Shown: in pieces, positions 1 through 34,525 of the stretch | Position numbering within the stretch: position 1 is the first letter of the stretch | Layout of the letters: each line of letters starts with the position of its first letter | Assembly (NCBI GenBank): GCA_003452965.1 | Contig: DMMW01000010.1 | Location: 1 to 34,525 of the forward strand | DNA length: 34,525 nt | Origin: Elusimicrobiota bacterium | GTDB lineage: Bacteria > Elusimicrobiota > UBA8919 | Direction of reading: 5' to 3' | The notes under the pieces: model-generated | The model's database searches: none | What the model was told of the DNA's origin: nothing | Seen by the model: only the letters and a program-made list of their open reading frames with translations | Made by a program: the position numbers and the translations under genes

Positions 1-85
1 ACACAACACAACATACATATATTAACTAATTAAAAATAAATAATAATAATGGAAAAACGAAAAAAAAGGGTCTCTGTCCCCTTTT

Positions 86-207
86 TCTTGGTGTTGCATC
101 CGGCCCGCCACAGAACCGATGGCGAGGCCTATTATAATGCGAAAGTTAATATAGCAAACTATAATCTCTAAAATTCGGATTATTTTTATCTTGGTGTTGC
201 ATCCGGC
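86..207. repeat. 19-nt exact direct repeat (tcttggtgttgcatccggc) at 86-104 and 189-207; the second copy is the 3' end of the SDR gene
   Basis: Identical 19-mers read directly from the sequence. Copy 189-207 encodes the last codons (PDATPR) next to the stop at 186-188. Copy 86-104 lies 103 nt further downstream of the gene. Confidence 0.85.
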
Positions 208-1358
208 AGACCGCCGTCAACGGGAATGGTTGCGCCTGTGGTTGGTGTTTGCCGTGTTACAAAGAAGAGAACTGCATTTGCGACATGTCTTGCCGTAATT
301 TTTGCCTTAAGTAAATTACGACTTTGATAATATTCTTGTAATTTATTTTCATCAGTTATTCCTCTGTGCTTCATCCTGTCGGGACCTATTTTTTCCCATA
401 ATCCTGATTTAGTATTTCCATCTGAAAATACCGCATCAGGAGCCACCATGTTGACTCGTATATCAAATTCTGCTAATTCCAGACTTGCAATGCGTCCCAA
501 TTGATGTGCAGCTGCTTTTGTTGCACTGTATGCACCGAAACGCGCACCGGGAGCAAATACGTTTTTAGTAGATACTATTACGATATCTCCGCCGGTTCCC
601 TGCATACGCAAATGACGGCCGGCTTCTGATAGGGTAAGTAAAGTGCCCTCAACATTTACTTTCTCAAGTTTTTGGAAATCTTCCAGTTGCATTTCATCAA
701 GCGATGCAATTAACGGTATTCCGGCATTTGCAATTATAATATCAACACCGCCCCAAACTTTACTTACTTCATCGAATCCGTTAGCTACTGAATCCGTATT
801 TGTAATATCCATTCCAATACCGAAGATGTGGTTTTCGGCTATTTTTTTAAGCTCTTCAACTAATTTATCAAGCCTTTCGCCAGGTAAGTCGGTTGCGGCA
901 ACAAAGCAGCCTTTTTCCAGCAGGCCTCTGCAAATTCCCGAGCCAATCGCACCTGCAGCACCGGTAACTATTGCAACTTCGTTTTGAAGAGGGAATCTTG
1001 AATCAGGTTCATTATCAATATAAATAATACCGATGTCTTTCAAAAATACTATTTTTGGTTTTGTGTTGTTTTTATCAATAAAACTACTCATCGCGATAGT
1101 TATTTGTTTTTTGATATTTTCAATAGGGGCATTAACATCAATAGAATCTAATTGAAGCGGTGGAATTTTTACATTTTTCAAAGGAATAGGACATAAATTT
1201 AGATTATTATTATTTTTTGAATTAACAAATTCTACTACCGATATACTTGAGCAAAATTTTAATATAACACGATTGTAACGAACATCTTCATTGCCAGAAG
1301 GTTCGGCTAAAAGCCCACGAATAATCGGTAATATTTTATATACAGTATTATTTTCCAT
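186..1358 (-). CDS. Short-chain dehydrogenase/reductase with a ~125-aa N-terminal extension; resembles the dehydrogenase half of bifunctional rhamnulose-1-phosphate aldolase/dehydrogenase (YuxG/RhaEW type)
   Basis: 390-aa ORF. Contains TGAAGAIGSG (Rossmann TGxxxGxG), IIIANAGI (NAG) and catalytic YSATK (YxxxK). Sits immediately downstream of a class II aldolase gene on the same strand. Confidence 0.75.
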   Translation of the reverse strand: MENNTVYKILPIIRGLLAEPSGNEDVRYNRVILKFCSSISVVEFVNSKNNNNLNLCPIPLKNVKIPPLQLDSIDVNAPIENIKKQITIAMSSFIDKNNTKPKIVFLKDIGIIYIDNEPDSRFPLQNEVAIVTGAAGAIGSGICRGLLEKGCFVAATDLPGERLDKLVEELKKIAENHIFGIGMDITNTDSVANGFDEVSKVWGGVDIIIANAGIPLIASLDEMQLEDFQKLEKVNVEGTLLTLSEAGRHLRMQGTGGDIVIVSTKNVFAPGARFGAYSATKAAAHQLGRIASLELAEFDIRVNMVAPDAVFSDGNTKSGLWEKIGPDRMKHRGITDENKLQEYYQSRNLLKAKITARHVANAVLFFVTRQTPTTGATIPVDGGLPDATPR

Positions 1359-1432
1359 AATTGTGTTATAGGGTTACTTGGGTTACTAGAGTTATAGGGT
1401 TGAACTCTAAAAACTCTATAACTCAACAAACT

Positions 1433-2083
1433 CTATGAACTCTTGATGAGTTTTCGACGGTATACTTCTGCTTCTAAAGTATCCATTTGCATGTAGATTT
1501 TTTCACTGAAAAAATTCATTTTGCCTAAAATTTTTGATGCTACAACGGTTTTACAGGCACTTTCAACATACAGTGTTCTGTAATACGCTTCCTTCAAATT
1601 TGAGCCAACTGTTAAAAGTCCATGATTAGCCATTAAAATTGCATTATGGTTTTTTATTACTTCGCTTACTTTGTTTGCAATATTTTTACTACTCGGAACT
1701 GCAAATTTAATAGTAGGTACATTTGAACTGATTATACCTACAAAATCCGGTGTAAATGCTTTTAATGTTTTACCTTGCATTGCATATGCGATAGAATACG
1801 GTGGATGTGTGTGTATTACAGCGGAAATATCTTTTCTTGTATAATAACAGGCGAGATGCATTTGTATTTCGCAGGTCGGTTTTCTATTGTCGTTAATATT
1901 TTTCCCGGTTTTCAGGTTAACTGCGATATAATCAGATTCCTTAGTATCTTCAAAACATGCACCAGATACTTTCATATAAACGGTATTATCTACTCGTACA
2001 CTGGTATTACCGCCGGGTCCGACGACAAAACCTTTATCGGCTAATTCTTTTCCTATTCTAACCAGTTCTTTTTTTATATTCAT
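1433..2083 (-). CDS. Class II aldolase/adducin-family protein (fuculose/rhamnulose-phosphate aldolase-like)
   Basis: Contains GPGGNTSVR, the IHTHPP metal-binding His pair and ANHGLLTVG. The track start at 2089 is a TTG; the first ATG is at 2083. No clear SD, and the heptamer array abuts the start. Confidence 0.8.
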   Translation of the reverse strand: MNIKKELVRIGKELADKGFVVGPGGNTSVRVDNTVYMKVSGACFEDTKESDYIAVNLKTGKNINDNRKPTCEIQMHLACYYTRKDISAVIHTHPPYSIAYAMQGKTLKAFTPDFVGIISSNVPTIKFAVPSSKNIANKVSEVIKNHNAILMANHGLLTVGSNLKEAYYRTLYVESACKTVVASKILGKMNFFSEKIYMQMDTLEAEVYRRKLIKSS

Positions 2084-2090
2084 AATCAAA

Positions 2091-2244
2091 ATTCAGGATA
2101 CAGGATACAGGATACAGAATACAGAATACAGAATACAGGATACAGGATACAGAATACAGGATACAGGATACAGAATACAGAATACAAGATACAGGATACA
2201 GAATACAAGATACAGGATACAGGATACAGGATACAGGATACAGT
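2091..2244. repeat. Tandem heptanucleotide array, ATACAGR x21 plus one degenerate leading unit (ATTCAGG)
   Basis: Counted unit by unit: 12 ATACAGG, 6 ATACAGA, 2 ATACAAG and 1 ATACAGT from 2098 to 2244. Intergenic, between the LsrF-like stop (2288) and the aldolase start (2083). Confidence 0.95.
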
Positions 2245-2287
2245 GCTCAGTAAACAGATTAAGTGATCTCTTTACCCTTCTACCTTT

Positions 2288-3175
2288 CTACCTCTTTACC
2301 TTTGTCGCTAATGTTTTATATAATTCTAACGCTTCTTGTGGTTTCATGTTTTTATGCACAACATTATTTACTGCTTTTATCATTGCAATAGGATTTTCGC
2401 TTTGGAATATGTTTCTGCCCATATCCACACCCGACGCACCCTGCTGTACGGCACTATATGCCATTGTAAGTGCATCCAACACTGGCAGTTTTTTACCGCC
2501 TGCCATAACAATGGGAACAGGACATGATGCCGTTATAGTTTCAAAATCTTCTGGAACATAATATGTTTTTACTACATGTGCACCCAATTCTGCACATATA
2601 CGGCATGCAAGCCGAAAATATTTAGCATCCCTTACCATATCCTTGCCTACTGCGGTTACTGCTAAAACAGGTATTCCATAACGCATTCCCATATCAACCA
2701 ACTTGGTCATATTATGTATTGACCGTGTCTCAAATTCACCTCCGATAAATACCTGTATTGCCATAGCTGATACATTCATTCTGATAGCATCTTCAATATC
2801 AACAGCTATTTCTTCATTTGAAAGTTCTTTTAAGATGCTTGGTCCACCGCTTGTTCTCATAACTATAGGTGTTGTAAACGACGGAGGTATAGTAGTTCTC
2901 AAGATTCCGCGGGTCAACATAATTGCATCTGCATATTTTACAAGCGGAACAATATTTAAATCAATCCGTTCCAATCCGGTTGTAGGTCCCTGAAAATAGC
3001 CATGATCTATTGCCAGCATGACCGTGCGTCCAGTATCGCTGTTGAATATTCTTGACAGGCGGTTTTTCATACCCCAATCTAAAGAATTAGACCCTTTAAG
3101 AAAAAAACATTCCGATTTCATTGGAATATCTTCATAATATTTTTTTTCTTCTTTATTTGCGTCTGTTTCCGGCAT
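2288..3175 (-). CDS. DhnA/FbaB/LsrF-family class I aldolase (TIM barrel)
   Basis: [12 protein letters not shown] and a GAHVVKTYY-type Schiff-base lysine region. The track ORF is trimmed to ATG at 3175 (MPETDANK...), which is preceded by GGAGG on the minus strand. Confidence 0.75.
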
Positions 3176-3259
3176 AACTCCTCCCTGGAAATTTATTAAT
3201 TTTAATAACCTCATTATATATAAAAAATATTTTATTTTCAATAAAAATTTAAAAACCTC

Positions 3260-3287
3260 TTGCAAATTATCAATGTTTAGATACAAT
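3260..3287 (+). promoter_or_regulatory. Putative sigma70-type promoter for the cupin/esterase genes (TTGCAA-16-TACAAT)
   Basis: TTGCAA at 3260-3265 and TACAAT at 3282-3287, about 27 nt upstream of the cupin ATG, within an AT-rich divergent intergenic region. Confidence 0.4.
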
Positions 3288-3313
3288 AATAGAAAATAAT
3301 ATTGGGAGATTTT

Positions 3314-3628
3314 ATGCCTATAATCTCGGGAAAGAATGCTGTGCAAAATACCGGTGAGTTCCCGGCATGGGGATTGGTTCACTTCAAAGCAGGACAGAAA
3401 AACATAACAGAATTACATTATCACGATAGTGACGAATTTTTCTTTATGATTGAAGGAAGATGTGTGATGAAATCGGAAGGGAAAATATATACTCTTGAAA
3501 AAGGCGATGTTTTTGTTACTCGCATGGGTGACGAACACGAACTTTTTGAGATATTGGAAGATACGACACTTTTTTGGCTATGCACAGAACTTCGCGGTCA
3601 AAAAAGGCAAGGACACCAGCACAGGTAA
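3314..3628 (+). CDS. Cupin-domain protein
   Basis: Cupin motif 1 is [14 protein letters not shown] and motif 2 region is [15 protein letters not shown]. The ATG at 3314 is preceded by GGGAG. Confidence 0.7.
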
Positions 3629-3654
3629 AAATGGATAAAGATTGGAGGAATGAT

Positions 3655-4617
3655 ATGTCATTAATATTTGGGATGTCTTTGAGAAAACTAAAAGAATATA
3701 AGGGCAGAAATCCGCGTCCTAAAGATTTCGATAAGTTTTGGGAAAGAGGTCTTTCTGAAATGAATTCAATAGCTCCAAAAATAAAAATAGTTCCTGCAAA
3801 GTTTCAGGTACCTTTTTGCAAGTGTTTGCATCTGTACTTTACTGGTGTAGGCGGAGCGCGTGTTCACGCAAAAGTTTTGCGTCCCAAAAAACCGGCTAAA
3901 AAACATCCTGCAATATTGATGTTTCACGGATATTCCTGCAGCAGCGGAGATTGGTACAACAAGCTTGCCTACGCAGCTTTGGGCTATACCGTTGCTTATT
4001 TAGATTGCCGCGGACAGGGTGGTTTATCCGAAGATAAAGGTGGGGTTACCGGCTGGACACTACACGGGCATATTGTTCGCGGATTAAGCGATTCGCCGGA
4101 AAAACTGTTATTCAGGAATATATTTCTTGATGTGGCCCAGATTGCCAAAATAGTAATGGAAATGTCCGACGTGGATGAAAACCGCGTTGGCGCCATAGGC
4201 GGCAGCATGGGCGGGGCACTTTCGTTAGTTTGCGCCGCATTGGAGCCGAGAATCAGAAGAGTTGCGCCTAATTATCCGTTTCTTTGCGATTATAAAGGTG
4301 TATGTGAAATGGATGTGACTAAAACAGCTTATGCGGAATTTCACGATTATTTCAGGAAATTTGATCCGTTACATGAAAGGGAAGAAGAGTTTTTTAACAA
4401 ACTTGGCTATATAGATGTTCAGCATTTTTGCAGCAGGATAAAAGCGGAGGTATTGATGGGTACCGGCTTGATGGATACCGATTGTCCGCCGTTCAGTCAG
4501 TTTGCCGCATACAATAAAATTAAGTCAAAAAAAACATTAGAAATATATCCGGATTTTGCGCATGAGGATTTTCCATATCATAACGATAAAATCTTCCAGT
4601 TTATGAGCAATCTATGA
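3655..4617 (+). CDS. Acetyl-xylan esterase / cephalosporin-C deacetylase family (CE7) serine hydrolase
   Basis: All three CE7 signatures are present: RGQ (CRGQGG), a GxSxG nucleophile elbow (GGSMGG) and HE (FAHEDF). The N-terminus LKEYKGRNPRPKDFDKFW is typical. The ATG at 3655 follows GGAGG at 3644-3648. An alternative ATG lies at 3631. Confidence 0.8.
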   Translation: MSLIFGMSLRKLKEYKGRNPRPKDFDKFWERGLSEMNSIAPKIKIVPAKFQVPFCKCLHLYFTGVGGARVHAKVLRPKKPAKKHPAILMFHGYSCSSGDWYNKLAYAALGYTVAYLDCRGQGGLSEDKGGVTGWTLHGHIVRGLSDSPEKLLFRNIFLDVAQIAKIVMEMSDVDENRVGAIGGSMGGALSLVCAALEPRIRRVAPNYPFLCDYKGVCEMDVTKTAYAEFHDYFRKFDPLHEREEEFFNKLGYIDVQHFCSRIKAEVLMGTGLMDTDCPPFSQFAAYNKIKSKKTLEIYPDFAHEDFPYHNDKIFQFMSNL

Positions 4618-4639
4618 TTAGGACAATGTAAAGGAAGTT

Positions 4640-4738
4640 ATGAAAATAGGCTTCATTGGATTAGATAAAATATATAGATGAAAAAATGGTTGCATTGGAA
4701 AATAAATGCAATCCCAAAAAGGTTACTCCATATTTTGT
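4640..4738 (+). pseudogene. Degenerate copy of the first ~100 nt of the ychF-like gene (5614)
   Basis: MKIGFIGLDKIYR* followed by frame-shifted DEKMVALENKCNPKKVTPYFV, compared with MKIGFIGIEIPEGKIKYKDEKFVALENKCEPKKITPYFV at 5614. It has its own AAGGAAG RBS. Confidence 0.75.
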
Positions 4739-4765
4739 TTAATAAAATCTCTTTAAAAAAATTAG

Positions 4766-4843
4766 TGTTTAGATACAATATTTATGAGGATTCTTGTAAT
4801 AAAAACTTTGTATGCTTGAAAAGGTGATATTTTTGTTGCCCGT
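4766..4843 (+). pseudogene. Remnant of a second promoter + cupin gene copy with a large internal deletion
   Basis: The 15-mer tgtttagatacaata is shared with 3274-3288. MRILVIK compares with MPIISGK. KGDIFVARLED compares with [11 protein letters not shown] after a 1-nt deletion that creates TGA at 4817. The remnant runs in frame into the UDG-like ORF. Confidence 0.55.
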
Positions 4844-5617
4844 TTGGAGGATAACATAAATAAATATGAATTTGGGTTTTTAGGTGCAAAATTCCGGGTT
4901 CACAAAGACTGGAAACATTTTTTTGAAAATATATGCCTGGAATGTATAGAGAAGAATATTAGAAGAGATAAAATTACACCTTCTAAAGAAAATATTTTCA
5001 AAGTTTTTGAGAAACTCGGTCCTAAAGATATTAAAGTAGTAATAATCGGGCAGGACCCATATCCGCAACCAAATATTGCAACAGGCCGCGCATTTGAAGT
5101 TAAAGAATTGAATTCATGGCTTATTCCATTCAGGCAAGCAACATTAAGAAACATTTTGAAAATGTTGTATAACTGGCATGACAGTAAGAAGAATAAAAAA
5201 GCTTCAAGATTAGAAAAAATTGAAATTATAAAAAACGCAATAGAAAAGAAAGATTATAATATATTGCCGCCGGATAAGGTATTTGATTATTGGGAAAAAC
5301 AAAAAATATTTTTATTGAATTTTGCATTGACATACAGGATGGGTAATTGTGATAGTGGGGATTCTCATTTAATGTATTGGAAAGATTTTAATTATAAATT
5401 GGTAAGATGTTTATCAAAAATAAATAAAAATATAGTATGGTTGTTATTCGGAAAAGTTAACGAAGAAAATAACTGGATTATTAAACAAAATGCTTTTTAT
5501 ATTGCCCATCCGTCTGACAGGAGGGGAATAAACCCTAAGGATTTAGAAAAAATACGTCAATTTTTCGATATTTCGGTTAAGAAACATAAAATAGATTGGC
5601 TCGGAGGAAATTTATGA
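4844..5617 (+). CDS. Divergent uracil-DNA glycosylase superfamily protein (family-1-like scaffold with altered motifs)
   Basis: VVIIGQDPYPQPNIATGRAFEV compares with the UNG motif GQDPYHGPGQAHGL. FLLNFALT, VWLLFGK and AHPSDRRG compare with HPSPLS. The start is uncertain: TTG at 4844 with no in-frame ATG near the 5' end. The stop overlaps the next start (ATGA). Confidence 0.65.
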   Translation: MEDNINKYEFGFLGAKFRVHKDWKHFFENICLECIEKNIRRDKITPSKENIFKVFEKLGPKDIKVVIIGQDPYPQPNIATGRAFEVKELNSWLIPFRQATLRNILKMLYNWHDSKKNKKASRLEKIEIIKNAIEKKDYNILPPDKVFDYWEKQKIFLLNFALTYRMGNCDSGDSHLMYWKDFNYKLVRCLSKINKNIVWLLFGKVNEENNWIIKQNAFYIAHPSDRRGINPKDLEKIRQFFDISVKKHKIDWLGGNL

Positions 5618-6303
5618 AGATAGGTTTTATCGGGATAGAAATACCTGAGGGTAAGATAAAATACAAAGATGAAAAATTTGTCGCATTGGAAAATAAATGC
5701 GAACCTAAAAAAATAACTCCATATTTTGTAGAATTCATTATTAATGAATTCGTTCAGGTAAACGCTATTGTTATTTCAAAAGATAAAATACTTGATTTGC
5801 TTATTCCCGATATTGAAAAACTTGAAGCACGTGTGCAGAATACAAATGATAATTTTGAAAAAGAATTAATAAAAAAATGTATATCTTGTCTTGAAAATGA
5901 AATGCCTTTATGTGACATCGTTTTTAACGAACAGGAACAGAAACTTCTTCAGATGCTGTCACCGAATAGCATGAAACCGATTGTAATTATTGATGACAAA
6001 GTTGAAACAAACGAAATAATTGAAAAAGTATTAAAAAAATCACAAACTATATTTTTTTATACAGCGGGAAAAGATGAGGTTCATGCCTGGCCTGTAAAAG
6101 CAGGTTCCGATATTGTGACCTGTGCGGGCAGGATACATTCCGATTTAGCACGCGGATTTATAAAAGCGGATATTGTAAGTTTTGACAATTTTATGAAATG
6201 CCATAATTTTAATGATGCCAAGACAAAAGGATTGGTAAAGCTAGTAGATAGGGAATATATTATCCAAGAATCAGATATTATAGAGATACGCTTCAATGTA
6301 TAA
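5614..6303 (+). CDS. YchF-like protein retaining the C-terminal TGS/DUF933 domain but with a degenerate P-loop
   Basis: The C-terminus AWPVKAGSDIVTCAGRIHSDLARGFIKADIVSF...EYIIQESDIIEIRFNV matches the YchF C-terminal domain. The N-terminus MKIGFIGIEIPEGK replaces G(L/I)VGLPNVGKST. GGAGG RBS, and the ATG overlaps the upstream stop. Confidence 0.7.
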   Translation: MKIGFIGIEIPEGKIKYKDEKFVALENKCEPKKITPYFVEFIINEFVQVNAIVISKDKILDLLIPDIEKLEARVQNTNDNFEKELIKKCISCLENEMPLCDIVFNEQEQKLLQMLSPNSMKPIVIIDDKVETNEIIEKVLKKSQTIFFYTAGKDEVHAWPVKAGSDIVTCAGRIHSDLARGFIKADIVSFDNFMKCHNFNDAKTKGLVKLVDREYIIQESDIIEIRFNV

Positions 6304-6390
6304 ACAAAAAGCATAGAATTGAGAGATATTAAAATAAGAATCTTGGAATAGATTATTTCATCAAAATAAATAAAATGGTGTAATTTAAAA

Positions 6391-6630
6391 ATGAAGATTT
6401 TGTATCGTGATGTTAAAAAATATTGTGTGTTGACGAATAGAGAAGTGGAAGTCTTGCAGAAACTTATTCATAATACATTACCCAACGGGAATGAAGAAAT
6501 AATTCCTGTTCAGAAAATAAAATGTCCATATGCTATCAAGTGTTTCTATGAAGCGAGAGATTGCATTTACACTGAAAGCAATATCAATTCTAAAAATGAT
6601 CCCTTAATATTCAAAAATGAAGAGAAGTAA
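6391..6630 (+). CDS. Small hypothetical protein (79 aa, 4 Cys)
   Basis: Only ORF-level evidence. It overlaps the next gene by 14 nt. The short LTNREVEVLQKL stretch is reminiscent of LuxR-type HTH but too short to call. Confidence 0.3.
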   Translation: MKILYRDVKKYCVLTNREVEVLQKLIHNTLPNGNEEIIPVQKIKCPYAIKCFYEARDCIYTESNINSKNDPLIFKNEEK

Positions 6631-7714
6631 ATTGGAACTTAAATATAAACCGGATTTTGATTATGCAAAAGAAATGTGGAATCATTATTGGGCAAAAGAA
6701 GTATTGAAACGTCCGCTTGTGGTTGCCAATGTAGTTAAACAAGAAGGAAAAACTGTTGATAAAGATAAGTATAAGTATTATAATGCATGTACGAAGAATT
6801 ATAGAGAACAACTGACGATAATTGATGAATGGTTGGATAATACGTTATTTCTTGCTGAATCAATTCCGTGTTTTTCTCCAAGTCACGGTCCTGACCAGTT
6901 TGCTGCAATGCTCGGTGCTGATTTAAAATTTTCAGAAAGTAGCAAAACTACGAATTGGGTAGAACCTATAGTAGAAAATTGGGAAGAATTTATCCCGAAG
7001 ATTAAATTAAATGAAAATAATTCCGTCTGGCAAAGTCTTCTGGAATATTCAAAGATTCTTAAAGAACATTCAAAGGGGAAATATCTCGTTGGGATTTGCG
7101 ATTTTTATTCAAATGCCGATATGTTAAGTGCGATTCGGTCTCCGGCTAAATTGTGTATGGATTTTTATGATTATCCCGAATCAATAGCAAAGGCAATGTT
7201 ATCAGTCAGAAAATTATATAAAACGGTATATAATTCTTTATATGAAGCAGGCGGAATGAACAACGAAACCGGTACTATAGGGTGGATTCCTTTTTGGTGT
7301 AAAGATAAATATGCAACGATTCAATGTGATTTTATATGTATGGTATCACCGAAAATTGCAAATGAATATATAATTCCGGCATTAGAGGAAGAGGCGAATT
7401 TTCTTGACCATTGCATCTATCATCTTGACGGTCCCGGAGCATTACCACATCTTGATAATATTCTTGCAATAAAAAAAATTGATGCAATTCAGTGGATACC
7501 CGGTGATGGGCAGCCGCCGCAGTATGAATGGATTGATGTTCTGAAAAAATGCCAGAAAGCTGGTAAGGGACTTCAGATTTTGGATGTCACAAGCATAGAT
7601 ATTATAAAAAAATTCAGCAAAGAACTCAGTCCGGAAGGACTGGTATACTGCATAGACGTAAAGACTGAAAGAGAAGTTGATGAAATAACGACATGGCTTG
7701 AAAAAAACACTTGA
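6617..7714 (+). CDS. Hypothetical protein, possibly a uroporphyrinogen-decarboxylase (URO-D)-like TIM-barrel family member
   Basis: 365-aa ORF. The overall pattern (SHGPDQFAAMLGA..., CIYHLDGPGALPHLDNILAIKKIDAIQWIPG) recalls URO-D/MtaA-like proteins. The family call is from memory only. Confidence 0.4.
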   Translation: MKRSKLELKYKPDFDYAKEMWNHYWAKEVLKRPLVVANVVKQEGKTVDKDKYKYYNACTKNYREQLTIIDEWLDNTLFLAESIPCFSPSHGPDQFAAMLGADLKFSESSKTTNWVEPIVENWEEFIPKIKLNENNSVWQSLLEYSKILKEHSKGKYLVGICDFYSNADMLSAIRSPAKLCMDFYDYPESIAKAMLSVRKLYKTVYNSLYEAGGMNNETGTIGWIPFWCKDKYATIQCDFICMVSPKIANEYIIPALEEEANFLDHCIYHLDGPGALPHLDNILAIKKIDAIQWIPGDGQPPQYEWIDVLKKCQKAGKGLQILDVTSIDIIKKFSKELSPEGLVYCIDVKTEREVDEITTWLEKNT

Positions 7715-7926
7715 AGCTCCATCCCGATAACAATCGGGATTATAACATTTACCATAAGATTTTAAGGAGCGGAATCCGGCCCGTCAAGGCTTCGGCCTTG
7801 GCTGGCTGCAGGATGAAGCTCCATCCCGATAACAATCGGGATTATAACATTTACCATAAGATTTTAAGGAGCGGAATCCGGCCCGTCAAGGCTTCGGCCT
7901 TGGCTGGCTGCAGGATGAAGCTCCAT
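7712..7926 (+). repeat. Perfect 102-bp tandem duplication (7712-7813, 7814-7915) plus an 11-nt third start; each unit carries two hairpins
   Basis: The two units are identical by direct reading. Hairpin A is atcccgat-aaca-atcgggat (7721-7740 and 7823-7842). Hairpin B is caaggc-ttcg-gccttg (7785-7800 and 7887-7902), a C(UUCG)G tetraloop on the + strand. The array begins at the stop codon of the upstream gene. Confidence 0.95.
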
Positions 7927-8000
7927 TCTGTGTGGCGAGACAAGTTGCATTGGGAATGGGTAAGATGAAGTTTTACAATCATAAAAAAGGAATGAAAATT

Positions 8001-8954
8001 ATGGATTTTCAAAAACCAAAGGTTGCAATAATCGGTGCAGGAAGTGTCGGTAGTACATTTGCTTTCAGTTTGATGAATAGCGGCCTGTCAAGAGAAATTG
8101 TTCTAATTGATAGGAATGCATTACGTGCAAAAGGTGAATGCATGGATTTGAATCATGGGATAAGTTTCACTCAACCTGCAAAAATTTATTCAGCGGGATA
8201 TGAAGGTTGTGAAAATGCAGATGTTATAGTTATAACGGCAGGAGCTAAACAAATTCCGGGTCAGTCAAGAATAGATTTGGTGCAACAAAATACCGAAATA
8301 TTCAAGGATATAATTCCTAAAATAATAAAATATGCCAAAGATGCGGTAATTTTAGTTGTTTCAAATCCGGTAGATATATTAACATATGTAACTTTGAAAA
8401 TTTCCGGATTTCCTTCAAATAGAGTAATAGGCTCCGGGACTGTCTTGGATACAGCAAGATTCAAATATTTAATTAGTGAACATTGCGGGATAGATTCAAG
8501 AAATATTCATGCTTATGTTATTGGTGAACATGGAGACACAGAACTTCCCGTGTTAAGCAATGCAAACATTGGCGGAATGGTATTGTCAAAATATTGTGCA
8601 ATATGTTCCAGACATTGCGACAATAGTAGGAGCGAATTGGAAAAGATATTCAGTGAGGTTAAAAATGCTGCTTACAAAATAATTGAAGCAAAAGGTGCGA
8701 CCTATTACGCTGTTGCCTTGGCATTAGTCAAGATAACGGGCTCAATATTAAGAAATGAGAATTCTATTTTACCGGTTTCAACTCTAATTAATGATTATTA
8801 CAACATCTCTAATATATGTCTCAGTATTCCGGCTATAGTTAATAAAAACGGTGTTGAAAAATTTTTAAGAATAGAATTATCAGAACAGGAACAAACACAG
8901 CTTAAAAGTTCTGCAGATTCATTAAAAGAAATATTAGAAAAAATTAAGTTCTAA
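8001..8954 (+). CDS. ldh: L-lactate dehydrogenase
   Basis: KVAIIGAGSVGS NAD-binding fold, VITAGAKQ..GQSRIDL, SNPVDIL and the IGEHGD catalytic His region. The start is chosen at 8001 (AGGA 9 nt upstream). An alternative ATG lies at 7992. Confidence 0.9.
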   Translation: MDFQKPKVAIIGAGSVGSTFAFSLMNSGLSREIVLIDRNALRAKGECMDLNHGISFTQPAKIYSAGYEGCENADVIVITAGAKQIPGQSRIDLVQQNTEIFKDIIPKIIKYAKDAVILVVSNPVDILTYVTLKISGFPSNRVIGSGTVLDTARFKYLISEHCGIDSRNIHAYVIGEHGDTELPVLSNANIGGMVLSKYCAICSRHCDNSRSELEKIFSEVKNAAYKIIEAKGATYYAVALALVKITGSILRNENSILPVSTLINDYYNISNICLSIPAIVNKNGVEKFLRIELSEQEQTQLKSSADSLKEILEKIKF

Positions 8955-8964
8955 TTTGTTGTTC

Positions 8965-8993
8965 TTGACATACTTTACGAGACGGTATATAAT
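8965..8993 (+). promoter_or_regulatory. Consensus sigma70-type promoter TTGACA-17-TATAAT upstream of otsA
   Basis: TTGACA at 8965-8970 and TATAAT at 8988-8993 with exact 17-nt spacing, about 60 nt upstream of the otsA ATG. Confidence 0.55.
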
Positions 8994-9052
8994 TAAAGGT
9001 GTTCCAACCTCTATACTCTATATGCTAATCTCTGTTGTTATTAGGAGGCAAA

Positions 9053-10516
9053 ATGTGGGATAAGAATGTTCTGCAAGATTTAATGAAGGAAAAATTGGCA
9101 AAATATAAATTTATTATAGTTTCCAATAGACAGCCTTATGTTTTTGATTATGTTGGAAGAAAAGTTAAATGTACAAAAACTATAGGTGGTTTGGTAACAG
9201 CAATGGATCCCGTAATGCAGGCCTCAGAAGGTGTATGGGTAGCTGCTTCTTCAGGTGATGCCGATAACAGTGTTATTGACAAAAATAATATTGTAAAAGT
9301 TCCTCCTGAAAAATCTGCATATTCAATGAAATTGATAAATCTAACAAAAAATGAAGAACAAGGTTATTATTACGGTTATTCAAATCAGGCATTATGGCCG
9401 TTAAGTCATATTGCGTATCGTCAGCCCAATTTTATGCATTCCGATTGGGAGACTTATAAAAATGTAAATAAAAGATTTGCAGAAAGTGTTCTGGAATTGT
9501 TTGATGATAAGCAGCCTTTTATTTGGTTACAGGATTATCATTTAACTCTTTGTGCAAAATACATAAAAGAAAAAAAACCGGAAGCGGTGAGTTCCCTTTT
9601 TTGGCATATACCATGGCCAAATCCGGAAGTTTTCAGAGTATGTCCTCAGAAAACTGAAATTTTAGAGGGATTGTTAGCGAATGATTTATTGGGTTTTCAT
9701 ATCAAATATCATTGTCATAATTTTCTTGAAACATGTGAAATTGAATTAGAATCAAAAGTTGACTGGGAAGAATCAGCAGTAACGTATAAGGGACATAAGA
9801 CTTTAATTAAAGATTTTCCTATAAGTGTGGATTTTGAATCATTGTCTGAAATGGCTGGTAGTGCAGATGTTACTAAAAAGGTCGAGGATTTGTCTTTTGA
9901 AATAGACCCTCCGTATGAAATTCTTGCACTGAGTATTGACAGAGTTGATTATACAAAAGGTATAATTGAAAAAATTCGGGCTGTAGATAAATTTTTAGAA
10001 AAATATCCTGAATACCATAAAAAATTCGTTTTTTTTCAAAAGGGTGCGCTTAGCAGATTACATATTAAGGCATATAAGGAATTAATAGATGAAATTCAAG
10101 CGTTGACTGAGGAAATAAACTGGAAATATCGTTCCGGCAATTGGTATCCGATTGTGCTTTTAAACAAGAAAATTGATTATACAACGCATATCGCTTTATA
10201 TCGGGCATGCGATTTGTGTTTGGTAGGTTCTCTTCATGATGGAATGAATTTGGTTGCAAAAGAATTTATCTCTGCTAATGTTGATATAAAAGGCATTCTA
10301 ATGTTATCAAAATTCACAGGTGCCGCTAGGGAACTGAAAGATGCTGTTCTGGTAAATCCGTACGATACCGAAGGTTTTGCTGATGCTATAAAAATGGCGA
10401 TTGAAATTCCGCCCAATGAAAAAAAGGAACAGATAAAAAGGATGCGCGAACATATTCAAGAAAACAATATTTATAAGTGGGCTGGCAAGTTTATAAGCAC
10501 ATTAATAAAAATATAA
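9053..10516 (+). CDS. otsA: Trehalose-6-phosphate synthase (GT20)
   Basis: IVSNRQPY, NQALWPLSH, WLQDYHL, FWHIPWP, DRVDYTKGI and HDGMNLVAKEF. GGAGG lies before the ATG at 9053. Confidence 0.9.
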   Translation: MWDKNVLQDLMKEKLAKYKFIIVSNRQPYVFDYVGRKVKCTKTIGGLVTAMDPVMQASEGVWVAASSGDADNSVIDKNNIVKVPPEKSAYSMKLINLTKNEEQGYYYGYSNQALWPLSHIAYRQPNFMHSDWETYKNVNKRFAESVLELFDDKQPFIWLQDYHLTLCAKYIKEKKPEAVSSLFWHIPWPNPEVFRVCPQKTEILEGLLANDLLGFHIKYHCHNFLETCEIELESKVDWEESAVTYKGHKTLIKDFPISVDFESLSEMAGSADVTKKVEDLSFEIDPPYEILALSIDRVDYTKGIIEKIRAVDKFLEKYPEYHKKFVFFQKGALSRLHIKAYKELIDEIQALTEEINWKYRSGNWYPIVLLNKKIDYTTHIALYRACDLCLVGSLHDGMNLVAKEFISANVDIKGILMLSKFTGAARELKDAVLVNPYDTEGFADAIKMAIEIPPNEKKEQIKRMREHIQENNIYKWAGKFISTLIKI

Positions 10517-10536
10517 AAGCGGGCTATAGCACATAT

Positions 10537-12009
10537 ATGATTAAATTAATAAAAAAAATGTCTTTTAAATTAAAATTGATTATAATTATTTCTTTTATAA
10601 ATATTTTGGTTATATCTATTATTTCATATATAAGCATGCTCCACATGGAAAGAAGTTTAAAAGAGAGAATGGAATTAAGAACCAAGGTGATTGTTGATGT
10701 AATAGTACATAGCATTGATGACGAGACAAAATTAAAACGAGAGGTAATAGAAGAATATTCTAACTTTATTATCAATGAACGGGAGATACAATATATAGCA
10801 TTTTTTGATAAAAGAAATAATTTAATAAGTATAGCCGGTGAACGTGGAAAAACTGAAATTAAATTTGTTACAGAAAATATATTTGATATGCAAGATAATA
10901 TATACGATGTTTACGGGGAGATAATAGGAAAAAATAAAATAAAAATAGGTTCTATAATAGTAGGATTCCCGATTACAAAGCTGAAGCAGGCAATTAATAA
11001 AGGAGTAGTAACAAGTATAATATTATGGTTAATAGCTATCGTCGTGATAATGATTTTTAATTATTCAAGTTTAACATATTTTTTACGACCTATCAGAGAT
11101 TTATTTCGTGCAGCTGAATGTGTTTCCAAAAGGGACTTTAATTGCAAGATACCTGTTTATAATGCTGATGAAATCGGAAAAATATCAGAACAATTTAATC
11201 TTATGATAGTTGAATTAGAATCTTTTTATAATTCACTTGAGGAAAAAGTTAAAATAGCAACTAATGGATTAGAAGCATCAAATGAAAAATTAAAAGAGAA
11301 AACAAAAGAGTTGGAAGAAATGGATAAAAGGAAAACAGAGTTTGTTTCCATTGTCGCCCATGATTTAAGGTCGCCTCTTACTTCAATGATGGGTTTTGCG
11401 GATACATTAAACAATGAAAATTTAAATTTAAGCGAACAAGACAAAAAAAGATATATAAATATAATACGCACTGAAACGCGGCGACTATCAAAGCTAATTT
11501 CAAATTTCCTTGATATATCTTTAATTGAAGAAAACAAAATTGTTATGGATGCTGAAAAAACAGATTTAGAAGAATTAATTAATGATGTGCTTAATTCTAT
11601 GAGCGAAAACATAATAAAAGGGATAAGAATATCGCTTGAAGTTGGAGAAGATATTCCTCAAATTTATATGGACAGAGATAGAATAATTCAAGTTTTACAG
11701 AATCTCATTATCAATGCATTAAAATATTCACCTGAGATGTCTGAGATTAAAATTATAGCCAAAAGGTTTCCCGATGAAGTAAGGATAAGTGTAATAGACC
11801 AAGGTCCTGGAATACCGGACAGGCAAAAAGAAAAAATATTTAATAAATTTAGCAAATTGAGTGAACAAAAAGCAAAAAAGGAGTCTGGAATAGGTTTAGG
11901 ATTGTTCATAGCAAAATCTATTGTTAATCTGCATGGTGGCAAAATATGGGTTGAAGATGCTGAAAATAAAGGCAGTAATTTTTCATTTACATTGCCAATA
12001 AAGGAATAA
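10537..12009 (+). CDS. Membrane sensor histidine kinase (2 TM, extracytoplasmic domain, HAMP, HisKA, HATPase_c); no cognate response regulator in the window
   Basis: H-box FVSIVAHDLRSPL, N-box NLIINALKYS, G1 DQGPGIP and G2 GIGLGLFIAKS. HAMP-like ADEIGKISEQFNLM follows the second TM. Confidence 0.85.
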   Translation: MIKLIKKMSFKLKLIIIISFINILVISIISYISMLHMERSLKERMELRTKVIVDVIVHSIDDETKLKREVIEEYSNFIINEREIQYIAFFDKRNNLISIAGERGKTEIKFVTENIFDMQDNIYDVYGEIIGKNKIKIGSIIVGFPITKLKQAINKGVVTSIILWLIAIVVIMIFNYSSLTYFLRPIRDLFRAAECVSKRDFNCKIPVYNADEIGKISEQFNLMIVELESFYNSLEEKVKIATNGLEASNEKLKEKTKELEEMDKRKTEFVSIVAHDLRSPLTSMMGFADTLNNENLNLSEQDKKRYINIIRTETRRLSKLISNFLDISLIEENKIVMDAEKTDLEELINDVLNSMSENIIKGIRISLEVGEDIPQIYMDRDRIIQVLQNLIINALKYSPEMSEIKIIAKRFPDEVRISVIDQGPGIPDRQKEKIFNKFSKLSEQKAKKESGIGLGLFIAKSIVNLHGGKIWVEDAENKGSNFSFTLPIKE

Positions 12010-12013
12010 AGTA

Positions 12014-13417
12014 GTGTTTAGAAAATATTTTCCGAAAGAAATAAAAATAAAACAAAGAGTTTTTGAACAGAGTATTCTAATAGCAAGTATCGTAAAATGG
12101 ACTTTATTGGCGATAATAATAGGAACTGTTGTAGGATTTTCTACCGGACTATTTTTATTTTCTTTGGATATTACAATTAGTTTTTTTAATAGATTTAATT
12201 ATTATTTTTTTATTTTACCAATAATTATTTTACTTATTGCCATAACAATAAGGAATATTTCTCCTGAATCGGAGGGACATGGCACAGAAAAAGTTATAGA
12301 ATCTATTCATAAAACACACGGACAAATTTCTTGGAAGGTTATACCCATCAAAGCCATAACTTCGATTCTTACTATTACTTTCGGAGGTTCGGTAGGTAAG
12401 GAAGGCCCTTGCGCACAGATAGGGGGTGGAATAGCTTCTTTATTCTCAAACATTTTAAAATTTCATCCAATTGACCGTAAAAAACTTGTAATTTGTGGAA
12501 TAAGTGCCGGTTTTGCTGCCGTTTTTGGAACTCCTATTGCTGGTGCGCTTTTCGGTGTTGAGGTTTTGTTCATAGGACAGATTTTTTATGAAGTATTATA
12601 TCCGTCTTTCATTGCTGGAATTGTGGGTTTTCAAACCTGCAGATTATTCGGTATAACATATTTCACACATCCGATAAATCTTGTCCCTAAATTTACTGAT
12701 TTATTTTTATTAAAAGTAGTTGCTTTTTCAATTCTTATTGGTTTGGTTGCATATTTATTCATTGAGACATTAAATTTCACCCATAAAAAGTTCAAAAAGA
12801 TTCCTTATAAAAAGAGAGCTATATTAGGTGGTTTATTAGTTGTATTTATTGTACAGGTTACTTCTCGGAGATATCTTGGACTTGGATTGGATACTATAGC
12901 GCAAGCTATCAATGGTGAACATATACCTAAACTTGCTTTTTTGTGGAAGACAATAGTAACATCTATTACATTGTCATGTGGCGGTAGTGGTGGGATTGTG
13001 ACTCCTATTTTTTACGTAGGTGCTGCAAGCGGGAACTTGTTTGCAAGGATATTTAATTTTGATTTAGGTACATTTTCAGCAATTGGTATGACATCTCTTC
13101 TTGCTGCCTGCACAAATACACCAATTGCCTCATCAGTTATGGCGATAGAGTTATTTGGACCCAAAGTGGGTATTTATTCTGCGATTTGTTCAATTATTAG
13201 TTTTACTATAGTTGGCTACAGGTCTGTATATCCAAGCCAAATATTAGGTGTTCTAAAAAGCCAGAGTTTCAAGGTGGAATTAAATAAAGAAATTAAGGAT
13301 GTAGAAAGCACGGAACAATTCAAGATGTTTTCACAACGAAATACATTAACACATATTATAATATCAATATATTTAAAGATAAAAAAATGTAGATTATTCA
13401 TGAAAAAAAAGAAATGA
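12014..13417 (+). CDS. ClC-family voltage-gated chloride channel / H+-Cl- antiporter
   Basis: GGSVGKEGP, FGTPIAGALFGVE and GGSGGIVTPIFYVGA, with multiple TM helices. GTG start with AAGGA 8 nt upstream, and no internal Met for over 100 aa. Confidence 0.85.
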   Translation: MFRKYFPKEIKIKQRVFEQSILIASIVKWTLLAIIIGTVVGFSTGLFLFSLDITISFFNRFNYYFFILPIIILLIAITIRNISPESEGHGTEKVIESIHKTHGQISWKVIPIKAITSILTITFGGSVGKEGPCAQIGGGIASLFSNILKFHPIDRKKLVICGISAGFAAVFGTPIAGALFGVEVLFIGQIFYEVLYPSFIAGIVGFQTCRLFGITYFTHPINLVPKFTDLFLLKVVAFSILIGLVAYLFIETLNFTHKKFKKIPYKKRAILGGLLVVFIVQVTSRRYLGLGLDTIAQAINGEHIPKLAFLWKTIVTSITLSCGGSGGIVTPIFYVGAASGNLFARIFNFDLGTFSAIGMTSLLAACTNTPIASSVMAIELFGPKVGIYSAICSIISFTIVGYRSVYPSQILGVLKSQSFKVELNKEIKDVESTEQFKMFSQRNTLTHIIISIYLKIKKCRLFMKKKK

Positions 13418-13476
13418 AATATTTTTTTAAAGAATTAGGAAAAATAAAAGGGTACAAAATATTAAGAAAATTATGA
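13414..13476 (+). pseudogene. Duplicated, truncated 5' end of otsB (MKYFFKELGKIKGYKILRKL*)
   Basis: A 37-nt exact match, 13412-13448 = 13701-13737. Its ATG overlaps the ClC stop (ATGA), as expected for the ancestral ClC/otsB junction. Confidence 0.8.
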
Positions 13477-13649
13477 AAAATCATGGTTTTTCACTAGACG
13501 CGATATTTTCATCAAGGCATGCCTTGATGAACGGCTCAAAAAACACTAAAATTTCAAAACTCACTTGCTATGCTCGTTCAGACAGTTGAAATTTTTTAAC
13601 GGTTTTTTATCGCCTAAATATCGCTATATCGTTCAAAACCAGATTTTTC
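13475..13649. mobile_element. 175-bp non-coding element with imperfect ~35-nt terminal inverted repeats and two internal hairpins (MITE-like or structured RNA)
   Basis: The left end gaaaaatcatggtttt...gcgatattt matches the reverse complement of the right end, gaaaaatctggtttt...gcgatattt. Internal features are the 22-bp perfect palindrome tcatcaaggcatgccttgatga (13509-13530) and the pair aaaatttcaa/ttgaaatttt (13548-13605). Confidence 0.5.
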
Positions 13650-13702
13650 GATAATGTAATTATTCTTGAAAGATGTGAATTATTTTTTAAAAAAAATAAA
13701 AA

Positions 13703-14473
13703 ATGAAATATTTTTTTAAAGAATTAGGAAAAATAAAGAAAAAAATAAAAGGATATAAAATATTACTCTGCCTGGATTATGATGGTACTCTAACCCCCAT
13801 AGTTAAAAAGCCAGAATATGCCAAACTCGGGCAAAACATTAAGCATGCTTTAGAAAACATTAAAAGTAATAAAAATATTATATTGGCTATAATATCAGGC
13901 AGGACTTTATCAGGAATAAAAAAATTAGTCAATCTTAGAAATGTTATTTATGCAGGCAATCACGGTTTTGAAATAGAGATAGGCAGGGATGTTTTTATCC
14001 ATCGGGGACTCAAGGAAGCTATTCCGATAATCAGCAAAATAAAAAAAGCGATAAGTAAAAAAATAAAAGGAATACGGGGTGCATTTATTGAGGATAAAGA
14101 ATTTACATTAAGCATTCATTGGCGGTTGGTCAAAAAAAAATATTTAAATAAGTTGTTTCTAATAATTAAAAATATTATACATAATAATAGTAAAATAAGA
14201 TTAACCATAGGTAAAAAGGTATGGGAAATCAGGCCTAATATTGCTTGGGATAAGGGTAAAGCCGTTGAATTAATATATTCAAAAGTAAATAAAAATAATA
14301 ATTTAAAAATCATATATATAGGTGATGATACAACTGATGAAGATGCTTTCTCGGTATTGAAAAAAGAAATAACAATAAAAATCGGTAAATCAAATAAGTC
14401 AAAAGCAAAATATTATTTAAAAAAACAATCAGAAATAAAAAATATTCTCAATTTATTGAGTAATATAGGCTGA
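13703..14473 (+). CDS. otsB: Trehalose-6-phosphate phosphatase (HAD-IIB)
   Basis: LCLDYDGTLTP (DxDGT), ISGR, and the WDKG...YIGDDTTDEDAF motif. Confidence 0.85.
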   Translation: MKYFFKELGKIKKKIKGYKILLCLDYDGTLTPIVKKPEYAKLGQNIKHALENIKSNKNIILAIISGRTLSGIKKLVNLRNVIYAGNHGFEIEIGRDVFIHRGLKEAIPIISKIKKAISKKIKGIRGAFIEDKEFTLSIHWRLVKKKYLNKLFLIIKNIIHNNSKIRLTIGKKVWEIRPNIAWDKGKAVELIYSKVNKNNNLKIIYIGDDTTDEDAFSVLKKEITIKIGKSNKSKAKYYLKKQSEIKNILNLLSNIG

Positions 14474-14484
14474 TAATATATTTT

Positions 14485-15132
14485 ATGAATAATCCGTTTA
14501 TTTTCTTTACACGTTTCAATCTCACCGAGCTTTTAGGGATAAAGGCAAAGAACATAATAGAACTTCTTGAAGGCATTAAATCTGTTCCGGGTTCATCCAT
14601 TTATTTTCATACGCACAGATATATTCAGCAGCACCATTTTTTATCTCCCGAGCCACCGAATGATTTTGCCTATTGGGTTACAAATATTTTACAGGAAGAT
14701 AAACTTGGCGAGCGGTTGGCATCAATTGATATAATACAATTCAAAAAAATTTCAGATATTAGAGAAATATTTATTACAATAATAGAACAATACATAAACA
14801 GAAATCCGTCAAGCAGACAAGCATATGAAGGGGAACAGTTCCACTTTATGAAATCAATCTCATTTATAATGAAAACCCAATATTCTGCAAAGGATTTGAA
14901 GGAATTTCTCGAAATTGTAAAAAAAGTATCTATACACTCCATATATTTCCATATGTTTGAAGCGCGGCTTCGTCTTGAAAAAGTGGAAAATGATTTTTCG
15001 TACTGGATGACAACTGAGTTAAGAGAGGGGGATTTAGCGGATAAGATATCAAAACTGGACCCATATACTCAAACATTGGAATCATTAAGAAATGAAATAA
15101 TATTTTTGATTGAAAAGAGAATAAATGGCTAA
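14485..15132 (+). CDS. Conserved-looking hypothetical protein built from two homologous half-repeats
   Basis: SIYFHTHRY...PNDFAYWVTNILQEDKLGERLASID compares with SIYFHMFEA...ENDFSYWMTTELREGDLADKISKLD. The gene overlaps the treT-like start by 8 nt. Confidence 0.6.
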   Translation: MNNPFIFFTRFNLTELLGIKAKNIIELLEGIKSVPGSSIYFHTHRYIQQHHFLSPEPPNDFAYWVTNILQEDKLGERLASIDIIQFKKISDIREIFITIIEQYINRNPSSRQAYEGEQFHFMKSISFIMKTQYSAKDLKEFLEIVKKVSIHSIYFHMFEARLRLEKVENDFSYWMTTELREGDLADKISKLDPYTQTLESLRNEIIFLIEKRING

Positions 15133-16357
15133 AATAAATGATTATATTAAAATAGTAGGTGAGGATATAATAGAAGAGTTAAAAATCCTTAGTGAAAGAT
15201 TAAAAGGTAAAGTTATCCAAAATATCAATTCTACCTCTGTAGGTGGAGGTGTTGCAGAGATATTGAACAGAATAGTTCCGCTAATGAATGAACTTGGAGT
15301 GGATACCCGTTGGGATTTGATAAAAGGCGGCGAAAGATTTTTCAATATAACAAAGAGATTTCACAATACGCTGCATGGCATACCAGCCGAAATAAGCGAC
15401 GAAGAATTTGATTATTTTTTACAAGTGGAAAACGAGAACGCACAAGCGATAAATTTTTATGGCGATGTGATATTGATTCATGACCCGCAACCAATCGGGC
15501 TTATCAACAGAAAAAAAGATTTCGGTAATAATAAGAAGTGGATATGGAGATGCCATATTGACATTTCCCATCCCGAAATTAAGGTATGGGATTTTTTAAA
15601 GCAGTTTATTAATTCATACGATGCATCAATATTTTCTGCTCCGGTGTTTTCAAAGGAACTTCCCATAAAACAATTCTTAATCTCACCATCTATAGATCCG
15701 CTTTCCGATAAAAACAAAGAACTTGATGCATCTACTATTGATTCTGTTTTATATAAATATAAAATTACCAAAGATAAACCGATTATAACACAGATTTCAC
15801 GCTATGATATATTGAAAGACCCGCTTGGAGTAATAGATGCGTTCAAATTAGTACGGAAACATATTGATTGTCAATTAATACTTGCTGGAAATACAGCTAC
15901 TGATGATCCGGAACATGACAAGGTTTTAAATATGGTAAAAGAGAAAGCTGGAAATGATTCGGATATTCATATACTTGTAATAGAACCTGCAAATAATGAT
16001 ATTGAAATAAACGCTTTACAGCGTGCATCGGATATAGTTTTACAAAAATCACTTAAGGAAGGCTTCGGACTTACAGTTTCTGAAGCACTTTGGAAGAAAA
16101 AACCTGTAATTGCAGGGGCTGTTGGTGGAATTCCGCTACAAATTACGCATAAACATTCTGGAATTCTTACCCATACTGTGGAAGGAACGGCTTATTGGAT
16201 AAAACAACTCATTAATTCGCCTGAATATGCCAAAAAACTCGGTCTAAACGGGCATGAACACATAAAGAACAATTTTCTTCTAACTCGCCATATTCTCGAA
16301 TACTTTCTTTTATTCACTTCACTTTATCACAGCGGTGACATCATCCACCTTAATTAG
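15125..16357 (+). CDS. GT4 glycosyltransferase of the TreT (trehalose glycosyltransferring synthase) type
   Basis: N-terminal NSTSVGGGVAEILNRIVPLMNELGVDTRWDLIKG..FFNITKRFHNTLHG is typical of TreT-like enzymes. The C-terminal E(x7)E region is EGFGLTVSEALWKKKPVIAG. Confidence 0.75.
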   Translation: MAKINDYIKIVGEDIIEELKILSERLKGKVIQNINSTSVGGGVAEILNRIVPLMNELGVDTRWDLIKGGERFFNITKRFHNTLHGIPAEISDEEFDYFLQVENENAQAINFYGDVILIHDPQPIGLINRKKDFGNNKKWIWRCHIDISHPEIKVWDFLKQFINSYDASIFSAPVFSKELPIKQFLISPSIDPLSDKNKELDASTIDSVLYKYKITKDKPIITQISRYDILKDPLGVIDAFKLVRKHIDCQLILAGNTATDDPEHDKVLNMVKEKAGNDSDIHILVIEPANNDIEINALQRASDIVLQKSLKEGFGLTVSEALWKKKPVIAGAVGGIPLQITHKHSGILTHTVEGTAYWIKQLINSPEYAKKLGLNGHEHIKNNFLLTRHILEYFLLFTSLYHSGDIIHLN

Positions 16358-16431
16358 GGTCTGCTGAAAAACTCCATGCCTACACTAAAGCTTCGGCAGG
16401 CAGGCAGCATCCCCCTGATGAATATTCCTAT

Positions 16432-17127
16432 CTAATCTGTATTTTTAATACTCAGGATTTCTTTCAAAGGAACTATTTCATATCCTTTCTTCTTAATTCC
16501 GGTTATTATCTCGGGCAACGCTTCCGCAGTCAGTTTCTTTTCATGCATTAATATTATAGCACCAGGTTTAATTTTATTTAGATATTTTTCTACAAGTTGG
16601 TCCTTTGACATTTTTTTCCAATCGAACCCAAAAGACCAATTAACAATAATATATTTTCTTTCTTTTGCCACCTCTTCAACAACAGGGGAATTAAAACCGT
16701 TCGGCATTCTTAAAAACAGCGGTTTAACATCTGTTATATCCTTTATCATCTCCTCTGTCCTATCAATCTCATCGATTAATATTTTTTTAAATTCGTTTTT
16801 TGTTTTCTTTTTTCTTAAGTTATAAAAACTTAAATGTGAATAGGTATGATTTCCAATTTCCTGCCCGTATTGTATATATTTATTCGCTGAGTTCGGAAAT
16901 CGTGCCATATTAGAACCAAGAATAAAAAAGGTTGCTTTGATTTTCTCCTTTTTTAAAATTTCAAATATTTTATCATGTACAAACGGATTAGGTCCGTCAT
17001 CAAAAGTTAATGTAACCCATTTTTTTGTCGGCAATCCATCGGAATAAAATTTACCGTATTTTAGTTCTTCTGCTTGTAAATTTATACTTAAAAGTAAAAT
17101 ATAAAATATTAATACTATTTTTTTCAT
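16432..17127 (-). CDS. Secreted polysaccharide deacetylase (CE4)
   Basis: TLTFDDGP, GNHTYSH and RMPNG motifs. The signal peptide is MKKIVLIFYILLLSINLQA. The track ORF is trimmed to ATG at 17127. Confidence 0.85.
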   Translation of the reverse strand: MKKIVLIFYILLLSINLQAEELKYGKFYSDGLPTKKWVTLTFDDGPNPFVHDKIFEILKKEKIKATFFILGSNMARFPNSANKYIQYGQEIGNHTYSHLSFYNLRKKKTKNEFKKILIDEIDRTEEMIKDITDVKPLFLRMPNGFNSPVVEEVAKERKYIIVNWSFGFDWKKMSKDQLVEKYLNKIKPGAIILMHEKKLTAEALPEIITGIKKKGYEIVPLKEILSIKNTD

Positions 17128-17134
17128 TTTTTGA

Positions 17135-17497
17135 TTAAACAAGGTAATTCCGTAATTCATCCTCAGAAAAACCAAAGTAATGACCAATTTCATGAATCAC
17201 CGTTTTTATTATCTGGGTTTCCATTTCTTCTTGTTCTGTGAAAGCCATTACAAAACTTTCTTTATATAATTCAATTCTCGTCGGTTCACTCTGTATATTG
17301 AAAATGGAACGTTTATTGTGCGGAACACCTATGAATACACCAAATACAATACTGTTCTTAAATTTATCCTTAACAGCAGCCGGCACACTTTCTCTTGGAA
17401 GTAACCTAATATTCTCTTTTTCTAATATTTTTTTAAATTTCCTGGGAATTCTATTAAAGGCTTCTTCAATAATTTTTTCAAATTGATTCATATCCAT
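17135..17497 (-). CDS. Small zincin-like metallopeptidase-family protein
   Basis: C-terminal VIHEIGHYFGFSEDEL (HExxH). 120 aa. Confidence 0.7.
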   Translation of the reverse strand: MDMNQFEKIIEEAFNRIPRKFKKILEKENIRLLPRESVPAAVKDKFKNSIVFGVFIGVPHNKRSIFNIQSEPTRIELYKESFVMAFTEQEEMETQIIKTVIHEIGHYFGFSEDELRNYLV

Positions 17498-17549
17498 ATT
17501 TAATCAGAAATATTTAATTAAGGACAGCTATCCCTAATTATCCCTCTAA

Positions 17550-20500
17550 TCATTCATGTTCGTGTTTTTTTTCAAGTTCCGACATAGCTTCTTTAACATC
17601 TTTTAAATGTTTGCGGCTTTCAAATACCGACATAAGGCTGTATACACAAGGCACTACAAACAGGGTAAGCAGTGTTGAAAGGAACACACCACCTATGATA
17701 ACCACAGCCATAGGTACTCTTGTTTCTGCACCCGGTCCTAATGCAAGTGCGGGCGGGATTGCGGCGGCAATAGTTGAAAAGGATGTCATTATAATAGGTC
17801 TTAATCTTACAGGACAAGCTTCCATAAGCGCTTCCCTAACATCTTTCCCGCTTTCTCTCTTTTGGTTTGTAAAATCTACAAGTAAAATAGAATTTTTTTT
17901 CACAATACCCATTAATAAAATTATACCTATAGCGCTATACATATTCAACGATTTTCCGGTAATGAGCATAGCGAATATAGCACCTGAAATACTAAAGGGA
18001 AGAGCAATAAGTACCGTGAAAGGATGAATAAAACTATTAAACTGCGTTCCTAAAACCATATATGCTACAAATATACCGAGAATCAATGCTATATATAAAC
18101 TATTAAACGAGTCTTTAAATGTCTGAGCGCTTCCAGAAAAAACCAGCTTATATTCTTCTGGCAGAATTCTTTTACCCAAAGCTTGTACAATTTTAAGCGC
18201 TTCACCCTGAGATTTACCCAACGGAATGTTTGCATACATCCTTATTGCACGTTCTCGGTTTTTACGCGTTATTGAAAGCAAAGTTGGCTTTTCTACTATA
18301 CTTACAACTTCAGAAAGCCGTATAAGTTCACCCCGATTGTTTCGTATCCATATTTTACTTATATCGGAAACATTGCGTCTGTCTTTTTCGACAAGCTGGA
18401 CTCTTACATCATATCGCCTACCACCTTTTGAATATTTGCCGGAACGTACTCCGCCGATTAACGCATTAATAGTATTACCTATCGCGGAAATACTTACACC
18501 ATGGTTTGCAGCTTTTTGTCTATCGGGGACTACATTTACTTCAGGCATTCCAAGAACATAATCAGAATTTACGTCGGTTAAAAATTCTGTTTTTTCCATT
18601 TCTTCTTCCATTATTCTGCTGAAATTTGCAAGCTTATCCCAATCGGGACCATTAATAGTAAACTCAACAGGGAATCCACGCCTTCCCCCCAGACTCATAA
18701 GCGAAGGATCCTGAATAACTACTTTTTCAACACCTGCAATAGTCCTTAAACTTTTGCGTAAAATAGGTATTAATTCTTGTTGTGTCAATGGTTGTTTTTT
18801 ACTTTTATCTATAGGGCGCTGATTGTATGGTTTTAAGGTAAGCATTATTTGACCGGTATTTACCATATCACCGCCAATATTTGTAAAATATGCTTCTATT
18901 TCCTTAATATTTATTAGTTGCTCTTCAATATTTTTAAAAATATCATCAGTATACTCTAATGATGAACCTACTTTTGTTTCCATCCTAACCATTAATCTAC
19001 TTATATCCTGTGCTGGTGTAAACTCGGTTTTAACTAATTTTACGAGCAGCAATGAACCAACAAAGAAAATTATGGAGGTAAGCACAACTTTCAAACGATT
19101 ATCTAAACACCAATTTAATAGTTTTGAATAAATTCTTTTAAAAGATAACATAAAACTATCTATTATTTTCCCAAGTTGCGTAACATGCCCAACTTGTAAG
19201 AACTGAGCGCAAAACATCGGGGTAAGTGTCAAAGCTCCTAATAATGAAATTGCAACTGCAACAGAGATAGTAACTCCAAACTGGAGAAAATAGCGACCAA
19301 TTACTCCTTCCATAAAAATAACAGGTACAAATATCGCAAGTATTGCAGCTGTTGCAGCAATTGCGGCAAATGTAATTTCACGTGCACCCCATATAGCCGC
19401 TTTTACCTTAGTTTCGCCTGCTTCTCTGTGTCTCGCAATATTTTCAAGCATCATAATAGCGTCATCAACCACTATACCTATCACTAACGAAAGTCCTAAA
19501 AGTGTAAACATATTAAGCGTAAACCCGAGAATATACATTACAAAAAGTGTTCCGCATAATGACATAGGTATAGTTAAAAATACATTTAATGCTGAACTGA
19601 ACGAGCCTAAAAACAACCAGCTTACCATGCCTGTGAGTAAAATAGATAATATCATCACAAAATACATTTCATGAATAGATTCCTCAATAACGTTAGTTGT
19701 ATCAAAGCGTATTGCCAAAACCAGACCTTCAGGCAGATATTTGTTCATATTATCAAGTTTCTTTTTAACTTCTTTAGCTACCTTGACTGCATTTGTACCG
19801 CGTTGTTTTCGTATACCCATGCCTACAGTTGTGACTCCCATAGCGCGTGAAATCCTGCGGATATTTTCAGTGCCTTCTTCAACTTCTGCAACATCTCCAA
19901 TAGTGAATTTTTTCCAGATAGGTGAACCTCTACGTGCGGGAATTATCAATGACGCAAACTCCTCAACAGAGCCAGCTTCACCCACTACCCGTATATTCAT
20001 TTCCTTCTTACCGGTATCTATATAACCTGCAGGTACTTCTGCATGTTCGGATTGAATTGCTGAAGTAATATCATCTATTGTCATTTCGTTGTTTCGCATT
20101 TTTTCGGCATTCAACCATACTCTAAGATTGGGTTCGGCAAAACCTCCCATAAAAACCTCACCTACACCGGGAGTAGTTGCCAGTTGGTCAACTATTTGAT
20201 TCTTTGTATATTCCATAAGATATTTCAACGGTTTGTTTCCAGACAAAGAAATCCATAATATCGGCTGGTCTTCAGTATTGCTTTTTGAGATAATAGGCGG
20301 TTCTGCATCGCGAGGCAGGTTCCTCTGACTGCGTGCTACTGAGCTCTGAACATCCTGCAGAGCAACATCTATATTTTTATTAATATCAAAATAAACAGTA
20401 ACTCTTGAACGACCTCTTTGTGAACTAGATAAAACTTCCTGAACACCTTCAATACCCATAACCGCATCTTCCAAAGAATTAGTAACTTCCGTCTCCATAA

Positions 20501-20672
20501 CTTCAGGAGATGCGCCTTCCCATGAACAGGATACTGAAAGCACCGGTTGATCTACATCGGGAAGCTGACTTATGCCAAGTTGAAAAAAAGAAATTATTCC
20601 AAAGATGATAATACCAAACATCACCATCCATGCAAATACAGGATTTTTAATTGAAAAATCCGATAAAGTCAT
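17550..20672 (-). CDS. RND efflux transporter permease (AcrB/HAE1-like)
   Basis: 1040 aa. The N-terminus FSIKNPVFAWMVMFGIIIFG is typical, with a 12-TM architecture, two large periplasmic loops and VVDDAIMMLENI. Confidence 0.9.
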   Translation of the reverse strand: MTLSDFSIKNPVFAWMVMFGIIIFGIISFFQLGISQLPDVDQPVLSVSCSWEGASPEVMETEVTNSLEDAVMGIEGVQEVLSSSQRGRSRVTVYFDINKNIDVALQDVQSSVARSQRNLPRDAEPPIISKSNTEDQPILWISLSGNKPLKYLMEYTKNQIVDQLATTPGVGEVFMGGFAEPNLRVWLNAEKMRNNEMTIDDITSAIQSEHAEVPAGYIDTGKKEMNIRVVGEAGSVEEFASLIIPARRGSPIWKKFTIGDVAEVEEGTENIRRISRAMGVTTVGMGIRKQRGTNAVKVAKEVKKKLDNMNKYLPEGLVLAIRFDTTNVIEESIHEMYFVMILSILLTGMVSWLFLGSFSSALNVFLTIPMSLCGTLFVMYILGFTLNMFTLLGLSLVIGIVVDDAIMMLENIARHREAGETKVKAAIWGAREITFAAIAATAAILAIFVPVIFMEGVIGRYFLQFGVTISVAVAISLLGALTLTPMFCAQFLQVGHVTQLGKIIDSFMLSFKRIYSKLLNWCLDNRLKVVLTSIIFFVGSLLLVKLVKTEFTPAQDISRLMVRMETKVGSSLEYTDDIFKNIEEQLINIKEIEAYFTNIGGDMVNTGQIMLTLKPYNQRPIDKSKKQPLTQQELIPILRKSLRTIAGVEKVVIQDPSLMSLGGRRGFPVEFTINGPDWDKLANFSRIMEEEMEKTEFLTDVNSDYVLGMPEVNVVPDRQKAANHGVSISAIGNTINALIGGVRSGKYSKGGRRYDVRVQLVEKDRRNVSDISKIWIRNNRGELIRLSEVVSIVEKPTLLSITRKNRERAIRMYANIPLGKSQGEALKIVQALGKRILPEEYKLVFSGSAQTFKDSFNSLYIALILGIFVAYMVLGTQFNSFIHPFTVLIALPFSISGAIFAMLITGKSLNMYSAIGIILLMGIVKKNSILLVDFTNQKRESGKDVREALMEACPVRLRPIIMTSFSTIAAAIPPALALGPGAETRVPMAVVIIGGVFLSTLLTLFVVPCVYSLMSVFESRKHLKDVKEAMSELEKKHEHE

Positions 20673-20692
20673 ATAAAAATCTCCTTAAAAAT

Positions 20693-21934
20693 CTATTGAT
20701 TTGCTGCAGCATTCAGTAATGCTTTATCTATTTTCGCTTCAACAAGTGCCCTGTCTAAATTACGTTTTGCATCAGACATTGTAGTCATAGCTGCTAATAC
20801 ATCAAGATTATTAACTAATCCGAGTTTATAGTCGCGTAATTGTAGCTGGTAACTTTTTTCGGCTTTTTCGTATGATTCCCTATACGCCTTGACTTGATTA
20901 AGTGAAGATATAAGAGCCTGATAATACTTTTTAACCTCGCTAACAGCGTCTTGCTCAATTAAATCTAATTTGCTTTCCATTTCCTGGAGCCTAAAAGATA
21001 CTTCTTTTATTCTACTACGAATAATTCCACCTTGAAACAAAGTCGCATCCAAATAAATATAAGCGTCCCATTCACTATCAACATTTCCGTTGTTTCGGTT
21101 AATATATTTAGAACCTTCAAGATTAAGTGTGGGTAAAAGAGAACCTTTAGCTATACGCAATTCATAAGATTGTATTTCTTTATCTTGTCGTGCGGATTCA
21201 ATATCAGCTCTGTCTTTAACAGAATCAACATAATATTCCAATATACCCGCATCAGTTATATCCTGGGTATCATCATCAACTTTAAGTGAAGCCGAATCCA
21301 TATAAACTAAACGACTAAGGATTTCTACAGCATTTGCACGTTCACCTGCGGTTTTTTCAAGCTGAGCCTTAAAAGTAGCAATCTGAGATTCAACGGCAAG
21401 CACTTCGCTTTCCCGCGATTTTCCTAAGCGGAACCTTTCATTAAGTTCTTTTACTCTGTCCTGCATAAGTTTAAGTATATATTTCAAGTTTACAATATCT
21501 ACATCGGCTTGAACAACAGAAAAAAAAGCTTGTGATACATCCGCTTTTAGTAAACGCAAGGTATTGTTAAATAATGCCTGTTCTTTTTTAATTTCTGCTT
21601 TTGATTGGGATATCGCTTTAGTTTTTCTAAAACCATAAAACAAAGGTTGGCTCAAAGTGAATTTGGAATCACCGCCACCTGATGCATATTCACCGCCTGC
21701 GGTATCTCTCTGAAATCTTGAATATCTGAATCTAATATCCGGAAGCATTTCACCTCTTCTTTGGTTTAGTAACTGTTCTGCTTCGAGATGTTTTTGTTTT
21801 TGTATATTTAATTCAAGACTATGCGACTGTGCCATATCAAGGCATTGTTTCAGCGTCCAGCCGTCAGCACCGTTTTCAGCATACATACAGGACACACAAA
21901 TTGGAATAAGTAATAGAAATGACAAAATATTCAT
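20693..21934 (-). CDS. Outer-membrane efflux protein (TolC/OEP family)
   Basis: 413 aa with a signal peptide ending ...ICVSC. Internally repeated coiled-coil/beta architecture, with a typical LD(L/V)L.A...L..A tail. Lies 20 nt upstream of the RND gene. Confidence 0.8.
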   Translation of the reverse strand: MNILSFLLLIPICVSCMYAENGADGWTLKQCLDMAQSHSLELNIQKQKHLEAEQLLNQRRGEMLPDIRFRYSRFQRDTAGGEYASGGGDSKFTLSQPLFYGFRKTKAISQSKAEIKKEQALFNNTLRLLKADVSQAFFSVVQADVDIVNLKYILKLMQDRVKELNERFRLGKSRESEVLAVESQIATFKAQLEKTAGERANAVEILSRLVYMDSASLKVDDDTQDITDAGILEYYVDSVKDRADIESARQDKEIQSYELRIAKGSLLPTLNLEGSKYINRNNGNVDSEWDAYIYLDATLFQGGIIRSRIKEVSFRLQEMESKLDLIEQDAVSEVKKYYQALISSLNQVKAYRESYEKAEKSYQLQLRDYKLGLVNNLDVLAAMTTMSDAKRNLDRALVEAKIDKALLNAAANQ

Positions 21935-21999
21935 AATTAAAATACTTTTAAAAAAAGGGATATTACATTAGATGTTTAAATCAGTAAAAAGGTTTACTC

Positions 22000-22070
22000 C
22001 ATTAGAGATTAGTTATTGTGGAATATAAATTACCACGGAATCATATTAAAGCGTTTTCTATCTCTAATGG
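22000..22070 (-). promoter_or_regulatory. 11-bp perfect inverted repeat (ccattagagat ... atctctaatgg) with a 49-nt loop in the tolC-like leader
   Basis: Arms at 22000-22010 and 22060-22070 read directly, located between the putative promoter and the tolC-like start. Confidence 0.4.
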
Positions 22071-22118
22071 GGCTTACTCCTTACGAAAATATTGATAAGG
22101 ATATTTCTCAACAAGCAC

Positions 22119-22146
22119 ATTATATATTTTTCAACTAACTTTGCAA
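22119..22146 (-). promoter_or_regulatory. Putative promoter for the tolC-RND operon (TTGCAA-16-TATAAT on the minus strand)
   Basis: TTGCAA at 22141-22146 and the reverse complement of TATAAT at 22119-22124. Confidence 0.4.
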
Positions 22147-22477
22147 CCTTAAAATAAAAAAACCTTAAAAAATAATATTATACAATTTAAAAAAACACTG
22201 TCGGGATAAACTCCATTGGCAGTCGCAATCTTGCCTGCCTAAGATTTCTTGTCCTTCGTAGCTTTATCGGTTGAAATTGAAAATTGACCCACCATAGAAG
22301 AAGTTAATCAAAGAATTCCTCCTTGTTTTTTCATAAAAATTGGATATAATCAGTTAAGTAAGTTAATATGATGTGTATGAGATATGTAGTATGTCCCCAG
22401 CATCCCAGAAATCGTAGGAAAAGCAGGATAATATAAATGGAGTGTCTTTGACATTACCATATTCTTTAGGAGGTCAT

Positions 22478-23338
22478 ATGATAGACGAAAAAGATGTTTA
22501 TGAGGCTAAGAAGAAAGTGCAGTCTGCAATGAAGGATGCGACTGTAAGGATGGCGGTGATTGTTGGGGCGATTCTGTTGGGCATTCTGTTCTTTAGACCA
22601 TGGATCCAGATTGGTCCTGGCGAAAGAGGTGTTGTCTTAAATTTTGGTGCTGTTCAGAAAAACGTGCTTGGAGAAGGATTGCATTTTAGGATACCTATAG
22701 TGCAGACGATTGCCATAATGGATGTAAAGGTGCAGAAGGCAGAGACAGGTGCTGCATCCGCCTCGTCCGATCTTCAGGATGTGACATCATCGGTTGCGCT
22801 TAACTATCATATAGTCCCGGATAAGGCAAATGTTGTCTATCAAACCATCGGGGTATACTTTAAGGAGCGTATTATAGACCCTGCAATACAAGAGGTAATG
22901 AAAGCTGTGTCAGCCAAGTATACAGCAGAAGAACTTATAACAAAGAGGGCAGCAGTAAGCGAGGCTATAAGAGAAACACTTGCTGAAAGACTTTTAGCAT
23001 ATAATATAGCAGTTGATGCATTTTCCATTATCTCATTCAGTTTCTCTAAGGTATTTACAGAAGCCATTGAGTCAAAACAGACAGCAGAACAGCTTGCACT
23101 AAAAGCAAAGAGAGACCTGGATAGGATAAAGATAGAGGCGGAGCAGACAATTACGGCAGCAAAAGCAGAGGCGGAGTCCCTGAGGCTGCAAAGAGCGAAT
23201 ATTTCTACGGACCTTATAGAATTGAGAAAAATAGAGGCAAACCTTAAGGCAATAGATAAGTGGAATGGAATCCTTCCGCAGGTTACAGGTAGCGGAGCAA
23301 TACCATTTATTGGAGTAGGGGATATACAGAAAAAATAA
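22478..23338 (+). CDS. SPFH/Band-7 (prohibitin-like) membrane protein
   Basis: An N-terminal TM followed by IGPGERGVVLNFG, a PHB core and a C-terminal coiled coil (AEQLALKAKRDL...). GGAGG lies before the ATG at 22478. Confidence 0.85.
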   Translation: MIDEKDVYEAKKKVQSAMKDATVRMAVIVGAILLGILFFRPWIQIGPGERGVVLNFGAVQKNVLGEGLHFRIPIVQTIAIMDVKVQKAETGAASASSDLQDVTSSVALNYHIVPDKANVVYQTIGVYFKERIIDPAIQEVMKAVSAKYTAEELITKRAAVSEAIRETLAERLLAYNIAVDAFSIISFSFSKVFTEAIESKQTAEQLALKAKRDLDRIKIEAEQTITAAKAEAESLRLQRANISTDLIELRKIEANLKAIDKWNGILPQVTGSGAIPFIGVGDIQKK

Positions 23339-23341
23339 ATT

Positions 23342-23614
23342 ATGAGTAGATATTTTCTTTTTCTTATTATTGCGGGGATAGTAGGCGGTATTATAGCCAG
23401 AAGAAACGGGCGCAACTTTACAATCTGGTTTATGCTATGTGTCCTTTTCCCTTTTCTTATCATTGTTATTGCGTTACTTCCACCTTTGCTATCTGAAGGA
23501 TATACAAAAAAGTGTCCTTACTGTGCAGAAATTATTAAAGAAACCGCAAAATTTTGTAAACACTGTGGTAAGGAGCAACCTATAGATATGGTCAGGGTGT
23601 CTTCTAATAAATAA
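23342..23614 (+). CDS. Small two-TM membrane protein with a C-terminal zinc ribbon
   Basis: CPYCAEIIKETAKFCKHCGK (CxxC-x10-CxxC). The start lies 4 nt after the SPFH stop. Confidence 0.6.
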   Translation: MSRYFLFLIIAGIVGGIIARRNGRNFTIWFMLCVLFPFLIIVIALLPPLLSEGYTKKCPYCAEIIKETAKFCKHCGKEQPIDMVRVSSNK

Positions 23615-23724
23615 CTATGCATCTCAACGACATGTCTAAATGTCCGGTTTGTAGAAACTTTATTTCTTTTTGTAATGAATGTTGTAGGTAAATATTTAAC
23701 ATGGAATCATGGGGGTATTTAGAA

Positions 23725-25428
23725 ATGATAGAAACATTTTCTAATAAAGAAATAAAAAAGGATAGTAAGATAGCCTATTTCTCAATGGAGATAGGCATTG
23801 ATTCAAGAATTCCAACATACAGTGGTGGACTCGGAGTTTTAGCCGGGGATACACTTAAATCCTGTGCAGACCTGAAAGTACCGGTGGTTGGGATAACGCT
23901 GTTATATAAAAAAGGATATTACTATCAGAAATTGGATGAACGGGGAAATCAAATAGAATTACCTGTACAATGGACACCGTCTGATTTTTTAGAACTGTTG
24001 CCAGAAAAAATAAATGTAAAAATAGAAAACAGAGATGTAATTGTTCAAGCATGGCAATACAACTTGGAATCGGTAGACGGGCGTAATACGACGGTCCCTA
24101 TACTCTTCCTTGATACGGATATTTCTGAAAATAGTAACTACGATAGGTCGCTTACGGATAAACTCTATGGCGGAGATGAGAAATATCGGCTTGCACAGGA
24201 GATTATTTTAGGAATTGGCGGTGTGCATATCCTCCGTAAACTTGGATATAATAGTATAAAAAAATACCATATGAATGAAGGGCATGCAAGTTTGTTGGTT
24301 TTGGAATTGCTCCGAGAACTCAAAAAACAAGAAGACTCTTCATTGGATTTTGATGCGGTGCGAGATATGTGTGTTTTCACAACGCATACGCCTGTTCCTG
24401 CAGGACATGACAAATTTTCTTACGACTTAGTAAAAAATGTTCTGGGTGAATTTCTTCCGATTGATGTGCTCAAAATGCTTGCCGGAGAAAAGAATTTCAA
24501 CATGACATTACTTGCGTTAAACTCATCCAAATATATAAACGGCGTAGCAAAAAAACATGGAGAAGTTTCCCGCGAAATGTTTCCCAATTATTCTATTGAC
24601 TCAATAACAAACGGAATTCATTCATACTCTTGGGCATCGGGAAGTTTCAGGAAATTATATGATAAATATATTCCCGGTTGGACAAAAGACCCTTTTACAT
24701 TAAGGTACACTATCAGTATTCCAAAAACTGAAATATGGAATGTACATCTGGAAGCAAAAAAAAACCTTATTGATTATGTCAATAAAGAAACGAATGCCGG
24801 AATGGATTATGAAACATTCACAATAGGGTTCGCAAGAAGGGCATCTACATACAAACGTGCAGACCTTTTATTTTTTGATAATCATCGGCTTGTTAATATA
24901 TCTAAAATCGGAAAAATACAAATCATATTTGCCGGAAAGGCACACCCGAAAGATATACCGGGAAAGGAGATAATTAAAAAAATTTTCAGTCATATACACA
25001 ATTTAAAAACCGATATAAAAATTGCTTACCTTGAAGATTACAATATAGAACTTGGAAAAATGATTACATCCGGGGTTGATTTATGGTTAAATACGCCGTT
25101 AAAGCCTAGAGAGGCATCAGGCACTTCCGGTATGAAAGCATCGCTTAACGGAGTGCCGAATTTTAGTGTTTTAGACGGTTGGTGGATAGAGGGCTGTATT
25201 GAAGGTATTACCGGCTGGTCAATAGGGACAAAGTTAGCCGAAGAAAACTCCGATAAGAAAGATGCCGAAGATTTATACGCAAAGTTAGAAAATATAATTA
25301 TTCCGATGTTCTACAAGTATAGAGAGCAGTGGCTGAATATTATGCAATACAGTATTGCATTTAATGCCTCTTTTTTTAACACGCACAGAATGGTTCACCA
25401 GTATGTGCTAAATGCGTATCTGGATTAA
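23725..25428 (+). CDS. Alpha-glucan phosphorylase family protein (GT35, short GlgP/maltodextrin phosphorylase type)
   Basis: IAYFSMEIG...YSGGLGVLAGD, HMNEGHA and the PLP-lysine motif EASGTSGMKASLNG. The start is ambiguous (23701 or 23725). Confidence 0.85.
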   Translation: MIETFSNKEIKKDSKIAYFSMEIGIDSRIPTYSGGLGVLAGDTLKSCADLKVPVVGITLLYKKGYYYQKLDERGNQIELPVQWTPSDFLELLPEKINVKIENRDVIVQAWQYNLESVDGRNTTVPILFLDTDISENSNYDRSLTDKLYGGDEKYRLAQEIILGIGGVHILRKLGYNSIKKYHMNEGHASLLVLELLRELKKQEDSSLDFDAVRDMCVFTTHTPVPAGHDKFSYDLVKNVLGEFLPIDVLKMLAGEKNFNMTLLALNSSKYINGVAKKHGEVSREMFPNYSIDSITNGIHSYSWASGSFRKLYDKYIPGWTKDPFTLRYTISIPKTEIWNVHLEAKKNLIDYVNKETNAGMDYETFTIGFARRASTYKRADLLFFDNHRLVNISKIGKIQIIFAGKAHPKDIPGKEIIKKIFSHIHNLKTDIKIAYLEDYNIELGKMITSGVDLWLNTPLKPREASGTSGMKASLNGVPNFSVLDGWWIEGCIEGITGWSIGTKLAEENSDKKDAEDLYAKLENIIIPMFYKYREQWLNIMQYSIAFNASFFNTHRMVHQYVLNAYLD

Positions 25429-25431
25429 ATT

Positions 25432-26847
25432 ATGCGTAAAACAAAAATTATCTGTACTATGGGTCCGGCTTCAGAAAAACCCGTAACGATTGAAAAAATG
25501 ATAAAATCGGGAATGGATATTGCGCGTCTGAATTTTTCACATGGCAACCATGAAGAACATAGAGAACGTATCAACATTATACAAAAAGTATCAAATAAAT
25601 TGAGTAAAAACATAGGGATTATGCAGGATTTACAGGGTCCAAAGATTCGTATTGGCAAATTTAAACCGGGAATACAAAATATAATCCTACAACCTGGTGA
25701 GAAATATATTTTAACTACCGAAAATTGCCCAGAGGGAGATAAAAATAAAGTAAATGTAGATTATAAAGAACTACACAGATATCTTACTAAAAACGATAGA
25801 ATTTTTCTTGATGACGGCAAAATAGAACTATTAGTAAAGAAGGTTATAAATAGAAATATTGAGTGTGAAGTAGTTGTCGGTGGCGAATTATCAGAACGCA
25901 AAGGACTCTCTTTACCGGATAAGCATCTACCACAACCTGTGATTACTCAACAAGATATAAATGATTTGTATTTTGGCATGAAAATCGGAGTAAATTATGT
26001 TGCAGTATCTTTCACAAGAAAAAAAGAAAATATACTGAAAATAAGAAAGCTGCTTAGAAACAATAATAAGATATCGCTAATTGCTAAAATTGAGGATGCT
26101 GAAGGATTAAGTAATATTAACAGTATAATTGATGTATCTGACGGTATAATGATTGCACGTGGTGACTTAGGTGTATGCTTACCAAGAGCAGAAGTACCTC
26201 TAATACAAAAAGAAATAATTAGAAAATGCCGTAAATCAGGTAAACCGGTAATAGTTGCAACACAGATGCTTGATTCAATGACAACAAATCTTCATCCTAC
26301 TCGTGCAGAAGTGAATGATGTTGCTAATGGTGTGTTAGATGGGGCAGATTGTTTAATGCTTTCTGGGGAAACTTCTATAGGCAAATATCCTATAGAAACA
26401 GTCAGGGAAATGGGCGAAATCATTAACACAATAGAAAAATCCGCTGATTATCTGAAAACCCTAACTTCAGAAAATTTTTATCCACAAGAACGCGGATTAA
26501 TTCAAGGATTAAGTATAGCAATTGATAAACTTTCACAAGTTGACAATGCAAAAGCAATTATCTGTTTAACCAAAACCGGTAATACAGCTAAAATAATTTC
26601 ACAATATCGCCCGCAATTACCGATAATTGCTGTTACGGTAGATAAAACGATTGCAATGAAATTACTTGTCTATTGGGGGATAAAAGTTTTAATCGGTAAA
26701 AAAGTAAAAGATGTAGAACGGAATTATAACACTTTTGTCAGGCAAGTAAAAAGAGAAGGACTGGTTAATGAAAGTGGTATAGTAATTATTACAAGTGGAA
26801 TAAAAGAAAAACCATTTCTAGCAAATATTTCTGTAGTTGAAGTATAA
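25432..26847 (+). CDS. pyk: Pyruvate kinase
   Basis: MRKTKIICTMGPA, ARLNFSHG, MIARGDLG, ATQMLDSM and MLSGETS. Confidence 0.9.
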   Translation: MRKTKIICTMGPASEKPVTIEKMIKSGMDIARLNFSHGNHEEHRERINIIQKVSNKLSKNIGIMQDLQGPKIRIGKFKPGIQNIILQPGEKYILTTENCPEGDKNKVNVDYKELHRYLTKNDRIFLDDGKIELLVKKVINRNIECEVVVGGELSERKGLSLPDKHLPQPVITQQDINDLYFGMKIGVNYVAVSFTRKKENILKIRKLLRNNNKISLIAKIEDAEGLSNINSIIDVSDGIMIARGDLGVCLPRAEVPLIQKEIIRKCRKSGKPVIVATQMLDSMTTNLHPTRAEVNDVANGVLDGADCLMLSGETSIGKYPIETVREMGEIINTIEKSADYLKTLTSENFYPQERGLIQGLSIAIDKLSQVDNAKAIICLTKTGNTAKIISQYRPQLPIIAVTVDKTIAMKLLVYWGIKVLIGKKVKDVERNYNTFVRQVKREGLVNESGIVIITSGIKEKPFLANISVVEV

Positions 26848-27238
26848 GGGGGCTGGGACTATGCTCTTGACTTTTTATTGTAGTATGTCCCCCAAGGTCC
26901 ATAGTAAACAACGAATGGTATTTTGGGGAATACAATACCTAAATAACGTCAAAAAAAATGAAAAATCAATGAAAACACAACTAATTGCTGAAGCAAACGT
27001 ATGGTGGAAATTTGGTAAAAACTTTTCTTACATATCAAAAGAATTACAAAGGAATTGACCCTACCCCATTAAATTTTACTAATACTAAATCCTATCTAAA
27101 AATTACTTGACAATTTATGAATATTATTATAAGACATATATGTAATATAAATGATAGTATACACGGTAAATGCGAGCAAATAATAGCATACTCATAAGTA
27201 TCCTACTCGTGAGTATTCTAACTAAAAGGGTGCGGTTT

Positions 27239-27574
27239 ATGGAGCATAAATTCATAAATAGAAAATCTGAAATTGATTCATTAGAAAAAAAGTGGGAAGA
27301 GAAAAAAAGCCACTTGATTATTGTTTACGGCAAAAGGCGTGTAGGTAAAACGGAAATCATAAAACAGTTTATTAAAAATAAACCCTCTGTATATTTCTTG
27401 GCTGACAAACGGACTATAAACGAACAACTCAAAGAATTAGGCAGGTTATTCGGCGCTCATTTCAAAGATGCCCTACTTGAAAAGAACGGATTTACCGACG
27501 ATATGCTGAAACTGGCGAAACAAGAACGTGTTTACTTAGTCAACAAGAACGAATTGATTGAGATGCAAGAGTAA
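27239..27574 (+). pseudogene. Internally deleted ATPase of the Arch_ATPase + DUF234 type (N-terminal ~95 aa joined to the last ~30 aa)
   Basis: FINRKSEIDSLEKKW..HLIIVYGKRRVGKTEIIKQFIKNKPSVYFLA (Walker A) runs directly into GFTDDMLKLAKQERVYLVNKNEL, the typical extreme C-terminus of such ~450-aa proteins. Confidence 0.6.
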
Positions 27575-27624
27575 TAAGACAGTATAGGTCGCGACAGAGC
27601 AACAGTTTATAAGTTAAAGATTGA

Positions 27625-27891
27625 TTCGTTGCATTAGTATTTAAAGAAATTGGACGAGCTGACGAGATGGGGTCGGGTGTCAGGAAACTCTATAAATATT
27701 GTAAAATCAACTCGGGATTAAATCCCCAGTTGATAGAAGAGGATATATTTAAAATTATTATTCCATTAGATGAGCAAGTTGGTGAGCAAGTCCTAAAGAT
27801 ACTTAAATACTGTAAAATCTCAAGAAAGAAGCAAGAAATATCCGATATGTTATATCCCGACGAAGGAACGGAAATCTTTCACTTTATATGA
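27625..27891 (+). pseudogene. C-terminal fragment of a COG2865-type (HATPase_c_4 + wHTH) protein, paralogous to the 27961 gene
   Basis: FKEIGRADEMGSGVRKLYKYCKINSGLNPQLIEEDIFKIIIPL compares with QQAGSGTLEMLKQCKAKGLPEPDF in the intact neighbour. The open frame starts only at 27625, just after a stop. Confidence 0.5.
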
Positions 27892-27923
27892 TAAAAGATG
27901 AAAAACCAAAAAGACCCCGTTCC

Positions 27924-27951
27924 TTGATTTTTCACTGTAAAAGAGTATAAT
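27924..27951 (+). promoter_or_regulatory. Putative promoter TTGATT-16-TATAAT ending 9 nt before the ATG (near-leaderless transcript)
   Basis: TTGATT at 27924-27929 and TATAAT at 27946-27951, with the ATG at 27961 and no SD between them. Confidence 0.4.
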
Positions 27952-27960
27952 CAAATCATT

Positions 27961-29436
27961 ATGAAAAAGTATAAAATATTCGTGAGTGGTGTGCAGAAAG
28001 AACTCAAAGCAGAACGCCGGGCAGTGAAAGATTCGATTCTCGGTGATGTCTTGCTCTCCGAGTATTTTGACGTTTTCTTGTTTGAAGATTCACCGGCTAA
28101 AAGCCATTCAGCAGAAAAGGCATATCTTGAAGAAGTCCGTAAAGGCAATATCTATATCAGCATTCTTGGCGATAAATACGGCAGCACGGGCAAGAATAAA
28201 ATTTCTCCTACCGAAGCAGAATTTCGGGAAGCAAAAACCAAGCATAAAGACATTTTAATTTATATAAAAGGTGAAAACTCCGTTGATAAAAACCGTGAAG
28301 CAGGCGTACAGAAACTTATTAAGGAGATTAAAGATTCCAAGGTGGGTTATTGTTATCGCAGATTTAATTCCATCAGCGAATTAACCAACCTTGTTTATGA
28401 AAGTTTGATTGTCTTTTTAAAAGAGAAAGGAGAAGTCGGCAGAGCCGTATTTGACCAGCGGATATGCGACAGTGCGACTTTCTCCGATATTGACGATGAA
28501 AAAGTTAAGTGGTTTTTAAAAACAGCACGAGCCAAACGGAATTTTCCACTTGCTCTTGATTCTTCAACACAAGATGTTTTTACTCATCTAAAACTTTTGA
28601 AAGACGGCAAATTGACCAACGCCGCAGTTTTATTATTCGGCAAAGAACCGAGAAAGTTTTTTGACCAGGCAAAAATCAAATGTATTCATCTGCCAAGTAC
28701 CGAAGTAGAGAAACCGTTCACATCATATCAAATTTACGAAGGGAATTTATTTGAGCAGGTGGACAAGGCAGTTAGTTTTGTATTTGATATACTCAAATTC
28801 CCTGTTATTCAGCAGGAACATACTGTCCAGGTATCTCGGCCCCGTGAAATTCCAGTATTCGTGGTTCAGGAAGCCATCGTCAACGCAGTTGCTCACCGCG
28901 ACTATAACACGACGTCCTCTGTTCAGGTAATGGTATTTCTTGACCGAGTGGAAATATGGAATTCTGGGACTTTACCAGCCCACTTAAAAATAGAAGACCT
29001 CAAAAAACCACACGCATCTCACCCGACAAATACTTTATTAGCCACAGTAATGTTTTTTGCCGATTACATTCAACAAGCAGGTTCGGGAACATTGGAGATG
29101 CTCAAACAGTGTAAGGCAAAGGGACTTCCCGAGCCGGACTTCGTATCAGTGCGGAATCTTGAATTCAAAACAATATTAGCCAGAGATATTTTTACGGAAG
29201 AGGTCTTAAATAAACTGGGATTGAATGAACGCCAGTTAAAAGCAGTAAAATATGTAAAAGAAAAAGGCAGAATAACGAATAAAGAATATCAGTTAAATTT
29301 TGGTGTTAAGAAAAGACAAGCAACAGATGATTTAAAAGATTTAGAAAATAAAGAGGTCTTAATTAAGATTGGATCTACTGGAAGGGGAACATATTACAAG
29401 GTTAATGGGGCGATAATGGGGCGAAAGGGGCAATAA
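27961..29436 (+). CDS. Fusion protein: N-terminal DUF4062-like domain + COG2865-type body (HATPase_c_4-like) + C-terminal wHTH
   Basis: The N-terminus KIFVSGVQKELKAERRAVKDSI...GNIYISILGDKYGS matches my recollection of the DUF4062 pattern. The middle and C-terminal parts (LTNAAVLLFGKEP, VQEAIVNAVAHRDY, VEIWNSGTLP, AGSGTLEMLKQCKAKGLPEPDF) are typical of RecG-like/COG2865 putative regulators. Confidence 0.75.
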   Translation: MKKYKIFVSGVQKELKAERRAVKDSILGDVLLSEYFDVFLFEDSPAKSHSAEKAYLEEVRKGNIYISILGDKYGSTGKNKISPTEAEFREAKTKHKDILIYIKGENSVDKNREAGVQKLIKEIKDSKVGYCYRRFNSISELTNLVYESLIVFLKEKGEVGRAVFDQRICDSATFSDIDDEKVKWFLKTARAKRNFPLALDSSTQDVFTHLKLLKDGKLTNAAVLLFGKEPRKFFDQAKIKCIHLPSTEVEKPFTSYQIYEGNLFEQVDKAVSFVFDILKFPVIQQEHTVQVSRPREIPVFVVQEAIVNAVAHRDYNTTSSVQVMVFLDRVEIWNSGTLPAHLKIEDLKKPHASHPTNTLLATVMFFADYIQQAGSGTLEMLKQCKAKGLPEPDFVSVRNLEFKTILARDIFTEEVLNKLGLNERQLKAVKYVKEKGRITNKEYQLNFGVKKRQATDDLKDLENKEVLIKIGSTGRGTYYKVNGAIMGRKGQ

Positions 29437-29452
29437 AGGGGCGATAATGGGG
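29407..29452 (+). repeat. Five phased GGGG runs (~11-nt period; GGGGCGATAAT-type units) overlapping the gene's stop; canonical G-quadruplex motif
   Basis: GGGG at 29407, 29418, 29427, 29438 and 29449, with loops of 5-7 nt. The unit ggggcgataat occurs exactly twice. Confidence 0.9.
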
Positions 29453-29697
29453 CAGAGCATTTAAAAAGACAGTATGTTTTTCCGATATAAAAACAGGAAA
29501 GCGCATTGGTCTCGATAAAGGCGGCCACTGGATTATCCTTCGTAGCAATAATAAAGTGGGAAAAGTTGTAGAGAAATAAAAAGAAAAATGTAAAGCGTCC
29601 ACATTTTCCTAATACACAATATGACACACAGATAAAGAACCTAAAATTAGGATTATCATTTCAAAACATAGGTCCCAAAATGACATTTATACAAGAG

Positions 29698-29875
29698 TGA
29701 CCCCACCCCCGAAAACTGTACCAGTTGAAATTAGAGTTTAGAAATGGTAAACTAAACTCATGGGGGTATGGTTATGAAACAGGGCAGGTACAAGGAAGAG
29801 CAGATTATCGGGATATTGAAGGAAGCAGAAGCCGGCATAAAGATAGATAAATTATGCCGTAAATAAGGATTAAAT
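29698..29875 (+). mobile_element. Truncated IS3-family remnant: left end (TGACCCCACCCCC...) plus the first 30 codons of orfA
   Basis: MKQGRYKEEQIIGILKEAEAGIKIDKLCRK* (29774-29866) matches the conserved IS3 OrfA HTH N-terminus (..EEQIIGILKEAEAG....LCRK). A TGA-initiated terminal sequence lies about 75 nt upstream. No remainder of the transposase is present. Confidence 0.6.
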
Positions 29876-29881
29876 GAGATT

Positions 29882-32800
29882 ATGAGCAATCAATTTATAA
29901 CTAATCAGGAAAAACTACTGTCGGAAGTAATAAATAATATTCTCCCATCCACACAAAAGTTAAATATCTTGGTTGGATATTTTTATTTTTCCGGATTCCA
30001 GGAAATTTATAAAAATATAGCAGATAAAGAAGTTAAAATCCTCATTGGTTTAGATATTGAAAAAGATATTTTAAACAAAGTCAAAGAATTTGAACTAATT
30101 CAATCTATAAATCTTTCCCGAAGTCAAGTAAGAGATAATTTCAATAAATCGTTTATCCAATTATTTAACGATTCAGATTATTTTGATATTGAAGAAAAAC
30201 AAGAGGCATTCCGAATATTTCTTGAAAAAATTATAAACAAAACACTTGAAATTAGAAAAACCGTCCAACAAAACCATGCAAAATTATATGTTTTTGAAAA
30301 CAAGCCGGAACATAATCAGAACGGTGAATTCTTAGGAACAATAATTACCGGTTCAAGCAACTTAACCCGTTCAGGATTAAAAGGACAGCGTGAAATAAAT
30401 GTTATATTTCGTGACAATGGCAATTACGAGGAAGCACTCAAAATATTCAACGAACTTTGGAAGGATGAAAACTCGGTAGAAATAGTCGGTAAAACTACAA
30501 CGGACAGTTTTCTTATCGAAATAATAGAAAAAATCTGGATTGATAAACTTTACGATCCATATTTATTATATATTCGTGTCTTGGAAGAATATTTTTCATT
30601 TACTAAGAAAGAAGGTATCATTCTTCCTTCCGAAATTACAAAAAATAAATTCATGAATCTTAAATATCAGAATGACGCTATTTCGCAATCAATAGAAATT
30701 CTTAACCGGCACAACGGCGTTATCATTGCGGATGTTGTTGGATTGGGAAAAAGTATTATTGCTTCTGCAGTAGCCCATAACATGGGATTACGAACAATAA
30801 TTATCTCACCACCGCATCTAATAGGGCAATGGGATGATTATCATATTGATTTTGGATTTAACGCTAAAATATTCAGCAGCGGTAAAATACAGGAAGCATT
30901 AGAATATGATTTTGCATATAATGAGCCAAAATTAATTATTATAGATGAATCGCATAAATATCGCAACGAACTAAACATTGACTACGGATATTTACATCAA
31001 CTATGCCAGGGAAACAAAGTAATTTTATTAACCGCTACGCCATTTAACAACCAACCGCAGGACATATTTTCAATGATAAGATTATTTCAAATACCTGCTA
31101 GGTCCACAATACAAACAGTAGATAATTTATCATACAGATTTAAAGAACTTATCAAGGAATATAAAGAAATAAAAAAATCACAAATACAAAAAAAGTCGGA
31201 TATGAAAGATGAAATTAAAATATTGGCACAAAAAATCCGTGATATACTTGCTCCATTGGTTATTCGTCGGTCAAGATTGGACTTGGAAAAAATTAATGAA
31301 TACCGAGAAGACCTTAAAAAACAAGGGATATCATTTCCTGAAGTTAAAGATCCTACAATTTTAGACTATCCGCTTGGAAAACTTAGTATACTTTACGAAA
31401 AAACTCTTGAAAAAATTGTATCCACGGAAGACGAATCACAGGGCTTCATGGGAACAAGATATAAACCGACAAATTATCTTAAAGAAGAACACAAAAAACA
31501 AGTTGCTGATGAATTAGGTGTAAAAGAAGATTTACTTGTACAGGTACAAATAAACCTGTCAAAATTTATGCGTCGCCTATTAGTCAGGCGTTTTGAAAGC
31601 TCGGTAAAAGCATTTCACGATTCCTTGAACTCACTAATAAAATCATCCGAATACATGCGTGATTGGTATAATAAATTTGAGAGTGTTCCAATATACAAAA
31701 AAGGTGATTTGCCGGACATAGAAATCCTTGAACAATCCACCAGTGAAGATTTAGATGAAGAACTCCAGCAGATTACATTTGACGAGCAACTAAAAAAATA
31801 TTATGACAAAGGACTTAAAATAATAAAAAAAGAATGGCTAAAAGACACTTTCATTAAAGACATTGAAAAAGACATAAAACTACTAAAAGAAATACGTGCA
31901 GAATGGTTTAAAGACGGCATCAAACACGACCCGAAATTAGAATGTTTTGAAAAAGAAATAAAGCAACAACTAAAAAAAGAACCCAACAGAAAAATAGTTG
32001 TATTTACCGAATTTTCAGATACAGCAAACTATCTATACGAAAAACTCAAAAACAAATTGAAAATATTTAAATATACCTCCGCGGACTCAAGTGAAACCAA
32101 CAAAAAAATAATCAAAGAAAACTTTGATGCCGGTAATCCTATACAAAAAGACGACTACGACATTCTTATTGCTACCGATGCAATTTCAGAAGGCTTTAAC
32201 CTTCACAAAGCAGGTATTATATTCAACTATGACATCCCATACAACCCGACAAGAGTAATACAACGGGTAGGACGTATAAACCGCATAAACAAAAAAGTAT
32301 TTAATGAACTTTACATCTATAATTTCTTTCCAACGGCTACCGGTGAAGCAGAAACACGGATAAAAAAGATATCTACATTAAAAATTTCATTATTTAATGC
32401 TTTACTTGGTACCGACATAAAAGTATTAACCTCGGATGAAGAATTGGAATCCTATTACAAAAATGAATTTATAAAATCAATGGCAAATCAAGAAGAACTA
32501 TCATGGGATGTAAAATATCGCAATGAACTTGGAATATTGAAAAATAAACATCCAGATATATTACAAAAGGCAATGGCAGTTCCCCATCGTGCCCGCATTA
32601 GAAGAACAGAAAAGAAAGATACAGCTGGAGTCATTGTATTTGCGCGAAAAGGGAAAGAATACACGTTCAAACTTGGCATTTCAAAGGAAGATTATACAAC
32701 ATTAGGTCCTGAAACTGCACTAAAACTATTTGAATCAGAAATAACCGAAAAATCGGAAAAAATAAGTAAAAACTTTGAACCGATATACCAGCATGTAAAA

Positions 32801-33121
32801 AACAACCTATTCAACAAAAAAACCCAGGTATCTTTTGATAAAGGAAAAACCGAATCAATAAACAAATTAGAAGTATTACAAGAAAAGATTCCAGATAAAA
32901 AGGACTATTTCAACGATTTAAAATATATAATAAAAGAACTGGATGCATTACCTGAAAGATATGCTAAACAAATCCGTCAAATATCAGAAAAATCCCTTAA
33001 AAAAGATGTTGAAGAACTGCAAAAAGATGTATCGCAGAAATACTTAATAGAAATCATAGAAAAAGCACGAAGAATAGAAGATGAAGCAGAAAGCTTAATA
33101 CTCACAGAAGAACTGATATAA
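29882..33121 (+). CDS. PLD-family (single HKD) nuclease domain fused to an SNF2/SF2 helicase
   Basis: LNILVGYFYFSG and HAKLYVFEN...GSSNLTRSGL (HxK...GSxN). Helicase motifs are DVVGLGKS (I), IIIDESHKYRN (II), LLTATPFNN (III), TDAISEGFNL and QRVGRINR (VI). The ~250-aa C-terminal tail is uncharacterised. Confidence 0.85.
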   Translation: MSNQFITNQEKLLSEVINNILPSTQKLNILVGYFYFSGFQEIYKNIADKEVKILIGLDIEKDILNKVKEFELIQSINLSRSQVRDNFNKSFIQLFNDSDYFDIEEKQEAFRIFLEKIINKTLEIRKTVQQNHAKLYVFENKPEHNQNGEFLGTIITGSSNLTRSGLKGQREINVIFRDNGNYEEALKIFNELWKDENSVEIVGKTTTDSFLIEIIEKIWIDKLYDPYLLYIRVLEEYFSFTKKEGIILPSEITKNKFMNLKYQNDAISQSIEILNRHNGVIIADVVGLGKSIIASAVAHNMGLRTIIISPPHLIGQWDDYHIDFGFNAKIFSSGKIQEALEYDFAYNEPKLIIIDESHKYRNELNIDYGYLHQLCQGNKVILLTATPFNNQPQDIFSMIRLFQIPARSTIQTVDNLSYRFKELIKEYKEIKKSQIQKKSDMKDEIKILAQKIRDILAPLVIRRSRLDLEKINEYREDLKKQGISFPEVKDPTILDYPLGKLSILYEKTLEKIVSTEDESQGFMGTRYKPTNYLKEEHKKQVADELGVKEDLLVQVQINLSKFMRRLLVRRFESSVKAFHDSLNSLIKSSEYMRDWYNKFESVPIYKKGDLPDIEILEQSTSEDLDEELQQITFDEQLKKYYDKGLKIIKKEWLKDTFIKDIEKDIKLLKEIRAEWFKDGIKHDPKLECFEKEIKQQLKKEPNRKIVVFTEFSDTANYLYEKLKNKLKIFKYTSADSSETNKKIIKENFDAGNPIQKDDYDILIATDAISEGFNLHKAGIIFNYDIPYNPTRVIQRVGRINRINKKVFNELYIYNFFPTATGEAETRIKKISTLKISLFNALLGTDIKVLTSDEELESYYKNEFIKSMANQEELSWDVKYRNELGILKNKHPDILQKAMAVPHRARIRRTEKKDTAGVIVFARKGKEYTFKLGISKEDYTTLGPETALKLFESEITEKSEKISKNFEPIYQHVKNNLFNKKTQVSFDKGKTESINKLEVLQEKIPDKKDYFNDLKYIIKELDALPERYAKQIRQISEKSLKKDVEELQKDVSQKYLIEIIEKARRIEDEAESLILTEELI

Positions 33122-33134
33122 TGAAGTATAATTT

Positions 33135-34169
33135 ATGAGTGAAAATCGTATCGTTTTAGACAAAACTTATTTGAATTTCTTAAACGAAATCAAACACAAA
33201 ATTGCTTCTGCAAGAATACAAGCAAGTCGGCATTTAAATAAGGAATTGATAGAACTTTACTGGGATATCGGAAAAACAATTATTGAGAAACAAAAGCAAT
33301 ATGGATGGGGACAAAGTATCGTTGAAAAATTAGCCAATGATTTGCAAAATGGATTTCCTAATTTGCGGGGATACTCAAGTCGTAATCTATGGGATATGAG
33401 AAGATTTTATGATACATATAAAGATTCATCAATTCTGCGACAGCTTGTCGCAGAAATACCATGGGGACACAACCTAATGATTATAAACAAAATATCCAAC
33501 ATGAAAGAACGAGAATATTATATTAAATCATCGCGTGATATGGGTTGGTCCAGGAACGTACTTCTGAATCAAATTAAAGCCGGAGCATATCAATTAAGTT
33601 TAAGAAAAAAACAACACAACTTTGAAAAAGCTTTACCTGTACATCTTTCAGAACAAGCGGATGAATCACTTAAAAGTGTTTATAGCCTGGATTTTCTCGG
33701 AATAACAAGACCAGTATTAGAAAGAGAGCTTGAAAAACGGCTTATTGAAAAAATTAAACATTTTCTGCTTGAACTTGGTTCGGGGTTTTCATTCATCGGC
33801 AATCAGTATCGGCTTGAATTAGACGGCACTGAATATTTTGTTGATTTGTTATTTTTTAACCGTAAAATTAAATGTCTCGTTGCCGTTGAACTTAAAACAG
33901 GTAAATTTCAGCCCGAATATGCCGGAAAAATGGATTTTTATCTACATCTACTAAACGAACAGACCCGCCTGAAAGATGAAAACCCGCCGATAGGAATTAT
34001 TCTTTGTGCCGATAAAAGTAATATAACCGTTGAATACGCTTTAAGAAGCGTTAAAAATCCTATGGGTGTATCACAATACAATTTAACAACAAAACTTCCC
34101 GCTGAACTTAAAAAAGTTTTACCGTCGGAAAAGGAAATGAAGAATCAACTTTTAGAAGAAATTAAGTGA
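33135..34169 (+). CDS. YhcG-family PD-(D/E)XK nuclease (DUF1016)
   Basis: The N-terminal domain LIELYWDIGKTIIEKQKQYGWGQSIVEKLANDL...RGYSSRNLWDMRRFY is classic DUF1016. The C-terminal nuclease core is YFVDLLFFNRKIKCLVAVELKTGKF. The start lies 13 nt after the helicase stop. Confidence 0.85.
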   Translation: MSENRIVLDKTYLNFLNEIKHKIASARIQASRHLNKELIELYWDIGKTIIEKQKQYGWGQSIVEKLANDLQNGFPNLRGYSSRNLWDMRRFYDTYKDSSILRQLVAEIPWGHNLMIINKISNMKEREYYIKSSRDMGWSRNVLLNQIKAGAYQLSLRKKQHNFEKALPVHLSEQADESLKSVYSLDFLGITRPVLERELEKRLIEKIKHFLLELGSGFSFIGNQYRLELDGTEYFVDLLFFNRKIKCLVAVELKTGKFQPEYAGKMDFYLHLLNEQTRLKDENPPIGIILCADKSNITVEYALRSVKNPMGVSQYNLTTKLPAELKKVLPSEKEMKNQLLEEIK

Positions 34170-34364
34170 CAAAATACCGGAAATGATTGGTAATGCTCAC
34201 TATATAGATGTCTGTCCCTATTAAATAACATACCATCAACTGATACAGTCGCAAGAGGACAATATAGTGAAGTAAAAAAAACGACAAATTGTCCGCCATT
34301 CGATGAATGGTGGAACAAAAGTGATTGGCTGTGTTGGTTGTAGGGATTTGCGATGTCTTGTAGT

Positions 34365-34456
34365 GGCAGGGTTTCCCTGCCTCCGCCAGTTGGCAGATGT
34401 AGCCGCAGAGCGAAGCTCTGCCTATATTGTCATTCCTGAATGTCTCTATCAGGAAT
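34365..34456. repeat. Cluster of three GC-rich stem-loops in a locally GC-rich intergenic segment (REP-like)
   Basis: ggcaggg-ttt-ccctgcc (34365-34381), gcagagc-gaa-gctctgc (34405-34421) and attcctga-N9-tcaggaat (34432-34456). Confidence 0.5.
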
Positions 34457-34525
34457 CCAAAAATGGGTACAACAAATGTCGTATTGAAAGCCTATTCGCC
34501 GAAACTCTCGTAGTGTAGGCGGGAC

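What the first reader, a model, noticed from the sequence alone, without database searches (positions are those of the whole stretch)
27924..29436. DUF4062-like N-terminal domain grafted onto a COG2865 (HATPase_c_4 + wHTH) scaffold, apparently expressed from a near-leaderless promoter
From memory, proteins with this middle and C-terminal architecture normally begin with an AlbA_2/Schlafen-like DNA-binding domain. The diagnostic motifs here are LLFGKEP..., AIVNAVAHRDY, SGTLP and AGSGTLEMLKQCKAKGLPEPDF, plus a terminal wHTH.

In this protein the first ~110 aa instead read KIFVSGVQKELKAERRAVKDSI...NIYISILGDKYGS. I recognise that as the DUF4062 pattern, a small Rossmann/TIR-like module seen on conflict-system proteins.

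The gene has a TTGATT-16-TATAAT promoter whose -10 element ends 9 nt before the ATG, and there is no SD.

A decayed paralogous C-terminal fragment (27625-27891) lies just upstream. This suggests turnover or domain swapping at the locus.

The protein could be a stand-alone sensor-effector, or a regulator of the neighbouring PLD-SNF2 module.
Basis: partly seen in the sequence, partly recalled or inferred. Interest (0 to 1): 0.68.

Follow-up and report, generated by a model that had tools for sequence, protein, structure and literature searches.

The report
Defence NADase with cognate DNA array
This gene encodes a widespread single-protein bacterial immune-type factor that joins an NAD-destroying domain to an ATP-driven assembly module and a DNA-binding tail, and it travels with five short DNA repeats at the end of its own gene whose sequence changes in step with the DNA-reading helix of the tail, a pairing I could not find described.

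Summary
ORF 27961-29436 (491 aa) is DUF4062 (res 1-157), then a PF13749 GHKL ATPase-like module (res ~160-410), then a wHTH (res 411-481). Canonical COG2865 relatives carry SLFN_AlbA_2 where this protein has DUF4062.

Three 2026 preprints show DUF4062 (NIR) is a TIR-like NADase effector of anti-phage systems. E87 here aligns with the catalytic Glu of KpSwz. A fourth preprint shows the PF13749 domain is an ATP-driven oligomerisation switch.

The fusion is common (at least 92 clusters at 50% identity). It has no fixed neighbour and sits among R-M systems, recombinases and plasmid genes. The PLD-SNF2 link is not supported, and the near-leaderless promoter is confined to this sublineage.

New here: the last ~47 aa (recognition helix plus wing) are a mosaic cassette. 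The gene's 3' end carries five phased direct repeats (29403-29454, spacing 11-9-11-11). Such arrays occur in 70% of 107 related loci against 1.3% of control windows. Their core sequence co-varies with the recognition-helix allele, in both orientations and in distant AlbA_2-type relatives.

Best reading: an ATP-gated NADase whose wHTH binds its own 3' array. Binding and its consequence are untested.

The parts
27924..27951 (+). Promoter-like block: -35 TTGATT (27924-27929), 16-nt spacer, -10 TATAAT (27946-27951), 9 nt before the ATG. It marks the 5' edge of the DNA block shared with the nearest relatives.
   Evidence: Read directly. Best site in the scan of 26800-30000. Conserved in L001 and L002, whose sequence upstream of the -35 is unrelated. 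DNA homology begins at 27920 and 27923. Not tested experimentally, and lineage-specific.
27961..29436 (+). CDS, 491 aa: NIR/DUF4062 - GHKL (PF13749) - wHTH protein.
   Evidence: The 100% match is 'MAG Elusimicrobia bacterium RIFOXYC2_FULL_34_12 hypothetical protein A2474_04860'.
27961..28431 (+). NIR/DUF4062 TIR-like domain (res 1-157), with five parallel strands. The putative catalytic Glu E87 is codon 28219-28221, in the motif S82-P-T84-E85-A-E87-F88.
28438..29190 (+). Linker plus GHKL/Bergerat-type ATPase-like module (res ~160-410). N-box E304 (28870-28872) and N308; H312-R313-x-Y315; N334-x-G336; G374-x-G376.
   Evidence: PF13749 at res 319-402. Res 163-409 match the PADLOC pAgo model at positions 176-437, read here as the SLFN/GHKL-bearing pAgo type (an inference). 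Colinear with AlbA_2-type proteins, with these residues invariant. Profile hit to PDB 3lmm_A, E=1.4e-9. The AF2 model of this part is poor (pLDDT 30-50).
29191..29403 (+). C-terminal winged helix-turn-helix (res 411-481): H1 423-435, H2 440-447, recognition helix 451-463, wing 467-481.
   Evidence: AF2 secondary structure, pLDDT about 88. Profile hit to the wHTH of Fic protein 8cil_A, E=3.6e-7. PADLOC SoFic C-terminus, E=0.004. Per-column entropy: 450-456 and 472-478 are variable; D457, L458, L461, G471 and Y479 are conserved.
29293..29454 (+). Swappable specificity cassette: codons 445-491 (end of H2, recognition helix, wing, tail) plus the repeat array.
   Evidence: P0002 is 92% identical over res 1-444 but 21% over 445-491, whereas P0033 is 74% and 73%. 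DNA homology to L001 and L002 stops at 29292 and 29290. Homology to the same-allele loci L003, L022 and L024 runs to 29454-29456.
29403..29454 (+). Array of five phased direct repeats. Core WGGGGCR starts at 29406, 29417, 29426, 29437 and 29448 (spacing 11-9-11-11, 42 bp in all). It spans the last 10 codons, the stop codon (29434-29436) and 18 nt beyond. Candidate cognate binding sites of the protein's own wHTH.
   Evidence: TRF period 11, 4.8 copies. Five of the nine WGGGGCR sites in the 34.5-kb window lie here. Family-wide enrichment and covariation with the helix allele. No RNA structure or Rfam hit.
27170..27574 (+). Context: truncated ATPase_2 (PF01637) / PDC-S27-like gene remnant, 134 aa.
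27625..27891 (+). Context: remnant of the C-terminal end of another PF13749-type gene (stop-to-stop frame). It is not a close paralogue.
29774..29866 (+). Context: first 30 codons of an IS3-type orfA (HTH_Tnp_1). This is the breakpoint between two population variants of the island.
29882..34169 (+). Context: PLD-SNF2 helicase (29882-33121; PADLOC C3a139 'HKD+Snf2') and a DUF1016/YhcG PDDEXK protein (33135-34169; PDC-S02). These are variable island cargo, not partners of the gene.

Best explanation
The gene encodes a self-contained, single-polypeptide NAD+-depleting conflict (abortive-infection type) protein built from three modules.

1. An N-terminal NIR/DUF4062 TIR-like NADase effector, with catalytic Glu E87.
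2. A central PF13749 GHKL ATPase-like module. By analogy with the SLFN-GHKL 'Schlatpase' supradomain, it would act as an ATP-dependent oligomerisation switch that brings effector domains together.
3. A C-terminal wHTH whose recognition helix and wing form a fast-swapping cassette. I infer that this wHTH binds the five phased direct repeats at the 3' end of its own gene.

Promoter (in this sublineage), ORF and array form one 1.5-kb unit (27920-29454) that is shared as a block with relatives and is found in defence islands, integrative elements and plasmids.

Shown here:
- domain identities, fold and conservation of catalytic and ATP-site residues;
- the AlbA_2-to-DUF4062 swap;
- absence of a fixed partner gene;
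- existence, phasing and enrichment of the arrays;
- helix-core covariation.

Inferred:
- NADase activity and ATP-gated assembly, from homologues characterised in preprints;
- wHTH-array binding, from covariation.

Open: what array binding does. My preferred guess is that it tethers and holds the oligomer in an off or poised state, so that loss or destruction of the locus, or displacement from the DNA, frees the protein to deplete NAD+.
For: Domains and fold:
- DUF4062 and PF13749 score well above their Pfam cut-offs.
- It aligns with the solved KpSwz DUF4062 chain (10wc_A, E=0.0011), with E87 opposite the mutated catalytic position.
- E87 is invariant in 56 homologues.

Published function of the modules:
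- DUF4062 hydrolyses NAD+ and mediates abortive defence in Swarozyc, Avs2-NIR, Vulcan, Vesta and Evangelion (10.64898/2026.05.01.722283, 10.64898/2026.09.04.749371, 10.64898/2026.06.25.731849).
- The PF13749 GHKL domain binds and hydrolyses ATP and drives the tetramerisation that activates the N-terminal effector in SLFN-pAgo (10.64898/2026.05.29.728809).
- Its motif residues E304, N308, N334/G336 and G374/G376 are invariant here.

Effector swap on one chassis:
- The best 149 representatives split into 92 NIR+GHKL, 27 AlbA_2+GHKL and 29 GHKL only (one further has NIR only).
- One protein has a weak TIR_2-like N-terminus on the same scaffold.
- Tandem double modules in one polypeptide (P0169, P0227) fit a dimerising unit.

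Context:
- R-M systems, integrases and serine recombinases, AbiEii, KAP NTPase, SIR2, plasmid Rep/Par genes, and no fixed neighbour.

Array:
- At least 5 copies of one 8-mer around the stop codon in 75 of 107 loci, against 7 of 535 control windows.
- Spacings are almost only 11 and 9 nt, and the pattern 11-9-11-11 is the commonest.
- 15 arrays lie wholly outside the CDS.
- Core sharing is 94% for pairs with at least 0.9 helix identity and 5% for pairs below 0.3. No permutation of 2000 reached the observed correlation.
- The same helix-core pairs recur inverted (TGGCTCA / GAGCCA) and in AlbA_2-type proteins at 28-45% identity: SKPTATR with GGCTCA in Hymenobacter plasmids, and SKRTAS[GN]EL with TTGGGCA in Rhodothermus and a deltaproteobacterium.
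- Variable wHTH positions are the N-terminal half of the recognition helix and the wing tip, while core residues are invariant.
Against: - Nothing is biochemically tested: NADase activity, ATP binding, DNA binding and any phenotype are all unverified.
- The GHKL part of the AF2 model is poor (pLDDT 30-50), so ATP-site geometry rests on sequence motifs alone.
- The Q/W/E motif reported for Evangelion and Swarozyc cores does not align with conserved residues in this lineage (alignment).
- Helix-array covariation could partly reflect physical linkage, because the two lie within about 150 bp and are exchanged together.
- The sites are at the 3' end and are not enriched upstream (0.07 against 0.14 hits per locus), so classical autoregulation does not explain them and their role is a guess.
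- About 30% of loci lack a clear array by the strict measure. Legionella-type relatives with a different C-tail have none.
- Defence-island association was sampled here, not tested statistically.
Confidence: 0.6

Rival explanations
1. The protein is mainly a mobile-element maintenance or addiction module, not an anti-phage gene. The 11-bp phased array would be a centromere- or iteron-like site, as in R1 ParR/parC or TubR/tubC. The protein bound there would kill cells that lose the element by NAD+ depletion, or would take part in partition or copy control.
For: - Relatives lie directly beside plasmid partition or replication genes: ParB on Legionella plasmids, ParB and ParA on Chlorohelix plasmids, ParA on the Rhodothermus plasmid, Rep3_N in L001 and Phage_rep_O in L002.
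- Serine recombinases and integrases are the commonest immediate neighbours.
- Promoter, ORF and array are shared as one block with relatives.
- Discrete orthogonal helix/array alleles resemble incompatibility groups.
- No homologue was found in IMG/VR viral contigs.
Against: - Many copies are chromosomal, inside type I or type III R-M operons or among housekeeping genes, with no replicon functions nearby.
- There is no ParA/ParM/TubZ-type motor partner.
- Characterised DUF4062 proteins act against phages.
- The two readings are not exclusive, since addiction and defence often coincide.
Confidence: 0.2
2. The protein is a transcription factor, as annotated ('predicted HTH transcriptional regulator'), that controls neighbouring genes such as the PLD-SNF2 module. 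The DUF4062 and GHKL parts would serve as ligand-sensing domains.
For: - JGI and NCBI annotations.
- A C-terminal wHTH with apparent sequence-specific sites.
- All genes of the window island are co-directional.
Against: - The identical protein occurs with different downstream genes (L019 against L018).
- PLD-SNF2 is absent from nearly all other loci.
- No neighbour family exceeds 6% of immediate neighbours.
- The protein's own core motif occurs only at its own 3' end in the window. It is not enriched upstream of the gene in 85 loci.
- The catalytic Glu of an NADase fold is invariant.
Confidence: 0.07
3. The N-terminal domain is not an NADase. It is a nucleotide or nucleoside N-glycosidase of the NDT / MilB / BcmB / Rcl type that acts on (d)NMPs or on modified nucleotides.
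Against: - By sequence the domain belongs to PF13271 and aligns with KpSwz.
- Every DUF4062 domain tested so far hydrolyses NAD(P)+: KpSwz, PsAvs2, Vulcan, VstA, Eva01 and human TEP1.
Confidence: 0.08
4. The 3' repeats have no binding function. They would be slippage products encoding a low-complexity tail (K-G-x-K-G), or recombination scars that merely hitch-hike with the variable wHTH.
For: - In the window and many other loci part of the array is translated (...NGAIMGRKGQ; GAPKGRKGH).
- The array and the helix are tightly linked, so covariation is expected from co-transfer alone.
Against: - 15 of 52 strict arrays lie wholly after the stop codon, and their position relative to the stop ranges from -59 to +5.
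- The same five-site 11-9-11-11 architecture is kept while the core differs completely between alleles.
- Arrays occur inverted with the same helix allele.
- The pairing persists in proteins at 28-45% identity on unrelated replicons.
- Control windows rarely show such arrays (1.3%).
Confidence: 0.1

Closest known systems
Swarozyc (KpSwz), a DUF4062/TIR-like NADase single-gene defence system (Osinski et al., bioRxiv 10.64898/2026.05.01.722283; PDB 10wc, 11cq, 11cv)
   Same: - N-terminal DUF4062 domain followed by a helical stalk, alignable over res 2-179 (E=0.0011).
- The catalytic Glu is conserved in position.
- Single polypeptide with a C-terminal HTH/winged-fold sensing domain.
- Activation there is by templated assembly on a multivalent scaffold, the phage portal ring.
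   Different: - KpSwz is 326 aa and has no GHKL module.
- Its AUX binds a phage protein. No DNA array is reported in the passages read (keyword searches and results sections).
- Similarity to the query is confined to the DUF4062 and stalk part.
Other NIR/DUF4062 systems: Avs2-NIR, Vulcan (NIR+HEAT), Vesta (NIR + alkaline phosphatase) and Evangelion (DUF4062 + short AUX)
   Same: - The same effector domain at the N-terminus with an invariant Glu.
- Modular 'effector + variable sensor' logic.
- Enrichment near defence genes and on mobile elements.
   Different: - The sensors differ: STAND/TPR, HEAT repeats, a small ligand domain, or a short AUX.
- None of the three preprints mentions HATPase_c_4, GHKL, RecG or Schlafen in the text that could be searched. 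Their figures could not be read.
'Schlatpase' / COG2865 proteins, SLFN_AlbA_2 + PF13749 GHKL ATPase (+ HTH), including SLFN-pAgo RzAgo (Kuzmenko et al., bioRxiv 10.64898/2026.05.29.728809); PDB 3LMM (DIP2311)
   Same: - Res ~160-491 are colinear with these proteins: 36-50% identity to the closest ones and invariant GHKL motifs.
- Same C-terminal wHTH type.
- Frequent residence in R-M operons.
- Close AlbA_2-type relatives also carry 3' arrays that match their helix allele.
   Different: - The defining SLFN_AlbA_2 nuclease domain is absent and replaced by DUF4062.
- The predicted output is therefore NAD+ depletion rather than tRNA cleavage.
- Keyword searches of the preprint found no mention of repeat arrays next to these genes.
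Proteins that polymerise on short phased direct repeats next to their own gene: R1 ParR/parC (11-bp repeats), TubR(wHTH)/tubC, iteron-binding Rep proteins (from my own knowledge, not tested here)
   Same: A small DNA-binding fold, an array of about 10-12-bp direct repeats phased by roughly one helical turn, sites placed beside the gene of the binding protein, and discrete specificity groups.
   Different: - No sequence relationship was tested or claimed.
- Here the DNA-binding domain is fused to an enzyme effector and an ATPase.
- There is no motor partner, and no replication or partition function is evident.

Membership tests
DUF4062 / NIR TIR-like NADase domain (PF13271) | Pfam PF13271 match above the gathering score | tested here: met
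   65.3 bits against a cut-off of 24.7, E=5.8e-18, res 5-91, covering the full model 1-82.
DUF4062 / NIR TIR-like NADase domain (PF13271) | Five-stranded parallel beta/alpha (flavodoxin-like) fold closest to TIR and nucleoside 2-deoxyribosyltransferase folds | tested here: met
DUF4062 / NIR TIR-like NADase domain (PF13271) | Conserved catalytic glutamate (KpSwz E97, Eva01 E87-Y88, Vulcan E98, PsAvs2 E108) | tested here: met
   E87-F88 sits in S-P-T-E-A-E-F. It aligns with chain position 84 (Ala) of the deposited KpSwz residue-15-to-C-terminus construct carrying E97A (84+13=97). It is invariant in 56 close homologues and 7 distant ones.
DUF4062 / NIR TIR-like NADase domain (PF13271) | NAD+ hydrolysis to ADPR and nicotinamide | not testable with these tools
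   Needs an enzyme assay.
Swarozyc | DUF4062 + helical stalk + about 120-aa HTH/winged AUX that binds the phage portal; protein of about 326 aa | tested here: not met
   Only res 2-179 align with KpSwz. The query has an additional module of about 250 aa (PF13749) that a 326-aa KpSwz has no room for.
Schlatpase / COG2865 (SLFN_AlbA_2 + GHKL PF13749) | N-terminal SLFN_AlbA_2 (PF04326) domain | tested here: not met
   No PF04326 hit in the query, even at E up to 10 on the parts. Relatives P0126, P0174, P0187, P0200 and P0209 have it at res ~10-125.
Schlatpase / COG2865 (SLFN_AlbA_2 + GHKL PF13749) | PF13749 GHKL domain with N-box Glu/Asn and glycine-rich ATP-lid motifs | tested here: met
   PF13749 E=1.2e-17. 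E304, N308, H312, R313, Y315, N334, G336, G374 and G376 are invariant across NIR- and AlbA_2-type proteins. Profile hit to 3lmm_A, E=1.4e-9. ATP binding itself is not testable here.
Schlatpase / COG2865 (SLFN_AlbA_2 + GHKL PF13749) | C-terminal HTH (present in more than 90% of members according to the preprint) | tested here: met
   AF2 wHTH at res 411-481, pLDDT about 88. Profile hit to the 8cil_A wHTH. HTH_DeoR and MarR hits in close homologues.
Any system in PADLOC-DB v2 | Full-length match to a defence-system model | tested here: not met
   Only partial hits were found: pAgo and Aga_SIR2-PNTD models over res 161-409, and the SoFic C-terminus. NCBIfam gave no hit.

The most novel reading that the evidence does not exclude
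The wHTH and the five-site array form a protein-DNA lock. The NADase would be held inactive, or poised, as an ATP-dependent oligomer on its own 3' array. It would fire when that DNA is lost, degraded or out-competed, for example by deletion of the cassette, by phage nucleases or by invading DNA carrying matching repeats. The DNA array would then act as a cis-encoded 'antitoxin' or tether of a one-gene toxin. The helix/array alleles would be orthogonal specificity groups that diversify by cassette exchange. I know of no such control logic for defence or addiction modules, and it may extend to the much larger AlbA_2-type COG2865 family.
Probability: 0.22. Interest if true: 0.88.

Novelty: new variant of a known kind. 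Interest (0 to 1): 0.72.

Why it matters
DUF4062/NIR NADases and the SLFN-GHKL 'Schlatpase' chassis were each described only in 2026 preprints. This locus shows the two are combined in a large, horizontally mobile family spanning Elusimicrobiota, Omnitrophota, WOR-3, Planctomycetota, Bacteroidota and Legionella plasmids.

That makes the PF13749 GHKL-wHTH unit a general effector-carrying chassis, with AlbA_2 nuclease, NIR NADase and possibly TIR as alternative effectors.

The trigger of the 60,000-member COG2865 family is not established in the preprint passages I read. The co-varying wHTH helix and 3' repeat array give a concrete, directly testable handle on what the C-terminal domain recognises. 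They also provide a natural set of more than 15 helix-to-DNA-core pairs that could serve as a recognition code or as orthogonal parts.

If array binding controls the NADase, it would be a new way of wiring an immune or addiction effector to the integrity of its own locus.

Tried and rejected
- PLD-SNF2 and DUF1016 as partners. tblastn over 29 loci found them only in the window's own population and at a distance in L027, L003 and L022. Rejected.
- Classical autoregulation. The protein's own core is not enriched in the 150 nt upstream of the gene or in the gene body. Rejected.
- RNA-level role of the array. No Rfam family matched and the fold z-score was 0.39, and inverted arrays with the same helix allele argue for dsDNA. 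Rejected. The window's GGGG x5 array could form a G-quadruplex, but other alleles are not G-rich.
- Phage-borne gene. No homologue in IMG/VR. In the INPHARED phage collection only C-terminal (GHKL) matches appeared.
- Phage arrays as targets. Scans of viral contigs for three phased TTGCACGA or TGGCGATT cores gave 7 and 14 stretches. Most are generic period-9/10 repeats with no related wHTH nearby. L123 and L131 resemble family arrays. Inconclusive. The GGGGCR scan failed.
- Upstream fragment as a recent paralogue. Only 31% identity and a sub-threshold Pfam score. Rejected.
I replaced it with local HMMs.
- Literature. No paper in the library mentions HATPase_c_4 or PF13749 together with DUF4062, or repeat arrays beside these genes.
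Full report
**1. The observation**

ORF 27961-29436 (+ strand, 491 aa) exists as described. Pfam places DUF4062 (PF13271) at res 5-91 (E=5.8e-18) and HATPase_c_4 (PF13749) at res 319-402 (E=1.2e-17). There is no AlbA_2 hit.

The promoter-like TTGATT(27924)-16-TATAAT(27946)-9-ATG is in the sequence. It is the best such site between 26800 and 30000, although the count of such sites there equals chance.

The protein is identical to a hypothetical protein of the MAG 'Elusimicrobia bacterium RIFOXYC2_FULL_34_12'.

**2. The N-terminal domain**

- SARM1 TIR (13.6)
- MAL TIR (13.3)
- a 2'-deoxyribosyltransferase (13.0)
- the CMP hydrolase MilB (12.9)
- TIR-SAVED (12.8)

Foldseek was less discriminating because of many Ras-like hits.

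By sequence, res 2-179 align with the solved KpSwz DUF4062 chain (10wc_A, E=0.0011). In that alignment E87 of S-P-T-E-A-E87-F faces the Ala at chain position 84 of the deposited KpSwz construct (residue 15 to the C-terminus, E97A), which is the catalytic residue. E87 is invariant in 56 close homologues and 7 distant ones.

Three 2026 preprints show that DUF4062 (renamed NIR) hydrolyses NAD+ to ADPR and nicotinamide and mediates abortive anti-phage defence. The systems are Swarozyc, Avs2-NIR, Vulcan, Vesta and Evangelion.

**3. The scaffold**

A HMMER search of 1.84 billion cluster representatives found 559 with E<=1e-30. I classified the best 149 with local HMMs:
- 92 are NIR+GHKL
- 27 are AlbA_2+GHKL
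- 29 are GHKL only, mostly fragments
- 1 is NIR only

Pfam confirms that P0126, P0174, P0187, P0200 and P0209 are SLFN_AlbA_2 + HATPase_c_4 (+HTH). They align colinearly with the query from about res 160 to the end. The AlbA_2-to-DUF4062 swap is therefore real.

This SLFN-GHKL combination was named 'Schlatpase' by Kuzmenko et al.. In their SLFN-pAgo the PF13749 domain binds and hydrolyses ATP (E314A is inactive) and drives the tetramerisation that activates the N-terminal nuclease. The corresponding motif residues here (E304, N308, H312-R313-x-Y315, N334-x-G336, G374-x-G376) are invariant.

A profile of the family hits PDB 3lmm_A over the GHKL region, the wHTH of Fic protein 8cil_A, and KpSwz.

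Variants include:
- two NIR-GHKL modules in one chain (P0169, P0227);
- a weak TIR_2-like N-terminus on the same scaffold (P0143);
- longer C-tails with Fic-like_C (P0129, P0134).

My full-length AF2 model is poor in the GHKL part, so the ATP-site inference rests on sequence.

**4. How common, and with what neighbours**

More than 120 clusters at 90% identity share 66-87% identity over the full length. They come from Elusimicrobia, Omnitrophota and Poribacteria. More distant full-length members occur in WOR-3, Planctomycetia, Stahlbacteria and Bacteroidales, and on conjugative Legionella plasmids. No homologue was found in IMG/VR.

Neighbours vary:
- The identical protein is followed either by PLD-SNF2 + DUF1016 + an MmeI-type enzyme, or by an IS plus a HinP1I-type R-M.
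- Other copies lie in a type III-like R-M (L022, L007).
- Others follow type I R-M + RadC (L028, L013, L014, L016) or HsdR (L010).
- Others sit next to integrases, serine recombinases or SIR2 (L025, L027), or next to Rep proteins (L001, L002).
- Some lie among housekeeping genes (L024, L005, L006).

Among 99 immediate neighbours in metagenome loci no family exceeds 6%. The leading ones are Resolvase (6), PLDc_2 (5) and Metallophos (4). The gene is therefore a stand-alone unit that lives in variable islands and mobile elements. The suggested link to PLD-SNF2 is not supported.

**5. Promoter and upstream remnants**

DNA homology between the window and its nearest relatives L001 and L002 begins at 27920 and 27923, just 5' of the -35 hexamer, while the sequence further upstream is unrelated. 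The promoter block is thus conserved together with the gene. That supports its reality in this sublineage, and a 9-11-nt gap to the ATG leaves no room for an SD.

This is not a family trait. In relatives, 42 of 79 distinct upstream regions have an SD-like motif, and several copies are translationally coupled to an upstream gene.

Upstream, 27170-27574 is a truncated ATPase_2/PDC-S27-type gene. 27625-27891 is a weak remnant of some other PF13749 gene: 31% identity to the neighbour and a sub-threshold Pfam score. This shows turnover at the locus, not a recent duplication.

**6.

*Mosaic wHTH.* Within the close family the last ~47 residues are far more variable than the rest (mean pairwise identity 0.45 against 0.70-0.78), and they are mosaic. 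P0002 is 92% identical over res 1-444 but 21% over 445-491, whereas P0033 is 74% and 73%. Accordingly, DNA homology to L001 and L002 stops at 29292 and 29290. Homology to same-allele loci (L003, L022, L024) runs to 29454-29456.

*The array in the window.* That 3' end point coincides with a tandem array at 29403-29454 (TRF period 11, 4.8 copies). Five WGGGGCR cores start at 29406, 29417, 29426, 29437 and 29448, and they account for five of only nine such sites in the window. The array spans the last 10 codons, the stop codon and 18 nt beyond.

*Arrays across the family.* I analysed 107 loci: 17 from GTDB genomes, others from exact-protein look-ups, and 80 from a metagenome scan.
- The 180 nt around the stop codon hold at least 5 copies of one 8-mer (one mismatch allowed) in 75 loci (70%). 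Only 7 of 535 control windows (1.3%) do.
- Spacings are almost exclusively 11 nt (179 times) and 9 nt (81 times). The commonest pattern is 11-9-11-11, that is 42 bp or four helical turns.
- The array's position relative to the stop codon varies from -59 to +5.
- Of 52 strictly phased arrays, 34 span the stop codon, 15 lie wholly after it and 3 lie inside the CDS.

*Helix-core pairing.* The core differs between loci and follows the recognition-helix allele. Examples:
- K[KS]RQ[AS]T[DN]DL with GGGGC[GA]
- SKATATR[DE]L and SKPTATRDL with GGCTCA
- TKRTASRDL with GGGGAC or GGGGCC
- [ED]RTLNRDL with CGGACATTT
- R[KR]TLYRDL with GGGACATTT
- SPR[MQT]AHLD[LF] with TTGCACGAT
- SDEGA[RL][RK]DL with TTGGCGATT
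- SNKTAY.DL with AGTAATGA
- PNRTALRDL with AAC[AG]CGCCA

*Statistics.* I compared 72 non-redundant loci pairwise.
- Pairs with helix identity of at least 0.9 share a core in 94% of cases; pairs below 0.3 do so in 5%.
- Pairs with a different helix (identity below 0.5) but a similar adjacent body share a core in 10 of 215 cases.
- Pairs with a similar helix (at least 0.8) but a dissimilar body share one in 31 of 44.
- No permutation of 2000 reached the observed correlation.

*Evidence beyond linkage.*
- The same pairing appears with the array inverted: GAGCCA in L080-L083, L110 and L047.
- It also appears in AlbA_2-type proteins at only 28-45% identity on unrelated replicons. Hymenobacter plasmids pair SKPTATRYL with GGCTCA. 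The Rhodothermus plasmid pairs SKRTASGEL with a five-site 11-9-11-11 array of TTGGGCAA. A deltaproteobacterial SKRTASNEL protein has the reverse complement.
- The variable wHTH positions are the N-terminal half of the predicted recognition helix (450-456) and the wing tip (472-478). The hydrophobic and turn residues D457, L458, L461, G471 and Y479 are invariant.

*Exclusions.* The cores are not enriched upstream of the gene or within it. The array has no RNA structure and no Rfam match. Relatives with other C-terminal types (Legionella, Arcobacter, Parabacteroides, Chlorohelix) lack arrays.

**7. Interpretation**

Shown: a three-module protein (NIR NADase fold with its catalytic Glu; GHKL ATPase-like module with intact motifs; wHTH), and a cassette of recognition helix, wing and five phased repeats that is exchanged as a unit and co-varies.

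Inferred from homologues: NAD+ depletion as the output, and ATP-dependent oligomerisation as the switch.

Inferred from covariation: the wHTH binds the array on dsDNA, probably as a side-by-side oligomer on one face of the helix. Linkage alone could produce some covariation. It does not explain the conserved five-site architecture with different cores, the inverted cases, or persistence across very distant relatives.

The consequence of binding is unknown. Because the sites sit at the 3' end only, promoter autoregulation is unlikely. I favour tethering or poising of the oligomer, with DNA acting as a cis 'antidote'. Activation would follow when the locus is lost or destroyed, or when the protein is displaced. 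That would serve both defence and addiction. The frequent neighbourhood of plasmid Par/Rep genes and recombinases keeps an addiction or maintenance role alive as the main rival. Scans of viral contigs for matching arrays were inconclusive.

**8. Novelty**

The domain fusion is already annotated in databases, and each of its parts was characterised in 2026 preprints. However, the text I could search in those papers does not describe a DUF4062-PF13749 architecture or repeat arrays beside these genes. Their figures could not be read.

I therefore class it as a new variant of a known kind, an NIR effector on the Schlatpase chassis. The wHTH/array covariation is an added feature that I believe is new and directly testable.

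Noticed in passing
window 29437-29881; L019:11477-12955: The intergenic stretch after the gene ends with the first 30 codons of an IS3-type orfA (29774-29866). In another assembly of the same population (L019) the intact IS (HTH_Tnp_1 + rve) and a HinP1I-type R-M replace the PLD-SNF2/DUF1016/MmeI block. Identity with the window ends at 29868, 14 nt before the PLD-SNF2 start codon.
   Followed up: partly
window 27170-27574 and 27625-27891: Two gene remnants lie between pyruvate kinase and the gene. One is the N-terminal 134 aa of an ATPase_2 (PF01637)/PDC-S27-like protein. The other is the C-terminal end of another PF13749-type protein. Together they suggest earlier turnover of island cargo at this site.
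   Followed up: partly
window 29882-34169; L018:16606-19974; L027:15643-21452: A PLD(HKD)-SNF2 helicase (PADLOC candidate C3a139) is followed by a DUF1016/YhcG PDDEXK protein (PDC-S02) and, beyond the window, by an MmeI-type IIG enzyme. A PLD-SNF2 + MmeI-type pair recurs in L027 at 35% identity, which suggests these two form a unit of their own.
   Followed up: no
L013:1988-2911, L014:9073-9981, L016:9073-9981, L028:9309-10001: A RadC-like JAB protein (UPF0758_N + RadC) sits immediately upstream of the NIR-GHKL gene, overlapping it or within 17 nt. It lies behind type I R-M genes in four independent loci, including the distant 33-36% identity subfamily.
   Followed up: no
P0169, P0227, P0143, P0121 (one search hits): Some polypeptides hold two complete modules. 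P0169 and P0227 carry two NIR-GHKL modules (about 870-884 aa). P0143 carries a weak TIR_2-like+GHKL module followed by NIR+GHKL. P0121 is a 2918-aa protein with two AlbA_2-GHKL modules. They may be covalent dimers or gene-call fusions.
   Followed up: partly
L031:39-1539 (Legionella pLPP); L119:1-1566 (Hymenobacter plasmid): In pLPP the fusion is annotated as two ORFs, DUF4062 (173 aa) and an ATP-binding protein (323 aa). On a Hymenobacter plasmid a separate DUF4062 gene lies directly upstream of a complete AlbA_2-GHKL gene. These may be split or two-gene versions of the system.
   Followed up: no
window 29406-29454 (+ strand): In this allele the array contains five GGGG tracts separated by 5-7 nt, which is a canonical G-quadruplex motif. 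Arrays of other alleles are not G-rich, so this is probably incidental.
   Followed up: partly
L123:100-260; L131:10060-10100 (IMG/VR contigs): Two viral contigs carry 11-nt-phased arrays of TCGTGCAA (the reverse complement of TTGCACGA) and of TTGGCGATT. They resemble arrays of two family alleles, with no related wHTH gene in the DNA fetched. They could be chance matches, decoys or targets.
   Followed up: partly
L025:9786-9995, L026:7903-8112: A 69-aa HTH_3 (Xre-type) gene ends 5 nt before the NIR-GHKL gene, and a large serine recombinase follows it. HTH_3 proteins are among the recurrent immediate neighbours in metagenome loci (3 of 99).
   Followed up: no

Follow-up and report, generated by a model that had tools for sequence, protein, structure and literature searches.

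A phased direct-repeat array at the 3′ end of a DUF4062 gene as a probable cognate docking array for the encoded winged helix

The stretch of Elusimicrobiota DNA analysed here (contig DMMW01000010.1, 34,525 nucleotides, hereafter the window) contains a gene for a DUF4062 fusion protein that ends in five closely spaced GGGG tracts. The question was what this repeat is for. A preliminary description of the same DNA presented the repeat as G-quadruplex-forming and named a 3′-end RNA stabiliser or terminator, a recombination or attachment site marking a cassette boundary, and an iteron-like, protein-binding array as possible roles.

The repeat was resolved into five in-register units, aatggggcgat, aatggggcg, aaaggggcaat, aaaggggcgat and aatggggc, with start-to-start spacings of 11, 9, 11 and 11 nucleotides. 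Its features were located as follows.

29404–29453, + strand: five-unit direct-repeat array with the core AA(A/T)GGGGC, spaced 11-9-11-11
29404–29414, 29415–29423, 29424–29434, 29435–29445 and 29446–29453, + strand: the array units
29407–29410, 29418–29421, 29427–29430, 29438–29441 and 29449–29452, + strand: the GGGG tracts
29434–29436, + strand: TAA stop codon, which reaches from the linker of unit 3 into the start of unit 4

The observations behind the preliminary description were confirmed. The five sense-strand tracts (29407–29452), with loops of 7, 5, 7 and 7 nt between them, fit the canonical quadruplex rule and straddle the stop of the open reading frame 27961–29436, the last tract ending 16 nt past it in the 3′ UTR. 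The sequence ggggcgataat was found in two exact copies, at 29407 and 29438. Nothing comparable was present elsewhere in the window: the array was the only canonical G3+N1-7 motif on either strand, and the pattern GGGG-N1-7-GGGG-N1-7-GGGG, which occurred nowhere else in the window, gave no match in 100 dinucleotide-preserving shuffles. The G4Hunter score was 1.72 over 29407–29452 (peak 1.92), compared with a maximum of 1.52 in the rest of the window. The repeats were direct only; no inverted repeats were found at the array.

The gene that carries the array and the parts of its product were assigned from the open reading frame, Pfam matches, an AF2 model and the identity to a related locus, L001.

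27901–27960, + strand: gene-linked upstream region (by identity to L001), with a promoter-like site TTGATT-16-TATAAT at 27924–27951 that is a consensus match only
27961–29436, + strand: gene of a 491-aa protein with DUF4062 (a TIR-like, predicted NADase), a histidine-kinase-like HATPase_c_4 domain and a C-terminal winged helix
29197–29403, + strand: winged-helix (wHTH) coding region (aa 413–481, from AF2 secondary structure), comprising H1 (423–435), H2 (440–447), the recognition helix H3 (451–463, nt 29311–29349) and the wing (467–481)

The DUF4062 domain occupied aa 5–91 (PF13271, 65.3 bits against a cut-off of 24.7) and HATPase_c_4 aa 319–402; no Pfam match to SLFN_AlbA_2 was obtained in this protein, the N-terminus of which was DUF4062. 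The N-terminal domain of the AF2 model was TIR/2-deoxyribosyltransferase-like, with fold matches to TIR, 2-deoxyribosyltransferase and CMP N-glycosidase, and the best PDB fold match of the model was 3LMM, DIP2311. The winged-helix stretch was modelled at a pLDDT of about 87–91, the middle poorly (30–50 at aa 236–408) and the tail 485–491 below 50. The protein follows the order that defines the module considered here, namely HATPase_c_4, then a conserved H1 motif (LNERQLKAVKYVKEKGRITNKEYQ; class motif GLNERQ..YVKEKG.ITN.EYQ), then a variable H2-H3-wing, and its C-terminus reads NGAIMGRKGQ. The array begins at 29404, four codons after Y479 and so only a few codons from the end of the wing. A protein 100% identical in sequence was present in the Elusimicrobia bacterium RIFOXYC2_FULL_34_12 MAG. 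The flanking genes in the window encoded an HKD-SNF2 helicase, a DUF1016 nuclease and pyruvate kinase, and the context was one of chromosomal housekeeping genes.

The C-terminal half of the protein, a HisKinase-like HATPase_c_4 domain followed by a wHTH, resembles that of the pSlfn-HisKinase-HTH proteins (10.1101/2025.07.24.666596); prokaryotic Schlafen-HisKinase-HTH proteins are also found in BREX loci (PMC12839542). At its N-terminal end it has the effector of the DUF4062/NIR NADase defence proteins such as Swarozyc and Evangelion (bioRxiv 10.64898/2026.05.01.722283, 10.64898/2026.06.25.731849, 10.64898/2026.09.04.749371), and like genes of that family the window gene lies in a defence island. 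It shares with them the DUF4062 domain and, in the model, the TIR-like fold, and NADase activity is predicted for it. Unlike the fusions treated in these papers, it has DUF4062 in the place of Schlafen, an arrangement not described there. The cited pSlfn and DUF4062 NADase papers mention neither a repeat array nor a DNA target of the HTH, and no mention of the arrays was found in the literature searched on HATPase_c_4, AlbA_2, DUF4062 and bacterial Schlafen proteins combined with winged helices.

Homologous genes were found to end in similar arrays at 43 genome loci and 80 metagenome loci, with 4–6 direct repeats spaced 11-9-11-11 bp. A chain of at least four units with 9/11 spacing was detected at 29 of 38 homologous 3′ ends, versus 2 of 170 other ORF ends at the same loci. 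Among the 79 metagenome loci with enough flank, 67 had at least three units and 49 at least four; in about 15% of loci only decayed arrays were left. Four loci (L003, L004, L008 and L013) had the layout of the window array, with the stop in the corresponding unit. The same modules and arrays stood behind SLFN_AlbA_2 genes (9 of 10 tested), the SLFN_AlbA_2 domain being present in nine of ten metagenome relatives of the wHTH module, and a cultured organism was represented by Rhodothermus marinus pRMAR01 (five copies of ATTGGGCA, spaced 11-9-11-11). No arrays were found behind the genes of more distant wHTH relatives (Streptomyces Fic proteins; Hymenobacter and Legionella HATPase_c_4 proteins), and the element is therefore confined to one module lineage. 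No downstream partner gene was conserved: hsdS followed in 6 of 10 tested loci, and RhuM, GmrSD, OLD, methylase or helicase genes in the others. Apparently, the repeat in the window is one copy of a widespread and so far undescribed DNA element at the ends of Schlafen- and NADase-type defence genes.

An origin from phages or as a phage mimic was also considered and rejected. A search of 2.9 million viral contigs with four-unit patterns for three of the core classes yielded no match, and no relatives of the wHTH module were found, so that such an origin was unsupported; a looser GGGGC pattern matched only simple repeats rich in GC and iteron-like phage arrays that are unrelated.

The comparison of loci bore directly on the G-quadruplex. 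The core of the units was 7–8 bp long and depended on the locus (TGGCTCA, TGCACGA, TGCACGAT, TGGCGAT, GGGACAT, AAACCCG), and most cores had no G runs. A functional quadruplex, formed by the five tracts in DNA or mRNA, would work as a terminator, as a stabiliser or as some regulatory structure; in its favour, the window array is the only such motif there and the one with the highest G4Hunter score. However, arrays at the same position with the G-run-free cores TGGCTCA, TGCACGAT and TGGCGAT keep the same copy number and spacing, and AAACCCG cores place C runs on the sense strand. Because these cores, and GGGACAT as well, cannot form sense-strand quadruplexes, the quadruplex was unsupported as the functional principle. 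Even within the GGGGC class the conserved word was AAAGGGGC[A/G], a sequence-specific core that goes beyond mere G tracts, and no terminator-like feature followed the array. Judged by these sister loci, the quadruplex is contradicted as a family-wide principle and the motif in the window is a by-product; a functional role for it was considered extremely unlikely. Homologues thus do have arrays at the same position, but the G-tract pattern is not conserved there.

It was next asked at which level the repeat is conserved. The array could encode a functional Lys/Gly-rich, AT-hook-like C-terminal tail of the type KGAPKGRKGH, the part past the stop being a dead duplication; many homologues do end in KG-rich tails, and NGAIMGRKGQ of the window protein aligns with KGAPKGRKGH. 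This reading was contradicted by the frames and stops, since it calls for one frame inside the ORF. In the GGGGC class the 46 units inside ORFs were distributed over the codon phases as 14/12/20, and the other 38 of the 84 units lay past the stop, so the one DNA word was read in three frames or left untranslated. Among 60 arrays, 35 straddled the stop, 14 were wholly inside the ORF and 11 wholly downstream, and the stop lay anywhere between a point ahead of the array and one 119 nt into or past it. As the array stands in three frames and inside, across or past the stop, tails of the KGAPKGRKGH type were taken to be accidental translations. In other classes the tails were unrelated peptides (HKPDKPDINPT, IGS, LRK), and the C-terminal tail was disordered in the AF2 prediction. 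Nucleotide conservation exceeded that of synonymous sites: identity was 0.92 in the cores, a figure inflated because the arrays were found through GGGGC-like words, against 0.33 at four-fold synonymous sites of adjacent codons and 0.51 in linker bases. A coding repeat was accordingly held to be scarcely credible. The array was taken to be a double-stranded-DNA element, neither a quadruplex nor a coding repeat.

Unlike the core, the architecture did not vary within the family. A search that allowed spacings of 8–13 recovered almost solely 11 and 9, in the order 11-9-11-11; the mean was 10.42 bp over 217 spacings, and a 9 followed a 9 once among 157 adjacent pairs. Successive cores therefore come to lie on one side of the helix. 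This spacing also weighs against an RNA-level element, in which a protein that binds RNA, perhaps the encoded one itself, would be recruited to the repeats in the mRNA 3′ end or 3′ UTR and control stability or translation. Wherever the array lies inside the ORF it is transcribed with the gene, primary arrays keep a constant orientation relative to it, some relatives are named "RNA-binding domain-containing protein" by NCBI, and the Schlafen domain is an RNase. However, a mean of 10.4 nt matches the helical repeat of B-DNA, whereas single-stranded RNA offers no evident reason for it, the protein segments that covary with the core (below) are typical readers of double-stranded DNA, and at least one secondary array, at L064, is inverted. 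At the array in the window, RNA folding was no better than that of shuffled sequence (z = −1.0) and no Rfam family was matched, and a consensus scan of 29300–29900 on the + strand revealed no intrinsic terminator (hairpin with T-run). Neither the RNA stabiliser nor the terminator suggested in the preliminary description was upheld by these results, and an RNA-level function was regarded as quite improbable.

Further, the core sequences were compared with the segments of the winged helix encoded directly upstream. Core distance correlated with the N-terminal half of H3 and with the wing (Mantel r = 0.47 for each; in neither case did any of 2000 permutations reach the observed value), whereas r was 0.12 for the C-terminal half of H3, which is equally variable and lies between the other two on the DNA, and 0.03 for H1; these values draw on few classes, perhaps 10–12 independent lineages, and come from a Mantel test, which takes no account of phylogeny. 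In a regression, the betas were 0.40 for the N-terminal half of H3 and 0.39 for the wing, with other segments near 0. The per-residue signal fell on residues 451–453, 455, 456, 459 and 472–477. In 17 of 17 proteins RQAL was paired with TGCGCGA and R[MT]AH with TGCACGA. Part of the covariation could reflect common descent of a tightly linked cassette. Since a change of core goes along with a change in the DNA-reading helix of the upstream gene product, the array is most likely the binding site of that protein.

The linkage between reader and site was visible in the alignments. Nucleotide identity to L001 was 92–95% from about 27901 and dropped to about 50–60% at about 29280, the H1/H2 boundary; past this boundary L001 was unrelated to the window, and its array was of a different type. 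Homology to loci of the same class as the window (L003, L004, L005, L008 and L013) stopped right after the fifth unit. The following feature was delimited by the identity breakpoint and the end of homology.

29281–29453, + strand: exchangeable specificity cassette, consisting of the H2-H3-wing coding sequence and the array

By these boundaries, the recognition helix, the wing and the array are swapped together as one cassette of about 170 bp. Orphan wHTH fragments were found downstream of genes, each with its own array, and at several loci two or three arrays of other core types were stacked downstream with no coding sequence between them, one of these arrays being inverted.

One further stretch of the window was recorded next to the array.

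29499–29543, + strand: possible remnant (KRIGLDKGGHWIILR), directly 3′ of the array and in another frame, of a different winged-helix wing that was displaced

It was identical at 9 of 15 positions to an orphan wHTH fragment in L018, a weak match that serves as a lead only.

The cassette boundaries raised the possibility that the arrays are recombination sites, where wHTH cassettes are exchanged or inserted in an attC-like manner, so that they would mark module ends and would not be operators. The exact end of homology at the fifth unit, the sharp breakpoint at the H1/H2 boundary, the stacked arrays of differing types, one of them inverted, and the downstream orphan fragments with their own arrays are all in keeping with it. 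However, no recombinase or integrase was conserved beside the genes, the neighbours being HsdS, RhuM, GmrSD, OLD and helicases. A common recombinase implies a shared core, whereas the cores differ and follow the DNA-contacting residues of the adjacent wHTH. The array has neither inverted repeats nor hairpin potential, and the invariant H1 coding stretch, the upstream anchor, showed no synonymous-site conservation. We consider recombination unlikely as the function of the array, and it can be reconciled with the binding model. Of the cassette boundary proposed in the preliminary description, the homology end after unit 5 and a cassette of about 170 bp were retained, and integrase or attachment-site features were not found.

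Hence, the array is probably iteron-like and the cognate docking site of the winged helix whose gene it terminates, because its core covaries with DNA-contacting residues, its architecture is fixed and reader and site are swapped together. The iteron-like look noted in the preliminary description was thus upheld, and the protein-binding array that it suggested is most probably right. The AF2 model, with a confident wHTH and a disordered tail, was also counted in favour.

Several known systems share parts of this arrangement. Plasmid iterons are bound by winged-helix Rep initiators (pPS10 RepA, F RepE, R6K pi); they are 17–22 bp long with a period of about 22 bp, and their setting is a replication origin that also contains DnaA boxes and a stretch of AT-rich DNA for unwinding. 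Like the array, they are tandem direct repeats in helical phase with the winged-helix reader, a proposed one in the case of the array, encoded adjacent, and sequence specificity diverges between related systems. In contrast, the array units are of 9 or 11 bp and belong to a defence islet on a chromosome; the protein next to them is an NADase or Schlafen effector with a histidine-kinase-like domain, not a Rep; neither a Rep family match nor origin features (DnaA boxes, AT-rich unwinding element) were found in the window. The partition sites parC of R1, bound by ParR, and tubC of pBtoxis, bound by TubR, which is a wHTH, consist of 11-bp and 12-bp repeats, respectively. They too are short direct repeats about one helical turn apart and are coated cooperatively along one face, and tubC is read by a winged helix, as is proposed for the array. 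The array differs from them in its place at, and partly inside, the 3′ end of the gene for its proposed reader, in its five units with fixed 11-9-11-11 spacing and in the fusion of the reader to a defence effector. No ParA, ParM or TubZ gene was found in the window or conserved in related loci.

In the RepA-CIS-oriR system of IncFII R1 the target likewise lies directly 3′ of the coding sequence of its own protein, a position that favours action in cis. There, the target is a replication origin and not a repeat array, and the system relies on a Rho-dependent pause element. In the polymorphic toxins Rhs and CdiA, a C-terminal cassette is paired with a cognate immunity gene, and orphan modules follow downstream. 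They resemble the array genes in having a conserved body and a sharply bounded hypervariable C-terminal module that is swapped with its partner directly downstream, and in the displaced orphan modules that pile up behind the gene. The partner of the array gene, however, is a DNA site instead of an immunity protein, and the module swapped is a DNA-binding domain instead of a toxin. The attC sites are imperfect inverted repeats that form single-stranded hairpins recognised by IntI. They share with the array a variable sequence within a conserved architecture and a place at the 3′ end of an exchangeable unit, at a homology boundary; unlike them, the array is made of direct repeats with no hairpin potential (fold z −1.0), and the window has no integrase.

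The array consists of five head-to-tail copies of a 7–8 bp core (here AA[A/T]GGGGC), with a short linker rich in A/T behind each. In the docking model proposed here, each unit would take up a single wHTH, with its recognition helix in the GC-rich core and its wing in the adjoining A/T linker, and about five protomers would be aligned cooperatively on one face of the DNA. The reader (H2-H3-wing) and its site stay adjacent and are exchanged between genes as the cassette of about 170 bp. Arrays of this type mark the 3′ ends of a large family of defence-island genes whose products end in one particular wHTH module, placed after HATPase_c_4 and either a Schlafen/AlbA_2 RNase or a DUF4062 NADase. 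The sequences themselves show that the element is conserved as DNA, has a set architecture, covaries with DNA-contacting residues and behaves as a cassette; from these we infer physical binding of the array by the protein and an outcome of that binding.

Three candidate roles may be named: docking or parking in cis, by which an abortive-infection effector would be kept at the locus that encodes it, a roadblock to transcription ahead of downstream defence genes such as hsdS, and autoregulation. Extra core copies were not enriched near the gene promoter (0.25 per kb vs 0.18 per kb), and ordinary autoregulation was therefore unsupported. Some points speak against the docking model: it is unusual for a protein to have its binding site at the 3′ end of the gene that encodes it, the stacked arrays with other cores are not explained by a simple scheme of one reader and one site, and some loci have decayed arrays only.

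Schlafen-HisKinase-HTH proteins make up about one fifth of the 5,930 catalogued prokaryotic Schlafens (10.1101/2025.07.24.666596), and the status of DUF4062 NADases as immune effectors has only just been recognised. A reader-matched array beside the gene offers for each such protein a concrete DNA target that can be tested cheaply, and points to an organisation of these effectors on the very locus that encodes them. The low-complexity C-terminal tails of thousands of database entries would be explained as translated putative binding sites, and for gene callers the stop positions in these genes are incidental. The loci supply many predicted natural pairs of winged helix and target for the study of DNA-recognition rules, together with a cassette mode of reader-site co-evolution as seen from sequence. 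As a more tentative possibility, on the doubtful side, every member of this very large effector family might carry, at the end of its own gene, a five-site phased address label matched to its recognition helix. The nascent effector would be docked in cis as an ordered oligomer, in a parked or guarded state or as a roadblock ahead of hsdS and further defence genes, undocking during infection would be the trigger, and cassette exchange would let reader and label diversify in step. If this were true, the family would provide natural specificity pairs of wHTH and DNA by the dozen, in effect a recognition code.

Five GGGG tracts were located on the + strand at 29407-29410, 29418-29421, 29427-29430, 29438-29441 and 29449-29452, at the end of the ORF 27961-29436. 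In register they formed five units at 29404-29453 (aatggggcgat / aatggggcg / aaaggggcaat / aaaggggcgat / aatggggc) with a spacing of 11-9-11-11 bp. The TAA stop codon fell at the third unit, and the encoded protein ended in ...NGAIMGRKGQ*. In the preliminary description the tracts were said to fit the G-quadruplex (G4) rule and to have no counterpart in the window, and both points were confirmed. The array was the only site in the window with at least three GGGG tracts and loops of 1-7 nt, none arose in 100 shuffles, and it was the sole canonical G4 motif, with a G4Hunter score of 1.72 (peak 1.92) versus a maximum of 1.52 in the rest of the window. Hence, the repeat was real and non-random.

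Housekeeping genes made up the window apart from a small defence islet, which followed pyruvate kinase and included the gene:

27170-27574, truncated STAND-like ATPase (ATPase_2/PDC-S27-like fragment), 134 aa
27961-29436, + strand, three-part protein of 491 aa
29404-29453, + strand, five-unit array
29882-33121, HKD(PLD)+SNF2 helicase fusion, 1079 aa, PADLOC C3a139/DrmD-like
33135-34169, DUF1016/YhcG PDDEXK nuclease, PDC-S02

Parts of the 491-aa protein

aa 5-91, DUF4062, N-terminal
aa 319-402, HATPase_c_4
aa 413-481, C-terminal winged helix (wHTH), confident structure model: H1 423-435, H2 440-447, H3 (recognition helix) 451-463, wing 467-481

The final seven residues were predicted to be disordered. 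Fold searches gave TIR/2-deoxyribosyltransferase-like matches for the N-terminal domain and the AlbA_2/HATPase_c_4 protein DIP2311 (3LMM) for the whole protein, which was identical to one of the MAG Elusimicrobia bacterium RIFOXYC2_FULL_34_12. Recent preprints showed that DUF4062 acts in anti-phage systems as a TIR-like NADase effector. On the Legionella pneumophila Paris plasmid pLPP (L134, 39-1539) the protein had a split counterpart: a separate DUF4062 protein was directly followed by a HATPase_c_4 'ATP-binding protein' with a different C-terminus and no array.

Homologues that were 65-90% identical over the body carried odd tails (KGAPKGRKGH, RGHKGDKGDIKGT, TRHKPDKPDINPT, KSIGS) or stopped directly after the wing. 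This was explained by the 43 homologous loci examined from GTDB genomes, as short direct-repeat arrays stood at the end of nearly every gene, with cores that varied by locus.

Array cores at homologous loci (L-numbers)

GGGGCG: L003, L004, L005, L008, L013
TGGCTCA: L007, L009
TGAGCCA: L010
TGCGCGAT: L012, L018, L022
TGCACGAT: L017, L021
T[GC]GGACAT: L014, L019, L020, L023
TGGCGAT: L024, L028
GGGCTCA: L016, L033, L037
AAACCCG: L027, L031, L035
GGGGACA: L034, L039

At L003, L004, L008 and L013 both the array layout and the stop position were identical to those of the window. Of the 38 focal 3' ends, 29 had a chain of at least four units; among the 170 other ORF ends of these loci, 2 did. Each unit combined a GC-rich core of 7-8 bp with an A/T-rich linker of 2-4 nt, and the difference between 9- and 11-bp units was confined to the linker. 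When any distance from 8 to 13 bp was permitted, the units nearly always lay 11 or 9 bp apart, following the pattern 11-9-11-11 or a cyclic permutation of it. Among 60 arrays the commonest patterns were 11-9-11-11 (22), 9-11-11 (19) and 11-9-11 (9), and a 9 directly followed another 9 just once in 157 adjacent spacing pairs. The mean spacing of 10.42 bp, or 31 bp per three units, matched the helical repeat of B-DNA, therefore successive cores lay on the same side of the duplex. Among the homologous loci it was thus the architecture, not the core sequence, that was conserved.

The GGGGC class was sampled by 18 distinct arrays with 84 units, whose positions fell within ORFs in 46 cases, divided 14/12/20 among the three codon phases, and past the stop in 38. 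Over all classes, 11 arrays were wholly past the stop, 14 wholly in the ORF and 35 straddling. In the GGGGC class the word AAAGGGGC[A/G] was conserved to at least 92% and the following two bases were free. Identity there was 0.92 in cores, a value somewhat inflated by detection via GGGGC-like words, and 0.51 in linker bases, while four-fold synonymous sites in the adjacent wHTH codons were saturated (0.33). The array is thus a DNA-level element and not a peptide repeat. As units occurred in every phase or beyond the stop, and cores were better conserved than synonymous sites, the peptide tails were taken as accidental translations, and a functional tail as the purpose of the array was considered very improbable.

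A functional quadruplex was judged equally improbable: G runs were missing from most sister arrays, and in the AAACCCG class the sense strand had runs of C, so the conserved trait was not quadruplex potential. The proposed 3'-end stabiliser or terminator was not supported either, since no terminator-like site followed the window array, its RNA folding was unremarkable (z = -1.0) and Rfam gave no match. The same folding and Rfam results counted against an RNA-level platform, which was considered quite unlikely. No inverted repeats were found within the window array.

A metagenome search with the conserved H1 motif yielded more than 532 stretches encoding relatives. Among the best 79 loci with enough flank, chains of at least three units stood at the wHTH end in 67 and of at least four in 49; most of the remaining loci had decayed arrays. 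Nine of ten genes tested for domains were SLFN_AlbA_2-HATPase_c_4-wHTH and one was a DUF4062 fusion, hence the array belonged to the wHTH module of the large prokaryotic Schlafen-HisKinase-HTH class, of which the window protein is an N-terminal effector swap. Downstream genes varied (HsdS in 6 of 10 tested, RhuM, GmrSD, OLD-family ATPase, methylase) and were on the same strand in 34 of 42 cases. A cultured thermophile, Rhodothermus marinus DSM 4252, provided an example: on its plasmid pRMAR01, a ...SKRTASGEL... module was followed by five copies of ATTGGGCA at 11-9-11-11 spacing. There (L132, 2996-3048 and downstream), the array-bearing gene was truncated beside a transposase, and the ORF that opened immediately behind the array began with MTPNDLPEGYKMTELGPLPEEWRVVRF, which on visual inspection resembled the N-terminus of HsdS. 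None of 2.9 million viral contigs contained the element, and more distant wHTH relatives (Streptomyces Fic; Legionella and Hymenobacter HATPase_c_4 proteins) had no array. Unrelated iteron-like arrays were seen in phage-like contigs with no linked wHTH gene: five TGGGGC at ~11-bp spacing, intergenic and beside a divergent gene start (L045, ~13100; L049, 13902; L051, 519), and a run of five GGGGGCAAG (L050, 1108-1143).

The distance between array unit consensuses was compared with the amino-acid distance of each wHTH segment by Mantel tests (2000 permutations) in 48 non-redundant modules from the window, genome and metagenome loci.

Mantel correlation with the array unit, from few classes and by statistics that ignore phylogeny (r; permutations reaching it)

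H1: 0.03; 657/2000
H2: 0.18; 17/2000
H3 N-terminal half: 0.47; 0/2000
H3 C-terminal half: 0.12; 37/2000
wing: 0.47; 0/2000

The C-terminal half of H3 was equally variable and on the DNA sits between the two strongly correlated segments. In a joint regression the weight fell solely on two segments, at 0.40 for the N-terminal half of H3 and 0.39 for the wing. The per-residue signal peaked at window residues 451-453, 455, 456, 459 and 472-477 and was about zero at the highly variable residues 463-471. The core covaried with the DNA-contacting elements of the wHTH, where simple linkage would have given a monotonic rise toward the array.

H3 motifs and array cores

KKRQ[AST]T.DL: GGGGC
K[RK]TASRDL: GGGG[AT]CA
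SK[AP]TA[TS]R[DE]L: [GT]GGCTCA
[ED]RTATRDL: AAGACGCC
DR[TM]AL.DL: AAACCCG
KER.AT.EL: AAAG[GC]CGCA
RQAL: TGCGCGA, and R[MT]AH: TGCACGA (17/17 proteins)

The window was 92-95% identical to its closest relative, L001, from ~27901 to ~29280, with background identity beyond. The breakpoint was the H1/H2 boundary, and both the H2-H3-wing and the array of L001 differed from those of the window. At loci of the same class, homology spanned the array and stopped exactly past the fifth unit. The reader (H2-H3-wing) and its site were transferred together as a cassette. The sharp end of homology and the cassette exchange agreed with the recombination or boundary site proposed earlier, but the array had no attC features; such a function was considered unlikely, and it may coexist with protein binding. 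Synonymous sites in the invariant H1 stretch were not conserved, so H1 was no obvious DNA-level recombination anchor.

Further observations also pointed to turnover of cassettes. Some genes (L018) were followed by orphan wHTH fragments that had arrays of their own, and short wHTH-only ORFs were numerous in the protein database. Two or three arrays of differing core types, usually with fewer units, were stacked behind one gene at L010, L018 (3089-3126), L028 (4692-4730), L038/L057, L064, L068, L102/L103/L114 and L109; at L064 one was inverted, AATGTCCG being the reverse complement of CGGACATT. Stacked arrays may be remnants of replaced cassettes, or they may serve paralogous proteins as sites. 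Directly past the window array, an open frame (29448-29576) read ..KTGKRIGLDKGGHWIILRS.. (core 29499-29543), which was weakly similar (9/15 identical) to the wing KRIGPNFGGHWEVLK of the L018 orphan; 29499-29543 may be what is left of an older, displaced wHTH module at the C-terminus.

Other repeats were also observed in the window:

1365-1443, adjoining 9-nt repeat runs, GTTACTAGG x4 and AACTCTAAA x4-5, between SDR and Aldolase_II genes
2094-2243, ~21 tandem heptamers CAGGATA/CAGAATA filling the gap between Aldolase_II (1433-2089, -) and DeoC-like aldolase (2288-3382, -) genes
7712-7926, perfect 102-bp tandem duplication (2.1 copies, 100% identical) with GC-rich hairpin-like segments, between an ORF without a Pfam match (6617-7714) and malate/lactate dehydrogenase

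For intergenic DNA the heptamer tract was long; it could bind protein or be prone to slippage. The 102-bp duplication, for which Rfam gave no match, may have arisen as an artefact of assembly, or it may represent a repeated regulatory element.

Functionally, the array resembled iterons and parC/tubC centromere arrays, but neither a Rep or origin nor a partition NTPase was present here. In its cassette logic it was similar to polymorphic toxins, whose C-terminal modules come with cognate immunity genes and downstream orphans; here a DNA site takes the place of the immunity gene as partner. Open-access and bioRxiv literature on DUF4062 NADases, bacterial Schlafens and BREX-associated Schlafen-HK-wHTH genes mentioned no array and no HTH DNA target. 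The array was classed as a putative protein-binding direct-repeat type outside any described family, and an earlier description elsewhere is possible.

By comparison of the loci, the array was found to be a helically phased five-site DNA element, co-conserved and co-transferred with the adjacent wHTH contact residues. The iteron-like protein-binding array suggested in the preliminary description was favored by the helical phasing and by the covariation with the wing and the N-terminal half of H3, and binding is predicted. We proposed that the wHTH of the encoded protein probably binds one unit each. The recognition helix would enter the core and the wing the A/T linker, and about five protomers would line up side by side on one DNA face where their own gene ends. 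Classical autoregulation was unlikely, since no copies of the array core were found near promoters. By analogy, cis-docking of the nascent protein would be plausible, because the wHTH is synthesised last and the site is the next DNA downstream. The same arrangement is known from RepA-CIS-oriR of R1. A second possibility is that the array would hold an abortive-infection effector in a parked or guarded state, and a third is that it may form a roadblock before the downstream defence genes.
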